This document shows, in pieces, positions 1 to 64,000 of a stretch of 64,000 nt of DNA (position 1 is its first letter; each line of letters opens with the position of its first letter). Below the pieces are notes generated by a model that worked only from the letters and a program-made list of their open reading frames with translations, searched no databases and was not told the origin of the DNA. A program made the translations under genes and the position numbers. Source of the DNA: an uncultured virus (IMG/VR IMGVR_UViG_3300017642_000062) (Duplodnaviria; Heunggongvirae; Uroviricota; Caudoviricetes); IMG/VR virus record IMGVR_UViG_3300017642_000062. One strand, written 5' to 3'.

Positions 1-216
1 TTATATTTTTTCCCCATCGGGTAGCGTAAAAACGATTTCCGCATTACAGCCGAGAGCAGCCGCCAGCTCAATGATATCTTTTTCTGTGAAATTTCCACGT
101 GTCATTTTATTTGAAAGATTCTGTCTCGTCTGCCCGGACATTTGAGCAAGATCTCCCATCGTGATTTTCTGCCTGTTCATTATTAGCCGAATTTTTTCAG
201 CAACAGAAAGGTTCAT
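1..216 (-). CDS. XRE-family HTH transcriptional regulator (71 aa)
   Basis: MNLSVAEKIRLIMNRQKITMGDLAQMSGQTRQNLSNKM HTH pattern; G-rich RBS before ATG at 216. Confidence 0.85.
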   Translation of the reverse strand: MNLSVAEKIRLIMNRQKITMGDLAQMSGQTRQNLSNKMTRGNFTEKDIIELAAALGCNAEIVFTLPDGEKI

Positions 217-235
217 CCAATCACCCCCTCCTTGG

Positions 236-334
236 ACTATACACCATAACGTGTCATTTGTCAAAAATATTTTTACACAATCCATTCAAAAGTGTAAAAT
301 ATCTATTGACAAGTGACACGAATTAGTGTAATAT
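236..334. promoter_or_regulatory. Back-to-back sigma-A promoters with palindromic operator-like sites
   Basis: Minus: TTGACA(264-259)-17-TATAGT(241-236). Plus: TTGACA(306-311)-17-TAATAT(329-334). Both spacers contain TGACAC-N6-GTGTA. Confidence 0.8.
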
Positions 335-391
335 AAGCTTGTAAGGCAGAGGAACAAACCTCTTACGAAAGGAAGTGAGGACTTGGACGAG

Positions 392-508
392 ATGACAAGC
401 GCAGAACTCAATCAGTACTTAGAGAACATCGCAAAGCTGATTGAAGCAACGGCTAAAGACCCGGAGGCCGCAGCCAAGATAGTCCGAGAGAGCAAAGTTA
501 AGGCATAA
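392..508 (+). CDS. Small hypothetical protein (38 aa), not in ORF track
   Basis: MTSAELNQYLENIAKLIEATAKDPEAAAKIVRESKVKA; purine-rich RBS upstream; first ORF after promoter. Confidence 0.6.
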   Translation: MTSAELNQYLENIAKLIEATAKDPEAAAKIVRESKVKA

Positions 509-629
509 AAAGTGAGCGGCCGCCCCGCAAAGAACGCCGCTCACACACCCCAAAAGGCGAGCCGGGAGCCTTACCCCGGCCGCCTTGATAATAACAGAGT
601 AAGGCAAAAAAATCAAGGAGGAACACACG

Positions 630-800
630 ATGCTTAACGAAAAGACTGTAACCTTGAAAATGCGGAGAGTTGACCTTTGCGACCTGATGCTTGCGGTAAG
701 TGCAGTTTCTAATTCATCCGATGCAAAAAAATGGGACGATCTGCACGAACTGCTCAAGCGCCAGCTTGAAGCATTTGATGCGAAGCACATTGAAGGGTAA
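630..800 (+). CDS. Hypothetical protein (56 aa), not in ORF track
   Basis: AAGGAGG RBS then MLNEKTVTLKMRRVDLCDLMLAV...KHIEG. Confidence 0.7.
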   Translation: MLNEKTVTLKMRRVDLCDLMLAVSAVSNSSDAKKWDDLHELLKRQLEAFDAKHIEG

Positions 801-815
801 GGGGGTACAAACTAA

Positions 816-1109
816 ATGACAAATAACGAATATGGCATCAGAAAAGCCGAGGTATTGCAGCGAAAATACGGCAAGTACGCAGAAGCTTGGAAGGATGGAA
901 TTGGAGACCGCAGGCTTGTAAGCAACATTCTCGCCCAGATGCTTGGAGCTTGCGAGGCCCTTCGAAGCATTGATGACAATTATAGCCATGTGGCAGTTGT
1001 AAAAGCGATTGACGCCGACCGCGAAATACTTGATGAAATCATCGGATACTTCACCGGGGTCGTACAGCGCAGCGGTGGTTACATTGAAAATCCAGATCCA
1101 ATACTTTGA
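816..1109 (+). CDS. Hypothetical phage protein
   Basis: ORF in tightly packed + strand operon with RBS. Confidence 0.7.
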   Translation: MTNNEYGIRKAEVLQRKYGKYAEAWKDGIGDRRLVSNILAQMLGACEALRSIDDNYSHVAVVKAIDADREILDEIIGYFTGVVQRSGGYIENPDPIL

Positions 1110-1126
1110 AAGAAAGGTGCAAACCA

Positions 1127-1396
1127 ATGACAGAAGTTAAGGCAAAAGAACTGCTGGACCGAGTTGGCTTGGTTCAGGCGCAGCGAAGCAAGATGTGCTG
1201 CCCGCGCTGTGGGAAAGACGAAATGCAGGAAAACCTATACCACAACGCTTACAGCCGACACGCGGAATGCTATATTTGCTCCGCCTGCGGAACTGACGAG
1301 GCCCTGCGGGACTTCGCCAGAGAGCCACTTCCGCTCAGCCAATGGGACTTTGTGAAGATGTTCGACGCACTGTGCGAGGACGGAGGCACTGAATGA
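1127..1396 (+). CDS. Hypothetical Zn-ribbon protein
   Basis: CPRC...ICSAC motifs; AAAGGTG RBS before ATG 1127. Confidence 0.7.
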   Translation: MTEVKAKELLDRVGLVQAQRSKMCCPRCGKDEMQENLYHNAYSRHAECYICSACGTDEALRDFAREPLPLSQWDFVKMFDALCEDGGTE

Positions 1397-1605
1397 GCAA
1401 GCTGGTGCTTAACTTTATCGGGCGGGATTCCTGGTCCCGCCCCGTGTATGAATCCGAAGGCAGGATGTATGTCGACGTAGACCCGCGCAAGAATCGTGCT
1501 CCGGATATCTGCACCAAGCAGGGCAACGCATTTGATGGAGAGCCGAACGCACCGATCCCTAATGATACCGATATTGAGTTTATCCCCAAGCGGGACACAT
1601 GGTAA
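1393..1605 (+). CDS. Hypothetical phage protein
   Basis: GGAGG RBS; start overlaps the end of the previous gene. Confidence 0.7.
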   Translation: MSKLVLNFIGRDSWSRPVYESEGRMYVDVDPRKNRAPDICTKQGNAFDGEPNAPIPNDTDIEFIPKRDTW

Positions 1606-1617
1606 GGAGGTTTCTGC

Positions 1618-1809
1618 ATGAAGGATACTGAAGATCTCAGGGCCCTTAAAATTGCGGCGAGAATCATGCAGGCTGCCGGGCTGTGCCGGTACGAATCGGT
1701 CGAGAGCTGCCACAGGATTTTTGCGGACGATAAGACCTGCGAAAAGTGTATCAGGTCTTGGCTGCTTTCAAAAGCAAGAAAAGAACTCAAAGAGGAGGAA
1801 CGTACATGA
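1618..1809 (+). CDS. Hypothetical Cys-containing protein
   Basis: AAGGAGG RBS; operon context. Confidence 0.65.
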   Translation: MKDTEDLRALKIAARIMQAAGLCRYESVESCHRIFADDKTCEKCIRSWLLSKARKELKEEERT

Positions 1810-2249
1810 TTACAAGAACAAGCGACCACATAGAGGTCGATGGGCACGTTGGAACATGGTACGTCATCGACGATGGACTGTTCGAACTGACGCCTGACGC
1901 TCCGGATGGAGAGCCACAGACTATCCGGGCGCGCCTGTTCCTGCTGGAGCACGAGGAGCATGGGGACGAGGCCGCCTGCGTCATTGTCGCAGAGGATGGA
2001 AAATTAGTTTTGGATGACGTCTGGAACGGTTTTGATGATCTGGATAATGCCGGGTGGGAACGGGTGCAGACGCACAGGTGCGCGCTCTGCGAAAATGAAT
2101 TCCTGCGCGACGACATGACCTTCACGAAGGACTGCCACGGCATCCCCTTCCGCCTTGTTTGCTTTGATTGCTACGACAAGGCTATGGAAAAAGGCTATGA
2201 CGGCGAGCATTACACAGAAGCCGATGAATGCATTGAGGAGGATTATTGA
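1806..2249 (+). CDS. Hypothetical acidic protein with C-terminal Zn finger
   Basis: GGAGGA RBS; CALC...VCFDC; ATGA overlap with previous gene. Confidence 0.7.
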   Translation: MITRTSDHIEVDGHVGTWYVIDDGLFELTPDAPDGEPQTIRARLFLLEHEEHGDEAACVIVAEDGKLVLDDVWNGFDDLDNAGWERVQTHRCALCENEFLRDDMTFTKDCHGIPFRLVCFDCYDKAMEKGYDGEHYTEADECIEEDY

Positions 2250-2593
2250 CCATGAGCAAGGATTGGTCTCCGGAGGAGCTGGCACAGGCCAGCGCCGCCA
2301 TGAAAGCGAACGGCTGCATGAGCTTTGAGGAGATGATCACCGCCGTCGAGATAAACGGGCTGCAGTGCTTTTACTATACCTTCGGCAGCGATGAAAAGTT
2401 CCCGTATCGGAATGGGTGGGTAATTGTCCTGGCTCGTGACTGGCAGGATGCACACCAGAAGTTCAGCGCCCGGCTTCCCGACCGCCGCGAAAACACTCTC
2501 AACTGCGCATTCTTTTACGACGCGGAGAAATGGAGAACGATGGACCAGGAAAACAACTGGCATGGCTGGAAGTGCCACGCGATTATAACGTGA
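2246..2593 (+). CDS. Hypothetical phage protein
   Basis: GGAGGA RBS; last gene of + strand operon. Confidence 0.7.
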   Translation: MTMSKDWSPEELAQASAAMKANGCMSFEEMITAVEINGLQCFYYTFGSDEKFPYRNGWVIVLARDWQDAHQKFSARLPDRRENTLNCAFFYDAEKWRTMDQENNWHGWKCHAIIT

Positions 2594-2723
2594 CGCAAGA
2601 AACGCCCGCCACGCGCCCGTATTTGAGTTGCAACAGCCTTGACCGTCGAAGGGCTGGTAAACTCATGTCCACCGCTCAAAATTCGCTCTACGCCGCTCTC
2701 AGGCGAAAACTCCGCAAAACGCA

Positions 2724-2770
2724 AAAAGACCCCCTCAACAGGATCGTCAAATCCTGCGAGGGGGTCTTTG
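2724..2770. terminator. Probable bidirectional terminator between convergent operons
   Basis: AAAGACCCCCTC...GAGGGGGTCTTT inverted repeat with A/T tails. Confidence 0.7.
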
Positions 2771-3118
2771 TTATATTGCCGGGCTGTCGTCGCTCCCGGC
2801 GTCCTGCATAAATTCTTTTGCCTTGGCGGACTCAAAAGTGATGCCGCCCTCTTTGTGGTCGGATTTCGCCATGTTGAGATAGAAGCTGCAGACGGTGCCA
2901 TGCGCCGCCCATGGCAGACCGACCATTGCGGAAAGCCATGGCAGACCACCTGTGAAGTCCTCGTGAATGCAGTAAGCGGCCAGCAGCAAGCCGCCGACCG
3001 TCACGATCCATAGAAGCGACCGAATATCCGTGGTTACCTGCTTGGAGTGGTCGCTCTCCTTTTTTACCTTCGAGGGGGTGGCCTCCCGCTTCCCGCGCCG
3101 CGAGCCAAACAGCACCAT
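2771..3118 (-). CDS. Two-TM membrane protein of lysis region (holin-like)
   Basis: Two hydrophobic segments; follows endolysin. Confidence 0.6.
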   Translation of the reverse strand: MVLFGSRRGKREATPSKVKKESDHSKQVTTDIRSLLWIVTVGGLLLAAYCIHEDFTGGLPWLSAMVGLPWAAHGTVCSFYLNMAKSDHKEGGITFESAKAKEFMQDAGSDDSPAI

Positions 3119-3119
3119 A

Positions 3120-3959
3120 TCATGCCTTGCCCATCATCTGCGCGAAGCGGTACAGAACGGTTACCAGCTGCTCACGGGTCAGCGTGTCTTCCCACATACA
3201 ATTCGGCTCACCGTTGACGGTGGTGCCGTTGCCGGCAATCAATCCGGAGCTGACCGCCCACGTCCGAGCCTCCTCGCTGTACTGGCTGGAATCATTGTCC
3301 TTCAGCTCGGCGCGCATCTCAGCGTAGAGCTTTTTGAATCCTGCGAGATCCATTTCGTCATCCTCCTCGTTCATTTTTTCCGCGACCTCTCTGCGGAAAT
3401 CATCCATCGTATAGGCCATTCCGAGCCCCCGCCAAAGGTGGTCGGGATCTCCGTGGTTGGTGGCAATGCCTCGGTCATGCCCTTCCTTGTGGCTGATGAT
3501 GACACCATCTGCCAGCGGATTCAGACCATGATATTTGCAGAGCTGGGCGAAAAGCTCCACTGCATTCTGCGTGGTGGCGCGTACAAAGGCGACGGCAGCC
3601 ATCTTGTCCGTTACCGTGAAGCTGGCGCCGCCGGTGTATTTGATGGTGGACGGCTCGCACATCTCTACGCCGATATGCGTATTGTTGGATTCGCCGCCGC
3701 CATGCCAGCCGCGGTGTGCCTTGCCCGGGCCGCTGGTTTTCGTCTGCTCCATGCAGGGCAAGGTGATATAGGCGTCGTCCTTGCCGATGAATCCATGAAC
3801 GCAGGCATTCTTGTAGCTGGACTTATCCCAGTTCTTGATGAACATCAGCGGATTAGGCTGGGAGCATCCGACGCTGTGCAGCATGAGGCCCTTCACGGAA
3901 ATGCTGCGCCCCGCCGTGAAGCAGGGATTGTTCGTCAGATAGCGAGTGATCAGATTCAT
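3120..3959 (-). CDS. Endolysin, N-acetylmuramoyl-L-alanine amidase (Amidase_2) with SLH-like C-terminus
   Basis: LMLHS, GWHGG, IGVEMCE, IISHKE, NHGDP motifs; C-terminal WAVSSGLIAG...TREQLVTVLYR. Confidence 0.9.
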   Translation of the reverse strand: MNLITRYLTNNPCFTAGRSISVKGLMLHSVGCSQPNPLMFIKNWDKSSYKNACVHGFIGKDDAYITLPCMEQTKTSGPGKAHRGWHGGGESNNTHIGVEMCEPSTIKYTGGASFTVTDKMAAVAFVRATTQNAVELFAQLCKYHGLNPLADGVIISHKEGHDRGIATNHGDPDHLWRGLGMAYTMDDFRREVAEKMNEEDDEMDLAGFKKLYAEMRAELKDNDSSQYSEEARTWAVSSGLIAGNGTTVNGEPNCMWEDTLTREQLVTVLYRFAQMMGKA

Positions 3960-4276
3960 TTTGTATCGCTCTCTTTCGAACTCCCCAATTTCTCCAAAAT
4001 TTCACGAAGTTTATCAAACCCAAACATGGCGGCGTATGCAGTCATAATGCCAACCACAACAGCCGCCACGACCATGTACCAAACGAGTGGGATTCCTTTG
4101 ATCTGGATGTATGCGAAGAATGCCAGCAGCGTAACCGTCAGCGAAATGACAACGGCCAGCAGCGACGTTGGGATCTTGTCCCAAGTCAGTTTTTTCACGA
4201 CTTCCGTGATAATGTTTACCACCGCCATCAGAGCGCCGATGATAACCAGCAGGGTTGAAATGTCAAATGCATTCAT
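3956..4276 (-). CDS. Holin (3 TM)
   Basis: Three hydrophobic helices, charged C-tail, directly upstream of endolysin. Confidence 0.8.
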   Translation of the reverse strand: MNAFDISTLLVIIGALMAVVNIITEVVKKLTWDKIPTSLLAVVISLTVTLLAFFAYIQIKGIPLVWYMVVAAVVVGIMTAYAAMFGFDKLREILEKLGSSKESDTK

Positions 4277-4289
4277 ACTGTTTTCCTCC

Positions 4290-4598
4290 TCAATTCAAAT
4301 GGTCTGCGGCTTGCTCGTTCAAAAAATGCAGATACTTTTCCCGTGCGGTTTGGTAGGAGGCAATTCCCTCCTCAACCTCGCCGTTTGCATGGCCACGCTT
4401 GAGCGCCATGGCCGTGGCGTAAGCCAGCTTTGCGGTAGCCATCTGCATATCCAGTGCAAGCAGGCTTTCTTTTTTTCGAGCATTCGCCCTTTCGTCTACC
4501 TCTTTTTCACGCTGCTTCTGGCGCTTGTTGAATATCGCCATGAAGATGCTGACGCAGAGCGACGGAAGGAGCGCAGCCAAAAGCGCTTCAATCGTCAT
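4290..4598 (-). CDS. Membrane-anchored lysis-module protein
   Basis: N-terminal TM followed by helical region; position before holin. Confidence 0.7.
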   Translation of the reverse strand: MTIEALLAALLPSLCVSIFMAIFNKRQKQREKEVDERANARKKESLLALDMQMATAKLAYATAMALKRGHANGEVEEGIASYQTAREKYLHFLNEQAADHLN

Positions 4599-4621
4599 AG
4601 TAACCTCCGAATGTAAAGATT

Positions 4622-4645
4622 GAGAGGGCGGGAAGCCGCCCTCTC
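4622..4645 (-). terminator. GC-rich hairpin between tail-fibre/DGR region and lysis genes
   Basis: GAGAGGGCGG-GAAG-CCGCCCTCTC perfect 10-bp stem. Confidence 0.55.
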
Positions 4646-4652
4646 CAAAGAA

Positions 4653-4769
4653 TCAGACCTTTACTTCCAAGGCCTCCAGGATCTGTTCCACATCCTCACG
4701 AATGAGAGAGGGAACCTGTTCAAGAGTCTTCTTCCCCTTGACGATCAGAGTCGCGTATACAACAGCCAT
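4653..4769 (-). CDS. CD1375-family small protein (copy 2)
   Basis: MAVVYATLIVKGKKTLEQVPSLIREDVEQIL; AAAGGAGG RBS. Confidence 0.8.
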   Translation of the reverse strand: MAVVYATLIVKGKKTLEQVPSLIREDVEQILEALEVKV

Positions 4770-4818
4770 TGTTTGCACCTCCTTTCGCAGAAGAATGGAC
4801 AAAAGAAAGAGCCGAGGA

Positions 4819-4941
4819 CTAAACATTGTCCTCAGCTCCATTCTCTTTCAACAGGGCCTGCACCTTTTCACGCAGGCCGGGAGGCACATCCTCCAGAGTT
4901 TTTAATCCTTTTCGGATCAGCGCAGCATAAACCCTTTCCAT
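4819..4941 (-). CDS. CD1375-family small protein (copy 1, 40 aa), not in ORF track
   Basis: MERVYAALIRKGLKTLEDVPPGLREKVQALLKENGAEDNV; AGGAGTG RBS. Confidence 0.8.
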   Translation of the reverse strand: MERVYAALIRKGLKTLEDVPPGLREKVQALLKENGAEDNV

Positions 4942-4952
4942 AAGCATCACTC

Positions 4953-5366
4953 CTATTTCGTAGTTGAAACACTCAGAACCTGCTCGTACACATCGCATAG
5001 AGCAAGCTGCGTACTGGTTGCCTGGTCCTCCAGATCCGTAACCTTCGTTTTCAAGGATGTGTTCTCCCCTTCAAGCTGTAAAACTCGCTCCTTCAGCGTG
5101 GGGATCGTTTTCTCCTCCGCCTCCTTCAGCTTTGCCTCAGTGAGATAGGCGCTGTAATTGGCGAGGAGATCATCGGTCAGACCCGGAGTATCCGCCAGCT
5201 CCAAATGGTACTCGTCGTACTCATAGCCGCTGACGGTTAGCCCGTTATTCGTTTCGGAAAACGGCGCTACATTTTCAAAAAAACGCGCCAACACAAAGCC
5301 GGGGCGCTTAGGCTGCTCCTCCAGCGTAAAGGCGTTTCCCGGCTGCAAGTCGCCTCTTACTCTCAT
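4953..5366 (-). CDS. Hypothetical protein with C-terminal coiled coil (possible tail-fibre assembly chaperone)
   Basis: AAGGAGG RBS inside RT 3' end; heptad repeat ending QLALCDVYE, followed by CD1375 pair. Confidence 0.7.
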   Translation of the reverse strand: MRVRGDLQPGNAFTLEEQPKRPGFVLARFFENVAPFSETNNGLTVSGYEYDEYHLELADTPGLTDDLLANYSAYLTEAKLKEAEEKTIPTLKERVLQLEGENTSLKTKVTDLEDQATSTQLALCDVYEQVLSVSTTK

Positions 5367-6405
5367 ATCGCACGACCTCCTTCAGATTCTTGATTCCTAT
5401 CGGATCGACATACTTGACCCGAATTTTGTGACTGTTGCAGTTTTTGAGCTGTCCGATTCGGCTTATGAGTCCGGACGCCTGCTTAATTGAAATGGGCTTT
5501 CCGGCGTCCAGGCGCTTTTTCACGCGCCGGCATTGCCGGGTAAATCGCAGAAAATTCCGCTTGCGCAGGATAATGTGCGTCCGTGAAAACCGAAATCCGA
5601 CCGCCGATACCATGCGCTTCGCAACGGGATATATCTGCCAGTTGCTTTTCATTGTCAGCCCGAGCCGCTGGCGCATGAACTGGGCAATGAGCGTCCGGGC
5701 CTTGTGCAGCAGCTTCTTGTTCGGCCCGAAAAGGGTGATGTTGTCCATGTAGCGCGTCATGTACTTCACGCCCGGCAGTGTCATGATGTACTGATCCAGC
5801 GACTCCAAGTAGAAGTTTGCCAGCCATTGGCAGATATAATAGCCGATGGCCAACCCGCCGCCGCAAGACTCCAGTATGGAGTAAATGAGCCGGAGGAAAC
5901 GCTTGTCTTTGATCTTCCGAGCCAGCGCCCAGATAAGCCGTTTGATAGGGATGCTGGGATAGAAGTGCGCCACGTCCAGCTCGGCCGCGTACTTCGTGCC
6001 TTTCTGGTCGTTCTGGAGGATGCGGTTGATATACTTTCTGACGCGCTTCGTTCCACGGCCAGGAATGGATGCGCACGACCATGAGTGCATCCCGCGCATG
6101 AGCACCGACCGCATGGCCGCGACAATCAGCCAGTGCATGATGCCGTCCGGCCAGAATGGGACCATTTTAATCATGCGGTACTTCTGGCTGCTCTCGTCGT
6201 AGATTTGCTTCTCCTTCGGCGGCGTCGGCACAAAGCTCTCCGTGACGATGATCTCATAGGTCTTTTCTACATACTCGTCCAGCTTGGCGAGTACCGGGGC
6301 GACATCGTACCGCCCCGTGCGGTGCTTGGCTGCTTCAAGAATGACCCCGCGAATGAATCCACGGTCTGCCATCCTGTCGTAAAGGAAGCCGACTTTCTTC
6401 GGCAT
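5308..6405 (-). CDS. DGR reverse transcriptase (365 aa)
   Basis: RT motifs SIPGRG, ELDVAHFYPSI, GLAIGYYICQWLANFYL, RYMDN, VGFRF; GGAGG RBS at MPKKVG; adjacent TR/VR. Confidence 0.93.
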   Translation of the reverse strand: MPKKVGFLYDRMADRGFIRGVILEAAKHRTGRYDVAPVLAKLDEYVEKTYEIIVTESFVPTPPKEKQIYDESSQKYRMIKMVPFWPDGIMHWLIVAAMRSVLMRGMHSWSCASIPGRGTKRVRKYINRILQNDQKGTKYAAELDVAHFYPSIPIKRLIWALARKIKDKRFLRLIYSILESCGGGLAIGYYICQWLANFYLESLDQYIMTLPGVKYMTRYMDNITLFGPNKKLLHKARTLIAQFMRQRLGLTMKSNWQIYPVAKRMVSAVGFRFSRTHIILRKRNFLRFTRQCRRVKKRLDAGKPISIKQASGLISRIGQLKNCNSHKIRVKYVDPIGIKNLKEVVRYESKRRLAAGKRLYAGGAA

Positions 6406-6710
6406 GGTTGGACCTCCCGTCCTTGTTTGCCTGCGGTGCCTTTCGAGAATTGACCTACTAAGCTCCGTCCTTACCGGCAATATTTTCACCGAGCGGTGAG
6501 GAAAAGCCTGCGCGATGGAAGTCTAAAAAAACAAGTAGCCGCGCCCCGATGTTGCTGTTCGCGTTGCTCGAAGAGTTGTTCGCGTTGAAGTAAAACAGAC
6601 CGGCATTCGAGCCGTTACCGTAGTTACCGCCCACCATGAGCACCCGCCAGCCGGTGTTCGAGTTGACGGGGATAGCAAAACCCAGGCGCATTGCGCAGAC
6701 AGTCCCGCTC
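6406..6710 (-). ncRNA. Putative DGR RNA (leader + TR + structured spacer)
   Basis: TATAAT at 6719-6714; leader GUCUGCGC (6700-6693) can pair with spacer GCGCAGGC (6513-6506); hairpin UCACCG-CU-CGGUGA in spacer. Confidence 0.6.
6533..6669 (-). repeat. DGR template repeat (TR)
   Basis: 137-bp near-copy of 6904-7040; 11 AAY codons; all 9 mismatches are at TR adenines on the coding strand. Confidence 0.97.
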
Positions 6711-6713
6711 ATG

Positions 6714-6740
6714 ATTATACTGCCAGAAAGCGGGGCGCAA
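6714..6740 (-). promoter_or_regulatory. Promoter for TR-RT transcript
   Basis: Perfect TATAAT ~45 nt upstream of TR; weak -35 (TTGCGC at 15 bp); AT-rich upstream tract. Confidence 0.55.
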
Positions 6741-6864
6741 GGAAATTCGGAAGAAAATAACGAAATACGTTATTTTTGAAATTTGCGCGACCGCGCTTCG
6801 CGCGGTAGAGATAAACGGCTTCTGGTCTGCGCCATCATCGCGAACTGGTGCAGATATGAAAGCT

Positions 6865-6884
6865 CCGGGGGCTGCGGCCCCCGG
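6865..6884 (-). promoter_or_regulatory. DGR homing hairpin/cruciform downstream of VR
   Basis: CCGGGGGC-4 nt-GCCCCCGG, 7 nt after target stop codon. Confidence 0.8.
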
Positions 6885-6891
6885 TCCCCCA

Positions 6892-9597
6892 TCAGGGAAC
6901 GAAAAGGAGCCGCGCCCCGATGCTGCTGCTCGCGATGCTCGAAGAGTAGTCCGCGCTGAAGTAAAACAGACCGGCATACGAGCCGTTACCGTAGTTACCG
7001 CCCACCATGAGCACCCGCCAGCCGGTGCTCGAGTTGACGGAGTCCGCGAGATAGGTAGTCTCGCTGCCGCCTACGGCGGTCGGTAGAAACGCCCACGGGA
7101 ATGTACCGCTCATGCCGAGCTTGGTGATCCAGCCATCGGTGGTTAGCGTGATACCTGCCGCCGTGTAATTGCTGGACGTATCGTCTGCATAATTGGCTGG
7201 TGTAGTGCAAATATAGGAAACTCGTTCGCTAAAGTTTGCTCCGTCGATCCACTCCCACACATTGCCCCACGGATTTTCAATGTGCCGGTACTGTACCTGC
7301 GTGGAACCGTCCGTGCCGGATGCACGGCCGGTGTGGTAGGTCATGCTGTCGGTGCCGCCGTTGTTCTGAACGCTGCCGCTGTCCACGTTGCCGCGGCCGA
7401 TCTCCGTCTGACTGTTCCAATCGGCGAACTCCACCAGATACAGAAGCCAGACGGCGCACCATGACGCGAAGTCGTGCAGGCACCACTTGCTTCCTTTTGC
7501 CGTTGAGTTCGACCGGGCCGTTGACCGCGTCATATTTACCTGCGGGGACGATCCTGATTTTGAGTAGTAGCCGGAGATTGTGTTGTATCGCCCGACGTAA
7601 CGCCCGCTGCCAGGATGCTTGGAAAAGCCTGTCTTGGCCTTATCCGCGACATAGAAATACCGCTTACTGTTGGTGGCGTCATCCACGATCTTGAAGTAAT
7701 ACTCCGGAATGAGCACCATCGTGTCGTAGTTGGTTCTTGAGAAGTTGCTGCTGCCCTTCTTATAGCTGACCGCGTTGCTGATGATGTTATACTCGTCCAT
7801 GCCAGACCACGGCGCATAGGAATCGAAGGGGGAGCTGCCGGAGCCGGTGCCAACTGCCGCGCTCGGCTCGGTGGTGATGTTGACGTTGACCAGACCATTC
7901 GGATCGTTAGTCTTGGTCAGGCGAGAAAGCGCGGTGGAGGTGTTCGCGTAATTCCAAACCACGCCGAACACCTTGACGTAGGAAAGCTCCAAGCTGTACC
8001 CGGAATAGGAACTGCAGGAAGCAGACCCGGACGCTGTTTCTCCGCTCAGCGTGGCCGTGACATCCCATGTGCCGGTGCTGGGCAAGTAAAACTTTGCCGT
8101 CCCGGTGCTGGTGGCGGTCAGGCTGACGCCGCTCTTGGTGACGGTCACGACGGACCCGCTGTCAATGGTGACGGTCAGGGTACAGAAAGTGACCGTTGCC
8201 GTATAGCTGCCGCCGCTGGTGGCCACGCTGACCGTGGTCGTGGAGGATATGGCATCGCTCTTGACTGCCGACACCGTGTAGGTGCCGGAGTAGCGAAGTG
8301 TCAGCGCGCATTTGCCATTGCTGGCACAGGTTCCGGTGTAGGTGTGCGTTCCATCGGTGGCCGTGACAACCGCACCGCTCTCTGCCGTCACCGTCAGGGT
8401 GGCGGAGAAATAGGAGAGCGTCACCGCATACTGTTTCACGCTGTCCACGGCGATCACCTCAGCTGTGGAGGTCTGCCCGGATAGCGTCGCCTGAAGCGTC
8501 CAGTTGCCATAGCTCGGGATGTCGAAGGTGGCCTTGCCTCCCGCAGCCGTGGCCGTGAGCGTTGTGGTGCCGTCCGTGCAGGTGACCGCCGAGCCGGTTG
8601 TCACCGTCGCCACGATCTGCGGATAGACCGGCTTGCTGCCGGTCGCGCCCCATGTGTAGACGCCGGTGGACGTGTTGGCCGCTGTGCAGATGAAGGTGTC
8701 ACCGCTGGCGGTGTTGAGGTACATTTGCCCGACCGCGCCGGCCGTGGAGCTGGTGGGGTCGGTGGTGCCGGTAAGCGTCTTGCTTCCGCTTACGGCGTCG
8801 CCCAAGTCGGCAACGTCCTGGCTCATTGTGTCCAGCGCGGTATCGAGGCTGCCGCCGTTGTAGGTGAGGTCGGCTGCGTCGCTTGCTCCGGACAGCTTCC
8901 ATTGATATTTCCCGCTGGAGTCCTTGCCCGAGCAGACGTATTCCTTGCCCGTAGAGCTATCGTAATAGTGCTGCCCGGCAACGCCAATGGTTGCGGTCGT
9001 AGGCGCGCCTGCGCCCGTTGCAAGGGGCAATCCGTAGTCCGTTCCGGCTGTTGCCGGGGTGATATTTCCGGCGCCGTCGCCTTTCAGCAGTCCGGACACC
9101 ATAATTTTGTCCTGCTTGTCGGCCACGGCGGTAGTGATGGCCGCGGTCATAGTGGTCATGCTCACGACCGCGCTCGTGTCGATGGTCACCGTAAACGTGC
9201 CGGTGTTGTCCATGGCCACGATGCCATAGAAGGTATAAACAAAGTCCGGAGAATCGGCGTAGCTTGGGATTGGTACGCCCTCCTCGTTCTGGAACAGCGC
9301 CAGCAGCGTTGATGTGCCGCTTCCAAGTTTTGCCCACACGCCGAACTGATTCAGAGTATAACCTGCCTGCGGCGCGGCAATTTGAATCCTGATTTTTACG
9401 CCATTTGTAACCTTCTCATAGCCGGTGACACTGGACGTCTGTTTCTGGTTTACAAGAGCCGTCTGAGCCAGAAGCGCCGCAGCCGCTACTGTACCGGTAC
9501 CGGAAGTAGCGCCGGTGAAATTCAGTGTCGTTCCGGCGATCCAGCTGGAGAGAAGCGCGCTGCCCCCGTTGGTAACAACGCCAGTCCATTTTCCCAT
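6892..9597 (-). CDS. Tail fibre / receptor-binding protein with C-type-lectin (FGE-like) C-terminus; DGR target
   Basis: Follows baseplate I; Thr-rich beta repeats; ENPWGNVWEWIDG and GG..W/Y...IGARL CLec motifs; contains VR. Confidence 0.93.
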   Translation of the reverse strand: MGKWTGVVTNGGSALLSSWIAGTTLNFTGATSGTGTVAAAALLAQTALVNQKQTSSVTGYEKVTNGVKIRIQIAAPQAGYTLNQFGVWAKLGSGTSTLLALFQNEEGVPIPSYADSPDFVYTFYGIVAMDNTGTFTVTIDTSAVVSMTTMTAAITTAVADKQDKIMVSGLLKGDGAGNITPATAGTDYGLPLATGAGAPTTATIGVAGQHYYDSSTGKEYVCSGKDSSGKYQWKLSGASDAADLTYNGGSLDTALDTMSQDVADLGDAVSGSKTLTGTTDPTSSTAGAVGQMYLNTASGDTFICTAANTSTGVYTWGATGSKPVYPQIVATVTTGSAVTCTDGTTTLTATAAGGKATFDIPSYGNWTLQATLSGQTSTAEVIAVDSVKQYAVTLSYFSATLTVTAESGAVVTATDGTHTYTGTCASNGKCALTLRYSGTYTVSAVKSDAISSTTTVSVATSGGSYTATVTFCTLTVTIDSGSVVTVTKSGVSLTATSTGTAKFYLPSTGTWDVTATLSGETASGSASCSSYSGYSLELSYVKVFGVVWNYANTSTALSRLTKTNDPNGLVNVNITTEPSAAVGTGSGSSPFDSYAPWSGMDEYNIISNAVSYKKGSSNFSRTNYDTMVLIPEYYFKIVDDATNSKRYFYVADKAKTGFSKHPGSGRYVGRYNTISGYYSKSGSSPQVNMTRSTARSNSTAKGSKWCLHDFASWCAVWLLYLVEFADWNSQTEIGRGNVDSGSVQNNGGTDSMTYHTGRASGTDGSTQVQYRHIENPWGNVWEWIDGANFSERVSYICTTPANYADDTSSNYTAAGITLTTDGWITKLGMSGTFPWAFLPTAVGGSETTYLADSVNSSTGWRVLMVGGNYGNGSYAGLFYFSADYSSSIASSSIGARLLFVP
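6904..7040 (-). repeat. DGR variable repeat (VR) in tail-fibre C-terminus
   Basis: Encodes VNSSTGWRVLMVGGNYGNGSYAGLFYFSADYSSSIASSSIGARLL versus TR VNSNTG...GSNAGLFYFNANNSSSNANSNIGARLL. Confidence 0.97.
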
Positions 9598-9614
9598 GTG
9601 ATAAGCACCTCCAA

Positions 9615-10202
9615 TTAGTAGCGTTCCGCCGTGGCTCCGTCAATGATGGAGCAGCCGGCATATGCGGCATTGGCGTAGGCGGTCGCTGTGCCGCCGGTAT
9701 CGAAATACTCTACCTCATCCAAAACTGAACGAAGGTTTTTATAAAATTCCACCTTCGAGAGAACCCGCGCGTGCTTCTGAGGATCTACGTTCTCGTAGGT
9801 CGCATCGATCAGAAGCTTGAAGTGATACGGATCTCCGGCGTATTCAAACCATTCTTTTACCTGCGTGTCCGGATAGATAGCGGATATTGCGGTTTCAACA
9901 GCAGCCTTCGTTCCGAGCATTCGATGGACTTTCCAGCTCTCCTTCAGTGTGGCGCGTTTTTCCGCAAGCGTATAATTGGCGTCCCACCAGTCAACCTTGA
10001 AGTCGTAAGCCAGAATATCCAGAAGATCGCCTGGCAGCTCATCGATGCGAGCGTAAACCAGAATACTGTTAATTTCCGATACGCGGTTGGCAAGCACATT
10101 CGAAATAGAGCTGGCAAGGGCGTTCATGCTGTCGTCATTGCGCAGAATGTCCGGCAGAGAGAGCATCAGATTTTCGGCAGTGATACCGTGCTGACTATTC
10201 AT
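9615..10202 (-). CDS. P2 gpI-like baseplate wedge / tail protein
   Basis: LDILAYDFKVDWWD...HRMLGTKAAV...EWFEYAGDPYHF. Confidence 0.88.
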   Translation of the reverse strand: MNSQHGITAENLMLSLPDILRNDDSMNALASSISNVLANRVSEINSILVYARIDELPGDLLDILAYDFKVDWWDANYTLAEKRATLKESWKVHRMLGTKAAVETAISAIYPDTQVKEWFEYAGDPYHFKLLIDATYENVDPQKHARVLSKVEFYKNLRSVLDEVEYFDTGGTATAYANAAYAGCSIIDGATAERY

Positions 10203-11331
10203 CCTCATACCCTCCGTCCGTGGCTGTAATGGTGCCGACCTCCGCGACCTGCGGCACGGTGTTGTCCCGTCCATCCCGCAGAGCTGTGTAGACTGGACTT
10301 GTCAGAACCACCCGCTTGATGCCGGTCTGCATCAGCAGTCCGATCAGGTAAGATGGATTGATGTCCCGACCCAGCCGGCCGCATTGCCACGCTACATACT
10401 TTTGCACGGCGGCGTTGACCGCCGACTGAATGTCGGTGGAGCTGAGGGACGTGTCCCGGGGGATGTAGTAGGTGAATGTGATGTTGTAGCTTGCTGTTGC
10501 CGGATCTTGGACGGCCACGTCATCGGTCAGCGGCCGGACGGTGTCCGCACTGCAGGCGGCAAGCACCGCATTTTTCATTTCCGTGGTGGCGATTGTGCCA
10601 TCGTCCATCAGGACGTACAGATTGACCTTGCCGGCGCTGGGCCGGTTGGCCACCACATCGGAGATTTCCGTGGATACCTGCTTGGCAAAGTAGATATAGC
10701 CGCCTGTGGCTCCGGCGCAGCTATACCCGTCCATGCTGGCGCGCATCAGTTCGTAGTATTCATCATCCGACGCCTCATCGGCGCCGTCGTCGCTGGCGGT
10801 AGTATTTTCGCAGTGGTCGTAATAGTCGAACAGGTCAACAATGGTGTTGAGCTGCCCTGCAGCATAACCGTTGCCGACGGTACCGGAAGTCTGGCAGCGC
10901 ACCGCTACATCGGCGTAGGTGCTCCCGATGGCAATGTACGCATCTGCGGTTGTCTCCCAGATAAGCGTGCTGCTGGCATCTGTTACGCGCGTGCCAGCCG
11001 GAATCAAAACGGCGGCTGTCTGAGCCTGAGAAATATAGAATCGCTCCGTGCAAACCGCCGGCTGCGCAGCAGGGCGCTGAGTAACATAGAACAGTTCTCC
11101 GAGCGCATCCAGATTTTCGCCTTCCGCCCTGCTCGGGAGGTTTTGATTCCCTGTGAAATTATTCAGGACTCTTTCTTGAAGAACGACAGCCGCTACCCAT
11201 TGGATGAAAAGTTTTTCCGGACTCGCAGGCTTTACGCTGACGCCGGTGATCTTTTCATAGCCGGAAACCAGCAGTGCTTCCAACGATTCAGTATCCGTAC
11301 TGACGAACTGATATTCTGTGTTTCTACTCAT
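10195..11331 (-). CDS. Baseplate J/gp47 protein
   Basis: AEGENLDALG, SCAGATGGY, VRPLTDDV motifs. Confidence 0.92.
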   Translation of the reverse strand: MSRNTEYQFVSTDTESLEALLVSGYEKITGVSVKPASPEKLFIQWVAAVVLQERVLNNFTGNQNLPSRAEGENLDALGELFYVTQRPAAQPAVCTERFYISQAQTAAVLIPAGTRVTDASSTLIWETTADAYIAIGSTYADVAVRCQTSGTVGNGYAAGQLNTIVDLFDYYDHCENTTASDDGADEASDDEYYELMRASMDGYSCAGATGGYIYFAKQVSTEISDVVANRPSAGKVNLYVLMDDGTIATTEMKNAVLAACSADTVRPLTDDVAVQDPATASYNITFTYYIPRDTSLSSTDIQSAVNAAVQKYVAWQCGRLGRDINPSYLIGLLMQTGIKRVVLTSPVYTALRDGRDNTVPQVAEVGTITATDGGYEDE

Positions 11332-11644
11332 TGATGATTTCCACCTCCACAGTTGGCATCAGGTATCCGGGAGCGTCAGGATTCTCCTCGAATGTGATGT
11401 CAATAACTTCAACCCGAGGTTCGTACTCTTCTACCGCTTCTTTGACGTCCGCGTAAAGCATAGGCTTTGCGACCGGGATCGGCTTATCAACGAATCTCTG
11501 AGATAGACCAAACCCACGGTAAAGCGGAACCGTCCCCTGCCTGGTGGCCAGAATGATAGCGACGTTCTGCAGGACTGACTCCGTGGTGTCCGCCTCGTTG
11601 AGCTTTATGGAACTTAGATCATTTGCGCTGACTTTATAGCTCAT
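11324..11644 (-). CDS. Baseplate wedge gpW/gp25-like
   Basis: VLQNVAIILATRQGTVPLYRGFG...YEPRV. Confidence 0.88.
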   Translation of the reverse strand: MSYKVSANDLSSIKLNEADTTESVLQNVAIILATRQGTVPLYRGFGLSQRFVDKPIPVAKPMLYADVKEAVEEYEPRVEVIDITFEENPDAPGYLMPTVEVEIINE

Positions 11645-11657
11645 GCTTTGCGTCACC

Positions 11658-12056
11658 TCATTTCAGGTATTCCAGCAAATCGACGGATACCGCGGCGCCT
11701 GTCAGGTTGCCGAGCCCGTCATAGGTCTGCATATTTATTTTGTGTTTCTTCACTGTCCAGCGATATTTTCCGTAACCCTTATTCCCGATGGTAAGCGGAA
11801 CCGCGGTACCGTTTCGCTCGTACTGCCACAACTTTACGATAGCGGTCATAGGATTGACTCCAAGATATGCGGACAGAGTAATGTCGAATGAAAATGTATC
11901 CGGATCGATGCCGGTAAACTCCGTAAGAGCGTTTGTGAGGTGGCGTTGGTGCTCACCGTATCGAGCGGAGCCGGACCATACCGCGTTGTCGATTGTTTGG
12001 ATCGCGTCAGACGACACGATGAAGGGGATATCCCCAAGGCATCCGATTTGCGCCAT
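11658..12056 (-). CDS. P2 GpU-like tail protein
   Basis: IGCLGDIPF...EFTGID...VDLLEY. Confidence 0.85.
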   Translation of the reverse strand: MAQIGCLGDIPFIVSSDAIQTIDNAVWSGSARYGEHQRHLTNALTEFTGIDPDTFSFDITLSAYLGVNPMTAIVKLWQYERNGTAVPLTIGNKGYGKYRWTVKKHKINMQTYDGLGNLTGAAVSVDLLEYLK

Positions 12057-12057
12057 T

Positions 12058-12405
12058 TTAGATCCCTCCCAGAACGAAGCCGTCAGAGTTCTCCACGGGG
12101 AGATAGAGCACCAACACCGTATCATTGATTTTCGGCATCCAATAAGTCAGGTGAGATCCCGGGAGATGGTCGTGCGCTGGTAACGTGCTGGCCGCTCCTC
12201 CGCCCGTGAATGTGTCCGTAATATCGTGGGTATGCTCTGCGTCAGGTTCGATATAAAGTCCCGCTGAGAAGTGTTGCAACACCTTCAGCGGGCCGGATGT
12301 GACGCCCGTGTCCTGAAACTTGACGCGGGCGGTGCGTTTCCCTCCGTCAACAGCGGTGACGGTTCCGATCTGCACAACCCGGGACAGAATGTTTTCAATA
12401 TCCAT
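12058..12405 (-). CDS. Baseplate spike gpV-like (N-terminal OB domain)
   Basis: IGTVTAVD...ARVKF...WMPKINDTVLVLY...GFVLG. Confidence 0.8.
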   Translation of the reverse strand: MDIENILSRVVQIGTVTAVDGGKRTARVKFQDTGVTSGPLKVLQHFSAGLYIEPDAEHTHDITDTFTGGGAASTLPAHDHLPGSHLTYWMPKINDTVLVLYLPVENSDGFVLGGI

Positions 12406-13733
12406 CAGTAACCCTCCAATACGCGGCGCAGCTTGATCTGGGTGGAATATCCGTTGTCGTCCACAGAATGCCTTGCCTGCTTGACGATATACTTCCCGTC
12501 AAACGCGCCCCAGTTCTTTAGAAGGACCGTGACGCCGGCGACGATGCCGGGATTCCCCGGTATCGTAAAGGAGGCTGTTTTCTCGTACTTGTTGTGCAGC
12601 CGCAGACGCTTTTCGGCCAGAGTTTTCGCTTCCGCGATGCTGTTGACCTTCGCTGTGATTTCCAATTGCTGATTGTTTTTAGAGTCCGCCTTGTAATCCT
12701 CCACATAAGCGATAGCCTCTATGCACTTCCCGGTAGCTGGATTGACGTAGCTGACGCGGCAGGATGAATACTGCGTATCTGCCGTGCCGACGTCAAGGCC
12801 ATACTTGGTATAACCTCCGCCGCCGCGCTTAATTGTCAGGACGGCTCCTTTGGATTCATAAGACGCCTGGTCGAACAGCACGAGAATGTTGTTGGTGGCT
12901 TTGAGCGAAATCCCGGCATTGTGGCAGAGCTTAGATAAAAAGTCTATGTCGCTTGATTTATACTGTTCTGCGCGATCGTAGTTTGGATCTGAAGCCGAAA
13001 GATACAGGCAGGTCATGCCGTTTGACGCTGCCATCTCCTTCGCAATTCCAGAGAGCTTATAGGATTCCCATGCCTTTGATTTTTTCGTTTGTCGTATTTG
13101 CGAGCTATAAGGAAGGGAACTCGCCTTGAGGGAAATTACAGCGGGGGGCCCTGACGCTTTGACGGTATCAAGTTCAAACTGACCACAGTTGAGCAGCTTA
13201 TCTTTTCCGTCGCCGTTCCAGTTTTCCCGCACGAATACGCATTGAATTTTCAGCCCGGTAGAGGACGCGGAAGCGGCGGAGGATGTTGCCCCTCCGCCGC
13301 CGGATTCCTTGATATAGTTCGCGCTGACATAGCCGGTTTTCCCGCCGTAGCTTATGGTCGCCCATCCGTTGCTTACAGATGATACTTTTACGGTTGATCC
13401 ATATGCCAGCGCTCCAAGTTTCCCGTAGCCTGTACCCGGTCCGGAGCGGACATTTAGTCCGCTTTTGGCCGTGACCTCATAGCTCTTTGTCGTGGAGGAA
13501 GACGCAGCGGGGGCGGCCGCCTTTGACGCAGCCGCTTGGATTGCGTCGTTCAGCCACTTACAAAGCCAGATATTTTCCCTGTCCTGCAGCTGAATCTGAA
13601 GGTCGTCCGTTTCGTCCTCTTCGTTGTCGATGTACGTTGCCGATAGAAAATAGGGCAGAATGGAGGATGTAATACTGACGCCGTCAAAGGCGATCTCCGC
13701 CGTTGTGCGTCGAGCCTGATTTTTATCGCTCAT
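12405..13733 (-). CDS. Baseplate hub / late control gpD-like protein with inserted SH3b domain
   Basis: GPD motifs (DDLQIQL, QYKSSDIDFLSKLC, IPGNPGIVAG) interrupted by LNVRSGPGTGY...GWATISYGGKTGYVSANY. Confidence 0.88.
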   Translation of the reverse strand: MSDKNQARRTTAEIAFDGVSITSSILPYFLSATYIDNEEDETDDLQIQLQDRENIWLCKWLNDAIQAAASKAAAPAASSSTTKSYEVTAKSGLNVRSGPGTGYGKLGALAYGSTVKVSSVSNGWATISYGGKTGYVSANYIKESGGGGATSSAASASSTGLKIQCVFVRENWNGDGKDKLLNCGQFELDTVKASGPPAVISLKASSLPYSSQIRQTKKSKAWESYKLSGIAKEMAASNGMTCLYLSASDPNYDRAEQYKSSDIDFLSKLCHNAGISLKATNNILVLFDQASYESKGAVLTIKRGGGGYTKYGLDVGTADTQYSSCRVSYVNPATGKCIEAIAYVEDYKADSKNNQQLEITAKVNSIAEAKTLAEKRLRLHNKYEKTASFTIPGNPGIVAGVTVLLKNWGAFDGKYIVKQARHSVDDNGYSTQIKLRRVLEGY

Positions 13734-13942
13734 CCAACCACCTGCTTCCACGGTGGGAGTGCGCCTTCAACGTCATCGGTTTGGTCTGGAAGCGTCAAAA
13801 CAATTCCAGCCGGGAACGTGTAAAATTCACGGTACTTCTGGTTGAGATTCATAAGCTTATCGGCATAAGACACACTTCCAAGCTGTGAGAAGGCTATGCC
13901 ATCCCACATATCGCCCTGAATTGTTGTATAGGTTTTGCTCAT
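13730..13942 (-). CDS. Tail protein X (LysM-like)
   Basis: YTTIQGDMWDGIA...LPPWK. Confidence 0.9.
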   Translation of the reverse strand: MSKTYTTIQGDMWDGIAFSQLGSVSYADKLMNLNQKYREFYTFPAGIVLTLPDQTDDVEGALPPWKQVVG

Positions 13943-16900
13943 CTGTATGCCCTCCTCGCGGCGTCAATATTGGCGTCCTCCACAACCTGAAGAACCATTT
14001 GCGAGAACTCATTTCCGTATTTTCTCAGTTCCTCCACAACGCTCGGAGATGCATTCCCGCTGATTTGAAAAACCACCTGAATCGGAGGAAGGGAGCTTGA
14101 CCCGCCGGATTCTCCTCCACGTCCTGCGTCAGCAGATGCGGAATTTGCTCCTCGCATGGCGGCCATGTATTCAAGAAGCCGAGGCGAGAACGCGACAGCC
14201 TGCAGATCGGAAGCCGAATAACCGTTCTTGGCGGCTTCGGTCTCCTCCGCCGTCATTACCTGCTCTCCTCCGTTGAAGTAGACCAGCTCCGGGCCGTTTT
14301 CTCCAACAAGAGCAAAGCCGGGGGCGGCTGACTGAGTGCCAACTGCGTAACCGGGAATCTCGCCGGCCGTTCCTCCGGCGCCTGTAGACAATGCGTTCTT
14401 TGCCGCCTGTGCGACGCGCGCATAAGCTGCCTGTACTTGCGGGAGCAATCCGGTCGCACCGTTGATAAACCCTTGAATCGTAGCCTTTCCGCTATCGGCT
14501 GCTTCCGCGCCGAGATCCATAGCGTCGATATCGGAGGCCAGCTCCTTTTGGAGCTCGTTCATCGTAGTGGTAAAATCGGTTTTCAAGTCAGCGATACTGC
14601 CGGACGCGTTACTTTGCTCCGTCTGCAGCGCCTTCCAGTTATCGACCATCGCCCGAAGCTGCTCATCACTGGCGCCGGCCATGCCCGCAATCGCGTTCAC
14701 GCTGTCGGCGCTGCCGTCTGCAAAGGACGCGATGACGTCGCTCAAGCCGGCGATATCGGCGCTTCGGTCGGACAGCGCCTGCAGGTTTGCGTTGTAGTTC
14801 TGCCAATACGTTACCTGACTTTCCAACGCCGCGTTAATGCTTCCGGCGCTTGTTGCAACGACCTTGTCAGCTTCATCCCACAGGTCGTATTGTCCGGACA
14901 CGCTCTCATAAGCGGCGTCGTATGCCTTGGCGTATGCGTCGGAAAGCTGCGTCATCTGAGAGGTGACATCTGCTATTACCGCCTGCAGATCCTTTTCCTG
15001 CTGGGCAGACTCCGCGGTTGCGTCAGCACCTTCTCCGGTCGCTTCCATCAGATTATTTACTGCTTCGGTCGCAAGGTCGATTTGCTCTTTGGCTTCCTCG
15101 GTTGATTCCTTGTCCTCGTCGATGGCCTTCTGATAGTTCTTCGCAGACTTCTCAGCAGTATAGATTTCGTCATTTACGTCATACAGGGAGTTCTCGAGGT
15201 CGTAATACTCTTGAGTAAGGAAGTTGGTAGCGTCAGTCATGCCGCTGTATTCCTTGTTGTACTCTGCTGCTTTTGTCGCAGCTTCGGCATACAGGGAATC
15301 CATCTTATTGACGGTATCGCTATACTTCTGATTTGCCGCATCAAGGTCGTATTGCGCCTTTGTAAGGCCGATGCTATTTTCTTCCGCCTCAACCAGTACC
15401 GCGGAATAGCTCTTGTATAGTTCCGTGAGCTGGTCTTGGTATGCCTGCTGCATGGCGTTTTGCTTCCACGCCTCGGTATTGGCGCGCAGAGCGTCCGTTC
15501 CTCCGGTGATGGTATCGGTCTCGAGGTCGATGCTGTCAGCAAGCTCTGGGACGACCTGGCACAGCAGCGCGAGTGTGTTGTGATATTGCTTGTGTTCCTC
15601 GTTTGTATTGATGCCGGCAGCCTGCATTTCTTCCAGCTTGTCAATGTAGGTGTCCGCAACATTGTAGGCCGCAAGCGTTGCAGTGACGGTATCGTTGTAG
15701 GTGTCGGTCGCCGTGTCCATGGTTTCCGACATGGCGCGGGATGCCTCGGTAAGCTCCTTCACGGATGGGATGCCCTCATTCGCCGCAGACACAAGAGCGA
15801 CAATGCCGGCCGTTATTCCAGCAATTGCTCCCGTAACAGCAAGGATCGGCCAAAGCGCAGCGCCGGTCACAGTCGCGAATGCTGCTGAAAAGGCAATGGC
15901 TACCTTTGCGGCCACGGTGTAGGCAGCAAGCGCGGCGATGACGGTTCCGAGAACTGCGAAAAATGCTCCGACGGCTTTTACCAGGGCGGGGTTCTCCTCA
16001 ACGAAGCTCGTGAGCCCCTTCAGAACATCTTTCTCGACGGCATACAGCTTTTGCAGAACAGGCGTGTAATTATCCCCGACCGCAATCTTGAGGTTGTTGT
16101 AGGCGTCCTTCATCATGGTCTGCTGGCTTGCCGTTGTTGCGTACCGCTTTCCGGCCTCTGTGGTCAGAGCGGTATTATCCGACCATGCCTGATTTGCGTC
16201 GGATATGGCGTTTGTCAGAAGGTCTCCCGAGTTGGACAGTGAGAGGATCGTTCGCTGCATCCTCGTTTCTGTAATACCGAGGTCGTTTAGGGTCACAATG
16301 GCGCTGGAGCCGATTCTGCTGGTATCGGAAAGACCCGTAACGAAGGAGGCAAGCGCTCCGGCCGCGTCCTCTCCCCACGCCTTAGAGAATTCGTCCGCGC
16401 TCATATTCGCGATGCGGGCATATTCATCAAGATCCTCGCCCGTTTCAACCGCTGTCATGAGCGTTGAGATCAGCGTGGAAATCGAGGTTGAGCCCATCTG
16501 CGTTTCAATGCCGAGGCTGGATACGGCAGCCGAAAGGCCGGCCATATCCGCCTCAGACATTCCGGCAAGGCTGCCGCTTGCGGCGATGCCCTGCGCCATC
16601 TCCGTGATGCGCTGCTCTGTTGTGGCGAAGTTGTTGCCGAGATCAACGATGGTACTGCCCAGCTCATCGTAATAACTCGGGTCCATCTGCGTGATATTGG
16701 CGAACTGCGCCAGCATGGTAGCCGCTTCGTCGGAGGTCATGTTGGTCGCGGTTCCGAGCTCTGCCATAACCGTTGAGAAATCCAAAAGGTCGTCCTTGGC
16801 GATGCCAAGCTGTCCTGCAGTTTCCGCAACGGCTCCGAGCTCACTTGTCGTTACCGGGATTTCGGTGGAAAGCTCTTTGATCGAGTCAGACATTGCGGAC

Positions 16901-17556
16901 AGTTCAGAATCGCTCATGTCCGTTGTTTTGGAAACGCCGGTCATAACGCTTTCAAATTCGACTGAAGCGTCAAGACACGCCATAAATGCGTCGTAGATCT
17001 CTTTCAGCGCCTTGGCGACTCCGGCGGCAACGAGTGCTTCGTGGACAGAGATAAATGCTTGGGAGGCTTTACTTCCGAAGTTGTCCGCTCCGTCAGCGAC
17101 GTCTTCCTGTTTCTTTTTGAGCTCATCGATCTTTCCTCCGAGGTCTGAGCTCTTTTTCCCGAGATCTGATGTGTCGACGCCAGCCTCCTTTAACGCAGCG
17201 CCCATCTGATTGAGTTTTTGCGTCGCGTTATCCAGAGAAGATGATGTCTTATCGATCTGAAGCTGTTTTGACAGCAGCTTATTTTGAAGATCTGCGGAAA
17301 ACTCCCCGGTTTCGCTGATTTCCTTCTGGATATTATCGTACTGCTGCTGAAGCACAGAGAGCTTTTGACGGGTAGCCTCTACCGCGCTCTGCTGCTTCTG
17401 GTACGCCGAAATATCAGACTGCGTTTTGCTGAGAGAGTCGATTTCTTTCTGCATGGCGACGATTTCTCGCTGCGCAGACTTGAACGTGCTGCTGTAGCTG
17501 CCGCCCAGTTGGGCGTTCAGCTGGAACAGCATCTCATATTCGCGTTTACTCGCCAT
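13939..17556 (-). CDS. Tail tape measure protein (TP901 family)
   Basis: 1205 aa Ala-rich helical; FESVMTGVSKT, LGNNFATTE core; TM segment; VGENGPEL. Confidence 0.95.
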   Translation of the reverse strand: MASKREYEMLFQLNAQLGGSYSSTFKSAQREIVAMQKEIDSLSKTQSDISAYQKQQSAVEATRQKLSVLQQQYDNIQKEISETGEFSADLQNKLLSKQLQIDKTSSSLDNATQKLNQMGAALKEAGVDTSDLGKKSSDLGGKIDELKKKQEDVADGADNFGSKASQAFISVHEALVAAGVAKALKEIYDAFMACLDASVEFESVMTGVSKTTDMSDSELSAMSDSIKELSTEIPVTTSELGAVAETAGQLGIAKDDLLDFSTVMAELGTATNMTSDEAATMLAQFANITQMDPSYYDELGSTIVDLGNNFATTEQRITEMAQGIAASGSLAGMSEADMAGLSAAVSSLGIETQMGSTSISTLISTLMTAVETGEDLDEYARIANMSADEFSKAWGEDAAGALASFVTGLSDTSRIGSSAIVTLNDLGITETRMQRTILSLSNSGDLLTNAISDANQAWSDNTALTTEAGKRYATTASQQTMMKDAYNNLKIAVGDNYTPVLQKLYAVEKDVLKGLTSFVEENPALVKAVGAFFAVLGTVIAALAAYTVAAKVAIAFSAAFATVTGAALWPILAVTGAIAGITAGIVALVSAANEGIPSVKELTEASRAMSETMDTATDTYNDTVTATLAAYNVADTYIDKLEEMQAAGINTNEEHKQYHNTLALLCQVVPELADSIDLETDTITGGTDALRANTEAWKQNAMQQAYQDQLTELYKSYSAVLVEAEENSIGLTKAQYDLDAANQKYSDTVNKMDSLYAEAATKAAEYNKEYSGMTDATNFLTQEYYDLENSLYDVNDEIYTAEKSAKNYQKAIDEDKESTEEAKEQIDLATEAVNNLMEATGEGADATAESAQQEKDLQAVIADVTSQMTQLSDAYAKAYDAAYESVSGQYDLWDEADKVVATSAGSINAALESQVTYWQNYNANLQALSDRSADIAGLSDVIASFADGSADSVNAIAGMAGASDEQLRAMVDNWKALQTEQSNASGSIADLKTDFTTTMNELQKELASDIDAMDLGAEAADSGKATIQGFINGATGLLPQVQAAYARVAQAAKNALSTGAGGTAGEIPGYAVGTQSAAPGFALVGENGPELVYFNGGEQVMTAEETEAAKNGYSASDLQAVAFSPRLLEYMAAMRGANSASADAGRGGESGGSSSLPPIQVVFQISGNASPSVVEELRKYGNEFSQMVLQVVEDANIDAARRAYR

Positions 17557-17717
17557 GTCTTACCCCCTCTTTCGAGCAGCTACAATTTTGTTGTTTTCTT
17601 CAATCCAATCGCCTAATGTGAAAAGCCGGCGCGAAAGCCAAAATGAAACAGGGGTGCTGTTCCCGCCGGCGAGAACGAGCACCTGATGCCGGAGCCATTC
17701 ACCGCCGTCTCCGGCGA

Positions 17718-18110
17718 TTACTCCGACAGAAGCAAAAAAGAGCGCGCCTTGCTCCTAATTTGGTTATATTCAGAAATGGGAAGAGCGCGAAGAACATCAA
17801 ATCCCACGCGCGGAGAGCTTGCCCTTGCGGCCATACGCATAAGATATCCGCCGGAGAAGGTGGGGACGATGACGGGCTTTCCGGCCGCCTGCATTTCTTC
17901 TTCGATGGACAGAGAATCGTCGCCGGTCAATTTCCCCCAGTTGAACGTGAGCGTTTCGTAGGTTTTCCCTTCATATTCAAACGGATTGCGGAAATGATGA
18001 ACATAGGTATAGATACTCTGCTCCTCGGCCTTTGCCGCTTCGTTTTCAGCAACAGAGAACTCACCGGCGTCGATGATGTCGGGCGCCTTGCCTTTAGATT
18101 CGTTACTCAT
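17718..18110 (-). CDS. Tail assembly chaperone (gpE/G-like); -1 frameshift product extends to 17560
   Basis: Between tube and TMP; T TTT TTG slippery site at 17739-17733 with open -1 frame. Confidence 0.85.
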   Translation of the reverse strand: MSNESKGKAPDIIDAGEFSVAENEAAKAEEQSIYTYVHHFRNPFEYEGKTYETLTFNWGKLTGDDSLSIEEEMQAAGKPVIVPTFSGGYLMRMAARASSPRVGFDVLRALPISEYNQIRSKARSFLLLSE

Positions 18111-18199
18111 AATGGAACTCCTTTCATCGGTCTTGATTCCAGACCGTAACGGTTCAAAAAATAGCCCGGAGCAGAAACAGTCCGCCCCGGGCGCTTATG

Positions 18200-18709
18200 T
18201 TACTTTCCGAGAGCTGTGCGAACGGGCGCGAGATAATCGACGCCGTTGATGTAGCACTTGACGTTCAGCGGGTCAATTTCCCGTGTTCTCTTTCCGTCAA
18301 CGAAGGTCGCCCAATACCGGACGGCATACTCTCCGGACCCGTCCGTCGGAGATGCCGGAGCCACAGAGCCCCCCTTGTCGGACTTGGGAATCACGACGTA
18401 AACGTGCTTGATGTTCTGCACCTTGATTTCTCCGGACACGGGGTCTTCAATCTGCTGGGCAACCCGCAGGTCGATATTGTGGCGGCGCGGTTCGGACAGC
18501 CGGATTTGCGCCTCACTGGTAGTGCGGAAGCTGAGCCCAAGCGACATGGCGTCGTAATGCCCGAGGATAACCGCTTCTACGTTGCCGGCAATGCCGGCTC
18601 CGGAGATAGACTGCGTCAGCGCGGTAAGATCGGGCTGGGTTACCTTGGCCATGCCGATGTACTCCACACTGTCCTCATAAACAGCAAAGTTGATAACACT
18701 CTGATCCAT
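18200..18709 (-). CDS. Major tail tube protein (P2 FII-like)
   Basis: INFAVY...ISGAGIAG...EIDPLN...INGVDYL. Confidence 0.92.
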   Translation of the reverse strand: MDQSVINFAVYEDSVEYIGMAKVTQPDLTALTQSISGAGIAGNVEAVILGHYDAMSLGLSFRTTSEAQIRLSEPRRHNIDLRVAQQIEDPVSGEIKVQNIKHVYVVIPKSDKGGSVAPASPTDGSGEYAVRYWATFVDGKRTREIDPLNVKCYINGVDYLAPVRTALGK

Positions 18710-18724
18710 GTATTAGCCCTCCTT

Positions 18725-20149
18725 TCAGGACTGCAGCGCACTGGCGACGTAGTTGGCGTCATATTCCAGCACGAAGTCGATTTCTTTTGCGGGACTTGCC
18801 GGGGTCAGATAAATGTGAATCTTGATGATTCCGGCCATCAGGTTCGTCAGCGGGTTTTCGCTCTCCACCATTTCCGCGCGTCCGCCAAGCAGGTAGCCTG
18901 CGCCGACCAACCCGCCGATCCAGATGTTCCCGGAGTCCAAGATGGTATCAATCAGACGCCGGTTCATGGGCTTATCCAGCTTGCTCCAGAAAGAGCGAAT
19001 CAGGCTGTTTCCAACCCAGTCAAACATCCGGGACACAGGAATGAAGTAATCCTTGACGTCGGTGTTGGCCGGGTAGCAGGCGGTTTCATTGCCCCAGAAC
19101 GTCCATCCGCCCATAAAGTTCAGCGCCGTTCCAATTCCGTTTGCGTTCAGGATATTTGCCTGCGCCAGCGTAAGGTTTACCTCTGTTCCGCTTTCCAGCA
19201 TCATGCGGTCGCACTGGAAGTTCTTATTGGACGGGGACTCGTAGGGGCAGCCTCCGTTTCCTGTGTCAACCTGCGCCATCAGACCGGCGAGCTGGGTGCT
19301 CATATGGAATTTGTAGCTTCCAAGGCCGACCATCGGCCAGCACAGGATCTCGTTGGTGTCGATGAAATTGCTGCTCTTCTTCAGAGCAATGGCTCCGGTA
19401 TAGTCCGTAGCGCCTCCAGAAGCGGAGCTGATATCGATCAGGGCCTTTGCTCTGAACATACCGTTAATACCGTCCGCCTTGGTCGCCATTACAGCGGCGA
19501 CGGTGGTAGCATCGGAGAACCCAGGGGCGCAGATCAGATCCGGGACCACGCCAAGAGTTGTCATGCAGAGTTCGATGTTTTCCATGGCGGATGCAACAAT
19601 AGCTTCGGTCACAGAAGCCGGCGTGACTTTCCCGTAGGCAACGCTGATTGCGGATGCGTCATAACAGGCTCCGGTAGAAATAGCCTCGATGATCAGATAC
19701 TCGCCATCGTAGTAAGTGCTGTAGTCGTTCCCCTTGACATAGGCCGAACCGGTCCCGCCGGCTGCCTTCACGACCAGAGTGGCGTCATTGATGGCCTCAA
19801 TGGGGAGCTTTGCTTTATGGTCTGTCATCGTCACGTCGGCAGCGGATACCGTAGACTTCATGGTTGCGACGTCCAGTACGTTGCAGAAGATAACAGGCTG
19901 GCAGCCGAACAGCTTGAAGTGCGAATACATGAATTCGCAGAGGGGATAGTTCCCCCAGTTATCGGAATAGCCGAGTTTTTCAACCGCCTCCGCCCAATTG
20001 GTGCAAAGGACGGGAACCCCGACAGAAGCCGGAGACTCGGCGCTCTGAACAGGAGCCGGACCGACTACGAAGGGTACGCCGGAATTGGCGACGACGGGCG
20101 TGCTGACGCTCGTTGCCTGTTCAGAGACAAATACGCCGTGATTTGCCAT
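18725..20149 (-). CDS. Tail sheath protein
   Basis: HGVFVSE, PDLICAPGFS, PYESPSNK, FIPVSRMFDW, EFVLEYD-type end. Confidence 0.95.
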   Translation of the reverse strand: MANHGVFVSEQATSVSTPVVANSGVPFVVGPAPVQSAESPASVGVPVLCTNWAEAVEKLGYSDNWGNYPLCEFMYSHFKLFGCQPVIFCNVLDVATMKSTVSAADVTMTDHKAKLPIEAINDATLVVKAAGGTGSAYVKGNDYSTYYDGEYLIIEAISTGACYDASAISVAYGKVTPASVTEAIVASAMENIELCMTTLGVVPDLICAPGFSDATTVAAVMATKADGINGMFRAKALIDISSASGGATDYTGAIALKKSSNFIDTNEILCWPMVGLGSYKFHMSTQLAGLMAQVDTGNGGCPYESPSNKNFQCDRMMLESGTEVNLTLAQANILNANGIGTALNFMGGWTFWGNETACYPANTDVKDYFIPVSRMFDWVGNSLIRSFWSKLDKPMNRRLIDTILDSGNIWIGGLVGAGYLLGGRAEMVESENPLTNLMAGIIKIHIYLTPASPAKEIDFVLEYDANYVASALQS

Positions 20150-20161
20150 AGTAGTTCCTCC

Positions 20162-20527
20162 TTACTTTTTCTTTCCGGAGATCAGCTGATGGTAGTATAC
20201 ATACAGCAAATTTCCGGGCCTTTTAACTTTGATGCGGTCTACGGGAAGCGTATCTCCCGACACGACAAGATGCGCAATCTCGGGATAACGCTCCACGGCG
20301 GGAGCGATAGACGCGAGCGCGTTTTTCACGCTTCCTGTATAAACCGTGCCGGATTGAATGACGCCGAGAATGGTCGGTCCGATGTAAACACAAAACCCGG
20401 CGGAATCACCGTCGGGCTGCGTCTCATCGGAAGGCGTCGCGTTTTCTTCCGCTGGTAAAATAACTGCGGTTTCCTCGGCGGGAATCGCGTTTTCATCCGC
20501 CGCGGTCGTGGTTTTTTTGGTCGCCAT
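20162..20527 (-). CDS. Hypothetical neck-region protein
   Basis: CVYIGPTI motif; structural operon context. Confidence 0.7.
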   Translation of the reverse strand: MATKKTTTAADENAIPAEETAVILPAEENATPSDETQPDGDSAGFCVYIGPTILGVIQSGTVYTGSVKNALASIAPAVERYPEIAHLVVSGDTLPVDRIKVKRPGNLLYVYYHQLISGKKK

Positions 20528-20529
20528 AG

Positions 20530-21015
20530 TCAAACCTCTCTTTCAATTGCCGGGAGAATCCATGTGCTTGCCATCTCCCCGGCGAAGAATGGGGCGGTGT
20601 CCTCTGGGTAGATCATTGCTTCCAGTCCGGCCTCGAGGTCGAGTTGATACCGGTTCCCGATAACAACTCTGCGCAGCAGGGCAATGCGCAGCCGCTCCTG
20701 AAGGTTTAAAAGCATCAGGCTTCCTTCCTGCTCATCGTCGTTATACACGCAGAAAATGGAGCGAACGACAGCGCGGGCGTTTTCGCGCGACCCTGACGGT
20801 TGCGTGTCCTTGCTGGTGATCAGCTGGTGGATGATGTACGGTGCTTTCTTCTTTGCGGACTTGCTGTCTGGGAGGCGCATCAAATATACTCCGGCCGCAC
20901 GGTCTGGAAGCTCCGCGGCTCCGTCCTCCGCCTGACGCTTTACAGGCATAAGAAGATCCGCGGTCACTTCTTCTGTAACCGCGCGCAGCTGATCTAACAG
21001 GTCATTTCGTGTCAT
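20530..21015 (-). CDS. Putative tail terminator / neck protein
   Basis: Position between gpZ-like gene and sheath. Confidence 0.6.
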   Translation of the reverse strand: MTRNDLLDQLRAVTEEVTADLLMPVKRQAEDGAAELPDRAAGVYLMRLPDSKSAKKKAPYIIHQLITSKDTQPSGSRENARAVVRSIFCVYNDDEQEGSLMLLNLQERLRIALLRRVVIGNRYQLDLEAGLEAMIYPEDTAPFFAGEMASTWILPAIEREV

Positions 21016-21020
21016 ATCGA

Positions 21021-21596
21021 TTAGCCTCCCCAGCCGTTTAGAACGCGGCTGATCTCATGGTCGATGCGCGTTTCATAGGTGCTTAGAATGGCGTCGTTCA
21101 TTTTGTCCACCGTTTCCTCGTGTGCGTAGAACGCCTGAACCGCCGACGGGCCGAACATCTCAGCAACCGGGAACCGCTTTTTTGTTTCCCGCTCAAACAC
21201 TCCGGTATGGCTGCCCATGTGGGCAACGAAGGCGTGATCCAGTTCTTTTCTGGTGCTGGAGCGGAGGACGCGCGTCGATACGACTGCGCCATCCGTATAG
21301 TGCGTATCGAACCGAATCAGTGGAATCACATTCCCGCGATATCCGAATGTTACGGAGTAAGATCCTCCGCTATCCTTTTCTACCGCGTTGATATTCCGAG
21401 TCCTGGACTTGAGCTCCCCGGAGCTGATGGCATACTCCTCGGATACGATTTTCATGCCAACGGTAAGCCCGTGCTGTGCAGATCTCTTCACTGCGCTTCC
21501 GACCGCACGGTACACGCCATCCGGAATCCCGGCGAGCAGTTTTGTTGCCCGGTCAAGCCCAAATTCGCCAACCTCGTCAAAGTAAACTGTGCTCAT
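21021..21596 (-). CDS. Minor tail protein Z-like
   Basis: AFVAHMGSHTGVFER...FGPSA...RIDHEI. Confidence 0.8.
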   Translation of the reverse strand: MSTVYFDEVGEFGLDRATKLLAGIPDGVYRAVGSAVKRSAQHGLTVGMKIVSEEYAISSGELKSRTRNINAVEKDSGGSYSVTFGYRGNVIPLIRFDTHYTDGAVVSTRVLRSSTRKELDHAFVAHMGSHTGVFERETKKRFPVAEMFGPSAVQAFYAHEETVDKMNDAILSTYETRIDHEISRVLNGWGG

Positions 21597-21961
21597 TCGT
21601 CAATCGCCTCCAGTTCCACCCGGAGCATTCCCAGCTCGCAAACAGAGGAGGCGACGTAGAATTCACGAAAGAATCCTCCGCCGCCTTCCTCATCGTTGAT
21701 GCTGATACGCGTACCCCTTTCAGGCTGTTTCCCTCCCAAATCGGAACGCGCGCAATGCAGGACAGATGACACAATGTACAGTCCCTGAACATGGTCGGAC
21801 ACGAGCTGGCGCCGATCCTTTTCCTTCAGACCGGTGAGGACTGCAGGAATGTCTGCATAGCTTTCTCCATCATATTTGACAGTTCTCAGCTCTGCAAACT
21901 CTCCCAAGTTCAGAAACACCTTTTGATTGTCGGAAGCGACCATGTCCTTGAAGCCGCTCAT
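21593..21961 (-). CDS. Head-tail joining protein
   Basis: FKDMVASD...VFLNLGEFAE; neck position. Confidence 0.7.
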   Translation of the reverse strand: MSGFKDMVASDNQKVFLNLGEFAELRTVKYDGESYADIPAVLTGLKEKDRRQLVSDHVQGLYIVSSVLHCARSDLGGKQPERGTRISINDEEGGGGFFREFYVASSVCELGMLRVELEAIDE

Positions 21962-22446
21962 ACCACGGGTTCAGCCGCGCCGGTAACGGGTGGCTCCCCT
22001 TCCGTTTCGTCGTCCTGAACCTCGACCGCAGCCAGAACGTCCACATAATCCGCCTTTTTCTTGCACTTGCTGACATCGGCTCCGAGATCAGCGGCCAGCT
22101 TTGCGAGGTTCGGAATGGTCATAACGGAAAGGCTTTCTGCGGTGAAGTGACCGTCTGCGATGTCAAGCGTGTCACCGCCGTTTTCGTGCCCCTGTGCGCC
22201 GTCGTTCCCATTGGGCGTTCCACTGCCTGCCGCACCGTCGGTATTGCCGCCAGACGGCGTTGCAACGGGCGTGGTGCCCTGTTCCTCGCATACGTCGCCG
22301 ATGCAGAGTCCAATTCCGAGATTGGTAAGGCGCAGCGCCTCCTCGTCGGTTACGACGCACAGCGTTCCGGCATGGGCGGGTTCAATAAATTTAGCGCCCT
22401 GCGGCTTGTAGCCGTAGACGCCATTGATGATTTTAACCTGCTTCAT
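21958..22446 (-). CDS. Hypothetical protein after capsid (C-terminal Rho_N/SAP-like helix pair)
   Basis: LSVMTIPNLAKLAADLG...KKADYV. Confidence 0.65.
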   Translation of the reverse strand: MKQVKIINGVYGYKPQGAKFIEPAHAGTLCVVTDEEALRLTNLGIGLCIGDVCEEQGTTPVATPSGGNTDGAAGSGTPNGNDGAQGHENGGDTLDIADGHFTAESLSVMTIPNLAKLAADLGADVSKCKKKADYVDVLAAVEVQDDETEGEPPVTGAAEPVV

Positions 22447-22471
22447 AGCTGTCTCCTTTCAGCGGCTGGTA

Positions 22472-23545
22472 TTAACCAACCACGTTTGCGGCGTACATCC
22501 AGGGAGCCTTCTGCTTGGGGGCTGCCAGAGGGCGGGACGCCACGCGCAGCTTGCGGATGTCATGCTCTTTATCCACGGTGAACTTCGGAACGCGCTGCAT
22601 GGCAAAGGTGTGGAATTCCCCGTCATCCTCGATCTGGCTGACCTGACCATACATCATGTGTCCACAGTCGGGCGCGGTGACCATTGCGGATGTGGCGGGG
22701 AACAGGCGCTGAGAAGTGCCGCTCTGGTCAACGACCGTCTCCCGGACAACGTAGATGTCGAGGTCTACTCCGCCAAAGTTCAGGCGGCCGAGCCAAGCCA
22801 CGCCGGGATAGTTGGTAACGTGGGGAGCGATCTGGCCGTACTCCATACGTTTGTTGTCCAGAAGCTTTGCCAGCTTTTCGTTGCTCTGAATGAACTGGCC
22901 AACAGTGGTGCCGACAATCAGATCAGTTGCGGGCAGTCCGCGGTCCAGCAGGTCGCCGGCCATAGCCGAAACATCCGCCATGAAGTCGCCGCCGGTTGCG
23001 TCCCACTTCGTGGACACGGTGTAGATTGCAGGGTTGCTTCCGGTCGCGTCATAGTAGAGAACGTCGTAGGTTTCGCCTACGGTGTTATTGTCCATGTAGG
23101 CGGTCATGGTGCATCCGTTGTTGATCATGGTCTGCACAGCCATCCATTCCTCGCGGCGCTGAATGCGGCGGGACAGATCGGACAGATCCTGAATCTGCAG
23201 CGCGCGGGCGCGCTCGGCGGGAGTGCTGTTTGCGAACAGCGCTTCACCGAATCCGCGCTTCTGGAGATCATCGAGGGTCAGCAGGCGAGACGGTGCGATG
23301 TAGGGCGGTTCAAACTCGTGGATTTCATAGCCGGTGCGGGAGATCGGAATGTCGCCGGCGCGCCGGACGACAAACGGAGCCATCTTGCGGTCGCCGTCAC
23401 GGTACTCAACAAGCACCTTGTCGGCGGCAAAAATATCGGTGCCGGGCATTGTGGAAAAATAACGGTCGTGGAAAAACGTCTGGGGAAGCACGATTTCCTG
23501 AATCATGCCAGCCATGTAGTAGGTATTAAAAACGCTGATAGGCAT
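22472..23545 (-). CDS. Major capsid protein, lambda gpE family
   Basis: FFHDRYF, KMAPFV, IQRREEWMA, ASRPL motifs. Confidence 0.93.
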   Translation of the reverse strand: MPISVFNTYYMAGMIQEIVLPQTFFHDRYFSTMPGTDIFAADKVLVEYRDGDRKMAPFVVRRAGDIPISRTGYEIHEFEPPYIAPSRLLTLDDLQKRGFGEALFANSTPAERARALQIQDLSDLSRRIQRREEWMAVQTMINNGCTMTAYMDNNTVGETYDVLYYDATGSNPAIYTVSTKWDATGGDFMADVSAMAGDLLDRGLPATDLIVGTTVGQFIQSNEKLAKLLDNKRMEYGQIAPHVTNYPGVAWLGRLNFGGVDLDIYVVRETVVDQSGTSQRLFPATSAMVTAPDCGHMMYGQVSQIEDDGEFHTFAMQRVPKFTVDKEHDIRKLRVASRPLAAPKQKAPWMYAANVVG

Positions 23546-23563
23546 ATTCTTGTCCTCCTTCTC

Positions 23564-23965
23564 TTAGTCGAACAGCTCGGCAAGGTACAGGCCGCGCTCG
23601 CGCAGCTTGTCGATGTCGGCCTGGGTGATGGTGTAGTTCCCGGAAACGATCAGCGCGTCATTGTTGAAGCAGCCGGCAACATAGACGGCGGCATTCGTGT
23701 CCGCGGAGGTCCCGATTTCCTCATCGTCGCAAAGGATGCAGTCCGGAGTCAGGGTTTCGTTGCTTGCGGCGGTGGTGCCGAGGATCTTCAGCTTCCCGTC
23801 TCCGCCGGTGCCGGAGCTTCTGCACAGTACAGTGCCGCGCTTATACGTCGCGGCGGTTGCCAGTTTTGTGATGATTCCGGATGCCACCTTAACGGGCGGC
23901 GTCATGCCGACAATCAGCTTGTCGAAGGACATAGAATCGACTTTGTCGTTGAGATGCTTTGCCAT
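23564..23965 (-). CDS. Head decoration protein, lambda gpD-like
   Basis: YKRGTVL...ILCDD...VYVAGCFN...LRERGLY. Confidence 0.85.
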   Translation of the reverse strand: MAKHLNDKVDSMSFDKLIVGMTPPVKVASGIITKLATAATYKRGTVLCRSSGTGGDGKLKILGTTAASNETLTPDCILCDDEEIGTSADTNAAVYVAGCFNNDALIVSGNYTITQADIDKLRERGLYLAELFD

Positions 23966-23966
23966 G

Positions 23967-25346
23967 TTACTTCTCCTCCTTATCGGTCTTATTCAGAGCC
24001 TTCGCGTCTGCGCGGCCCTGTGCCATAAGCTGCTGCGGGGTGAGGTCTTTTCCGTCTCCTGCGCCGCCGGCTCCGGTGCTTGCCGCACCGGCGACATTCT
24101 GAGCTCCGGATTTGCTGGCGTCAGCCTCAAGGTTGGTCAGAAATGCCTTGCCCTGCTGAGTGGCTTTCTGCGCAGCGCGGAAGGTCATCTCCTGGGCGGT
24201 GCAGGCATTGTCGCCATACTTTGCGGCGTTGACCGTTTCCGCATCGAACAATCCGGCTACTGCGTCGATATCCTGCAGTCTCTGACGTTCTGCGGCGGCA
24301 GGATCGGGAGTGCTGGGAGTCGCGGGAGTGGAAACCGCCGGGGTCGCCGGCGTAGTCTGCGCCGAAGGGGCGCTGGGTGTAGCGGCTGCGGCGGGGGAAG
24401 CAGCCGCGGGCGCGGCAGGTGCTGCAGCAGCCGGCGTAGCGGCGGCAGCTCTGGCCTCGGCCATCAACTGTTCTGCGAGTTGCGGATTCTCTTTCCGCAG
24501 TTCTTCAAGGGTATTTGCCATGGTTTTTCCTCCATTCTGGCTGCCGGTCTGTGCCGGCTGGTTTTTATTTGTCTTAACCGCGGCCGAGGCCTCGGGTTTG
24601 ACCGTTGGAATATTGTCGGGAACGAACATCCCGGGAGAGAGGTGCATCTGTCGACCGTGAACAATCAGGGACCGGCCGTCCGCGCTTGCGGAAATGTCCA
24701 GCGGATCGGCGTCCTCCATGAGTTCGTCCGCGAAGCCCTTTTCTACGGCTTCCTTGCCTGTCATATAGGTCGTTTCTGCCATCAGGTGGCTGATTACGGT
24801 ATCGGAGAGGTTGCACTTTCTCTTGTAAATAGACACCTGAGATTTGTCCCACGCATCATTCGAGTTTGCCATTTGACGCAGTTCGTCGGCGTTATATCCT
24901 CCGCACACACTGCACCAGCATTTGTGAATCATGACAAGACTGGACGGGTTAACTCGCACTGTATCGCAGGCGCACATGATCAGGCTGCCGCCGCTCATGG
25001 CGACACCGTCAACAATGCATACCAGCTCTGTACCTTTGGCAGCAAGCTCCCGAAGCCTGTTGTGGATAAGGATAGAAACGCCGGCGTCTCCGCCGAGGCT
25101 ATCCATCCGGATGGTGAGCTTTTTACACCCGGACACCGAGGTCAGGTCATCCAGAAACTCGTTTTCGAGAATGAACTGTCCTTCAATCGGCTTGTCTGTC
25201 CACCAGTCAATGGGCTGCGTTTCTACGATTTCTCCGTACATTGTGATTTCGGCTTCGTTTCCGTTCACTGACGCCATTGTGTAACACGGTCTCTCGATCT
25301 TTACGGCCTTTGATGGCCGCGCAAATGGAAATTTAGCAAAAGGCAT
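23967..25346 (-). CDS. ClpP-type head maturation protease with C-terminal scaffold
   Basis: DSLGGD, DGVAMSGGSLI, LVMIH, ETTYMTGKEAVEKGFAD; nested RBS+ATG at 24521. Confidence 0.92.
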   Translation of the reverse strand: MPFAKFPFARPSKAVKIERPCYTMASVNGNEAEITMYGEIVETQPIDWWTDKPIEGQFILENEFLDDLTSVSGCKKLTIRMDSLGGDAGVSILIHNRLRELAAKGTELVCIVDGVAMSGGSLIMCACDTVRVNPSSLVMIHKCWCSVCGGYNADELRQMANSNDAWDKSQVSIYKRKCNLSDTVISHLMAETTYMTGKEAVEKGFADELMEDADPLDISASADGRSLIVHGRQMHLSPGMFVPDNIPTVKPEASAAVKTNKNQPAQTGSQNGGKTMANTLEELRKENPQLAEQLMAEARAAAATPAAAAPAAPAAASPAAAATPSAPSAQTTPATPAVSTPATPSTPDPAAAERQRLQDIDAVAGLFDAETVNAAKYGDNACTAQEMTFRAAQKATQQGKAFLTNLEADASKSGAQNVAGAASTGAGGAGDGKDLTPQQLMAQGRADAKALNKTDKEEK

Positions 25347-26968
25347 TATTCCTCTCCTTCTTTCTCGCTCAAAATAGAAGCGGTCATACTCACAGGCTCA
25401 GTCCCTCCGTTGGCATCTGCAAGCATCTCGTTTTCGCGTTTTAACTGCTCGACGTTCTCTTCCCAATTTCCACCGCCCATCTCGAGGGAAACCTGTTCAT
25501 GAGTCTTAAGGGCGTTCTGGATCTGAAGTACAGCGGCCTTTGCCTCCTTCAGCGGGTCAAGCTGAGACTGCACCGGCCCGATCCAACGCGCACCGCACCA
25601 TGCGGCGCGAATCAGAGGATCGTCAAAGAATCCGGGAGCCTTAATCCGCCCGCGGGCGACAGCCTCCGCAAGCCATACCTCATAGGTCGGCTGGCAGAAA
25701 TCAGACGCGAACCATTTCCTGCGCATTCTGAATTCGTCCCATGCGTCCATCAGCGCGCCGCGCGCGGAGGAATAAGAAGAGTTATATTCCTTGATCAGAA
25801 CGTCATACGGGAGCCCGAGCCCGGCTCCGATGAGCTTGCAGAAGGTCTTAATAAACTCATCAAACCCGGTGGTGGGAATATTCGGATTTCCGAACTTGAT
25901 ATCTTCTCCGTCCTCCAGATGCGCGACGGTGCCGGGCCCCATTTTGTATTCATTCGGGCTCTCCGGAGAAAAGTCCACGTCCGGGTTCTCTCCCGGAATG
26001 CCGGCAATATTTCCGGCTCCGACTTCGTTGATTGGGATTTCGTCCTGGTCAGTTTTCGTGACAATCCATGCCGTAAAAAAGCTCTGAACAAGCGCGGCCA
26101 TCAAGGCGCTCTCCGTGTAGCGGCGCAGCTGGAGCAGCGGTTCAATTACCTGCGCCAGATAAGTGACGCCGCGGTACTGATCGCATCTCTCGCTATTCAT
26201 GATGTGCAGGATGTTCGGAAGGCCTGTGCTTTGACCGTAAGCCTCCACGCGAGTCCACACCACTGGCTCAGATGTAATTTGCCAAGGATAAGTATTCCGG
26301 ATGTGGTAGGCAACGACCATCCCGTTCCCATCAACCTCTACGCCGTCGTAAATTTTGTTCCCGGTCGCCGGATTTAATCCGTCCGTCATGCTTGGATAAA
26401 GCATTCCGCCTCCGTAGTCCGCCGGCGTGCTCACACGGTCAGCTTCCACGAGATGGATTCGGAGGGAGTAAGGGTTGACCTGTGTCGGCTGATACCGTTT
26501 GAATACCGGAAAAACATCTCCGGACATCAGCCACGAAATAAGCGCGAGCTGCTGCATACCGTCAAAGTCGTTCATGCCGGTTGCATCGCAGTTTGCCTTC
26601 CGGCTTGACCAGAGCGCCCATTCCGCTTCCGTTCTCCGCTGCCAGTCCTTTGCCGCTTCCGGCGACAGACCGAGTACGTCGCGGTCAACGGTGCTGTTCA
26701 GCGCCAATCCGACGCCTACAATTTTTGTTCGGTTTGTATTGATGGCGCTGGTTGCGACGGGCGTGGACATATACAGCATCCGGCCCCTCTGCCGGAGCGT
26801 GTAATTGTTCCAGTTGATATCTTCATTTGGAGAGCCGCTCTTCGGAGAAAACCCCTTCATCGCCCGCCGCGTTACGCTTGCGCCGGCCTCGCTGTAGCCT
26901 TTGGCCTGCGGCCGCGCAGAATCAGGCAAGAGAAGCCCTGTTTTTTTGTCCTTGTAGATAACGGCCAC
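25346..26968 (-). CDS. Portal protein, lambda family
   Basis: LRQRGRML, QYRGV, YSSARGAL, LDPLKE. Confidence 0.95.
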   Translation of the reverse strand: MAVIYKDKKTGLLLPDSARPQAKGYSEAGASVTRRAMKGFSPKSGSPNEDINWNNYTLRQRGRMLYMSTPVATSAINTNRTKIVGVGLALNSTVDRDVLGLSPEAAKDWQRRTEAEWALWSSRKANCDATGMNDFDGMQQLALISWLMSGDVFPVFKRYQPTQVNPYSLRIHLVEADRVSTPADYGGGMLYPSMTDGLNPATGNKIYDGVEVDGNGMVVAYHIRNTYPWQITSEPVVWTRVEAYGQSTGLPNILHIMNSERCDQYRGVTYLAQVIEPLLQLRRYTESALMAALVQSFFTAWIVTKTDQDEIPINEVGAGNIAGIPGENPDVDFSPESPNEYKMGPGTVAHLEDGEDIKFGNPNIPTTGFDEFIKTFCKLIGAGLGLPYDVLIKEYNSSYSSARGALMDAWDEFRMRRKWFASDFCQPTYEVWLAEAVARGRIKAPGFFDDPLIRAAWCGARWIGPVQSQLDPLKEAKAAVLQIQNALKTHEQVSLEMGGGNWEENVEQLKRENEMLADANGGTEPVSMTASILSEKEGEE

Positions 26969-27070
26969 CTCCTAACGTAGTCATAAAAAAACGAACCACC
27001 CAGCGGCGAAAGGAGCAACAAACTCCGCCGGGCAGTTCGTGGCAAAGCCCTTTCGGGCAAATACCCATAT

Positions 27071-27328
27071 TCACCAATCTTTCGGAACGACGCCGAACGC
27101 TCTGCGGGGTTTCCCGCCGTTCAGCTGCGCGGTCAGCTCATCCACCTTGCTCTCTGCCTGCTCAATCTCTTTTTCAAGAGCCGGAAGGTCGAGCTTCGTG
27201 AGTTGCCGGTCGTCTACGGTATAGCTTTTTACTCCGCCGTCCACGAGCGCGAGATACGCAGCGCGCAGCTTTGTCAAAGCGGCCTGCCGAAATTCAAGCC
27301 GCGCTTTTATCTCAGTTTTGCTTGCCAT
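27071..27328 (-). CDS. Head completion protein gpW-like
   Basis: GVKSYTVDDRQLTKLDL; between TerL and portal. Confidence 0.8.
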   Translation of the reverse strand: MASKTEIKARLEFRQAALTKLRAAYLALVDGGVKSYTVDDRQLTKLDLPALEKEIEQAESKVDELTAQLNGGKPRRAFGVVPKDW

Positions 27329-27340
27329 GAGGCTTCCTCC

Positions 27341-29263
27341 TTACCAATCGTCATATTCGCTTCGATTCGGAGCGTTGCTCCGCTTGCGATTACGGTTTTG
27401 AACCGGCGCTGGGGGCGTTGCAACACCGCTAAGCGGCTGTTTCCCCCTTGCCTCCCGTAGTCGCCTGTCGAGCGCGTCGAGGTCGGCAGGGAGCGCCTTA
27501 AACGCCGCGGCCGCATAGTTCCTGCAGTCGAGCGGTTCGTTTCTCTCGTGGCCGGGAATCTTCTCCCATTGCCACGGCTGCTTCTTGTCGGCCTTATAAA
27601 CCAGACGTTCCGACAGCAGTCCCTTGAAATAAGCGCCTCCGTAATCGTCCCGCTTTGGAAAATGGCTGTAATTGGCGCCGGGCTTCTGAACCTTCAGGTC
27701 ATCCATAATGATTTGCTTCCCGGAATCAACGCCGAGTTGGTATTGCCAGCAGGTTCCGATTGCGCGCTTGTTTACCACAATCTTCTGTTTTTTGGGCGGG
27801 GATGTGAACGGCTTGTCCGGACCGGGCATACCCTTAATGCAAAAGACTTTTTTGTGGATTCTCGCCCTGCACTGCATTCGCACATCCTGCGTGAAGTGAC
27901 CGCCCTCGTCCACGAAGGACATTGATATGCGAAGTCCTACGCCGTCTTCAAACCGAAGAACTCGGTCAAAGACCATTTCGTCCAGCTTTGCCCAGGTAGC
28001 ATCATCATCAGGCCTCCCCATGACGATGCCCTTCTCGATTCCCCAGTTCTCGCCAAAATGTCCATGCCCGACAATCTCATATTCCATGCGGTCATCCTGC
28101 GTATCGACGCCAGCTGTCAGCACAAGAACGCCATCGGGAAGCTCTGCAGGGTATATCTCCCGGCGCGCCATTAAGCTGTCCTCGTCCTCCAGATCTCCGC
28201 GGTCTTCCCACAGCCATCCGAAGCAGGTATTGTAAACGACCTGCAGCTTTCGTGAACTGCCGATCGCCTGAAGGTATTTTAGAATGATTGTTTCCCAGCT
28301 CGCCCATACCGACACAAAAGCATTGAGCCAGAAAGAACGCACGCCGTGGGCGTAGGCGTCCGGGTTCTCAGCTTCCCAATGCGCCGGCTGGCGTTTCATC
28401 TCCAGTTCTTCAGATACGCAGGCGCAGCCTGGACAGACGTACCAGATTTTTGTTACCTTGTATGTCTTATTCCCGGCAATTACGTTCTCCTCGTACTCGA
28501 AGCGGATATCTTTGAAGTCTATTTCATGGAATCCTCCGCAATGGGGGCATCTGGTTTTCCATCGTTCCATGGTTCCTTCCGCAAAAGATGCCTCAATCGC
28601 GCTGGCGTTTTTGACCGTCGGAGTCGAAACTTCCACGGCTTTTGCGTTATAAAACGTAGTCTGTCGCGCCATTGCCAGTCCCCACGGGTCGCCTTCCGAG
28701 CCGGCTGACGTCGCCCAGCGGTCACGTTCGTCGCCGATGACATATCGGATAGGTTTTGACGCCAGTGCGTGAGCTTCGGTAGACCCGCACATTGTGAGGA
28801 TTCCGCCGGGGTACGTTTTTTGCAGAATGGTATTGCCGCTGTCGCGGCTCTTTGGGTCGCTGACTTTCTTTTTCAGCGTGGGGCAGTCTCTGATCATCGG
28901 CGCGATTCGGAGCTTGGAATACTCCTTTGCGTCGATGGTAGTCGGATGTATAAAAAGAACAGATCCCGGATCTTCATCAATGATGTACCCGAGAATATTG
29001 TTTTCAAGCTCTGATTTTCCGACCTGCGACGCGGCGACCATGACGATGCGGCGCACCTTTGGGTCAGTGAAAGCGTCCATTGGTTCTCGGAGATATGGCG
29101 TCCGGGATGTGCGCCAGGGGCCCGGCTCGGCGCTGGCTTCTGAGGAGAGGCGGCGTTTCCGCTCCGCCCATTCGGTAACCGTCAAATCATCGGGCGGCTT
29201 CATTGCGGCGAGAGCCTTGGCAATGGCAATGTTCAGCCGAAGCGCGTCCTTCTTATTCGTCAT
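27341..29263 (-). CDS. terL: Terminase large subunit, lambda GpA family
   Basis: EPGPWRTSRTPY, ASQVGKSE, GDERD, VSTPT, GVDTQDDR, RNEPLDC. Confidence 0.96.
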   Translation of the reverse strand: MTNKKDALRLNIAIAKALAAMKPPDDLTVTEWAERKRRLSSEASAEPGPWRTSRTPYLREPMDAFTDPKVRRIVMVAASQVGKSELENNILGYIIDEDPGSVLFIHPTTIDAKEYSKLRIAPMIRDCPTLKKKVSDPKSRDSGNTILQKTYPGGILTMCGSTEAHALASKPIRYVIGDERDRWATSAGSEGDPWGLAMARQTTFYNAKAVEVSTPTVKNASAIEASFAEGTMERWKTRCPHCGGFHEIDFKDIRFEYEENVIAGNKTYKVTKIWYVCPGCACVSEELEMKRQPAHWEAENPDAYAHGVRSFWLNAFVSVWASWETIILKYLQAIGSSRKLQVVYNTCFGWLWEDRGDLEDEDSLMARREIYPAELPDGVLVLTAGVDTQDDRMEYEIVGHGHFGENWGIEKGIVMGRPDDDATWAKLDEMVFDRVLRFEDGVGLRISMSFVDEGGHFTQDVRMQCRARIHKKVFCIKGMPGPDKPFTSPPKKQKIVVNKRAIGTCWQYQLGVDSGKQIIMDDLKVQKPGANYSHFPKRDDYGGAYFKGLLSERLVYKADKKQPWQWEKIPGHERNEPLDCRNYAAAAFKALPADLDALDRRLREARGKQPLSGVATPPAPVQNRNRKRSNAPNRSEYDDW

Positions 29264-29849
29264 CGAACTCACGCCCAATGCCGGAGCCCCAATCCATTCT
29301 CTCGCGGACGCGCTCCTCGTATTTTTCCGGGTCGTACTTATAATTTGACAGCTCTCTCATTGCCTTGTGGATCTCTTTGCGAATGATCTCCGCAGCTTCA
29401 GCGGCGGTAGAAGCAGCGGCGACGTCAACCGCAAGCCTGCCCGGAAGAGCGATAAGCGTACCTCTCACGGTATAGATAAGGTCTTCCGTGAGCGCTGCCA
29501 CATCTTCCGATCTGTGCATTTTCCCTTGGAGCTCCTTTGCTTCAAGGTTTGCAATCACGGCCTTTGATTTCTTGATGCCGATCTCGGCATCCCACCGCTC
29601 CATCTCTTTTTCTTCGGTGGCTTTTTTCTCCTCACGGCCAGAAGCCTTGTCCCGGAGGTGCCGCACATAGGATCTTGTCGATTCGACGATGTTGTATCTC
29701 ATTCCGGCCGGAGTTTTTCTCTTCGTAAGAATGCCGTCCCGCGTGAGCTGTCCGATCCATTGCGCCGAAGTGTCGAACAGGCTTGCCAGCGCCTCAGTCT
29801 TGCAAAATCCGGCAGATTCCTCGGGTTTTTCTTTACGCTGCGTTGGCAT
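29253..29849 (-). CDS. terS: Terminase small subunit (Nu1-like)
   Basis: N-terminal wHTH (LASLFDTSAQWIGQLTRDG), coiled coil, LIALPGRLA; overlaps terL. Confidence 0.85.
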   Translation of the reverse strand: MPTQRKEKPEESAGFCKTEALASLFDTSAQWIGQLTRDGILTKRKTPAGMRYNIVESTRSYVRHLRDKASGREEKKATEEKEMERWDAEIGIKKSKAVIANLEAKELQGKMHRSEDVAALTEDLIYTVRGTLIALPGRLAVDVAAASTAAEAAEIIRKEIHKAMRELSNYKYDPEKYEERVRERMDWGSGIGREFDDE

Positions 29850-29979
29850 TTTCCTCACTCCTTTATGTAAATTATCTATCCCTAACAACGAAAGTCCCGG
29901 ATTTTTCGCTGTGCTAACTGCGTGTTTTTTGGGGTCGTCGAGCCCGCAGGCTTTGCCCGCCCCCGCTCACAGTACCTTT

Positions 29980-30153
29980 TTATCTTCCGTATCGATTTCT
30001 GTTCATTGTGTCTTGCCAACCTCTGAACTTATCTCGTGTGACCTCATCCTTTGCACACTGCTTCTCGCATCCTTTGTTCGAGCGACAGCAGACGCAGACG
30101 GTCTTACCATCACGAAGGTCGACATAGACCTTGATCGTCTCCTTACTATCCAC
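29980..30153 (-). CDS. Small Cys-rich protein (57 aa), not in ORF track
   Basis: GGAGG RBS, GTG start: VDSKETIKVYVDLRDGKTVCVCCRSNKGCEKQC... Confidence 0.55.
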   Translation of the reverse strand: MDSKETIKVYVDLRDGKTVCVCCRSNKGCEKQCAKDEVTRDKFRGWQDTMNRNRYGR

Positions 30154-30197
30154 CTATGCCGACCTCCGTTCAGTATTGGCAGTCATGCCGCCATTGT

Positions 30198-32126
30198 TTA
30201 ACTCTCCTTGCTGCTATCCAGCAAACCCTTCATGACAAAGCTAACGCAGGGAAGCGCTACTCCGTTCCCCCACATTTTGTATTCTGCTGCATCAGAGTGC
30301 AGCTTGTTATACCATCGAAGCATCTGCTTCCTCGAATAGTTCTTTGCCCGGCCGCCAGTGATGATGTCGTGTGTGTTCCGAACCTCAAGCCAGAAGCTAT
30401 ACTCATCATCGTTCAGGTCGTCCTTAATTTGGATTGTACCCCAGTCCGAAGGGAAGCCTTGCAGTCTGGCGCATTCGATTGGCGTCAACCTTCTGACGAC
30501 ATACTCAACTCCGTTTGACATTGGGATGAGCATATCAGAGTAAGCGTCCTGCCCGTTGAATCCACCCGGATGAGCGCCTGCGGCAATCGTCCCGGTAACA
30601 TCTTGGTACGGCTGTCCCACGAGCGGTGCGTCCTTGTAGTCTCTCGCCATCAGCGTGGACACCTTTTCCTCATTGGTTATCCCATAGCTTCCGGTAGTCA
30701 TTGAGTAGGCTACAGCGTGTCGATCAACAGTATTGAGCGTGAAGCTCAGATCTTCATCGATTCCTGGTCCCTGCGGACCGTTCTTGTCCTCCCGGCCTAT
30801 CATCGACCCCTGCAGGACATAAGTCTGCTGCTTTGTTCCAGACGCGCACAGCGCCCCAGCTTTATTTCCAAGCGTCCTAACCTCGTCCCGCTGATTCTGT
30901 GTGAATGGAATAGCGTCGACTATGGCAATACCGCCTTGATTGCAGCTTGGGTTCCCGCCTTTTGCGTCGATGGTTCTCGCTGTCCCGGCTTCGTAGATTC
31001 CACTGTCAGGGTTTATCGACTTCATGGCGTTTGAATCCTTGGAGCAGATCCCGTATGCCTTTGGTACGAATGCCGTTTGTCCGTTGCCGGACTCAGGCTT
31101 TATATCGAGCGTAAGCGGCACATTCCCGCCGCCTTTTCCCATCTGAGCGGCGAGTGTTTGAACGGTCCCATCATCACGGATCTTTATTCGGCTGTCCTGC
31201 GGGTGACTTTCTATTGACACCCCGGGAACAACTCCCGCTCTCAGCGTCGGAGATCGTTCCTTTTCGTACCCGATCCCGCGGCTCTTTGCCGAATGCTCTG
31301 TGCAAAACCCGGCGGCTCCGATCACACATGGCGGGTGATGTGCTTCGGCTCTCAGCGTCCCTGCGTGGCCGTTCGTGACGTCCATTCTTTTCCCGCCCTG
31401 ATCGTTTAGGCATATGACTGCCTTATCAGCGCAGTTCTCAGGATCTCTGGCAGCCTCTTTCCACGGGCTTCCGACCGGCGAATAATCCCTTGACACGCCT
31501 TCCGGCTCAAAGAGAATCTCTCCGGCACGATCACTTGCAAAATCTGCGACAAGATAGATACGACGGCGGCGTTGGGCGACTCCGAAATATTGCGCGTTAA
31601 GAGTTCTGTATGCCAGGCTCCATCCGTCTCCCATGTAAATGTCTGCGTGTGGCCATCCGTCCTTTTCAGGCGAAGGCACCTCGGCCCCCAGCTCGCGTAT
31701 CTGGATGATTGCGTCGATGACCGCTTTGAAATCGGCGCCTTTGTTTGAGCTGAATGCTCCCGGGACGTTCTCCCACAAGGCGTATCGTGGGTATCTTCCA
31801 TGTGTGCTGCACCTCATTTCCTTGATGATTCTGACAGCCTCGTAGAAAAGCACCGACTGCTTTCCATTGAGGCCTTCGCGCCTTCCGGCGAGTGATAAGT
31901 TGGTGCACGGACTCCCAAAGGAGATGATATCGACAGGTTCTATCTCTGCACCGTTGATTTTTGATACATCGCCAATGTGCCGCATCTGAGGCAGCCATGT
32001 CCTGGTAACCGCAATCGGGTACGGTTCTATCTCTGCCGCCCAGATCGGAGTTATCCCATGCAGAAGACCGCCAAGCGGGAATCCTCCGGAGCCATCAAAT
32101 AGGCTCCCAAGCGTGAGCCTATTCAT
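30198..32126 (-). CDS. DNA (cytosine-5)-methyltransferase with long variable region
   Basis: SLFDGSGG, FGSPC, WENVPG, QRRRR, RRLTPIECARLQGFP, GNGV. Confidence 0.95.
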   Translation of the reverse strand: MNRLTLGSLFDGSGGFPLGGLLHGITPIWAAEIEPYPIAVTRTWLPQMRHIGDVSKINGAEIEPVDIISFGSPCTNLSLAGRREGLNGKQSVLFYEAVRIIKEMRCSTHGRYPRYALWENVPGAFSSNKGADFKAVIDAIIQIRELGAEVPSPEKDGWPHADIYMGDGWSLAYRTLNAQYFGVAQRRRRIYLVADFASDRAGEILFEPEGVSRDYSPVGSPWKEAARDPENCADKAVICLNDQGGKRMDVTNGHAGTLRAEAHHPPCVIGAAGFCTEHSAKSRGIGYEKERSPTLRAGVVPGVSIESHPQDSRIKIRDDGTVQTLAAQMGKGGGNVPLTLDIKPESGNGQTAFVPKAYGICSKDSNAMKSINPDSGIYEAGTARTIDAKGGNPSCNQGGIAIVDAIPFTQNQRDEVRTLGNKAGALCASGTKQQTYVLQGSMIGREDKNGPQGPGIDEDLSFTLNTVDRHAVAYSMTTGSYGITNEEKVSTLMARDYKDAPLVGQPYQDVTGTIAAGAHPGGFNGQDAYSDMLIPMSNGVEYVVRRLTPIECARLQGFPSDWGTIQIKDDLNDDEYSFWLEVRNTHDIITGGRAKNYSRKQMLRWYNKLHSDAAEYKMWGNGVALPCVSFVMKGLLDSSKES

Positions 32127-33348
32127 AGCAATTTACCGTTTTGTACGGAATGGACTGACCTTCTCGAATGACCTTCACATCGGCGTCGCTTCCCGTAAGG
32201 CCGATATACCGCTTAACGATGACGTCGCAGTATTTTTCTTCGATCTCGGCCATCCGGCAAACGCGACCGGCTCTCTCGCAGGCAATGAGTGTGGTCCCGC
32301 TCCCTCCGAATGGGTCGAGTACGATTCCGTGCATTGCGCTGGAGTTCTTGATGGGGTACTCGATGAGATCCACCGGCTTCATGGTCGGATGATCCATGCT
32401 GACGGTTGGGCGGTCGAACTCCCAGACGGTGGTTTGCTTTCGGTCGCTGTACCAATTGTGCTTTCCGGACTTCTTCCACCCGAACAGCACTGGCTCGTGT
32501 TGCCATTGGTATGGGGAGCGCCCCATGACGAAGGACTGCTTTTTCCAAATGCAGCATTCCGAGAGATAAAATCCGGCGTCTGCAAACGCCTTCCTGAAGA
32601 TGAACCCCTCAGTATCAGAATGAAATACATAGATTGATGCGTCCGAGGCCATTGACCATTCTATGTTCTGGAACGCAGAAAAGATGAAGCTGTAAAAAGC
32701 CTCATCTCCCATGTTGTCATTCTTTACTTTTCCGGCAACGCCCTCGTAGTTCACGTTGTACGGAGGGTCTGTTACAACAAGGCTTGCCAGCTCTCCGTTG
32801 AGCAGCCTTTCAAAAACCGCCGGATCTGTGCTGTCTCCACAAATGAGCCTATGGCTTCCGAGCAACCAGATATCTCCGCACTGGGATATGCACGGCCGCT
32901 CCAGTTCTTCCTCGACGTCAAAGTCATCATCATCAGCGCCGGCTGATACGCCAGCAAATAGGAGCGCCAGCTCTTTATCGTCAAAGCCGGTCGGCTGCAT
33001 AGCTGCGCCGCTTTTTGTTATGTCCGAAAGAAGAACTACAAGCTTGTCTTCGTCCCAATCACCGGTAATCTTGTTGAGCGCAATATTCAGACGTTTTTCA
33101 TCGACATCAGAAAGGTCAACAACACTTACTTCGCTCTCATCGACACCCATATCCTGAAGGACGCGAAGCCGCTGGTGTCCACCGACGACATTCCCGGTCG
33201 CTTTGTTCCATACGATTGGTTCAACATTTCCGAAGGCAAGCATCGACGCTTTGAGTTTTTCGTATGCCGGGTCGCCCTGGCACAGTTCTTTTCTCGGGTT
33301 ATATTTTGCTGGGTTTAATTCCGATAGCCGCATCTTCACGATTTCCAT
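32119..33348 (-). CDS. ParB-N domain + N6/N4 DNA methyltransferase
   Basis: YNPR...VVGGHQRL; TDPPYN; HPTMKP; LDPFGGSGTT. Confidence 0.93.
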   Translation of the reverse strand: MEIVKMRLSELNPAKYNPRKELCQGDPAYEKLKASMLAFGNVEPIVWNKATGNVVGGHQRLRVLQDMGVDESEVSVVDLSDVDEKRLNIALNKITGDWDEDKLVVLLSDITKSGAAMQPTGFDDKELALLFAGVSAGADDDDFDVEEELERPCISQCGDIWLLGSHRLICGDSTDPAVFERLLNGELASLVVTDPPYNVNYEGVAGKVKNDNMGDEAFYSFIFSAFQNIEWSMASDASIYVFHSDTEGFIFRKAFADAGFYLSECCIWKKQSFVMGRSPYQWQHEPVLFGWKKSGKHNWYSDRKQTTVWEFDRPTVSMDHPTMKPVDLIEYPIKNSSAMHGIVLDPFGGSGTTLIACERAGRVCRMAEIEEKYCDVIVKRYIGLTGSDADVKVIREGQSIPYKTVNCYE

Positions 33349-33587
33349 GTGAAGACCTCCTTTGTGAGCTGTCACCACCTCACGCTTGGCAGGCGCAAGA
33401 TCTGACGCATGACCGCTCACAAAGGAGAAATGGGCGGTCAAACCCTCCTTTCGGATAAAAATAGACGACCCTCGCGAGAGGGCCGTCCGGCTTGATTGGA
33501 ATTTTACATTTTGCAGTGTAACTCATTACCTACCGACTTGTAAAGGCATAAGCAGGAGCTCGCGTGCACCGCGTGGCACCGGGTGGA

Positions 33588-33998
33588 TCATTGTGGATCT
33601 CTATCCATGTATGAGTAGCACAATTTTCTAACGCTTTCGTCCGTATTTCGTCCCCCAAGGATATCAGCCGTTTCCTGCCATGTTAGTCCTCTCAAAAAGT
33701 GAAGCCGCATGATAACGCAAACTCTATCGTCCGTCACCGCGGCTATGTATTCGGTAATAATCTTCTTGGCACCTTCGATTTCTACCTCAATGAAGCGTAT
33801 CCGCTCCTTCATATCCGCGATTTCAACAGCAAGATCTCCGACCTTATCCCGGACGCCCGGTGCATGGGGCATCCCTGTCAATACTTGTGCTCCGGGGCAA
33901 GCCGCAGCTTCAAGCGATTTCAGTATTTCTTCGTCCCGGCTCAACCGCTCACGCAGTTTGAGATACTGAGACAGCTCTTGCAAGGTCAAATGGCTCAC
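33588..33998 (-). CDS. RinA/ArpU-like late transcriptional activator
   Basis: LTGMPH...coiled coil...RLHFLRGLTWQETA sigma4-like HTH; just upstream of packaging operon. Confidence 0.8.
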   Translation of the reverse strand: MSHLTLQELSQYLKLRERLSRDEEILKSLEAAACPGAQVLTGMPHAPGVRDKVGDLAVEIADMKERIRFIEVEIEGAKKIITEYIAAVTDDRVCVIMRLHFLRGLTWQETADILGGRNTDESVRKLCYSYMDRDPQ

Positions 33999-34010
33999 CC
34001 CCCTACGTGA

Positions 34011-34265
34011 TTACTTCTTCCTCCTAAAGCTCTCCGACTGCGGACAGGTGCTGAAGTGCGAAACATATCCAAGACCCGTCGCTTTGTTTATGTCCCCTTC
34101 AAAATCGCAGCTTATGACCTCGCCATTCGGAGTAACAACTTTCCCTGCGGCACCGGATCGAGCCCAGTATGTTACCGGCTCGGCGTTGCACGGAATCGAC
34201 TTTCCGGATCCCGTTTTGATCCAGATTATTTCAGCGCCGCATCCGCGGCACGTTCCTTTTCCCAT
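34011..34265 (-). CDS. Hypothetical Zn-binding protein
   Basis: CRGCGAEIIWI...SHFSTCP. Confidence 0.75.
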   Translation of the reverse strand: MGKGTCRGCGAEIIWIKTGSGKSIPCNAEPVTYWARSGAAGKVVTPNGEVISCDFEGDINKATGLGYVSHFSTCPQSESFRRKK

Positions 34266-34422
34266 AGATGCCTCCTTCGTCCATTCTCAGCTGCTCCGGC
34301 AGCTCCTCCACGACAGATACCACTTTGGAATCTCCGAACCGTTCTAAATACTGGGCGAGATCCTCTTTGACGCCAACAGCCTGCCCGGCCGGGGCGTTTA
34401 CATGAATTGTGATTATAAGCAT
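34231..34422 (-). CDS. Hypothetical protein
   Basis: MLIITIHVNAPAGQAVGVKEDLAQYLERFGD; operon packing. Confidence 0.55.
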   Translation of the reverse strand: MLIITIHVNAPAGQAVGVKEDLAQYLERFGDSKVVSVVEELPEQLRMDEGGIYGKRNVPRMRR

Positions 34423-34429
34423 GGCGGCA

Positions 34430-34615
34430 TCAATCATACTGCCAATCGCCGAGTGAAACAAGTTTTCCGCACTCCGGGCATTTAACTTCCGGCCATTCAT
34501 CCGACCAGCCCTCAGGAGCGTCAACGCTTTTGAACGGGATTGATACTTCTTCCTCACAAAAAGGGCACTCAAAGTTAATTGAAACAGGCTTTGATACGAT
34601 GCGAAAATCAGCCAT
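34430..34615 (-). CDS. Small Zn-ribbon protein
   Basis: CPFC...CPEC; GGAGG RBS. Confidence 0.7.
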   Translation of the reverse strand: MADFRIVSKPVSINFECPFCEEEVSIPFKSVDAPEGWSDEWPEVKCPECGKLVSLGDWQYD

Positions 34616-34775
34616 TTTTCTTGTCCTCCTTTTTCAGCAGCCCGCATCTGCTGGGGCTGTTCTGACATTTGTTTTTGCACCACCGCAGGTTGCAGTCTGC
34701 GCAGCAGTAACTTCCGCGCCGGCGGTCGCAGTTGAACGTGCTGCACATACGAACTGGACGCTTCTGCTCACGCAT
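34608..34775 (-). CDS. Small Cys-rich protein
   Basis: MREQKRPVRMCSTFNCDRRRGSYCCADC... Confidence 0.55.
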   Translation of the reverse strand: MREQKRPVRMCSTFNCDRRRGSYCCADCNLRWCKNKCQNSPSRCGLLKKEDKKNG

Positions 34776-35199
34776 TGCCGTCGCTGTATTGCGGAAGGGA
34801 GAGCTGTCCGGACTTATACGCCTGATAAAGGGTGTGTCCTCTACCATCCGTCAGATAGGGCAGGAACACTTCTTCCGCCTGCACGTTCCCGCTTTCAATG
34901 AAGGCGATCTGCGCCAGCACCCAATCCCTAATATTTCGCCATGCAGTTCGCCGAGCCTGCTCCTGATCGGTCTTAACCTTCTGACGCCTGAAAACCTCCG
35001 CGACTCCATCCACATTGGCCGGCAGAACAAATCCTCGCGGCCCATCTGCTGTGTTCAGTGCGAAAGCAACCCCTGTCGGCATTCCATCGCTTCCATAGTC
35101 CACCATGATCTTGCAGGCTCCGTTCCGTGCCAGGGCCCCTTGAATTTCTCCAAGGCTCGTATAAACGTCAATTTTGGTCGTGTAATTTTTTATCGGCAT
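34768..35199 (-). CDS. Conserved hypothetical phage protein
   Basis: MPIKNYTT...QARRTAWRNIRDWV...EVFLPY. Confidence 0.75.
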   Translation of the reverse strand: MPIKNYTTKIDVYTSLGEIQGALARNGACKIMVDYGSDGMPTGVAFALNTADGPRGFVLPANVDGVAEVFRRQKVKTDQEQARRTAWRNIRDWVLAQIAFIESGNVQAEEVFLPYLTDGRGHTLYQAYKSGQLSLPQYSDGNA

Positions 35200-35626
35200 A
35201 AACGAGGCCGCCCTCCTCTCCCCAGTCAATTGCTTGACCACACTGCCCGCAAAAGCTATTCTTTTTACCGTCTTCATTGTGAAGATATTCTCCACTTCCG
35301 CAGCAAGGGCAAGCGAGAATCCCAATATCTCCATCCGGATGCGGGCTTTCCCCAACGAAACGATAATTTTCTTTTTGCGCCTTGATTCTTGATATTACCC
35401 CCTGCACGCAAACCGCTCCGATATCAAGGGCCTTTTCAAGTTCGTCATATCCATGATAAATGAGAAATTTTCCGGGATTTTCCGCCGTGAGAGCAACACT
35501 TCGAATCCGCGATCCTCGATCTTGCGTAGCAAGGTCCTGAATAATCTTTAGCGCTCTCTCAAATTCTTGTATTGAGAAGTTGAACTGTTCTTCTAAATTT
35601 TTATCCATTTTCACACCCAATTTCAA
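35168..35626 (-). CDS. Hypothetical protein with C-terminal Zn ribbon
   Basis: CPCCG...FCGQCGQAIDW. Confidence 0.7.
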   Translation of the reverse strand: MKLGVKMDKNLEEQFNFSIQEFERALKIIQDLATQDRGSRIRSVALTAENPGKFLIYHGYDELEKALDIGAVCVQGVISRIKAQKENYRFVGESPHPDGDIGILACPCCGSGEYLHNEDGKKNSFCGQCGQAIDWGEEGGLVYADKKLHDQN

Positions 35627-35856
35627 AGACCTTGTGTCAATCGTTCTGATCTCGGCTCGGAGGTTCCATGCCTCAATGGTTCTCTGCTTGCCCTCTCAGC
35701 GTTCACTTTTGGTTTTGTAATAACATGTAGAATCCCACGGCAATCTATCTCAACTTCAACTTCCTCTTTCGTTAGGCTGGTCGCCTCACAGACTATTTGC
35801 TTTAGAAGGGCAACATCGTCCTCTCCCGCATTTGGAATATAGATATAATCGCTCAC
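35623..35856 (-). CDS. Hypothetical protein
   Basis: ORF coupled to neighbours. Confidence 0.55.
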   Translation of the reverse strand: MSDYIYIPNAGEDDVALLKQIVCEATSLTKEEVEVEIDCRGILHVITKPKVNAERASREPLRHGTSEPRSERLTQGL

Positions 35857-36296
35857 TCAGAAACCTCCCAGTTCCACAGCCCCTGCTTACCGCTGATCGG
35901 CACTGGCGTTGGGAGCTCCTTCACATTTTCAAACTCCCACGCCCACCGCCCGATTGTATAGTCGCCTAAGTCAATTTCCTGCGGCGATAAACCGGCGACG
36001 AACTCCTCTGTAATGCGGTTGCAACGGGTCAGGACGGCAGTTCCGACGATTGCCCCGATAGGTAATTGGTCGAGCGCTCCGGGGCGCACGAACAGAGATT
36101 CAAGCCTGTCAAGGGCATTCCACCCGCTTCCGTTCCTGTCGGAGGCGAGATCATCGACCGTCTTCCGCACCTGCCGCTTTGCCGCATGGATGGCAATCGG
36201 GCCTCTGTACGACGTTGGCCATCCTCTGGTTTCATATTTTTTCTTGCCCGACGCCAGCAGGGACGCCCACGGCTGCCAGATGGTAATTGCCTTCAT
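35853..36296 (-). CDS. ASCH domain protein
   Basis: ITIWQPWASLL..GKKKYETR.W...YRGPIAIHA...GKQGLW. Confidence 0.9.
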   Translation of the reverse strand: MKAITIWQPWASLLASGKKKYETRGWPTSYRGPIAIHAAKRQVRKTVDDLASDRNGSGWNALDRLESLFVRPGALDQLPIGAIVGTAVLTRCNRITEEFVAGLSPQEIDLGDYTIGRWAWEFENVKELPTPVPISGKQGLWNWEVSE

Positions 36297-36886
36297 TATG
36301 CGTACCCCCTTGTCGTTCCGTGCAATCCCCATTTCATTTCGGAATAATTCCCGATTTGAAAGATATCGCCATGCATGGGTCCTTCAACTACCACGGTAAT
36401 AATCCCGCGTTCCCCCATTGCGTAAAGCTGTGTGGAGAGCTGGTTGAGCGTCATGGAATATTCGCATCCGGCGTCGCTCTTTCTCCAGTCGTCATCAGGG
36501 AGCGTTTGCCAGATAAGCCTGGATGTGTTAAGCGGATTATCGTTGAGAAAAATCTTCGTAATATTTTCAAGCTCTGATCCGGGATAGATTTCGTAATCCT
36601 CCCAGTCGGTTCGAGGCGCTTCATATACCGGCGCGTCAGGTTCAGCGCTTTTGGTTGCGAGGCTGTCGTGCCTCTTGAGAAAATCGTCCATCGCGTCCTG
36701 CCGGGAGAGGAAGTAGTTTTTCCCGATGCTGTTCCAGCTTGCTCCGCAACCGTCCGCAAACAAGAACTTGTGTTCATCGGCGTACTCGATACACCTTGGC
36801 TGCGCCGCCCACTTTGTGATTCCATTCTGCCGGCGGCCGCGCATTTCCCAGACGATATCCCCGATTTTGAGATTATGGTCGTTCAT
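36296..36886 (-). CDS. Hypothetical protein
   Basis: GGAGG RBS; coupled ORF. Confidence 0.65.
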   Translation of the reverse strand: MNDHNLKIGDIVWEMRGRRQNGITKWAAQPRCIEYADEHKFLFADGCGASWNSIGKNYFLSRQDAMDDFLKRHDSLATKSAEPDAPVYEAPRTDWEDYEIYPGSELENITKIFLNDNPLNTSRLIWQTLPDDDWRKSDAGCEYSMTLNQLSTQLYAMGERGIITVVVEGPMHGDIFQIGNYSEMKWGLHGTTRGYA

Positions 36887-37116
36887 TTGTGCGCCTCCTT
36901 CCAGTACTCGACGTCAAATGATCCATCGTCAAAGCAGACAACCGTGTCGCCAGCAGACGCCATCTTGTACCCTTTTGTGGTCGGAACTATAAGCACTTGG
37001 TTTTCGATATCCACTTTGATTTTGGTGCCGAGCGCCTGTGATAAGGTGCTGCTCGGGATCGACGGGCTGCCGTCAGGCTGCCCGCCAATCCGAAATCGCT
37101 CAACAATTTTACTCAT
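36883..37116 (-). CDS. Hypothetical protein
   Basis: GAGG RBS; coupled ORF. Confidence 0.6.
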   Translation of the reverse strand: MSKIVERFRIGGQPDGSPSIPSSTLSQALGTKIKVDIENQVLIVPTTKGYKMASAGDTVVCFDDGSFDVEYWKEAHK

Positions 37117-38648
37117 TTCTCTACCTCAAGGAACAGTTCGTGCGATCCGTCCTGCAGCTGCTTTTCCTCATCGGACATCTCGTACCCCATCTTTTCCAGC
37201 AGAGCGTATAGCCGATCCAGATCGGGGTTGTCATCGTGCCCCGCGTTCCAGTATTGATAATATCCGTTCGTGCAATCATCATCGGACAGGCGATATGTCA
37301 TTTCCCATAAAATCCGTTCAGGGGCTTTACGCACTGATTCGACTACCATGTCGTAGCCGAGCTCATTCTCACTTTCATCGTCGCTTTCCTCATCGGCAGG
37401 CTCAATTCCGAGCATATTCAACACGTCATCCATGTCGAGATCGGTCTGCGCGTCCAAACTTGTGAATAGCGAAAAAGCAACGATCTCTGGGAGAAAGTCC
37501 TTTGCGGTCTTCGAGCTGACGGACTCTGCAAAATCGCATCGAAGTTCGTAGGCACGTTTTGTCGCGTCCTTCAGCTCCGAGCGCCGGCGCTCAAGATCTT
37601 CTTTGGCTCTGGCGCGTTCTTCCTCTGCTGCCGAGTCGACCGTTTGCTCCACCTTGTCCGCATATAGGTCGATTTGGCTTCTGCTGACCTTGTAATAATA
37701 GCTGCGGGTATCTGTGTCATCTGGTTTTTCAAACGGCGAGGTGCGATTCCAGTATGAGAAATTCCGAATGTACTGAAGCTTTTGGTAGTCAATTTCCTCA
37801 ACCTGAGTCGCAAACCCGGAGAGCATAGCAATCGCCTCTTCGGCGTATTTTTTTTGCTTTTCCTGCTCAATTGCATTCTGCAGCCGGTTTCTGAAATTGT
37901 TTGTCCCGATTGCATCAAGAACCTCGTTTTTCAGATCCGGATCTGAAATCTTGTCAAGCTCCATGTAGTCCTGGAGCGTGGCTCCGCGGCTTACCGATTC
38001 TTTGAACTTGTCTTGATCCAGCTCCAGCAGCTTAACCCGCCGGCGGACGGTGGTCTGAGAGAATCCGGACTTCCGGGCAATGTCATCCACGCTATCGCCG
38101 AGGTTGAGCATGAGTTGGAACCCCTGCGCCTGCTCGTAGACCGTGAGGTCGGCGCGCTGGATATTCTCCATAAGCATCGTCCGCACCTGGTCCTGCAACG
38201 GCATATCCACAACAACGCACGGTACTTCCTTCAGGCCGGCCAGCTTCGCGGCGGCAAGCCGGCGGTGGCCGATGACAACGGTGTAGTTTCCACCGAAGGT
38301 TCCTGTGATTTCCCCAAGCCGCTTGACGACGGTAAGGTTCTGGAGGATGCCGTTCTCCTTGATGCTGTCCGCCAACTCGCTCAGATCCCCGAGATCTTTG
38401 CGTGGATTATCCGGGTGCGGACTCAGGCGTCCGATCGGGATACTGACCATGTTGCCGGCATCGGCAAGTTGCTCAAGCTCCCGCTCCTCGAGTTCTCTCT
38501 CGGCGGCTTCAACCTGATCCTGAATCTCCGCTCCCGGTCGGTTGTTGCCTTGGTAGTACTCGCAATCCCGCTCGTGGTATGTAAACGTACATACCTTTTC
38601 GCATTCGCCCTGCAGCGGGCAGCGCTCATTTTTCTTCTTTGTAGCCAT
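37113..38648 (-). CDS. ParB/Spo0J-like partition protein
   Basis: HPDNPRK, GILQNL, IGHRRLAAA, ENIQRADLT, HTH. Confidence 0.9.
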   Translation of the reverse strand: MATKKKNERCPLQGECEKVCTFTYHERDCEYYQGNNRPGAEIQDQVEAAERELEERELEQLADAGNMVSIPIGRLSPHPDNPRKDLGDLSELADSIKENGILQNLTVVKRLGEITGTFGGNYTVVIGHRRLAAAKLAGLKEVPCVVVDMPLQDQVRTMLMENIQRADLTVYEQAQGFQLMLNLGDSVDDIARKSGFSQTTVRRRVKLLELDQDKFKESVSRGATLQDYMELDKISDPDLKNEVLDAIGTNNFRNRLQNAIEQEKQKKYAEEAIAMLSGFATQVEEIDYQKLQYIRNFSYWNRTSPFEKPDDTDTRSYYYKVSRSQIDLYADKVEQTVDSAAEEERARAKEDLERRRSELKDATKRAYELRCDFAESVSSKTAKDFLPEIVAFSLFTSLDAQTDLDMDDVLNMLGIEPADEESDDESENELGYDMVVESVRKAPERILWEMTYRLSDDDCTNGYYQYWNAGHDDNPDLDRLYALLEKMGYEMSDEEKQLQDGSHELFLEVEK

Positions 38649-38662
38649 GAAATTTGCTCCTT

Positions 38663-39973
38663 TCATGTGTTCGCAGTGGCATGGGCACGCGCCCATCTCC
38701 GCTGGTACTGCTTCTTTCTGGCGGTCTTGCAACGGTCGCAGACTCGCCACTTGATGGTCTTTCGGTCTATGATGATATCGCCGCACACACGGCAATATTG
38801 GGGTTTTATGCGCTCAAATTCAGCGCAGGAATCGCAATCAGGACACCCGGCGCCGCAGCCTTTTATATCGTCCCATTTCATGCACATATGCCGCTGCCAG
38901 TACGGCTCGTAGCCAAGCTCATTCATTCGCTTGCGGAGTAATGCGTCCAGGAGAGAAAGGTTCTTTCTGACCTCTGTTCGTGTACGCGAAAGATTAAAGC
39001 CCTGACGAACCGTAGGCTCCGGGGCTCCGAACCCCCACGGTCGATTTCCAATCATGGATCTGATTTTGTCTGCATTCTCGGTCAAATACACGAAATACAC
39101 CTTGCCGCGAATCGCCTTTTCTGACTTTCCGATGGCCTGTCCAATCATCGTGTAGCTGTCTCCGTGACGGATACCATCAGCAAGAGTGTCGTAGTCATCT
39201 TGTGTCCACGCTACGCCTTCACCGTGATTGTCAGCCTTTACTGGCCGTTCCTTCAGACCGAGGTCGGTACAGCGCCTCTGAATCGCCCCGCCGGAACGAT
39301 GTAAAATTGATGAGAGTTCAGAATATCCGTATTTGTGCTGCTTCAGCAAGCAGATGAGCCGGCTGTCTTCATCTGCCGTCCAAGGATCTTTTCTCTGGAT
39401 TGAGAACGCTGTAAAATTCTTTCGTCGCTGCTCCGCTACCCAGTCAGGTTCTTCTCCGAGCGCCAACGGCTCCATTTTGGAGAAGTCAATGAATGAACGA
39501 TTCTTCTCGGCCCAATCCCAAAACTCATCAACGTATATCACTCGCCAGCTGCATTTTTCTACGCGCTTGGTGTGAATCGGAAGGCCTCTGTTCTCGGCCC
39601 AGCTTTTCATTTTGTAGGTATATCCGGAGTTCCCGCCGGTTACTGCAATTACGAGCTGGTTGAATGTGATATACTCTCCTCCCATGAGCGACGGTCCAAG
39701 CCCAAGCCTCGCGACGCGAACCTTCACTGCGTTAACAGTTCTCCCTAAATGCTTTGCTATTGCCGGGATGGACCGAGACCCCCACATTTCCTGAAGGTAT
39801 TCCTCCTCGTCTTGAGTCCACGGTACTTGCTTACCAAGGCGCATATTGCGGCGAGCGTTTGCAACGGCTCCGGCAGACCTTTTGAGGGCAGCACCCATCT
39901 CTGCATCTGACATCGTTTTGCAGTTTTCACGGATATATGCTGTTTCAGCCTCAGTCCATCTCTTGTAACTCAT
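38663..39973 (-). CDS. Protein with tandem Myb/SANT-like HTH repeats and Cys-rich C-terminus
   Basis: WTEAE, WTQDEE, WTADED, WTQDD repeats each followed by HTH-like segment. Confidence 0.75.
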   Translation of the reverse strand: MSYKRWTEAETAYIRENCKTMSDAEMGAALKRSAGAVANARRNMRLGKQVPWTQDEEEYLQEMWGSRSIPAIAKHLGRTVNAVKVRVARLGLGPSLMGGEYITFNQLVIAVTGGNSGYTYKMKSWAENRGLPIHTKRVEKCSWRVIYVDEFWDWAEKNRSFIDFSKMEPLALGEEPDWVAEQRRKNFTAFSIQRKDPWTADEDSRLICLLKQHKYGYSELSSILHRSGGAIQRRCTDLGLKERPVKADNHGEGVAWTQDDYDTLADGIRHGDSYTMIGQAIGKSEKAIRGKVYFVYLTENADKIRSMIGNRPWGFGAPEPTVRQGFNLSRTRTEVRKNLSLLDALLRKRMNELGYEPYWQRHMCMKWDDIKGCGAGCPDCDSCAEFERIKPQYCRVCGDIIIDRKTIKWRVCDRCKTARKKQYQRRWARAHATANT

Positions 39974-40149
39974 TTTTGCGGAGAATCAGGCTGATCGCCT
40001 CTCAACGAAGGCCCGGTAATTTTCTTCGCTTCCTCAGCCATCGCCTTGACGCCAGCCTGATATCCGCGCTGGTAGATGCGCTGCAGGTAGGCTTCCATCT
40101 GCGCCTTGTCCATGTGCTTGACGGCCTTGTAATCCTCACGCTTCATCAT
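39970..40149 (-). CDS. Small hypothetical protein
   Basis: MMKREDYKAVKHMDKAQMEAYLQRIYQRGY; GGAGG RBS. Confidence 0.7.
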   Translation of the reverse strand: MMKREDYKAVKHMDKAQMEAYLQRIYQRGYQAGVKAMAEEAKKITGPSLRGDQPDSPQK

Positions 40150-40873
40150 TGGTGGCATCCTCCTTTTCATCGTCCGGGGCATCATATGGCAAGACTTCTC
40201 TCGGCTGAGATCCGTTGAACGGGCCGACGATGCCGAGCGATTCCAGCTCATCGATAATTCTCGCCGCCTTGGCGTATCCGACGTTCATGCGACGCTGGAG
40301 CAGCGACGTGGTGGCTTTGTTCTCAGCCCGGACAATGCTTGTCGCTTCGGCGATTATCGGATCTTCAATTTCGGTGTCATCTTCCGCATCGTCTTCTCCG
40401 GCTCCCGTTTCAACAAGCGTCCCTTCGCTTTCCTCATAGCTTTCTGCCGGCTCTGCGCCTTCCGGGAGTTCCTCATCATCGGCTTCATCTTCATCGATTA
40501 CCGGCATACGGCCCTTCAGAATATCTTTCTCCATGATGTCGCGGAAGAAATACTGCTGCCAGTAGGTGATCATCTTCATGAGCACCGTTTCAATTTTAGT
40601 GCGGAGCACCTTCGAGATCGTAAATGTCCCGCCGGAAACCTTGGTTTCGAGAATGCCATCCTTGAAAATCCACATCATCGAGGCATCCGGGCTGATGTAT
40701 CCCTTTTCGTCCGCCGCCTCAAGCATAGACATCTGGGCATCCATGCCCTGCGTCGGTCGAATGGTGAAGGTGATCGGATAGGCGTCCTTGCGAAACCGGT
40801 ATGTAAGCTCGTGTTCATCGCAGAGCCCCTGCATTTTCTTCTTTTGCGCGTCGTATAAAGAAATTTCACTCAT
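40136..40873 (-). CDS. Protein with C-terminal FtsK gamma domain (no motor domain)
   Basis: DPIIAEA...ATTSLLQRRMNVGYAKAARIIDELESLGIVGPFNGSQPREVL. Confidence 0.88.
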   Translation of the reverse strand: MSEISLYDAQKKKMQGLCDEHELTYRFRKDAYPITFTIRPTQGMDAQMSMLEAADEKGYISPDASMMWIFKDGILETKVSGGTFTISKVLRTKIETVLMKMITYWQQYFFRDIMEKDILKGRMPVIDEDEADDEELPEGAEPAESYEESEGTLVETGAGEDDAEDDTEIEDPIIAEATSIVRAENKATTSLLQRRMNVGYAKAARIIDELESLGIVGPFNGSQPREVLPYDAPDDEKEDATNDEA

Positions 40874-40892
40874 TGTTTTTTTCTCCTTTCGG

Positions 40893-41405
40893 TTATCCGA
40901 GCAGAAGCAGCGTTCCGTTCCACGCTGTCTGCACTATGAATTCGGTCAGGTCTTTTTCAGTGACATATTTTCGCCCATAGGTTTCCTTCATGGCCGACCA
41001 CACCAGCCACGGGATGCAATACACGCATCCGGACGAGAATCCGGCGAGCACGAAGCATCTGGCGCCGAGCTGCTGAAGCAGGCTCATGTACTCCGCCTGG
41101 GACTGAAGGACTCGGCTCTGCTCCATCCGATCCGTTGAAGTGAACTTTGCCTCGAAGATTACGGTCCTTCCTCCCTTGATGGTGCCTTTGTAGTCCGGCT
41201 GCGCCTGCTTCTCGAAATAGGCTACGAACTTTCCATTCCCGAGGCTTGCCGTCGGCCTCATCGGCTCCGGGGTCTTTTCAATAACCGCAAATCCGCGCCG
41301 CTTGTAATACTCAAACGAGGTGTCAAGGCGGTCTTCGAAAACCCTGCCTTTGGCCTTTGAAATTGCTCCTTGGAGCTGGCGCTTTGGGTCTTTTTCCTTC
41401 ACCAT
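40893..41405 (-). CDS. RecU-like Holliday junction resolvase
   Basis: GRVFE...KTPEP...QPDYKG...IFEAK. Confidence 0.85.
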   Translation of the reverse strand: MVKEKDPKRQLQGAISKAKGRVFEDRLDTSFEYYKRRGFAVIEKTPEPMRPTASLGNGKFVAYFEKQAQPDYKGTIKGGRTVIFEAKFTSTDRMEQSRVLQSQAEYMSLLQQLGARCFVLAGFSSGCVYCIPWLVWSAMKETYGRKYVTEKDLTEFIVQTAWNGTLLLLG

Positions 41406-41584
41406 TCGAAGATCCCCCAGAAAGTCCCGCCGCCAACGAACATCGCCATGCCGATGCAGCATCTGAGAACTATTTCCGAGAGCGGAATCAAGTCCAAGTC
41501 GCTGGCTCCGGCGGCTCCGAGAATTATGAGCAATCCGGAGACACACACAGCACCGCTGATTTTCTTAAATCTCTTTTTTGTCAT
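41399..41584 (-). CDS. Small two-TM membrane protein
   Basis: Two hydrophobic segments. Confidence 0.6.
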   Translation of the reverse strand: MTKKRFKKISGAVCVSGLLIILGAAGASDLDLIPLSEIVLRCCIGMAMFVGGGTFWGIFEW

Positions 41585-41590
41585 GGCACT

Positions 41591-42223
41591 TCACTCCCAC
41601 ACATAGCCGTAGCAAAAAACGTGATCCCCAATCTCTCCCCACACACGGTCGTTTTCTCCGCCTCTGGAGAAATATACGACGTCTGACGGAAGAATTGACG
41701 GCCCATAGAGTGCGGCGCGTATGGCATCGTACTGTTCCTTGGCGGGATTCACTGTCCCGAGCAATTCAGCCGTTGAGAACTGAGGAACGCTTGTCCCGAA
41801 GCCGTCGAAGATGACCTCATGAACGGTATCCGGAAAGTCAGCGGAAACCACCCGATTCAAAACGACCTCTGCCACGGCCTGCTGTCCGTCTGCTGGCTGG
41901 TTCCCTGCTTCGTGGTAAATTACTTCGGCAAGCTCTTGAAGCTCGTTCTCGGTCATTGCAACGGCCGCATATCGTTCTAAAAGCTGTTCCCCGTCTGCCT
42001 GTTCCGCTTCAGTGTCCAGTTCTGCGATGTCCACCTGTGGCTCTTGCCTGTCGCCCTCCGTCGGCGCACTCGTTTCCGCTGTCGGCGTATTTGGCGCGCC
42101 TGCGATACAGTTTGCCTCCTTGCCGTTTAAGCCAACACGAGCGGCCACGACGGCGCAGAGGGCAACGACCAGAAGCGCAAGAATAATCGCCGGAGCGGAG
42201 GATCTCTTTCTGCTTTTTCTCAT
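41591..42223 (-). CDS. Membrane-anchored cell wall hydrolase (SleB/Hydrolase_2)
   Basis: LAEVIYHEAG..GQQAVAEVVLNRV...FPDTV...IGDHVF; N-terminal TM. Confidence 0.9.
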   Translation of the reverse strand: MRKSRKRSSAPAIILALLVVALCAVVAARVGLNGKEANCIAGAPNTPTAETSAPTEGDRQEPQVDIAELDTEAEQADGEQLLERYAAVAMTENELQELAEVIYHEAGNQPADGQQAVAEVVLNRVVSADFPDTVHEVIFDGFGTSVPQFSTAELLGTVNPAKEQYDAIRAALYGPSILPSDVVYFSRGGENDRVWGEIGDHVFCYGYVWE

Positions 42224-42729
42224 GACCTCTCCTTCCTCGCCCCCGATATGGCAAGACGTTGACCGTCTGCAAGGGCATTATTGCTTTTCAGCATTCTTTC
42301 GTAGGTTCGTTCAAAGCCGTCCATGTTGAACATCCGCGCATCTGGCGGAGCGAATTTATCAATTCCGCCCATGGCATCAATCACGCTCCGAGTGCGCGCC
42401 GGCATAATTCCGTAAGCATCGCTCAAATCCCCGTGGCACAGGTTCACAACGTTTCTTGCGTTGAGATATGCGTTTTTGACTTCATTTTCGATTTCCAGCG
42501 TAACGGAGTCTGCCTGTTCCTTCAGCTCGGCGATGGTGGGCGGGAACTTGCAGGATCTGCAAAGCCTGACAACCGCCTGCTGCGCAAGCCAAAAATCAAC
42601 GTCTGACAGGCAAGCCGTCCAAAGCTCTATCGTTGGGCCGAGCTTTTGGATTCCGCCTTTGAACATTTCGGCGTTCGGATATGCCAGCATCATCACGGAG
42701 AATATCTCGGTCATTTCTTTCTTGGTCAT
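42220..42729 (-). CDS. Replicative helicase loader/inhibitor (G39P-like)
   Basis: MTKKE...AYPN...W...L.D...KFPPTIAEL. Confidence 0.8.
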   Translation of the reverse strand: MTKKEMTEIFSVMMLAYPNAEMFKGGIQKLGPTIELWTACLSDVDFWLAQQAVVRLCRSCKFPPTIAELKEQADSVTLEIENEVKNAYLNARNVVNLCHGDLSDAYGIMPARTRSVIDAMGGIDKFAPPDARMFNMDGFERTYERMLKSNNALADGQRLAISGARKERS

Positions 42730-43631
42730 TGGCCGTCCTCCTCGCTGAACATGGCGTGCAGCGTCTGCAGGTCGTTCATGGCGTTCGCGCTCGGTGAGCT
42801 TCGCGGCTGCTCTTTCCGTCCGGACATTTTGGCGAGCAGCTGGAGGTACTTCTCCCGGAATTTTGTCCCGCTGAGAATGTTCCCCTGCCAGAAGGCGTCT
42901 TCCTGAGAAAACTTAAGGACCCTCGCTATATCGTCCCATGCCCGACCATCCAGCCGATTGCACTTGTCAAAAGCGTCTGCCCATGATTGAAGCTTCCGTT
43001 CCTCGGACGGCTTTTGCGAAGGAAGCCTTTTGCAGATGCATTCGTCGAGATAAACCGCCGCTTTGTATGCCCGGTCTTCTGGATCAAAAGCCTTGCTTTT
43101 TTTCTTCGCGCGCGGAGTAGATTCTTCAATATCACCTTCACTTTCTATTACATCTTCAGTATCATTTTCAATTTCAATTTCATTTTCAGTGTTTGCTTGG
43201 GATTTTGCTTGAGCAAAACCCGAAGCAAAATCTTCATCGTTGCTTGCGGTTTTGCTTGCTTTTCCACCTTTTCGACCTGCCGAAGCCCTGGTATCACTCA
43301 CTTTTCCGTCTTTAACCATTCGCTTCTGAAAAATGACGTCACCATCCATTGTGAGAACGCCTTCTTCCAGCAGTTCATTCAATGCGCGCTCGATTGTCTC
43401 TGCGTCATACGGCATCTGCCTAACGAGTTTCAAAGCAAAATCTGAAATTTGCTTGCCTGTTTGCTTGTCTTTTTGCTTGAGCAAAATTGTTCCGTAGTTA
43501 TCAGACTTATGCATGATGCACATCAGCCTTATGTACACACCGGTACTCTCTGCACTGCATTCGTTGAGCTTCTCGTCAGTCAGGAAGTCCTGCACATATA
43601 ACGGTAAATATGGCTGTTCACGTAATGCCAT
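42726..43631 (-). CDS. Replication initiator (DUF1376-like N-terminus; lambda O analogue)
   Basis: PYLPLYVQDFL, GVYIRLMC; FWQGNILSGTKFREKY; internal iterons. Confidence 0.85.
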   Translation of the reverse strand: MALREQPYLPLYVQDFLTDEKLNECSAESTGVYIRLMCIMHKSDNYGTILLKQKDKQTGKQISDFALKLVRQMPYDAETIERALNELLEEGVLTMDGDVIFQKRMVKDGKVSDTRASAGRKGGKASKTASNDEDFASGFAQAKSQANTENEIEIENDTEDVIESEGDIEESTPRAKKKSKAFDPEDRAYKAAVYLDECICKRLPSQKPSEERKLQSWADAFDKCNRLDGRAWDDIARVLKFSQEDAFWQGNILSGTKFREKYLQLLAKMSGRKEQPRSSPSANAMNDLQTLHAMFSEEDGQ

Positions 43632-43691
43632 TGCTTAACCTCCTGATTCTTTATGAGTGGCCGCCCTCGCTGGGAGAGCGGCCTTGCTGAT

Positions 43692-44156
43692 TCAAAACGG
43701 CAATTCTCCGTCATCTTCAATTTCGGAGAATCCACCTCCCGCGGCAAAGCTCTGCTGCCCAGAATAATTGCCTGCCGGAGCTGCCGGGGCGCGGTATTGC
43801 TGAGATTGCTGCGCAGCAGTGGCATCACCATCACGCTTGCTGTCTCCGAAATAAACGCTGTCTGCGACGATTTCTGCGGAGCGCCGCTTATTGCCTTCCT
43901 TGTCTTCCCATGGGCGGATCTGCAGGCGGCCGGACACGACCGCCATGCGCCCCTTGCTGAAATACTTGGAAACAAATTCGGCGGTTGAACGCCACGCAAC
44001 GCAATCGATGAAATCGGTCTGTTTCTCGCTGCCATCCTTTGGAGCAAAGTCCCGGTCTACGGCAAGCGTGAATGATGCGACCGGGGTCTGGCTCTGCGTG
44101 TATCGCAGCTCTGGGTCGCGGGTAAGACGCCCCATAATGACGATGCGGTTAAGCAT
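43692..44156 (-). CDS. ssb: Single-stranded DNA-binding protein
   Basis: MLNRIVIMGRLTRDPELR...DFIDCVAW...DDGELPF. Confidence 0.97.
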   Translation of the reverse strand: MLNRIVIMGRLTRDPELRYTQSQTPVASFTLAVDRDFAPKDGSEKQTDFIDCVAWRSTAEFVSKYFSKGRMAVVSGRLQIRPWEDKEGNKRRSAEIVADSVYFGDSKRDGDATAAQQSQQYRAPAAPAGNYSGQQSFAAGGGFSEIEDDGELPF

Positions 44157-44412
44157 CCGCGCCACCGGCTTCAGACTTTGACGCGGTCGGCTCCAACTTT
44201 TTGCCGAAGACTGCTTCAAGAACGTATTCAACCTGATAGCCCTGGTTCAGTGCGAATCCGCTCCGGATTACGTTTAATTCAGCCTCTGCCTTCAGAAGCT
44301 TTTCGTATCGGTCAACGGTAATGCTGATATGTTCTGCATCCATGCAGATTTCCATTGTTCCGGACATAAGCTCCTCAATGCGGTTGTTCTCATCTTCGGA
44401 AAATTTAATCAT
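44149..44412 (-). CDS. Hypothetical protein
   Basis: Coupled ORF MIKFSEDE... Confidence 0.55.
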   Translation of the reverse strand: MIKFSEDENNRIEELMSGTMEICMDAEHISITVDRYEKLLKAEAELNVIRSGFALNQGYQVEYVLEAVFGKKLEPTASKSEAGGADA

Positions 44413-44795
44413 TTGTAATAAGCCCCTTTCAAAGCATTGATGATATTGATCGCTTCTTTGCACTGTCCCACGTCGAACATTCCGATGTGCGTTTGATCGA
44501 GCGGGAGGTGCATCTCTTTTGCCAGCCACGCATAGGCGTCATTCCGCTTATGCTTAAACCGTCCATACTGCCACATCGGGTCAAAGACGGCGTGAGCAGC
44601 CTTTTTCCAATGGCGCAGTTCTGCGTTGGCAAGCCGGCCGAGCGGCTTATCCGTTCCTTTGTGAACGCCCACGTAGGCCATACATTGGCGGCAAAGATAG
44701 ATTTTCCCGTAGCTCCGGCCGTAGACTACCTTGCTGTCGACATATTCGGTTTTACGACCGCAGTAATCGCAATAAACGTCTTTCAACGCTTCCAT
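44409..44795 (-). CDS. DUF3268-like zinc-finger protein
   Basis: CDYCG...CMAYVGVH...PLGRLAN...HAVFD...HIGMFD. Confidence 0.85.
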   Translation of the reverse strand: MEALKDVYCDYCGRKTEYVDSKVVYGRSYGKIYLCRQCMAYVGVHKGTDKPLGRLANAELRHWKKAAHAVFDPMWQYGRFKHKRNDAYAWLAKEMHLPLDQTHIGMFDVGQCKEAINIINALKGAYYK

Positions 44796-45310
44796 TCCTC
44801 CTTGTATCTGGCGATTTGGTCAGGAGTATCAGTCTCAATGCCCAGCTCCTGAGCCTCCGCAATGGCCCCGTCAATCAAATGCGCCATCTCCGCGGTATTC
44901 ATCTCGTGCGTTGGTTTGTAGACGGCCCAGCATTTAACCGGCAGTCCGTTTTCAACGGTTTCTTTGTACATTCGAACGTACTTGTAATACTTCGATGCAT
45001 CAGTGCCGGCAGGAAGCTTGAACGCCACGTGCAGACCATCTGCATCCGTATCGATTACGCCCCAGTCGATAACGAGCCGCTGTTTCACATCTGAGTCGCT
45101 TTGCCCGGTGGCCTGCGCAATCTTATTGACAAGCACATGGAAGTAAGCGTTGGCGTCTTTTGACCGGCGCAGCCGAAACTTCTTAATGTCGATTTCTACA
45201 TCCGCGTCTTTGAGAGAGTCGAACCTTCCGCGAAAGTCAGCGTCAAGTTCAACGGTCACGCGCTGCTTTCGGTTCAACCCGAGAGTGAGATCAATCAGCC
45301 GGCCTTTCAC
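44783..45310 (-). CDS. NinB/YbcN-like recombination protein
   Basis: RRSKDANAYFHVLV...THEMNTAEMAHLID...LGIET. Confidence 0.75.
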   Translation of the reverse strand: MKGRLIDLTLGLNRKQRVTVELDADFRGRFDSLKDADVEIDIKKFRLRRSKDANAYFHVLVNKIAQATGQSDSDVKQRLVIDWGVIDTDADGLHVAFKLPAGTDASKYYKYVRMYKETVENGLPVKCWAVYKPTHEMNTAEMAHLIDGAIAEAQELGIETDTPDQIARYKEEWKR

Positions 45311-45965
45311 CCGCAGCGCCCCTTTCCACATGGCCGTGAAGGTAAACATATTCGCCGCACGGGCCGATGTTTTTGTAAATCCAGTCGTCGCATTTTGCCT
45401 TGGACAGATGATTGTTCAGGACGTCCTTCTCGTAAATGTACTCGCCCCGCATCTTCTTGTCGGAAATTCGCTCCTGGATCTCTTCATCCTCGTAATTGCA
45501 CTCAACGAGGTAGAGATCAAAGTCTGGGGCGGATATCCCGTTAAGGTCATTTGTGTCGGTCGCGTAGAAAACGCGGCCTTCCGGAAGGAACAGCTTGTAC
45601 CCAAAATTGGGGACATTGTGATTGAGCGGGACCGGTTCAACCGAAAAGTTTTTATAGGCATATTTCCGGCGGTAAGTCATAACATCAATGTTTTGCGGTT
45701 GAACTCCGCATTCGAGCAGAGGCTGCGCAAGCCATGCCCCGCATCCCCAGCGCAATGCAGGTCGTTCCTCCGCCAGCCTGCGGATCGTAGAGTAGTTGAA
45801 ATGGTCTCCGTGAATGTGGGTCAGAAGGACAATTTGAAGCTCGTGGGCAATGCGCGAGATGTGCTTGAAGGGAACGCCGCAGTCGATGAGGATGCGGTTT
45901 TGGATTTCTACGGCGTTCCCGGTCGAGCCTGTCGCAATGATATTGAACGAAATCTTAGATGGCAT
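45291..45965 (-). CDS. MBL-fold metallo-hydrolase (putative exonuclease partner of RecT)
   Basis: GSTGN, IDCG, THIHGDH, ATDT, ECNY. Confidence 0.9.
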   Translation of the reverse strand: MPSKISFNIIATGSTGNAVEIQNRILIDCGVPFKHISRIAHELQIVLLTHIHGDHFNYSTIRRLAEERPALRWGCGAWLAQPLLECGVQPQNIDVMTYRRKYAYKNFSVEPVPLNHNVPNFGYKLFLPEGRVFYATDTNDLNGISAPDFDLYLVECNYEDEEIQERISDKKMRGEYIYEKDVLNNHLSKAKCDDWIYKNIGPCGEYVYLHGHVERGAAGERPAD

Positions 45966-46926
45966 TCAGATCCACCTGCTCGGCGGCGTCTTGCCCATCT
46001 TCCTGCGCACCCGCGCCTTCAGGAGCTTCCTCATCGGCGTGGACGGGCATCGGTTCGCTTTCGGGCATGAGTGCCGGTACCGGCTCCGGATCTCCGATAA
46101 GAGTTTTGCCGGAGAAATCCATAAGCTGCGAATCCCGATCGATGGCCGTCTGAAGCTCTGTGGACATGATGCCCCACTTTGAAATCAACTGGCGGAGCAG
46201 GGTCTTTTTCGCCATGTTGTCGAAGTCCTTGTACCAGAAGGAGGAATATTTCCACTCATCGGCCTTGGAGATTGCTCCGGCCTGCAGCTGTTCATAAGCT
46301 TTCGCCGAGAACGCCTGACTGTATGTATCCGCGTGGTGCATCATTTTGGTCTTGCTCCAGTAGATGGACTTCCTGAACCCGTTGAGATATTCGAAATACG
46401 CCATGTACCCGACAATGGGCAGCGCCTCGCGGGTTTCGTCATCCTCAACGAAACTGAACTTCGGCTTTCCGGTAGTCTGATCTTTTCCGAGGTATTCGCC
46501 TTCGTGAATCTCCATGACGTCGAGGTCTTTGTAGTACCCGCTTCTGAGGGCGAGCTGAACATATCCCTTATACCCGAGGACGAATTGCGCCTTGATGGTT
46601 TCAGGGGACAGGAGTTCACCGGTTCGCCGGTCTACCTTTGCTTTCTGCTTGAACGGAATGATGTAATACTGACCGAGCTGCGGGGAAGGAGAAAGGTTCA
46701 GGCTCTCGCCCAGGAGTCCGCAGGCGAGGATGCTCGATGCCTCACAGTTTTGCAGGGCAGGCGTCGCGGATACGGCGGATGTGATGGACGCAACGAAGCT
46801 TCTCGCCCGGTTGGGGTCCTGCAGGGTATTACGAATCAGCGCCTTATAGTTTTCAGTCGTGATGGCAACGGAGAAACGGGATTTCTGCGTGCCCGGCTGA
46901 GCCATCTGATTATTTGCCTGTGACAT
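45955..46926 (-). CDS. recT: RecT-family single-strand annealing protein
   Basis: LNLSPSPQLGQYYIIPF, FVLGYKGYVQLALRSG, FDNMAKKT. Confidence 0.93.
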   Translation of the reverse strand: MSQANNQMAQPGTQKSRFSVAITTENYKALIRNTLQDPNRARSFVASITSAVSATPALQNCEASSILACGLLGESLNLSPSPQLGQYYIIPFKQKAKVDRRTGELLSPETIKAQFVLGYKGYVQLALRSGYYKDLDVMEIHEGEYLGKDQTTGKPKFSFVEDDETREALPIVGYMAYFEYLNGFRKSIYWSKTKMMHHADTYSQAFSAKAYEQLQAGAISKADEWKYSSFWYKDFDNMAKKTLLRQLISKWGIMSTELQTAIDRDSQLMDFSGKTLIGDPEPVPALMPESEPMPVHADEEAPEGAGAQEDGQDAAEQVDLNAI

Positions 46927-47821
46927 ATTCATAACCTCCATCTTCAAGGTACCGCTTCAGCTCACGCAGCATCGGCAGCGTGGCGGTAACGGTAAATGCT
47001 GCTCTGTACATTTTCTCGGTGGCCGGCTCGTCCGGTCGCTGGCCGACGCTTTCGGCTTCCTGCGGAATTGACAACTGCTCGGGGGAATCCGCTGCCGCTG
47101 CCGCCTGCACCTTTTGGATTGTTTCGGCTTGGCGCTCTCTGGCTGCTCGCATTTCATCTTGACGCCTTTGCTCCGCTTCCATAGCTTCGTGCCGGGCGCA
47201 GACTGTCGTAATTGCATTGCTGGCGTTAAGGCTTCGCTTGTACTCCACAAGGATTTCGGAATACAGCTCCTGAGTTTCAATCATGGCGAGATCGTCGGAT
47301 ACGCCATCGATGAAGGTCTTGGCGCTTGCCCTGAGGCTCTTCGGCGTGTCCGACATTTTCACGTCAATGCCGGCGCGCTCAAATGGTAGCCAGTCGATAT
47401 TTTTGGAGGCGGCGTATTCGGAGAAATAGGCGGCGACATCAATTCGTTTTGCTTCCTTGAGGTCGTTCTGAACCCCATCGATGCGGGATTTGAGCTTTGC
47501 GTCCGCAGGATTGAAAACGTTTGTGATGTATTTTTTGTATGTAGCTTCGAACTGCTCGTAAGGTGCGAGAACCATTTTCTTCACAGCCTTGCGCTGAGTT
47601 TCAAGGTCGTCGAAGTCTTTCGTAAGCTTCGTCCGCATTCTTTTCACAGACGCCAGCGTATCCTCCGTGCATGGCATCGACAACGCAGTATCGGTGTCCT
47701 TCTTGACTTTGTCGCTGATCAGTTTCAGGCGTTCTTCGATGATTGGAAGCTGGCGGACGACAATCAATTTTTCAATAGGCTCGCCGCTCTGGACGGCCAA
47801 TGCCTGATCTTCGTTACTCAT
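46910..47821 (-). CDS. DUF1351-like coiled-coil protein
   Basis: VRQLPIIEE...RKAVKK...PYEQFE; precedes recT. Confidence 0.75.
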   Translation of the reverse strand: MSNEDQALAVQSGEPIEKLIVVRQLPIIEERLKLISDKVKKDTDTALSMPCTEDTLASVKRMRTKLTKDFDDLETQRKAVKKMVLAPYEQFEATYKKYITNVFNPADAKLKSRIDGVQNDLKEAKRIDVAAYFSEYAASKNIDWLPFERAGIDVKMSDTPKSLRASAKTFIDGVSDDLAMIETQELYSEILVEYKRSLNASNAITTVCARHEAMEAEQRRQDEMRAARERQAETIQKVQAAAAADSPEQLSIPQEAESVGQRPDEPATEKMYRAAFTVTATLPMLRELKRYLEDGGYEYVTGK

Positions 47822-48071
47822 TTTTCGCTACCTCCTCCGGAGTCGCCATGCGGGAGATCTCTTTCAGAAGGGGAATGATTCTCTCATCAACTTTTCCCTC
47901 CGGCATATCGGGATCGCACACCCGAACAATGGCGTCGCCGCGCTGTGTTTCGACCGCGACCAGGTCGCCTTCGCGGAGAGGAATTTCTGAGGTGTAGGTG
48001 TATACTCTCCCGCCATACAGGCCGGATTTTCTGTCCTTGAACTGGACGCCGATGTATTTCTGGTTATTCAT
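47814..48071 (-). CDS. Hypothetical protein
   Basis: MNNQKYIGVQF...YTY...GDLV; AAGGAG RBS. Confidence 0.65.
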   Translation of the reverse strand: MNNQKYIGVQFKDRKSGLYGGRVYTYTSEIPLREGDLVAVETQRGDAIVRVCDPDMPEGKVDERIIPLLKEISRMATPEEVAKNE

Positions 48072-48499
48072 GTTGATTGCTCCTTTACAGATTTTCTTTT
48101 GAGGTATTGGCGGACTTTGTGAGAAAGCCACGCCTGCATTGTGTCGAATCCATCTTCCCGCACATATCGTTGCAACGCCTCATACTCGATATCTTCGAGC
48201 CTGCAGGACACCCGGCAGCGCAGGCGATGGCGTTCTGACGCTCGTTTTTCCTCTGGATGCTCCAATGTATCTGGCTGTTCCGGATCCGGCTCCAAGGCGG
48301 GTGGTTCATAATCCGGCGCGGGGAATGCCGCATACAGCGCCTGGAATCCTTCTGGGTGCAGCACAACACCGTATTTTTCCGGCTTCGCGCATTTTGAGAG
48401 AAGCGTTTTGTCAAAGCTGGGGAACTGTGCTCGAACAATACGCACCGCTTCTTTCGGCGCGATATCTCCGGCAGCCATTACGTCCTTCAGGTTCGTCAT
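48068..48499 (-). CDS. Hypothetical protein (possible C-terminal RHH)
   Basis: AAGGAGG RBS; RVSCRLEDIEYEAL. Confidence 0.65.
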   Translation of the reverse strand: MTNLKDVMAAGDIAPKEAVRIVRAQFPSFDKTLLSKCAKPEKYGVVLHPEGFQALYAAFPAPDYEPPALEPDPEQPDTLEHPEEKRASERHRLRCRVSCRLEDIEYEALQRYVREDGFDTMQAWLSHKVRQYLKRKSVKEQST

Positions 48500-48678
48500 A
48501 ACGCTCGAACCTCCTTGTGTTTGACAGCCGGGGAGAATGCTGATATGATTCTGGTGGATTCAGTTCTTGGGGTCGTTCCTGTGTCAGCAGGACGGCCCTT
48601 TTCTTTTTTGTCTCGGCAGTCACATCGCTCACCGGGGTCAAGATTGCAACCGCAGCGAGGGCAAACGCGGTAATACAT
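48496..48678 (-). CDS. Small Zn-ribbon protein
   Basis: CPRCGCNLDPGERCDC. Confidence 0.7.
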   Translation of the reverse strand: MYYRVCPRCGCNLDPGERCDCRDKKEKGRPADTGTTPRTESTRIISAFSPAVKHKEVRAL

Positions 48679-49049
48679 TACGCACCTCCCTGCGAGAAGA
48701 CCTTGTTGGCAAGATTTGCAATGGCAGCGCGGAGACGCTCTGCTTCGTTGTCCTCCAGTCCAACAATGTCCGGCTCTCCGTTGCGGTACCCATCTTTCAT
48801 GATGACAATGGTTCCTACAATGGGCTGCTGGTGAATATGAGTGCCGTACAAATAACTTCCGATCGGGTTGAGTGGGAGACCCTTCAGGAGCCCCTCTTCG
48901 TTGACAATCATGCAGTACGGATCTTGAAGGAACACCGGGTTCACGTGCTCAATGTACCCACCGACGACTTCACCGACAGTCTTAAACAGCGGTTCTCCGA
49001 AGTCTTGAATTGACATTGCTTTTTCTGCGGTTATAACGACTCCTTTCAT
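48678..49049 (-). CDS. DUF3846-like protein
   Basis: VGGYIE...MIVNEEGLL..LP.N. Confidence 0.8.
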   Translation of the reverse strand: MKGVVITAEKAMSIQDFGEPLFKTVGEVVGGYIEHVNPVFLQDPYCMIVNEEGLLKGLPLNPIGSYLYGTHIHQQPIVGTIVIMKDGYRNGEPDIVGLEDNEAERLRAAIANLANKVFSQGGA

Positions 49050-49072
49050 TTTGCTTGCTCCTTTCTTGGTGC

Positions 49073-49258
49073 TTACACACCGTAATTTCCGAGAATTTCA
49101 GCCTTGATGTCCGCAGGAAGAAGTTTGATTTGCTCTTTTAGTGCCGCCTCGTATCGGTACTCGAACACTGTCAATATCCGAGTTCCGCGGATTACCGCCC
49201 ATCCGTTCGGATGCCGCACGACTTCAAGGCTTTCGGATTCTATGTATGCAGTCCCCAT
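49073..49258 (-). CDS. Hypothetical protein
   Basis: GGAG RBS; early operon. Confidence 0.55.
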   Translation of the reverse strand: MGTAYIESESLEVVRHPNGWAVIRGTRILTVFEYRYEAALKEQIKLLPADIKAEILGNYGV

Positions 49259-49278
49259 TGGTTCGCTCCGTTGCTTTG

Positions 49279-49476
49279 TTATTTGCTGTTGTAGCAGCTT
49301 TCTGGTTTTCCACCTGCAGCCGCTTTTCTGGCAAACCGCGCCGCCGTCTTTGCGTCTAAGGCTTCACGGCCTCCGGGAGTAGCCAGAATAGTTTTAAGGA
49401 GTTTAATCGTCCCTTCGGAAAGTCTGTCTATTGCTGGCTGCGGTATCTTGCCGATGTCTATGTAGGTCGTGTCCAT
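49279..49476 (-). CDS. Hypothetical protein following cro
   Basis: AAAGGAGG RBS. Confidence 0.65.
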   Translation of the reverse strand: MDTTYIDIGKIPQPAIDRLSEGTIKLLKTILATPGGREALDAKTAARFARKAAAGGKPESCYNSK

Positions 49477-49505
49477 GCCTGCCTCCTTTCACGGTGTTTA
49501 ACCGG

Positions 49506-49706
49506 TTACACACCATCGGCAAAAAAAATCTTGTCCACCGTGGTGTTCAAGGCCTGCGCAAGTTTGACCAGCGTTTTGGTCGAAACAGCTCTATTTGTGC
49601 CGTTTTCAAGGGCAGATACTGTGCCTCGACTAACGCCGCTTTTCTCGCAGAGCTCCTCCTGGGACATTTTGAGGGAGACTCTGATTTCTTTAATTCTGTA
49701 TCCCAT
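49506..49706 (-). CDS. Cro-like HTH regulator
   Basis: 66-aa XRE HTH, divergent from repressor. Confidence 0.9.
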   Translation of the reverse strand: MGYRIKEIRVSLKMSQEELCEKSGVSRGTVSALENGTNRAVSTKTLVKLAQALNTTVDKIFFADGV

Positions 49707-49728
49707 GTAAGCTACCTCCTTTCAAAGT

Positions 49729-49860
49729 GTTTAATCGGCTGCACAGTCACATAGTACACCTCAAATTTCAGCGTGTCAAGAGGATTGAACAAATTGTGTT
49801 CAATTTATTTCACAAATACAATTGACATTGCAATAGATGGGAATGTATAATGAATTGAAC
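49729..49860. promoter_or_regulatory. Lysis/lysogeny switch: divergent promoters and operators
   Basis: Minus TTGACA(49779-74)-17-TACTAT; plus TTGACA(49822)-18-TATAAT; four GTTCAA-N4-TTGAAC-like sites here plus one at 49496. Confidence 0.8.
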
Positions 49861-49880
49861 ATAGCGAGGAGGAATTCAGC

Positions 49881-50279
49881 ATGGATTTGCGAAGTTTTTT
49901 AATTAAATACAGGTCTGAGCATGGCCTTTCGCAGCGCCAATTTTCTGAAGCGTGTGGCATGTCAAATGGATATATATCAATGATTGAACGCGGCAAGAAT
50001 CCAAAGACACAGCTGCCCGTAACTCCGACACTTACAGCGTTAAAGAAAATTGCCTCAGGTATGGGAATGACTCTGTCTTCACTGCTCACAGAGGTTGATG
50101 ACATGGAGGTTAATCTAACCGGAGATTCGTCAAAGAAAAAGACCGCCCTCAACAAAGAGAGCGGTCTGATGGATGGTACCGATTCTGAAATTGTGAGCAT
50201 TATTTTGTCTCTATCTCAGGATAAAAAGGCAGAGGCACTTCGTTATCTTCGCTATCTTGCAAAGAGCGAAGATATGTAA
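49881..50279 (+). CDS. CI-like repressor (XRE HTH + short helical C-terminus, no S24 peptidase)
   Basis: GLSQRQFSEACGMSNGYISMIERG; divergent from cro. Confidence 0.9.
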   Translation: MDLRSFLIKYRSEHGLSQRQFSEACGMSNGYISMIERGKNPKTQLPVTPTLTALKKIASGMGMTLSSLLTEVDDMEVNLTGDSSKKKTALNKESGLMDGTDSEIVSIILSLSQDKKAEALRYLRYLAKSEDM

Positions 50280-50355
50280 ATAGCGCACACTTGCTGTCCG
50301 CCGGCACATCTTCGAGAAGGCGCAGTAGTTCCAGGACTTTCTTGCTTGATGCCAT
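50200..50355 (-). CDS. Small antisense protein (51 aa) resembling repressor C-terminus; candidate antirepressor; not in ORF track
   Basis: GAAAGGAG RBS; TGnTACACT -10; MASSKKVLELLRLLEDVPADSKCALFTYLRSLQDSEDNEVPLPFYPEIETK. Confidence 0.65.
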   Translation of the reverse strand: MASSKKVLELLRLLEDVPADSKCALFTYLRSLQDSEDNEVPLPFYPEIETK

Positions 50356-50508
50356 ATTCGCCGCTCCTTTCTTTTATTCTGCCGGCAGTGTAGTTAGTGT
50401 ACCACGGTTTGGTATTTATTGCAGAGAAAAGATAATTAATAACTTTCGACTGACTTCGACCAGTGATATCCTGTATGTGTGGATTTTATGTTGTTGGGGA
50501 GGATTTGT

Positions 50509-51147
50509 ATGAAAAGGGGTTTACTTGTTTCCCTCATCGTTGCATTGCTTGTTTTTGCTACTTCATGCGGAAGTAATAGCAATTCGATAAATAGCTCAAC
50601 CGACGAAGACGGTAATCTTGTTCTTGATAGCGACGGGAGAAGGACCGTAATGATAAATTCTCTACCGCATGATATGCCATATAACGATTTAAGCATATCA
50701 TTGGAAAGCGTAGAAGTGTATGAGAACGAGGTGAATTATTCTCACACGCTATTCATTGTCACAACAATTGGAGTATCTGGACTTGATGAAGAATCATTAC
50801 ATTGGCTTATGGAGAGCGATCTAAATGTTTCGGCGTACATAACTTGTGCGGATAATGATTACGATTTTAACTCAGCAACAAAGCTTGGGTCGCTGCTCCT
50901 CTCTGATGGAAATCTTATTTTTGTAAGCACGTCCGTCTTTGGCAAGGAAAATCGACACAGTTTCGCCGGGTCTGAAATATGCGTTTCCGTATCAATCAAT
51001 CAAGAGGGAGAAAACGCTAAAGAAGAATGCGCGCAATACTCTTACTCGGCTCCTGATTTAATTCCAGACGCTGATGAAATTCAGCAGCCATTAAATGAGC
51101 ATATAGCCGACTGGCTATACGAAAGAGCGGATTCGCTAAAACCATAG
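50509..51147 (+). CDS. Lipoprotein in lysogeny module
   Basis: Signal MKRGLLVSLIVALLVFATS-C; AT-rich; between repressor and integrase. Confidence 0.8.
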   Translation: MKRGLLVSLIVALLVFATSCGSNSNSINSSTDEDGNLVLDSDGRRTVMINSLPHDMPYNDLSISLESVEVYENEVNYSHTLFIVTTIGVSGLDEESLHWLMESDLNVSAYITCADNDYDFNSATKLGSLLLSDGNLIFVSTSVFGKENRHSFAGSEICVSVSINQEGENAKEECAQYSYSAPDLIPDADEIQQPLNEHIADWLYERADSLKP

Positions 51148-51170
51148 ATTTTTGAATTGAGGTGACGCCG

Positions 51171-53129
51171 TTGGCAAAAAAGAAATCGCTGCCGAGTATC
51201 CAAGTGGAGGCGGACGGCGTTGAGTATGCGCGATATAGTAGCCACGCCCAAAAGGATGCCAGCATTGAGCAGCAGATAGAGAAGTGTGATGAATTCGCAT
51301 CTATAAATAAAATCCATATCATTGAGAGATATAAGGACAGGGCAATTACCGGAAAGACTGATCGGCGCGCCGACTTCCAGCGGATGATGCACGATGCAGA
51401 AAAAGGGAAATTCAAATATGTCATAGCATGGAAATCAAATAGAATGGGTCGCAATATGCTGGAAGCGATGTTGAACGAGGCGAAGCTTCAAGACCTGGGA
51501 ATCCGGGTTCTGTATGTTGAGGAGGACTTCGACGATACCGCAGCCGGGAGGTTTGCGCTCCGGTCCATGATGAATGTCAACCAGTTTTATAGCGAGAATA
51601 TGGCGGAAGATATCAAGCGAGGGCTGTACGACAATGCCGCAAACTGCAAAGTTACCAACGGGCATCTTCCGTATGGCTACAAAGCGGACGAAGATTTGAA
51701 GTATACGCTGGATGATTCAAGGGCCGCTGTCGTTCGGGAGATATTTACACGCGTCTCTTGTGGAGAAGCCATTGTTGATATCTATACAGATCTTAATTTG
51801 AGAGGGCTTACAACCTCTCTCGGAAACCAGTGGGGGAGGAGCAGCTTCAACAAGCTGTTGTCGAATGAGCGGTATCTGGGTATATATATTTACGGAGACG
51901 TCAGAATTGATGGCGGGATTCCTCGAATTGTTAGCGATGAATTGTTTTACAAGGTGCAGGAGGTGTTGAAAACGAAGAAGAACGCCAGAGGGCGTCATCG
52001 TAATGATGCGGCCGATTATCTGCTTACCGGGAAATTGTATTGTGGGCATTGTAAAAGTCCAATGACTGGAATTTCAGGCACAAGCCGGACTGGCGCTTTG
52101 CATTACTATTATGTTTGCCAAAAGAAGCGGCAGGAAAAGTCGTGCGAAAAGAAGAACGTCAAGCGTGATGAAATCGAGTTGCAACTCGCAAGAGCCATAA
52201 AGGAATATTGCCTGACCGACGATCTGATTGAGTGGTATGCAGACAAAACTGTTGAATATTTCAAACGTCAGTCTGAAACCGACCATATCAAAGATTTGCA
52301 GGAAGATCTGGCTAACACGCAGCGCAGCATAAAAAACACCCTCAAGGCCATTGACGCCGGGATTATCACAGAAAGTACCCGGACTCATCTTATAGAATTG
52401 GAGGCAAAACAATCGAGGCTTTCTGGAGCAATCTCTGCCGCAAAATCCGATGTCGTGCAAGTCGACCGCGAGGATCTAATTAGCAGCATGGAAATGGTGC
52501 GGGACGGAGATACCTATGACAAAAAATATCAAGCGCTGCTGTTCGATACTTTTCTCATACGGGTCTATTTATACGATGACGATCTGGAACTCATATTTAG
52601 TTGCCCTGGTGTTAAAAACTCAATAAGAATTCCGTTGGATATTTCAGCAGTTGAAAATACAGAAGAAACAGCCACCTCAACGGTTCGTTTAAGCTCAACT
52701 TTGAGCCACCATATAAGAACGCTAATATTGATACGGTTAGTATCGGTGTTAGCGTTCTTATTTTATGCCCGAAAAGCCTGTATTTACAGGCTTTTTTGTG
52801 TTTCTACACTCTATCACTTCTTTCACCTATACGAAAAATGCACCCGCCGACCGTGTAAATTTGCCCTTTTTTATACCCTCGCAGAACGATTGCTTGCAAG
52901 GGGGTGCAAATTTCGGAGGGGGGTGCATTTTTTCATAGAGGGGGGTGCAAACGAAAAAAGAGGCCAAGCCTTACAGCTCGACCTCAATCTCTGTGCCGTT
53001 CTTAAACTCAAACACCATCCTGCCGTCATGGAAAACCGTAGCCTTTTCCAGCAATCCAACCCACAGCCTTTCGTTCCAGCTTTCGAGGACGAGGGGCTGT
53101 TCTTTTATGGATTCAATGAAAAGCCTTAG
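51171..53129 (+). CDS. int: Large serine recombinase (prophage integrase); conserved part ends ~52711, remainder is read-through past att
   Basis: YARYSS, WKSNRMGRN, PYGY, YLLTGKLYCGHC Zn ribbon, coiled coil; non-protein-like tail after VRLSSTLSHH. Confidence 0.92.
   Translation: MAKKKSLPSIQVEADGVEYARYSSHAQKDASIEQQIEKCDEFASINKIHIIERYKDRAITGKTDRRADFQRMMHDAEKGKFKYVIAWKSNRMGRNMLEAMLNEAKLQDLGIRVLYVEEDFDDTAAGRFALRSMMNVNQFYSENMAEDIKRGLYDNAANCKVTNGHLPYGYKADEDLKYTLDDSRAAVVREIFTRVSCGEAIVDIYTDLNLRGLTTSLGNQWGRSSFNKLLSNERYLGIYIYGDVRIDGGIPRIVSDELFYKVQEVLKTKKNARGRHRNDAADYLLTGKLYCGHCKSPMTGISGTSRTGALHYYYVCQKKRQEKSCEKKNVKRDEIELQLARAIKEYCLTDDLIEWYADKTVEYFKRQSETDHIKDLQEDLANTQRSIKNTLKAIDAGIITESTRTHLIELEAKQSRLSGAISAAKSDVVQVDREDLISSMEMVRDGDTYDKKYQALLFDTFLIRVYLYDDDLELIFSCPGVKNSIRIPLDISAVENTEETATSTVRLSSTLSHHIRTLILIRLVSVLAFLFYARKACIYRLFCVSTLYHFFHLYEKCTRRPCKFALFYTLAERLLARGCKFRRGVHFFIEGGANEKRGQALQLDLNLCAVLKLKHHPAVMENRSLFQQSNPQPFVPAFEDEGLFFYGFNEKP
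52713..52761 (+). terminator. 22-bp RNA hairpin after CCACCA junction
   Basis: ATAAGAACGCTAATATTGATAC-GGTTA-GTATCGGTGTTAGCGTTCTTAT; the three mismatches are all G-U compatible on + strand; T tail. Confidence 0.7.
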
Positions 53130-54166
53130 TTCACGGTCGCGGTCTTGTTTCCGTGTCCGCTCGTCGCTCAGTTCGTCCACTCGTTTTGTGGCTTTCTCGT
53201 AACGCTTGACCAGCGCATTGTACTTTTTCGTGTATTCCTCTTGGGACTGCGCCGAAGAAGCGTTTTCCCTTACGCAGGACTTGACCATTTCGGCAACTAC
53301 TTCGATTTCCTCTGACAGCCGGTCGATTTGCGCATCCAGTGCCGTGCAGTCCGAAACAGCCAATCGCATGAGCTCACAGTCGCTGATAACTGACTCGCGG
53401 CTTGCAATAAGCCGGTCGTAGGCAATCAGGAACTTCTGCTGGATGGTCTCCGCATCGAGGTGCGGCGTAGCGCATCGCTGTTCGCCTTTGAATTTACTGT
53501 TGCAACGCCATATCACCTTGCGGTAGGTGTCGGTGGAGTGCCAGACCTTCTGCCCATAGAATCCACCGCAATCGCCGCAGACCAGCTTGGACGAAAACAC
53601 GCTGTTGCCGCTGTAGGCTCTGCCGAGCGTCTTTCGGCGGGCAATCTCTGCCTGCACCATGTCCCATTCGACAGGACTGATAATAGCTTCGTGGCTGTGT
53701 TCCACATAATACTGCGGCACTTCGCCCTCGTTGGGCTTCATCTTTTTCATCAAGAAATCGACTGTGAACTTCTTTTGCAGAAGAGCATCACCCTTGTATT
53801 TCTCATTGGAGAGCATACTGTTTACCGTGGTCTGGCTCCATTTCTTTTTGCCGGAAGGTGTCGGAACGCCCTGTGCATCAAGGTATCGGCAAATTCCGGC
53901 AGGCGTCTTTCCCTCAAGGAAAAGCGTATAGATGAGCCGTACAATGGTGGCTTCCTCCTCGTTGATAACAGGAGTGCCGTCCGCGCCTTTTTCGTAACCG
54001 AGGAATTGCTTGTACGGCATACTGACTTTGCCATCAGCAAAACGCTTTCGTTGCCCCCATGTGACATTCTCGGAGATTGAGCGGCTTTCTTCCTGCGCAA
54101 GGCTGGACATTATCGTGATGAGCAGCTCGCCCTTGCTGTCGAAGGTGAAAATGTTCTCTTTTTCAA
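52971..54166 (-). pseudogene. N-terminally truncated large serine recombinase of a second element
   Basis: Frame begins abruptly at EKENIFTFDSKGELLITIMSSLAQEESRSISEN; catalytic N-terminus missing; recombinase, Zn ribbon and coiled coil intact. Confidence 0.85.
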
Positions 54167-54379
54167 GCAGTCATTGATTGCTACCATATCGTATTGGAAA
54201 GTTGAGAAAAGTGCCGTACTGCGGCCTTTTGTTGCTCTCAAAAGTGTGTATCGTGGCGCTTCGTGACCGACCGTTTAGAAGATTAAAACACCAAATAAAC
54301 ACCAAGCTGCAAGGCAATCTGTGCCTGTCATACAGCTTGGTGTTTTTCTGTGTGGGAAGGCTTTTCTGTGCTGTGCCTC

Positions 54380-55741
54380 TCATACATCCGCCGTAGCCAG
54401 CGCCGTTGAAATGGCGTCGGAGGCTTGCTTCATGGTTTCGGCAAAGACGTGAGCGTAAATCGTCTCAGTGGTGCGTGTGTCCCTGTGGCCCAGATGCTCG
54501 GAAATCACCTTCACCGGCACACCCATGTTTATCAGGAGCGAGGCGTTTGCGTGGCGCAGGTCGTGGATATGTACATCCGGGAAATCGTGCTTGGCGAGAA
54601 GCTGCTTAAATTGCAGGTTGATATAGGATTTTGCCATGTACTCGCCGTATGACCCGGTGAAAACGGCTCCACGGTCAATCCAGCGTTTTCCTACAGCTTT
54701 CCGGCGCTCGTCCTGCCATTCCTTCTGCTCACGCAGGGTCTCCACCAATTGTGGCGGCAGCGCAATCACGCGGGCGCTGCTCTTGGTCTTGGGCGTGGTG
54801 AGCCGGTATTCTCCGTCCAGCCGGTAAAGATTGTACTTGACTGTAAGCATGGCCCTGTCCAAATCGACTTCATCCCAGTGCAGGGCGGTCAGCTCACCGA
54901 CACGCATTCCAGTGTATAGGAGCGTTTTTATTACCCTCGGCAACTGCGGATTGGTAAACTCATCGAGGAAAGTCATCAGTTCTTTACATTGCTCGGCATC
55001 AAGGTAGACGCGCTCCTTTTCCTCTCCGGCAGGCGTGGTGGCGTTCGTGACCGGATTTTTCAGCAGGAGCTCCTTTTTTACCGCAGTCGAGAAAATAGGT
55101 GACAGCGCTGTGCGGATACGCTTTATGGTACCCACGTCCAGACTGCCACCTACTTCTTCTACAATAAATATGTCTTTCAACTTTACGCCCAGTGCCTCGG
55201 AAATCCTGACGGCAGTTTCCTTCAGGACCGTTTCACCGTTACCGAGAGTGCGCAGTGTGTTCATGTTCACGCCGGACTTGCGGGCCAGCGGTCGGCGGGT
55301 ACCGTACTCCAGCGTGGCAACGTCGCGCAGCTTGTAAGTTTCCCGTTTGCGACCGTCCCGGTACAACTCGTTGAACAGAGCGTCTATCCTCGCCGTGTTG
55401 ATGTCCTTCAGCTTCATATTGCCGATATACGGCAGTACATATAAGTTCATCAATTCCCGGTTATTTGCATAGGTGGCCGGTTTCAGCTTGTGAACGGCGA
55501 TCTGCTCGTAATACCATGTCGCCAATTCCGAGAAGCGGATGTTCTCGTTCATATTCACCATGCCTTCACAGTGCTTCTCAAACTCGTAGGCATAGGCCAT
55601 CGCCAGCTTGTCCGCTTTGCCCTCGGTCACACCCTCTGGCGGCGTGAACGTCGTATTTTTGCGTATCTGCTTACCGTATATATCGTAGCCCTGCGACACC
55701 ATAATTCTGTAGGTGTCGCCTCGTTTCTGTACGCTCGGCAT
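54380..55741 (-). CDS. int: Tyrosine integrase
   Basis: YTGMRVGEL, PKT, HDLRH, HLGH, YAH. Confidence 0.95.
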   Translation of the reverse strand: MPSVQKRGDTYRIMVSQGYDIYGKQIRKNTTFTPPEGVTEGKADKLAMAYAYEFEKHCEGMVNMNENIRFSELATWYYEQIAVHKLKPATYANNRELMNLYVLPYIGNMKLKDINTARIDALFNELYRDGRKRETYKLRDVATLEYGTRRPLARKSGVNMNTLRTLGNGETVLKETAVRISEALGVKLKDIFIVEEVGGSLDVGTIKRIRTALSPIFSTAVKKELLLKNPVTNATTPAGEEKERVYLDAEQCKELMTFLDEFTNPQLPRVIKTLLYTGMRVGELTALHWDEVDLDRAMLTVKYNLYRLDGEYRLTTPKTKSSARVIALPPQLVETLREQKEWQDERRKAVGKRWIDRGAVFTGSYGEYMAKSYINLQFKQLLAKHDFPDVHIHDLRHANASLLINMGVPVKVISEHLGHRDTRTTETIYAHVFAETMKQASDAISTALATADV

Positions 55742-55797
55742 CTGCCATCCCTCCATTCCGTAGTGGTATGTTCGCTCTGAACCGTGAAGAAGTCAAC

Positions 55798-56409
55798 TCA
55801 TTCTTCTGGGTCAGGGCGGTTTATTTTTATCGTCCGATCCTCAATGGCAAGCCCTCGCTTAACAAGCTGCCTGAGAATGAATTCTTCGATATATTTCTGC
55901 AAATCCCAGATGAAATAGCCCTCAAGGTCAATGTTCCCCATGTGGCTGCGGTCTACATTGCCCTCCTCGACGGATTTAATCTGGGACGATTTGAGCGCGG
56001 CATCGTCAAGGAAATCGTAAAAATCTCGGTCGGAGAGCAGTTCGTTAATGGTTTCCATGAGAGTAGGCCCACCCTCGAAGGAAGCGGCGTCCTTTGCTCT
56101 TTTGAGCATATCTATTGCCTCCTCGGAGAGGCCCAGTTCCTCATGGATGGATTTATTCTCGGAACTGACGCCCGTCAGCAGGTAATCCACAGATACGCCG
56201 AAGAACTCCGCTATCTTGACAAGCGTTTCCGGCGTCGGCTGCGTCTCTCCATTCTTATATAAGCTCACAGTCTGCTGCCGGATGCCGATTGCTTCCGCGA
56301 GCTCTTTGAGCGTGGTCTTTGCGTTTGTCTTTGGATGATGGTCAAGCAGCTCTCTCAACATCTTGGGGAACATCCCGTCATATCCAACTACTTGTAGCGC
56401 CATCGCCAT
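55798..56409 (-). CDS. XRE-family repressor of satellite
   Basis: LKELAEAIGIRQQTVSLYKNGETQP...FGVSVDYLL. Confidence 0.9.
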   Translation of the reverse strand: MAMALQVVGYDGMFPKMLRELLDHHPKTNAKTTLKELAEAIGIRQQTVSLYKNGETQPTPETLVKIAEFFGVSVDYLLTGVSSENKSIHEELGLSEEAIDMLKRAKDAASFEGGPTLMETINELLSDRDFYDFLDDAALKSSQIKSVEEGNVDRSHMGNIDLEGYFIWDLQKYIEEFILRQLVKRGLAIEDRTIKINRPDPEE

Positions 56410-56563
56410 ATCTCCTTTAACTTTCGTTTTTCTTGAACTTTCTATTTTGCATTTCGGTTCTATTGATATTTCGCTTTTCCTGTGATATTATCATCATAAC
56501 AAGCAAAACGAATGTTGTCAAGAGAAAATAAAGGAAAACGAAAAAAGATTGGAGGTACCGAGG

Positions 56564-56749
56564 ATGGCAAAGAAACCACTGGATAAAGCGGCGGCGGAGG
56601 CCCGGAGGGAATATTTCCGGGCATGGCGCAGGAAGAACGGCGACAAGGTCAAGCAGTATAACGCCGACTACTGGCGCAGACAGGCCGAAAAGAAACTCAC
56701 GGAGGAGGCGGGTACAAATGGAACAGCCAAACATGATGACGGTGCGTGA
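56564..56749 (+). CDS. Small basic protein typical of Firmicutes PICI-like elements
   Basis: ARREYFRAWRRKNGDKVKQYNADYWRRQA. Confidence 0.75.
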   Translation: MAKKPLDKAAAEARREYFRAWRRKNGDKVKQYNADYWRRQAEKKLTEEAGTNGTAKHDDGA

Positions 56750-56963
56750 AATCGCCCGCACGGGCTTGCTCTCGGAGCACGCGCTCCGGCTCATGCTGAA
56801 AGCCGGTAAACTCCCGGCAATTTACATCGGCAAAAAGGCGCTCATCAATTACGATAAGCTGTGCGCTGAACTGCAAGGGCTTGAGGCGGATTTCGCGGCA
56901 GAGCCTGTAAGCGACCCGTTCCTGCCGACGCTGCCGGGTGGAACCCCGTTCAGGCGCGGCTGA
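56718..56963 (+). CDS. Excisionase-like HTH
   Basis: MMTVREIARTGLLSEHALR...GKLP...GKKALI. Confidence 0.85.
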   Translation: MEQPNMMTVREIARTGLLSEHALRLMLKAGKLPAIYIGKKALINYDKLCAELQGLEADFAAEPVSDPFLPTLPGGTPFRRG

Positions 56964-57055
56964 CAATTAAAACTGGGCTTGGCCCGGTCGTTTCCCGGAA
57001 GCGGATGTCGACCTAAAACAGATTATGGGATTACTATGCCCGAAGGAGGCGGAGA

Positions 57056-57199
57056 ATGAAAAACCGCAAACGGCAGCGGGAGAACCGCAAAGAAGAAAAA
57101 CTGGATAAAACGAATCATACGGGAGTAAAAGATTTGACTCCATACAATGCCGTCCGGCTGATGCGTAGCGGCAAAATTTATGACATCAAATATAAATGA
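57056..57199 (+). CDS. Small basic protein (47 aa), not in ORF track
   Basis: GGAGG RBS; MKNRKRQRENRKEEKLDKTNHTGVKDLTPYNAV... Confidence 0.55.
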   Translation: MKNRKRQRENRKEEKLDKTNHTGVKDLTPYNAVRLMRSGKIYDIKYK

Positions 57200-57237
57200 A
57201 CAGCGCCATAAGCGCTCCGCAGAAAGGAGGTGGCGAG

Positions 57238-59541
57238 ATGGAGAAGCGAATGCCGGACCCCATGCTGGAGCTAAAACAGATGCGGATCTGGATGCTGTGG
57301 CGCTGGGAAGTCAAGGAAAATGGTGAGCGCACGAAGGTGCCTATAGCTGCTGGCGGCGGCCCGTCCGGTACCACAGAGAAGTGGAACCGTACATGGGTCA
57401 CATATGATGAAGTGGTAAAGGCGGAGGAAAAAAATCCTGCAGCGGCCGGTATCGGCTTCAAGATACCAGAAGGCTACTACTTCATTGATATAGACCACAG
57501 AGCGCTTACTGACCCGCTTGTGCAGACGATTCTTTTACGGCATGATTCGTATGCGGAATACTCGGTCAGCGGCACCGGCATCCACCAGTACGGTAAATGC
57601 GATTTTACGCAAATTCCCACCTATATTGACAAAAACGGAAAGCTGAAGCTCGACGGGCAGTTCTATACGAAAAATCCCAATAACGAAATGGAACTGTACA
57701 TCGGCGGCATCACAAACCGCTTCGCAGCCTATACCGGAAATGTGATTGAAAACAAGCCTCTCCGGGAGTGTACCGCCGCTATCCTTACTACCTTAGATAA
57801 GGATATGCGCCGCGCGAGAAAGGTCAAATACAGCGTCAAGCGTGACGGAGAGAAGGTTACTTTCGATCTTATTTGCAATCTCCGCAAACAGAAAAACGGC
57901 GAAAAATTCTGTAAATTGTTTGACAAGGGAGACTTCAGCGACTACGGTTCCCAGTCTGAAGCGGACGCGGCGCTCTGCGCGTTGCTCGCATTCCGTGCAG
58001 GACCGGACCCGGAAATGATAGACGCCGTCTTTCGGCAGTCGGCATTGTACCGGGATAAATGGGATCGAGAGGATTACCGGGATGCCACCATTGCCCTCGG
58101 CATCGAAGCCTGCCACGGCGTGTTCCACAAGTCAAAAATGGATCACCCGTACTTCATCCTTTTTGACGATGATGGTAAGCCCTTTGTATCCGCTCCGCTA
58201 CTGGCCAAATATATTCGTGAAAACCAGAGATACATCCTCGTCCGGGACAATGGCAAACAAGGCACACTCATCTACGTTTATAAGAACGGCTGCTACCGGC
58301 TATATGCCCCGGATATGATGAAGGGCGTCATCAAAGGCTATATCGCGGCGTATGACGAAACATTGGTAAGAATGACTCTCGTCAGCGAAGTGTATGGCCA
58401 ATTGACTACAGACCTTAACTATGTCAGTCAGGATGAGCTCAACGCCGACGAGAGTCTTATCAACTTTACCAACGGCCTCTTGCGCGTGACAGCAACGGAA
58501 CTGACGCTGCTGCCACACTCCCCGGATGTTCTATCGACTATTCAGATTCCATGCAGATGGACCGGGCATCCAGAGCCTACGCCGACCTTCGACCAGTATA
58601 TCACGGACTTCACAAGCGTCGATAAGGCCATCGAGCAACTGCTTTTGGAATTTATGGGCGTTGGTCTTTCCAACGTGAAGGGCTGGCGTATGAAGAAGTC
58701 GCTGTTCATGGTAGGCGATGGCGATACCGGAAAATCCCAGCTAAAAAGCCTCACAGAGCTGTTGCTCGGTAAGGGTAATTTCATCGGCATCGACCTGAAA
58801 GAGATTGAGGCCCGGTTCGGCACCGGTGCTATCTATGGTACCCGCCTTGCCGGTAGCTCAGATATGAGCTTTCTGTCCGTGGACGAGCTAAAGACCTTCA
58901 AAAAGATCACGGGCGGCGACAGTCTGTTCGCGGAGTTCAAAGGACAGCAGGGTTTTGAGTACACCTACAACGGCCTGCTCTGGTTCTGCATGAACCGGCT
59001 CCCCAAGTTCGGCGGCGACGACGGCCAGTGGGTCTATGACCGCATTATGGTCGTAGAGTGTAAAAACGTGATTCCGAAGGACAAGCAGGATAAGACTCTG
59101 CTTGACAAAATGTACGCCGAGCGCGAGGGCATCGTCTACAAGGCTGTCAAAGCCCTCCAGACAGTCATTTCCAACAGCTATCGCTTCTCCGAACCGGATT
59201 TCGTCAGCAAGGCTCGTGACACCTATATGTGCGAAAACAATACCGTTATTAGCTTCTATCACGAGTGCATGGCAGAGCGCCCACAGCCGGGTACGGTTAA
59301 GGACACCTGCACCACTGGGAAGGTTTATGACGTCTATAAGGCGTGGTGCCACGACAACAATAATGGCTACGCCAAGACCGCCAAGGAGTTCCGTGACACG
59401 CTGGCCGGGATGCTCGGCAGCACGTTTAAAGGTATGACCATTCATACAGACAAGGGCACCTGCTACCGCGACCTCACGCTCACGATCGACGCAAAGCAGC
59501 AGTACCAAAGGGAGTACGGTTATGATGAGCTTCTCGGCTGA
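57238..59541 (+). CDS. Primase-polymerase / SF3 helicase (P4/D5 family)
   Basis: FIDID, EYSVSGTGIH, SQSEADAAL, D5_N LINFTNG, Walker A GDGDTGKS. Confidence 0.93.
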   Translation: MEKRMPDPMLELKQMRIWMLWRWEVKENGERTKVPIAAGGGPSGTTEKWNRTWVTYDEVVKAEEKNPAAAGIGFKIPEGYYFIDIDHRALTDPLVQTILLRHDSYAEYSVSGTGIHQYGKCDFTQIPTYIDKNGKLKLDGQFYTKNPNNEMELYIGGITNRFAAYTGNVIENKPLRECTAAILTTLDKDMRRARKVKYSVKRDGEKVTFDLICNLRKQKNGEKFCKLFDKGDFSDYGSQSEADAALCALLAFRAGPDPEMIDAVFRQSALYRDKWDREDYRDATIALGIEACHGVFHKSKMDHPYFILFDDDGKPFVSAPLLAKYIRENQRYILVRDNGKQGTLIYVYKNGCYRLYAPDMMKGVIKGYIAAYDETLVRMTLVSEVYGQLTTDLNYVSQDELNADESLINFTNGLLRVTATELTLLPHSPDVLSTIQIPCRWTGHPEPTPTFDQYITDFTSVDKAIEQLLLEFMGVGLSNVKGWRMKKSLFMVGDGDTGKSQLKSLTELLLGKGNFIGIDLKEIEARFGTGAIYGTRLAGSSDMSFLSVDELKTFKKITGGDSLFAEFKGQQGFEYTYNGLLWFCMNRLPKFGGDDGQWVYDRIMVVECKNVIPKDKQDKTLLDKMYAEREGIVYKAVKALQTVISNSYRFSEPDFVSKARDTYMCENNTVISFYHECMAERPQPGTVKDTCTTGKVYDVYKAWCHDNNNGYAKTAKEFRDTLAGMLGSTFKGMTIHTDKGTCYRDLTLTIDAKQQYQREYGYDELLG

Positions 59542-59831
59542 CAGTTCTGACAGTTCTCTGACAGTTTCAGGAGCAAACTGTCAGTCAAAAAAGCCAGTAA
59601 TATCAATGGTTTCACGCTCATGCTGACACTTCTGACAGTTCTTTCAACTTCTCAGCCGATTTGAGTAAAGTTAAGAAGCAAATAAAAAGTGAGATAAGGA
59701 TTGTATGAGCGTGGGATAAACACAGAAAAAGTGTCAGAACTGTCAGTCAAGTCTGGAAAGCCTTGATATGACTATGTTTCCGGCGTTTTGAAACTGTCAG
59801 AGAACTGTCAGTCAACTGTCAGAACTGTCAG
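59538..59831. repeat. Iteron array, replication origin of satellite
   Basis: CTGACAGTT x4 and its complement AACTGTCAG x6 plus two one-mismatch copies around an AT-rich core. Confidence 0.88.
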
Positions 59832-59913
59832 CCGCAAATGTAATCCGAGCCGTGGATGGGGGCCTAAACCGTTACCCCACTCACGGTGTTTTTATGAAAG
59901 GAGGGAAAACGAC

Positions 59914-60129
59914 ATGAATCTGATCGATTTGCTGTACGGCAAGAACCACGACAGCGCCAAAGGCAAACTGCGCCTGCAGAATCGCGCTGGTGAGCCGGTT
60001 ACGGTGACCAAGGAAATCCGCTATACCGTCGCAGACGGAGCGTCCAATGTCCACATCAACGGCTATGAAGATTTAGCCCAGTACTGCCGAAGGGCCGGAT
60101 ACACCTATCGTTCCGGCAAGACGGTATAA
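59914..60129 (+). CDS. Hypothetical protein
   Basis: AAAGGAGG RBS; MNLIDLLYG... Confidence 0.7.
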   Translation: MNLIDLLYGKNHDSAKGKLRLQNRAGEPVTVTKEIRYTVADGASNVHINGYEDLAQYCRRAGYTYRSGKTV

Positions 60130-60156
60130 CCATAACAACATTTGGAGGAAAAACTT

Positions 60157-61083
60157 ATGAATAACGAAAAGAATTATCTCATCGGCACACCTGAATACGA
60201 CAAGCACTTCTGGAACGCCATGCGCGGAGCAAAAATCGACACGGCTCTGGAAGCTGGCAGAAGCAGCGTTACCAACTCCTACGCTCTGCCGAGCGCCGCA
60301 AACAACAAATACACGGCGGCGCTGGCCACTGAAAGCCTGTTCCGGCAGATCGGTACAACTGTTATGGCCTACGATTCCGAGTACCGCATTTTTGCCCACG
60401 ACTGCGATGATCTGGCACAGTGGGTTCCAGAGGGCGGCAAGCTCCCGATCTTTGATGGCGCGAACGACTTTACCCGGTACAAGGTAGATAGCTGGAAACT
60501 GGGCGCACTCGTGAAGCTGGATGAGGATTTTGTGCGTGATGCTACCTTTAATGTGGAGGACTATCTTGTACGGCGTCTGGCAAAGAATTTCGGCAGGGCC
60601 GAGGACGCCGCCTTCATCAGCGGCACCAGTGAGCAGATGCCCACGGGAATCCTCAACGCCACGGGCGGCGCGGAGATCGGCTGCACCGGCAGCATCACAT
60701 ACGACGACGTCATCAAGCTGTACTTCTCTGTCAAGCCGGAGTACCGCAAGAACAGTGTATGGCTCATGAACGACGAGACTGCGCTGGCTCTGCGTACACT
60801 CAAGGATAGCTCTGGGAATTACCTCTGGCGCGACAGCGATGACACCATTCTCGGCAAGCGTGTGGTCATGAACAGCGCCATGCCCTCTGTGGCGGCAGGC
60901 GCAAAGCCGATTGCCTTCGGTGATTTCAGTTATTACTGGGTCATTGCCCGTGGCCCGGTCAGCGTGGTGCCTATTATGGAACACTTCACGCTGAATCAGC
61001 AGATTGGCTATCTGGCGTTTGAGTTCCTTGACGGAAAACTTATCCGTCCGGAGACCATCAAGGTGCTGCAAATAGCCGAATAA
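60157..61083 (+). CDS. HK97-family major capsid protein lacking long delta domain
   Basis: AQWVPEG, AEDAAFISG, PTGIL, WLMN, LKDSSGNYLW, IAFGDFSYY. Confidence 0.92.
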   Translation: MNNEKNYLIGTPEYDKHFWNAMRGAKIDTALEAGRSSVTNSYALPSAANNKYTAALATESLFRQIGTTVMAYDSEYRIFAHDCDDLAQWVPEGGKLPIFDGANDFTRYKVDSWKLGALVKLDEDFVRDATFNVEDYLVRRLAKNFGRAEDAAFISGTSEQMPTGILNATGGAEIGCTGSITYDDVIKLYFSVKPEYRKNSVWLMNDETALALRTLKDSSGNYLWRDSDDTILGKRVVMNSAMPSVAAGAKPIAFGDFSYYWVIARGPVSVVPIMEHFTLNQQIGYLAFEFLDGKLIRPETIKVLQIAE

Positions 61084-61223
61084 GCCGCAATAACGGGAGC
61101 AGGGAGCGTCGAGATGGCGCTCTCCGCCCTTAATACCCCGTTTGATTTCGCGTTTTAACACGCGAGGCCCCACGCCCGTTGTCCGCTTTAAAAGTTGTAG
61201 AGATTTTACCTCCCCCCCGCCGG

Positions 61224-61862
61224 TCACCGGAATGCCGAATTGCCCGTAAGGTTTTTAAGCAGTACCTTACGGGCAATTTTGTATTCGTCACCAATGAAAC
61301 CCAGCCGCAGCAGGAAACAGCGGAAAGCGTACTTGTCGTTGTCGGTCTCGGCTATCACGGCCACCACGCGCTTTTGCTTTCGAGCCATCTCGCATAGCTT
61401 GGTAACAAAGGCAGAGTAGGCATTGACCTCGTCCGGTTCCGATGTGAACGGAAACCATGGAAAGCTGACCGTTGTATCGGTGACTACCGCCTCAATAGAA
61501 TCAGCCAGAAACGCTTTCTTGAAAAGAGGCGCTCTGGCTGTTACGATTTGCTGCAGTGTTTCAATGTTGGCGTTGGTGAAGAGTTCCCTCGGCATGGAGA
61601 TTGTGAGCCTGTCCTCGGTCTCAACCGCCTCGCCTACATACCCACGGGAGCGCAGATGCTCAAGCAGCGTCGTTGCCGTTTCCTCCGCCACGCAGTCCGG
61701 TATGATTAGCTTTCCGTCCCGCTCCAGAGTGCAATCACCGATTTGGTAAGAGCAGGTGGGATAGCCCAGGTACTTGGGAATGGTGTGCAGGACCACGCTG
61801 ATGTCCTCGGCAAGCTGCTTTCTCTGCTTGCCGGTGATGTTGTAGGGTATGGTCATTTTCAT
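61224..61862 (-). CDS. Conserved Clostridial phage protein ('virulence-related' family)
   Basis: YNITGKQRKQL...VSFPWF...NDKYAFRCFLLRLGFIG...GNSAFR. Confidence 0.8.
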   Translation of the reverse strand: MKMTIPYNITGKQRKQLAEDISVVLHTIPKYLGYPTCSYQIGDCTLERDGKLIIPDCVAEETATTLLEHLRSRGYVGEAVETEDRLTISMPRELFTNANIETLQQIVTARAPLFKKAFLADSIEAVVTDTTVSFPWFPFTSEPDEVNAYSAFVTKLCEMARKQKRVVAVIAETDNDKYAFRCFLLRLGFIGDEYKIARKVLLKNLTGNSAFR

Positions 61863-62062
61863 GTTCTGTGCCTCCTTGTTTTTGGTAGGTGCATATTCGC
61901 TCTGAATGCACAGAATAGCAAGTCATTTTCGAGAAATGTATCAGAAAGCTAAAAGTATTCTGTAGGATAATTTCTCATAATGTGCGAAACAGCATTGTAT
62001 TTTGGGATTTTATGTGCTATTATTTAATTTAGGTTATTATATATTAAGCTTGGAGGCACATT

Positions 62063-62293
62063 ATGGCTACCTCATATAACAAGTTATGGAAACTGCTTAT
62101 AGACAAAAAAATGAGCAAGGCTGACTTGCGGAAAGCCTCCGGCGTGTCTCCCAACACGATGACCAAGCTGCGCCGGGACGAGCCGGTCATGCTCAATGTG
62201 CTGGACAAGATATGCAAAACCTTGGATGTCAACTATGGGGATATCGTTGATTATATTGTGGATGAAACCGGTGGAAAGGATGTGGAGCAATGA
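62063..62293 (+). CDS. Cro/C1-type HTH (HTH_26) regulator
   Basis: SYNKLWKLLIDKKM...VLDKICKTL. Confidence 0.9.
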   Translation: MATSYNKLWKLLIDKKMSKADLRKASGVSPNTMTKLRRDEPVMLNVLDKICKTLDVNYGDIVDYIVDETGGKDVEQ

Positions 62294-64000
62294 GTTATAA
62301 CGAGGCTGATACAAGAGCCAAATTAATTGACCCTACTATTCACGCAAAAGGCTGGACAGAAGACCACATCAAGCGCGAGGTATCTGCCGGAACAATTGAA
62401 ATAACAGGTAAAAAAGCCAAGCGGCTAAAAAAAGGCCGTGTTGACTACACACTTCGTCTAAGGGTGAATAGCGATTCTCAACCGATAGCCGTTGCGCTCA
62501 TTGAGGCAAAGAAAGAATCATTGTCACCCGGTTTTGGCTTGGAACAAGGCAAGCGCTATGCAGAAACAAAGTGCAATAATCTAAATATCAAGTTTGTCTA
62601 TTCCAGCAATGGACATATGTTTGTTGAATATGATAGATTCACCGGACTTATCAGCAATCCGAAGCCGATGAGCGAATTCCCAACTACTGAAGAACTCCGT
62701 CGTCGCTATGAGGAGGGCATGGGATTCAGTCTTGCAGACGAAAAGGCCAAGCCACTGCTTGCAAAGTATACTGGTGGTGAATCTGCAAGACGCTATTATC
62801 AGGATGCTGCAATCCGAGCAGCATTTGAAAAAATTGCCCAAGGTGGCAACAGAGTATTGCTTTCACTCGCAACAGGAGCGGGCAAGACTTTTATCGCGGT
62901 AAATTTGCTAAAACGTATTTCTGATGCCGGACAGCTTCGTAAGGCTCTTTTTGTATGTGACCGTGACGAATTACGCACACAGGGTAACAAAGCTTTTCAG
63001 GATAAATTCGGCAGTAATGCCGCTATCGCCATAGCAGGTAATCCACAGCATAATGCGCGTGTGATTATTGCAACCTATCAGACACTTGGTGTGTCCGCCG
63101 ATGACGATGATCCTTCGTTCTTGGTAGAGAATTACCCAGAAAACTACTTCAGCCATATTGTTATTGATGAATGCCACCGCAGCGCATGGGGCAAGTGGAG
63201 CGAAGTCTTAAAACGCAATCCGGATGCAATTCAAATCGGATTGACCGCTACTCCGCGCCAAATAAAAGTACCGGAGGGTGTCGCTATAACCCCAGAAGAC
63301 GAACGAATTGCAGCAGACAACATAAAACACTTTGGTGAAGCAGTGTATGAATACACATATCAACAGGCTGTAGAGGATGGTTACCTTGCCGCCTGCGTGA
63401 TACAGCCTGGAAATGTTAACATTGACGATACCGGTTTAACCATTGATGAAATAATGGCCTTAAAGCCACGTCATGCCATTACGGGTAAATTGATGACGCG
63501 AGATGAGCTGCAAGAAATCTATACAAGTCACGATTTCGAGCGAAAAATTATGTTGCCGGATCGTGTTCAGATTATGTGCAAGAATCTGTTTAATTATCTT
63601 CTTGAGACCGGTTCTCCTCTGCAGAAGACAATCATTTTCTGTGTTAGGGAAAGCCATGCCTCCGCTGTTGCTGCTGCTATGAACAACCTTTATATTGACT
63701 GGTGCAACAGCCACGAGATAGAACAGAGCAAGCGTTCGGCACATTATGCCTTTAACTGTACATATCACGAAGGCAAGGACTATGTTGCCGATATGAAAGG
63801 TAGCACAAAGGATTACTTTATTGCAACGACCGTAGATCTGCTTTCTACTGGCGTTGATATTCCTCCGTTGCGTAACATTGCATTCTTCCGCTATTTGGAA
63901 TCGCCAATCACTGTTATGCAGATGTTTGGACGCGGTACCAGACTGTTTGAAGACAAGCTGATGTTCACTATTTATGACTATACTGATGCTACCCGTCTAT
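62290..64000 (+). CDS. hsdR: Type I restriction endonuclease subunit R (EcoAI/EcoEI-like), 3' truncated by window; not in ORF track
   Basis: MSYNEADTRAKLIDP, IEAK, RYYQ, ATGAGKT, IDECHRS, GLTATP, LLSTGVD, GRGTR. Confidence 0.93.
   Translation, partial: MSYNEADTRAKLIDPTIHAKGWTEDHIKREVSAGTIEITGKKAKRLKKGRVDYTLRLRVNSDSQPIAVALIEAKKESLSPGFGLEQGKRYAETKCNNLNIKFVYSSNGHMFVEYDRFTGLISNPKPMSEFPTTEELRRRYEEGMGFSLADEKAKPLLAKYTGGESARRYYQDAAIRAAFEKIAQGGNRVLLSLATGAGKTFIAVNLLKRISDAGQLRKALFVCDRDELRTQGNKAFQDKFGSNAAIAIAGNPQHNARVIIATYQTLGVSADDDDPSFLVENYPENYFSHIVIDECHRSAWGKWSEVLKRNPDAIQIGLTATPRQIKVPEGVAITPEDERIAADNIKHFGEAVYEYTYQQAVEDGYLAACVIQPGNVNIDDTGLTIDEIMALKPRHAITGKLMTRDELQEIYTSHDFERKIMLPDRVQIMCKNLFNYLLETGSPLQKTIIFCVRESHASAVAAAMNNLYIDWCNSHEIEQSKRSAHYAFNCTYHEGKDYVADMKGSTKDYFIATTVDLLSTGVDIPPLRNIAFFRYLESPITVMQMFGRGTRLFEDKLMFTIYDYTDATRL

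Follow-up and report, generated by a model that had tools for sequence, protein, structure and literature searches.

The window, the whole stretch of 64,000 nucleotides analysed here, carries, within the lysogeny module of a temperate phage infecting gut Clostridia, a 51-codon minus-strand open reading frame that constitutes a transcription unit of its own and overlaps the repressor gene at its 3′ end. The module and its surroundings contain the following features.

49506-49706, minus strand: cro-like HTH gene, 66 aa, divergent from the repressor gene (Pfam HTH_3, E 9e-18)
49751-49779, minus strand: promoter-like site of the cro-like gene and lytic operon, TTGACA-17-TACTAT (promoter scan), in a block conserved in related loci
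49784-49804: operator-like palindrome ATTGAACA-N5-TGTTCAAT between the divergent promoters (inverted-repeat scan)
49822-49851, plus strand: repressor promoter TTGACA-18-TATAAT, 12/12 (promoter scan)
49881-50279, plus strand: repressor gene, 132 aa, HTH_3/XRE (Pfam HTH_3)
50167-50130, minus strand: intrinsic terminator of the small gene, an 11-bp stem with 7 G-C pairs followed by TTTTCTTTGA (terminator scan)
50244-50274: central palindrome TATCTTCGCT-N11-AGCGAAGATA, dyad at 50259 (inverted-repeat scan)
50355-50200, minus strand: small gene, 51 aa, stop included (ORF listing)
50370-50364, minus strand: Shine-Dalgarno sequence AAAGGAG, 8 nt before the ATG of the small gene (read from the sequence)
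50379-50388: conserved 10-bp palindrome CTGCCGGCAG, 7 nt after the -10 element, about the transcription start
50424-50396, minus strand: promoter of the small gene, CTGCAA-17-TGgTACACT, with an extended -10 (read from the sequence)
50409-50436, plus strand: back-to-back promoter-like site for the downstream lipoprotein and serine integrase genes (promoter scan)
50509-51147, plus strand: variable accessory ('moron') gene for a predicted lipoprotein, 212 aa (ORF and domain scans)
51162-53129, plus strand: large serine recombinase, the phage integrase (Pfam Resolvase, Recombinase, Zn_ribbon_recom), with no family match in the last part of the ORF

As judged from its AF2 model (mean pLDDT 81.6), the repressor consists of an XRE HTH domain (residues 1-75), a disordered linker (residues 81-97, pLDDT<50) and two terminal helices (residues 99-110 and 113-129). 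A Foldseek search with this model ranked DdrO (6jq1) first, and SinR from the SinR/SinI complex (1b0n_A) third with E 9e-4, TM 0.41-0.51 and an rmsd of 12.9 over 132 columns, the flexible linker limiting superposition. The assertion in the preliminary description that no ImmA-like protease lies nearby held up, in that Pfam detected neither Peptidase_M78 (ImmA/IrrE) nor Peptidase_S24 among 32 further ORFs located between 30 and 62 kb in the window (E≤1e-4) or among the ORFs flanking the repressor gene. The cro-like gene is the first gene of the early lytic operon, and the minus-strand genes downstream of it include DUF3846, DUF1351, RecT and SSB. We infer that the operator-like palindrome between the divergent promoters is the repressor's own site. 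Further TTNAACA half-sites occur after the repressor -10 and within the cro leader, and the operator-like motif is conserved alike in loci with this repressor tail (tail-type) and in loci with Peptidase_S24 (S24-type).

The convergent ORF, ribosome-binding site and extended -10 that had been claimed at the repressor 3′ end are all present. The last 80 nt of the small gene overlap the repressor gene, and its unit is composed, in order, of the promoter, the palindrome CTGCCGGCAG, the ribosome-binding site, the ORF and the terminator. From these signals an RNA of ~260 nt is predicted, of which the final ~150 nt would be antisense to the repressor gene. The extended -10, TGgTACACT, spans 50404-50396 with CTGCAA 17 nt upstream, and relatives have TGnTATAAT at this position; the -10 element agrees at 5 of 6 positions or better in 26 of 30 loci, and the TG extension is present in 24 of them. 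A purine run resembling a Shine-Dalgarno sequence precedes the small gene in 25 of 26 representatives, as read by eye. The AF2 model of the small protein displays two helices (residues 4-14 and 19-32) followed by an unstructured, acidic end with proline. Public sequencing runs yielded six wastewater libraries, four of which were examined; they provide contigs only, without strand, start or end information, and those of the lone RNA-labelled library cover just 50236-50527 at a depth of 3 and are likewise strandless.

By tblastn, the comparison suggested in the preliminary description, and by an iterated HMM, the antisense ORF was found beside the homologous repressor in all 62 loci with this repressor tail, the window included. 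These loci encode 33 distinct small proteins, and the overlap with the repressor gene varies from 59 to 92 nt but is always 2 mod 3, so that the relative frame is constant. A six-frame search with the small-protein HMM gave no match in 67 loci without this tail (3 of them cut by contig ends), many of which carry Peptidase_S24 and 13 of which have the same serine integrase downstream. Among the loci compared, the small gene thus occurs only beside repressors with this tail and never beside Peptidase_S24-bearing relatives. In the part of the small gene outside the repressor gene, substitutions at the three codon positions number 66/39/111 over 24 close pairs and, summed by hand, 28/14/48 over eight disjoint pairs. 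As a word-index protein search returned only the small protein itself and one 92% relative, an exhaustive profile search was required; in a library of 1.84 billion proteins, 162 clusters, mostly of 43-55 aa, match the small-protein profile at E≤1e-3, of which 45 still do so at E≤1e-10. Named relatives belong mostly to Oscillospiraceae, including Faecalibacterium and Oscillibacter. The small gene is a real, conserved gene, mostly missed by gene callers and family libraries: its product has no Pfam family at E≤1, no match in PHROGs, PDB sequences or the ESM Atlas, no relation that we found to any solved structure and no tblastn match in 50,697 phage records.

A second class of repressor tails, ending in QIKGILSNQ (loci L016, L020, L027 and L028), is accompanied by its own antisense ORF, which resembles its own tail (in L016, 14/35 identical residues, E 9e-6) and has the same promoter, palindrome, ribosome-binding site and terminator as the main class. 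A convergent 43-aa ORF also follows a related repressor-like gene in the Clostridioides difficile phage phiMMP02. It was rejected as a relative, having no detectable likeness to its repressor-like gene or to the small-protein family.

The terminator of the small gene lies within repressor codons 84-96, which encode the linker. Terminators with a stem of at least 10 bp and a T-run are present on the minus strand in 25/28 loci and on the plus strand in 0/28, compared with 3/560 shuffles, and RNAalifold assigns 11 pairs to the hairpin, 9 of them with compensatory changes. Genes are packed here to an extreme degree, with a covarying terminator coded in the linker of the very protein that the product of its gene probably targets.

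We considered whether the ORF might be accidental, with the central palindrome no more than a hairpin or terminator closing the repressor gene. Open frames are frequent on the antisense strand of coding DNA, identical peptides arise automatically from both strands of a palindrome when the frames match, and 6 of the 10 residues identical between the two proteins of the window stem from the 10-bp arms. Yet the ORF lies half outside the repressor gene and is conserved as a protein with ribosome-binding site, promoter and terminator. The central palindrome, with its 11-nt loop and lacking a T-run, was not called by the terminator scan, and termination is instead assigned to another hairpin, at 50167-50140; the case that the preliminary description had named against itself, a palindrome acting solely as terminator, thereby falls away. 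An accidental ORF is, in our judgement, highly improbable.

The arms of the central palindrome (50244-50253 and 50265-50274) are 10 bp long, 100% complementary and 11 nt apart and, read on opposite strands, encode YLR and SED in both proteins, as had been claimed. The gapless alignment of the small protein with the repressor tail described earlier was reproduced exactly by BLASTP (10/29 identical, pairwise E 6e-4). The similarity upstream of the palindrome is coded by separate DNA, 50280-50355 in the small gene and 50187-50240 in the repressor gene, again in line with the preliminary description, and the proposed likeness to the repressor C-terminus is borne out at the profile level: hhalign of the small-protein family against the tail family gives a probability of 95.6% and E 1.1e-8 over 32 columns. 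Restricted to the non-overlapping parts, the comparison retains its register with a probability of 91.5% and E 8.6e-7, compared with E 0.14-0.29 for reversed-sequence controls, a likeness beyond chance. In 4 loci the small-protein HMM matches the repressor's own tail (E about 5e-4). The two helices modelled for the small protein map at an offset of +94 onto the terminal helices of the repressor, and its hairpin pattern is that of the repressor C-terminal tail (EIxxLIxxLSxxKKxEALxYLRYLA). Since the shared motif L..L.LSxEEK..L..L is common, and the small-protein profile also finds the MarR-type protein P0248, the likeness may reflect convergence instead of common descent.

The suggestion that the palindrome ties the two interfaces together in evolution was not supported by the comparison of loci. 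Mirror complementarity about 50259 amounts to 10/10 at distances 6-15, 26/57 at distances 16-72 and 3/27 at distances 73-99, and among 34 distinct loci the dyad axis of the window is the best one in just 14. Outside the overlap, the small protein does not resemble the tail of its own repressor more than it does foreign tails; the cognate tail has a mean rank of 10.3 of 22 where 11.5 is expected, with no sign of cognate co-evolution.

Because the small gene is real and conserved, its product resembles the repressor tail at the profile level and it occurs only beside tail-type repressors, the best reading is that the small protein acts, in the manner of SinI, as a decoy for the tail through which the repressor would dimerise; we assign this a probability of about 60%. 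By analogy with the architecture of SinR, DdrO and AimC, the repressor tail presumably dimerises, and only a dimer or oligomer joined through this tail would be able to bind the palindromic operators. The small protein would replace a second repressor tail, and the resulting heterodimer, with a single DNA-binding domain, would free the lytic promoter, in the way that SinI acts on SinR and AimX on AimC. Such heterodimer formation, and induction by it, are what the known systems lead us to expect. In lysogens, the promoter of the small gene may also be kept down by transcription reaching it from the strong, convergent repressor promoter.

Alternatively, the transcript and not the protein could be the effector, the ~260-nt convergent RNA lowering expression of the repressor and the downstream integrase by antisense pairing or polymerase collision, with the ORF being secondary. 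Lambda OOP on cII and pR/pL of coliphage 186 provide parallels. In 25/28 loci the convergent layout is kept, with the terminator ~150 nt into the repressor gene; the promoters of the repressor and the small gene are both near consensus; and as the terminator scan found no plus-strand terminator from the repressor stop up to the promoter of the small gene, both transcription units must collide. A purely RNA-based function is nonetheless unlikely, because the ribosome-binding site, the third-position bias outside the overlap and the conserved protein profile would then be needless. For AimX, a small phage antagonist discussed below, a start-to-stop mutant lost function whereas a recoded ORF retained it, according to the passages of the preprint on which we draw (Kabel et al., Nov 2025, bioRxiv 10.1101/2025.11.23.689978). 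An RNA effect as an added layer beside the decoy protein is a tentative option, at somewhat less than even odds.

Another role in lysogeny was weighed in view of the genes beyond the small gene. The plus-strand promoter region includes a block, GTCGAAAGTGATAAT..., that is conserved in relatives, and the accessory slot behind it holds YbjQ, SWIM, Mrr or TM2 genes in these. The same serine recombinase follows downstream, within 1 kb of the small gene, in 36 of the 39 tail-type loci with enough flank, and a large serine recombinase lies within that distance in 16 of 18 annotated representatives. Some recombination directionality factors of serine integrases are as small as the small protein, which could serve as such a factor; as a tail-like protein it could also, in principle, be incorporated into repressor oligomers and leave them intact, acting as a stabilising partner. 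Against an integrase partner, the presence of the small gene tracks the repressor tail and not the integrase: among loci with a homologous downstream serine integrase, 13 are devoid of the small gene, and it is retained in 3 tail-type loci that lack this integrase, L078 having a tyrosine integrase instead. Moreover, the small protein has no DNA-binding motif and resembles the repressor tail but no part of the integrase. We consider such other roles distinctly unlikely.

The preliminary description had noted a word resembling a LexA box in the small promoter. The word is there: AAACCGTGGTAC (50410-50399) deviates by one mismatch from RAAC-N4-GTTY. It is, however, restricted to the window's own sub-lineage (3/30 representative loci), and a conserved LexA box found no support, with perfect RAAC-N4-GTTY in 0/30 small-gene promoters and matches within one mismatch in 7/30 loci versus about 4.9 expected; the host's own lexA operator is an ordinary GAACAAATGTTT. 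The palindrome CTGCCGGCAG at the predicted transcription start of the small gene is the sole exact copy in the window. With at most one mispair it recurs in 21/30 loci, mostly exactly 7 nt past the -10 element and also as symmetric variants such as CTACCGGTAG, while it is not present in the 10 S24-type and 2 other-tail loci inspected. It is a candidate operator, and the small gene is probably triggered by the factor that acts on CTGCCGGCAG rather than by LexA.

Three other assignments of CTGCCGGCAG were rejected. It is not of the repressor's operator type, as the TGTTYAA motifs are common to S24-type loci, which are without CTGCCGGCAG. A related genome of 3.3 Mb contains 13 exact sites versus 3 for a control word; an evident host regulon site was dismissed, all 6 inspected genomic copies being inside long ORFs. 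Nor is it part of a conserved leader fold, RNA folding giving 0 conserved pairs.

A joint reading, which we regard as conceivable but doubtful, combines an origin of the small gene by inverted duplication of the repressor's tail-coding 3′ portion with the linker terminator and a regulator at CTGCCGGCAG. Repressor and decoy would mirror each other about the dyad at 50259, where the core of the ancestral palindrome would still specify, on either strand, the interface motif that the two proteins share; the entire cassette would later have become embedded in the repressor gene, with the disordered linker accommodating its terminator. Were this true, an induction pathway independent of SOS would be common to many prophages of gut Oscillospiraceae and Faecalibacterium. 

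Prophages of gut Oscillospiraceae and Faecalibacterium are abundant, and their inducers are largely unknown. The module offers a concrete, testable switch for an entire family, which comprises no fewer than 162 protein clusters and 66 loci. It is made up of a repressor that is not cleavable, an antirepressor that is a candidate decoy, and a conserved palindrome that resembles an operator but is not a LexA box.

Several known systems share parts of this arrangement. Lambda OOP RNA is short, has its own promoter and intrinsic terminator and is antisense to the 3′ end of cII. The small-gene unit likewise has its own promoter and intrinsic terminator and is antisense to the 3′ end of a regulator gene, but whereas OOP is non-coding, a conserved ORF with a ribosome-binding site and a coding substitution pattern is found here. 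Tum of coliphage 186 is a LexA-controlled small antirepressor. The Gifsy antirepressors, ascribed to work by Lemire and colleagues in 2011, are reportedly under LexA control too. In these systems, as proposed here, a small protein of the phage inactivates a repressor that cannot be cleaved; their genes, however, are not known to overlap the repressor gene, and no conserved LexA box is present here. To our knowledge, neither Tum nor the Gifsy antirepressors are look-alikes of a repressor tail.

SinI inactivates SinR by taking the place of its oligomerisation partner, and the mechanism proposed here is alike. SinR of Bacillus subtilis (PDB 1b0n) and the phage repressor both combine an XRE HTH with a C-terminal two-helix domain, and in both systems the small antagonist resembles the repressor's own C-terminal helical domain. 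The systems differ in that the SinI family (Pfam PF08671) is in neither protein here, being absent from the matches of 27 small-family members (E≤10) and from those of the repressor; in that SinI-SinR is a chromosomal biofilm switch and not a phage switch; and in gene order, sinI lying upstream of sinR in the same direction, whereas the genes here are convergent and overlap.

In linear plasmid-like phages of Vibrio, a domainless small ORF of the TF-smORF type inactivates cI non-proteolytically and independently of SOS, according to the parts of the report consulted (Silpe et al. 2023, PMC10432266). Common to both is a small ORF without known domains that has a phage repressor as its target, here a candidate one. 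As those parts describe it, the smORF sits at a distance from cI and diverges from the gene of an activator TF, whereas here no activator gene is adjacent and the ORF overlaps the repressor gene.

The closest counterpart, which removes the novelty suggested in the preliminary description, is AimX-AimC(-AimL), the 'extended arbitrium' of the Bacillus phages phi106, phiW23, BMBtp14 and others (Kabel et al., Nov 2025, bioRxiv 10.1101/2025.11.23.689978). In the passages of this preprint that we used, AimX (29-80 aa) is encoded convergently to aimC, sometimes overlapping it, and binds the C-terminal oligomerisation domain of AimC, which blocks DNA binding; its authors themselves liken it to SinI/SinR. 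Both modules, as far as those passages go, have a gene for a small helical protein convergent to the repressor 3′ end (with an overlap of 80 nt here), a repressor composed of HTH, unstructured linker and helical C-terminal domain (with oligomerisation predicted here) and a cro-like gene divergent from the repressor gene. By the same passages, aimX follows aimR-aimP and requires AimR; the small gene described here has its own constitutive-looking promoter with CTGCCGGCAG, only the divergent plus-strand accessory gene and then the integrase gene lie upstream of it, and no receptor-like family of the AimR type was found in the window or in 18 related loci. Further differences are the lack of a conserved LexA site here, the hosts (gut Clostridia here, Bacillus there), the profile similarity between small protein and tail detectable here, on which the preprint passages carry no report, and the linker-embedded terminator, which they do not describe for AimX-AimC. 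By its gene arrangement and the described architecture, the module appears to be a variant of the AimX-AimC kind, which would extend the logic of that system beyond Bacillus and beyond arbitrium signalling.

The region is a prophage lysogeny switch, in which the following features are arranged around a repressor gene and a small convergent gene:

49706-49506, minus strand: Cro-like HTH gene (66 aa), heading the early operon
49822-49851, plus strand: repressor promoter (12/12 consensus)
49881-50279, plus strand: XRE/HTH_3 repressor (132 aa), divergent from the Cro-like gene
50167-50140, tail to 50130, minus strand: putative terminator hairpin of the small gene, equivalent to repressor codons 84-96
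50355-50200, minus strand: small gene (51 aa)
50379-50388: conserved 10-bp start-site palindrome, CTGCCGGCAG

Behind the Cro-like gene follow DUF3846, DUF1351, RecT, SSB, G39P-like loader, RecU and ParB-like genes, while on the plus strand a predicted lipoprotein and a large serine recombinase lie downstream of the repressor. As the preliminary description had stated, there is no ImmA-like protease nearby: neither Peptidase_M78 (ImmA/IrrE) nor Peptidase_S24 was found in the repressor-flanking ORFs scanned or in another 32 ORFs between 30 and 62 kb. The serine recombinase ORF 51162-53129, whose last ~150 residues have no family match, runs into a second serine recombinase without a Resolvase domain (52971-54110, minus strand), after which come a tyrosine integrase that contains an inserted HTH (54380-55756) and, at 57196-59538, a D5-like primase; 51162-55756 looks like a prophage end that has been inserted into another mobile element's recombinase gene.

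The elements first described for the small gene are all present. Its ATG is preceded at 8 nt by AAAGGAG, with TGgTACACT further upstream; a perfect 10-bp inverted repeat has its arms at 50244-53 and 50265-74; and the small protein aligns without gaps to the repressor C-terminus, with 10/29 residues identical. Conservation beside homologous repressors argues that this ORF is a real gene. Among 128 loci fetched beside repressor homologues, with the window counted in addition, it occurs in 62/62 (window included) whose repressor ends in the two-helix tail of the ...EALxYLRYLA type; these loci encode 33 distinct small proteins, and the overlap with the repressor gene measures 59-92 nt and 2 mod 3 in every one. 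A small-protein HMM, run in six frames over ~3 kb of flank on each side, had no match in the 67 other loci, three of which (L091, L098, L107) end at a contig edge within the tail and cannot be judged. An SD-like run stands 5-10 nt upstream of the start in 25 of 26 representatives (read by eye), and within the ORF half that does not overlap the repressor gene the differences at codon positions 1/2/3 number 66/39/111 over 24 close, non-independent pairs and 28/14/48 over eight disjoint pairs (hand-summed). By word-index search, the only protein matches were the small protein and a single relative at 92%. When 1.84 billion representative proteins were searched exhaustively with the profile, 162 clusters reached E<=1e-3 and 45 reached E<=1e-10; almost every match is 43-55 aa long. 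No family or name for the protein was found in Pfam, PHROGs, PDB sequences or the ESM Atlas. That there is no gene here at all we consider very improbable.

Judged by its sequence signals, the small gene forms a separate transcription unit embedded in the repressor gene. Its -10 hexamer matches at least 5/6 positions in 26 of 30 representative loci and carries the TG extension in 24; the window lineage has a weaker TACACT, with TG. Beyond the stop codon, the minus strand of 25 of 28 representatives has a G+C-rich hairpin of 10-12 bp with a T-run after it, compared with terminator-like hairpins in 0/28 of the same segments on the plus strand and in 3/560 shuffles. RNAalifold on 20 sequences gave 11 pairs, 9 of them with compensatory double changes. 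The terminator codons sit within a repressor linker that is disordered in the AlphaFold2 model (residues 81-97, pLDDT<50), and thus this poorly conserved linker appears to double as the terminator of the opposite-strand gene. Since the interval from the repressor stop to the small-gene promoter yielded no terminator on the plus strand, the two units would transcribe into each other. Antisense RNA or polymerase collision is plausible as an additional layer; as the main effector it is unlikely.

The repressor model consists of an HTH domain, a disordered linker and helices 99-110 and 113-129 (pLDDT 85-90), and the best whole-chain Foldseek matches include DdrO (6jq1) and, at rank 3, SinR of the SinR/SinI complex (1b0n_A). 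In the small-protein model, helices 4-14 and 19-32, with no structure beyond, coincide with the predicted tail helices at an alignment offset of +94. The protein alignment mirrors the DNA around the palindrome centre 50259, with repressor codon 127+k lying as far from it as small-gene codon 33+k; 6 of the 10 identities (YLR and SED in both proteins) therefore follow automatically from the two 10-bp arms. The DNA behind the remaining matches has just 46% complementarity (26/57 positions lying 16-72 nt from the axis), falling to 3/27 farther out. Profile-profile comparison of the small-family alignment (27 sequences) with the tail-family alignment gave a probability of 95.6% and E 1.1e-8 over 32 columns; with both cut to the parts unrelated by overlap, the register was unchanged at E 8.6e-7 (reversed controls, E 0.14-0.29). 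The small-protein HMM also matches the repressor's own tail in four loci. These matches are tempered by the fact that L..L.LSxEEK..L..L is a common pattern, the small-family profile also matching a MarR-type protein, and that outside the overlap foreign tails resemble the small protein no less than the tail of its own repressor does (mean rank 10.3 of 22). We therefore conclude that the small family resembles the tail family, a likeness that implies neither common descent nor cognate co-evolution.

A second class of loci (L016, L020, L027, L028) combines a related HTH with a different tail (...F.ELF.KLT.EQQ.LI..QIKGILSNQ). Its antisense ORF (37-51 aa; overlap 38-41 nt, again 2 mod 3) reads ...LF..LSPEAQ.AIIDLIKSLLSEK and resembles the second-class tail, not the first-class tail, with 14/35 identities to its own tail in L016 (E 9e-6) and Z-scores of 5-8 against shuffles. 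The TGnTATAAT promoter and start-site palindrome are as in the first class, an RBS and a terminator are present, and the overlap is again centred on a short palindrome, GATAAAA-N4-TTTTATC. The design has therefore been maintained while both partners diverged deeply.

We propose, with a probability of roughly 0.6, that the small protein is a decoy of the repressor's dimerisation tail. It would pair with the repressor in place of a second tail, and the heterodimer, carrying one DNA-binding domain, would release the lytic promoter. A different role, for example as an integrase directionality factor, is quite unlikely: the small gene tracks the tail, not the integrase, being missing from 13 integrase-bearing loci and kept in 3 loci without integrase.

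In close HTH relatives of the repressor (~55-63% identity; L018, L019, L021, L024, L025 and others; P0040-P0045), the place of the two-helix tail is taken by a Peptidase_S24 autocleavage domain. The small gene is missing there, and the rest of the switch region is unchanged. Self-cleaving and, on our proposal, decoy-controlled repressors are related here by a natural domain swap. In L108 and L113-L115, which have another tail class (...FLDLYRSVPEENRKELLALIETALKM...), a convergent small ORF with an RBS lies ~48 nt past the repressor stop and shows weak self-likeness (z 2.6); this may be a further, non-overlapping variant. In Clostridium phage phiMMP02 (L137, 1492-2041), repressor-like gp44 (133 aa) is followed by convergent gp43 (43 aa). 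A perfect inverted repeat of 15 bp contains the two stop codons in its arms, which gives each protein a C-terminal KKE; gp43 and gp44 showed no BLASTP similarity to each other, and hhalign detected none to the window's small family (E 0.55).

The suggestion of a LexA box in the small-gene promoter fails as a family-wide idea. Perfect RAAC-N4-GTTY occurs in 0/30 loci and one-mismatch versions in 7/30 against ~4.9 expected; the window's LexA-like word AAACCGTGGTAC is common only to the window and its two closest relatives, and a related genome has an ordinary lexA operator of the host type, GAACAAATGTTT. The start-site palindrome begins 7 nt past the -10 in most loci, approximately at the transcription start, and is found with at most one mispair in 21/30, its variants including symmetric CTACCGGTAG and once-mispaired CTGTCGACAA. 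The exact word is single-copy in the window, and the other copies inspected in a related genome lie inside ORFs. None of the 12 inspected loci of S24 type or with other tails has the palindrome, their operators (TGTTYAA half-sites) being in other respects like those here, and it takes no part in any conserved RNA fold. We infer that it is a candidate operator of a further regulator.

All conserved palindromes of the switch have a CCGG or YCGR core. An 18-20-bp near-palindrome, GTGTTTAAyCGGyTrCACA, is present twice (49490-49512 and 49725-49750), one copy lying in the cro-like gene leader and the other in that of the following minus-strand ORF (49476-49279). Every related switch region retains the first copy, also where the repressor is of the S24 type. 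The element, which has the CCGG core in common with the small-gene palindrome, may represent a second type of operator. The phage also encodes two methylases at 30201-33441, one a C-5 cytosine methylase and the other an N6/N4 enzyme fused to a ParB-like domain. Adjoining the small-gene promoter in back-to-back orientation, a block conserved in the window (50431-50460) and related loci, GTCGAAAGTGATAATATATCTTTT as read on the minus strand, probably contains the promoter that serves the variable accessory gene and integrase.

Taken together, the preliminary observation is confirmed and much strengthened, and its interpretation is borne out in part. The arrangement can no longer be called undescribed. 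According to a November 2025 preprint (bioRxiv 10.1101/2025.11.23.689978), AimX of Bacillus arbitrium phages is an antirepressor of 29-80 aa whose gene is convergent to, and sometimes overlaps, the repressor gene aimC; it binds the C-terminal oligomerisation domain of AimC and prevents DNA binding, and its authors compare the pair to SinI/SinR. In the literature searched we found nothing on the Oscillospiraceae small-gene family, a repressor linker that contains a terminator, or the start-site palindrome. The general kind, a convergent antirepressor acting on a repressor's C-terminal domain, is thus already known, whereas the window module differs from AimX-AimC in having no arbitrium; new, besides this, are the lack of LexA, the sequence-level tail look-alike, the linker-embedded terminator and the candidate operator at the start site.
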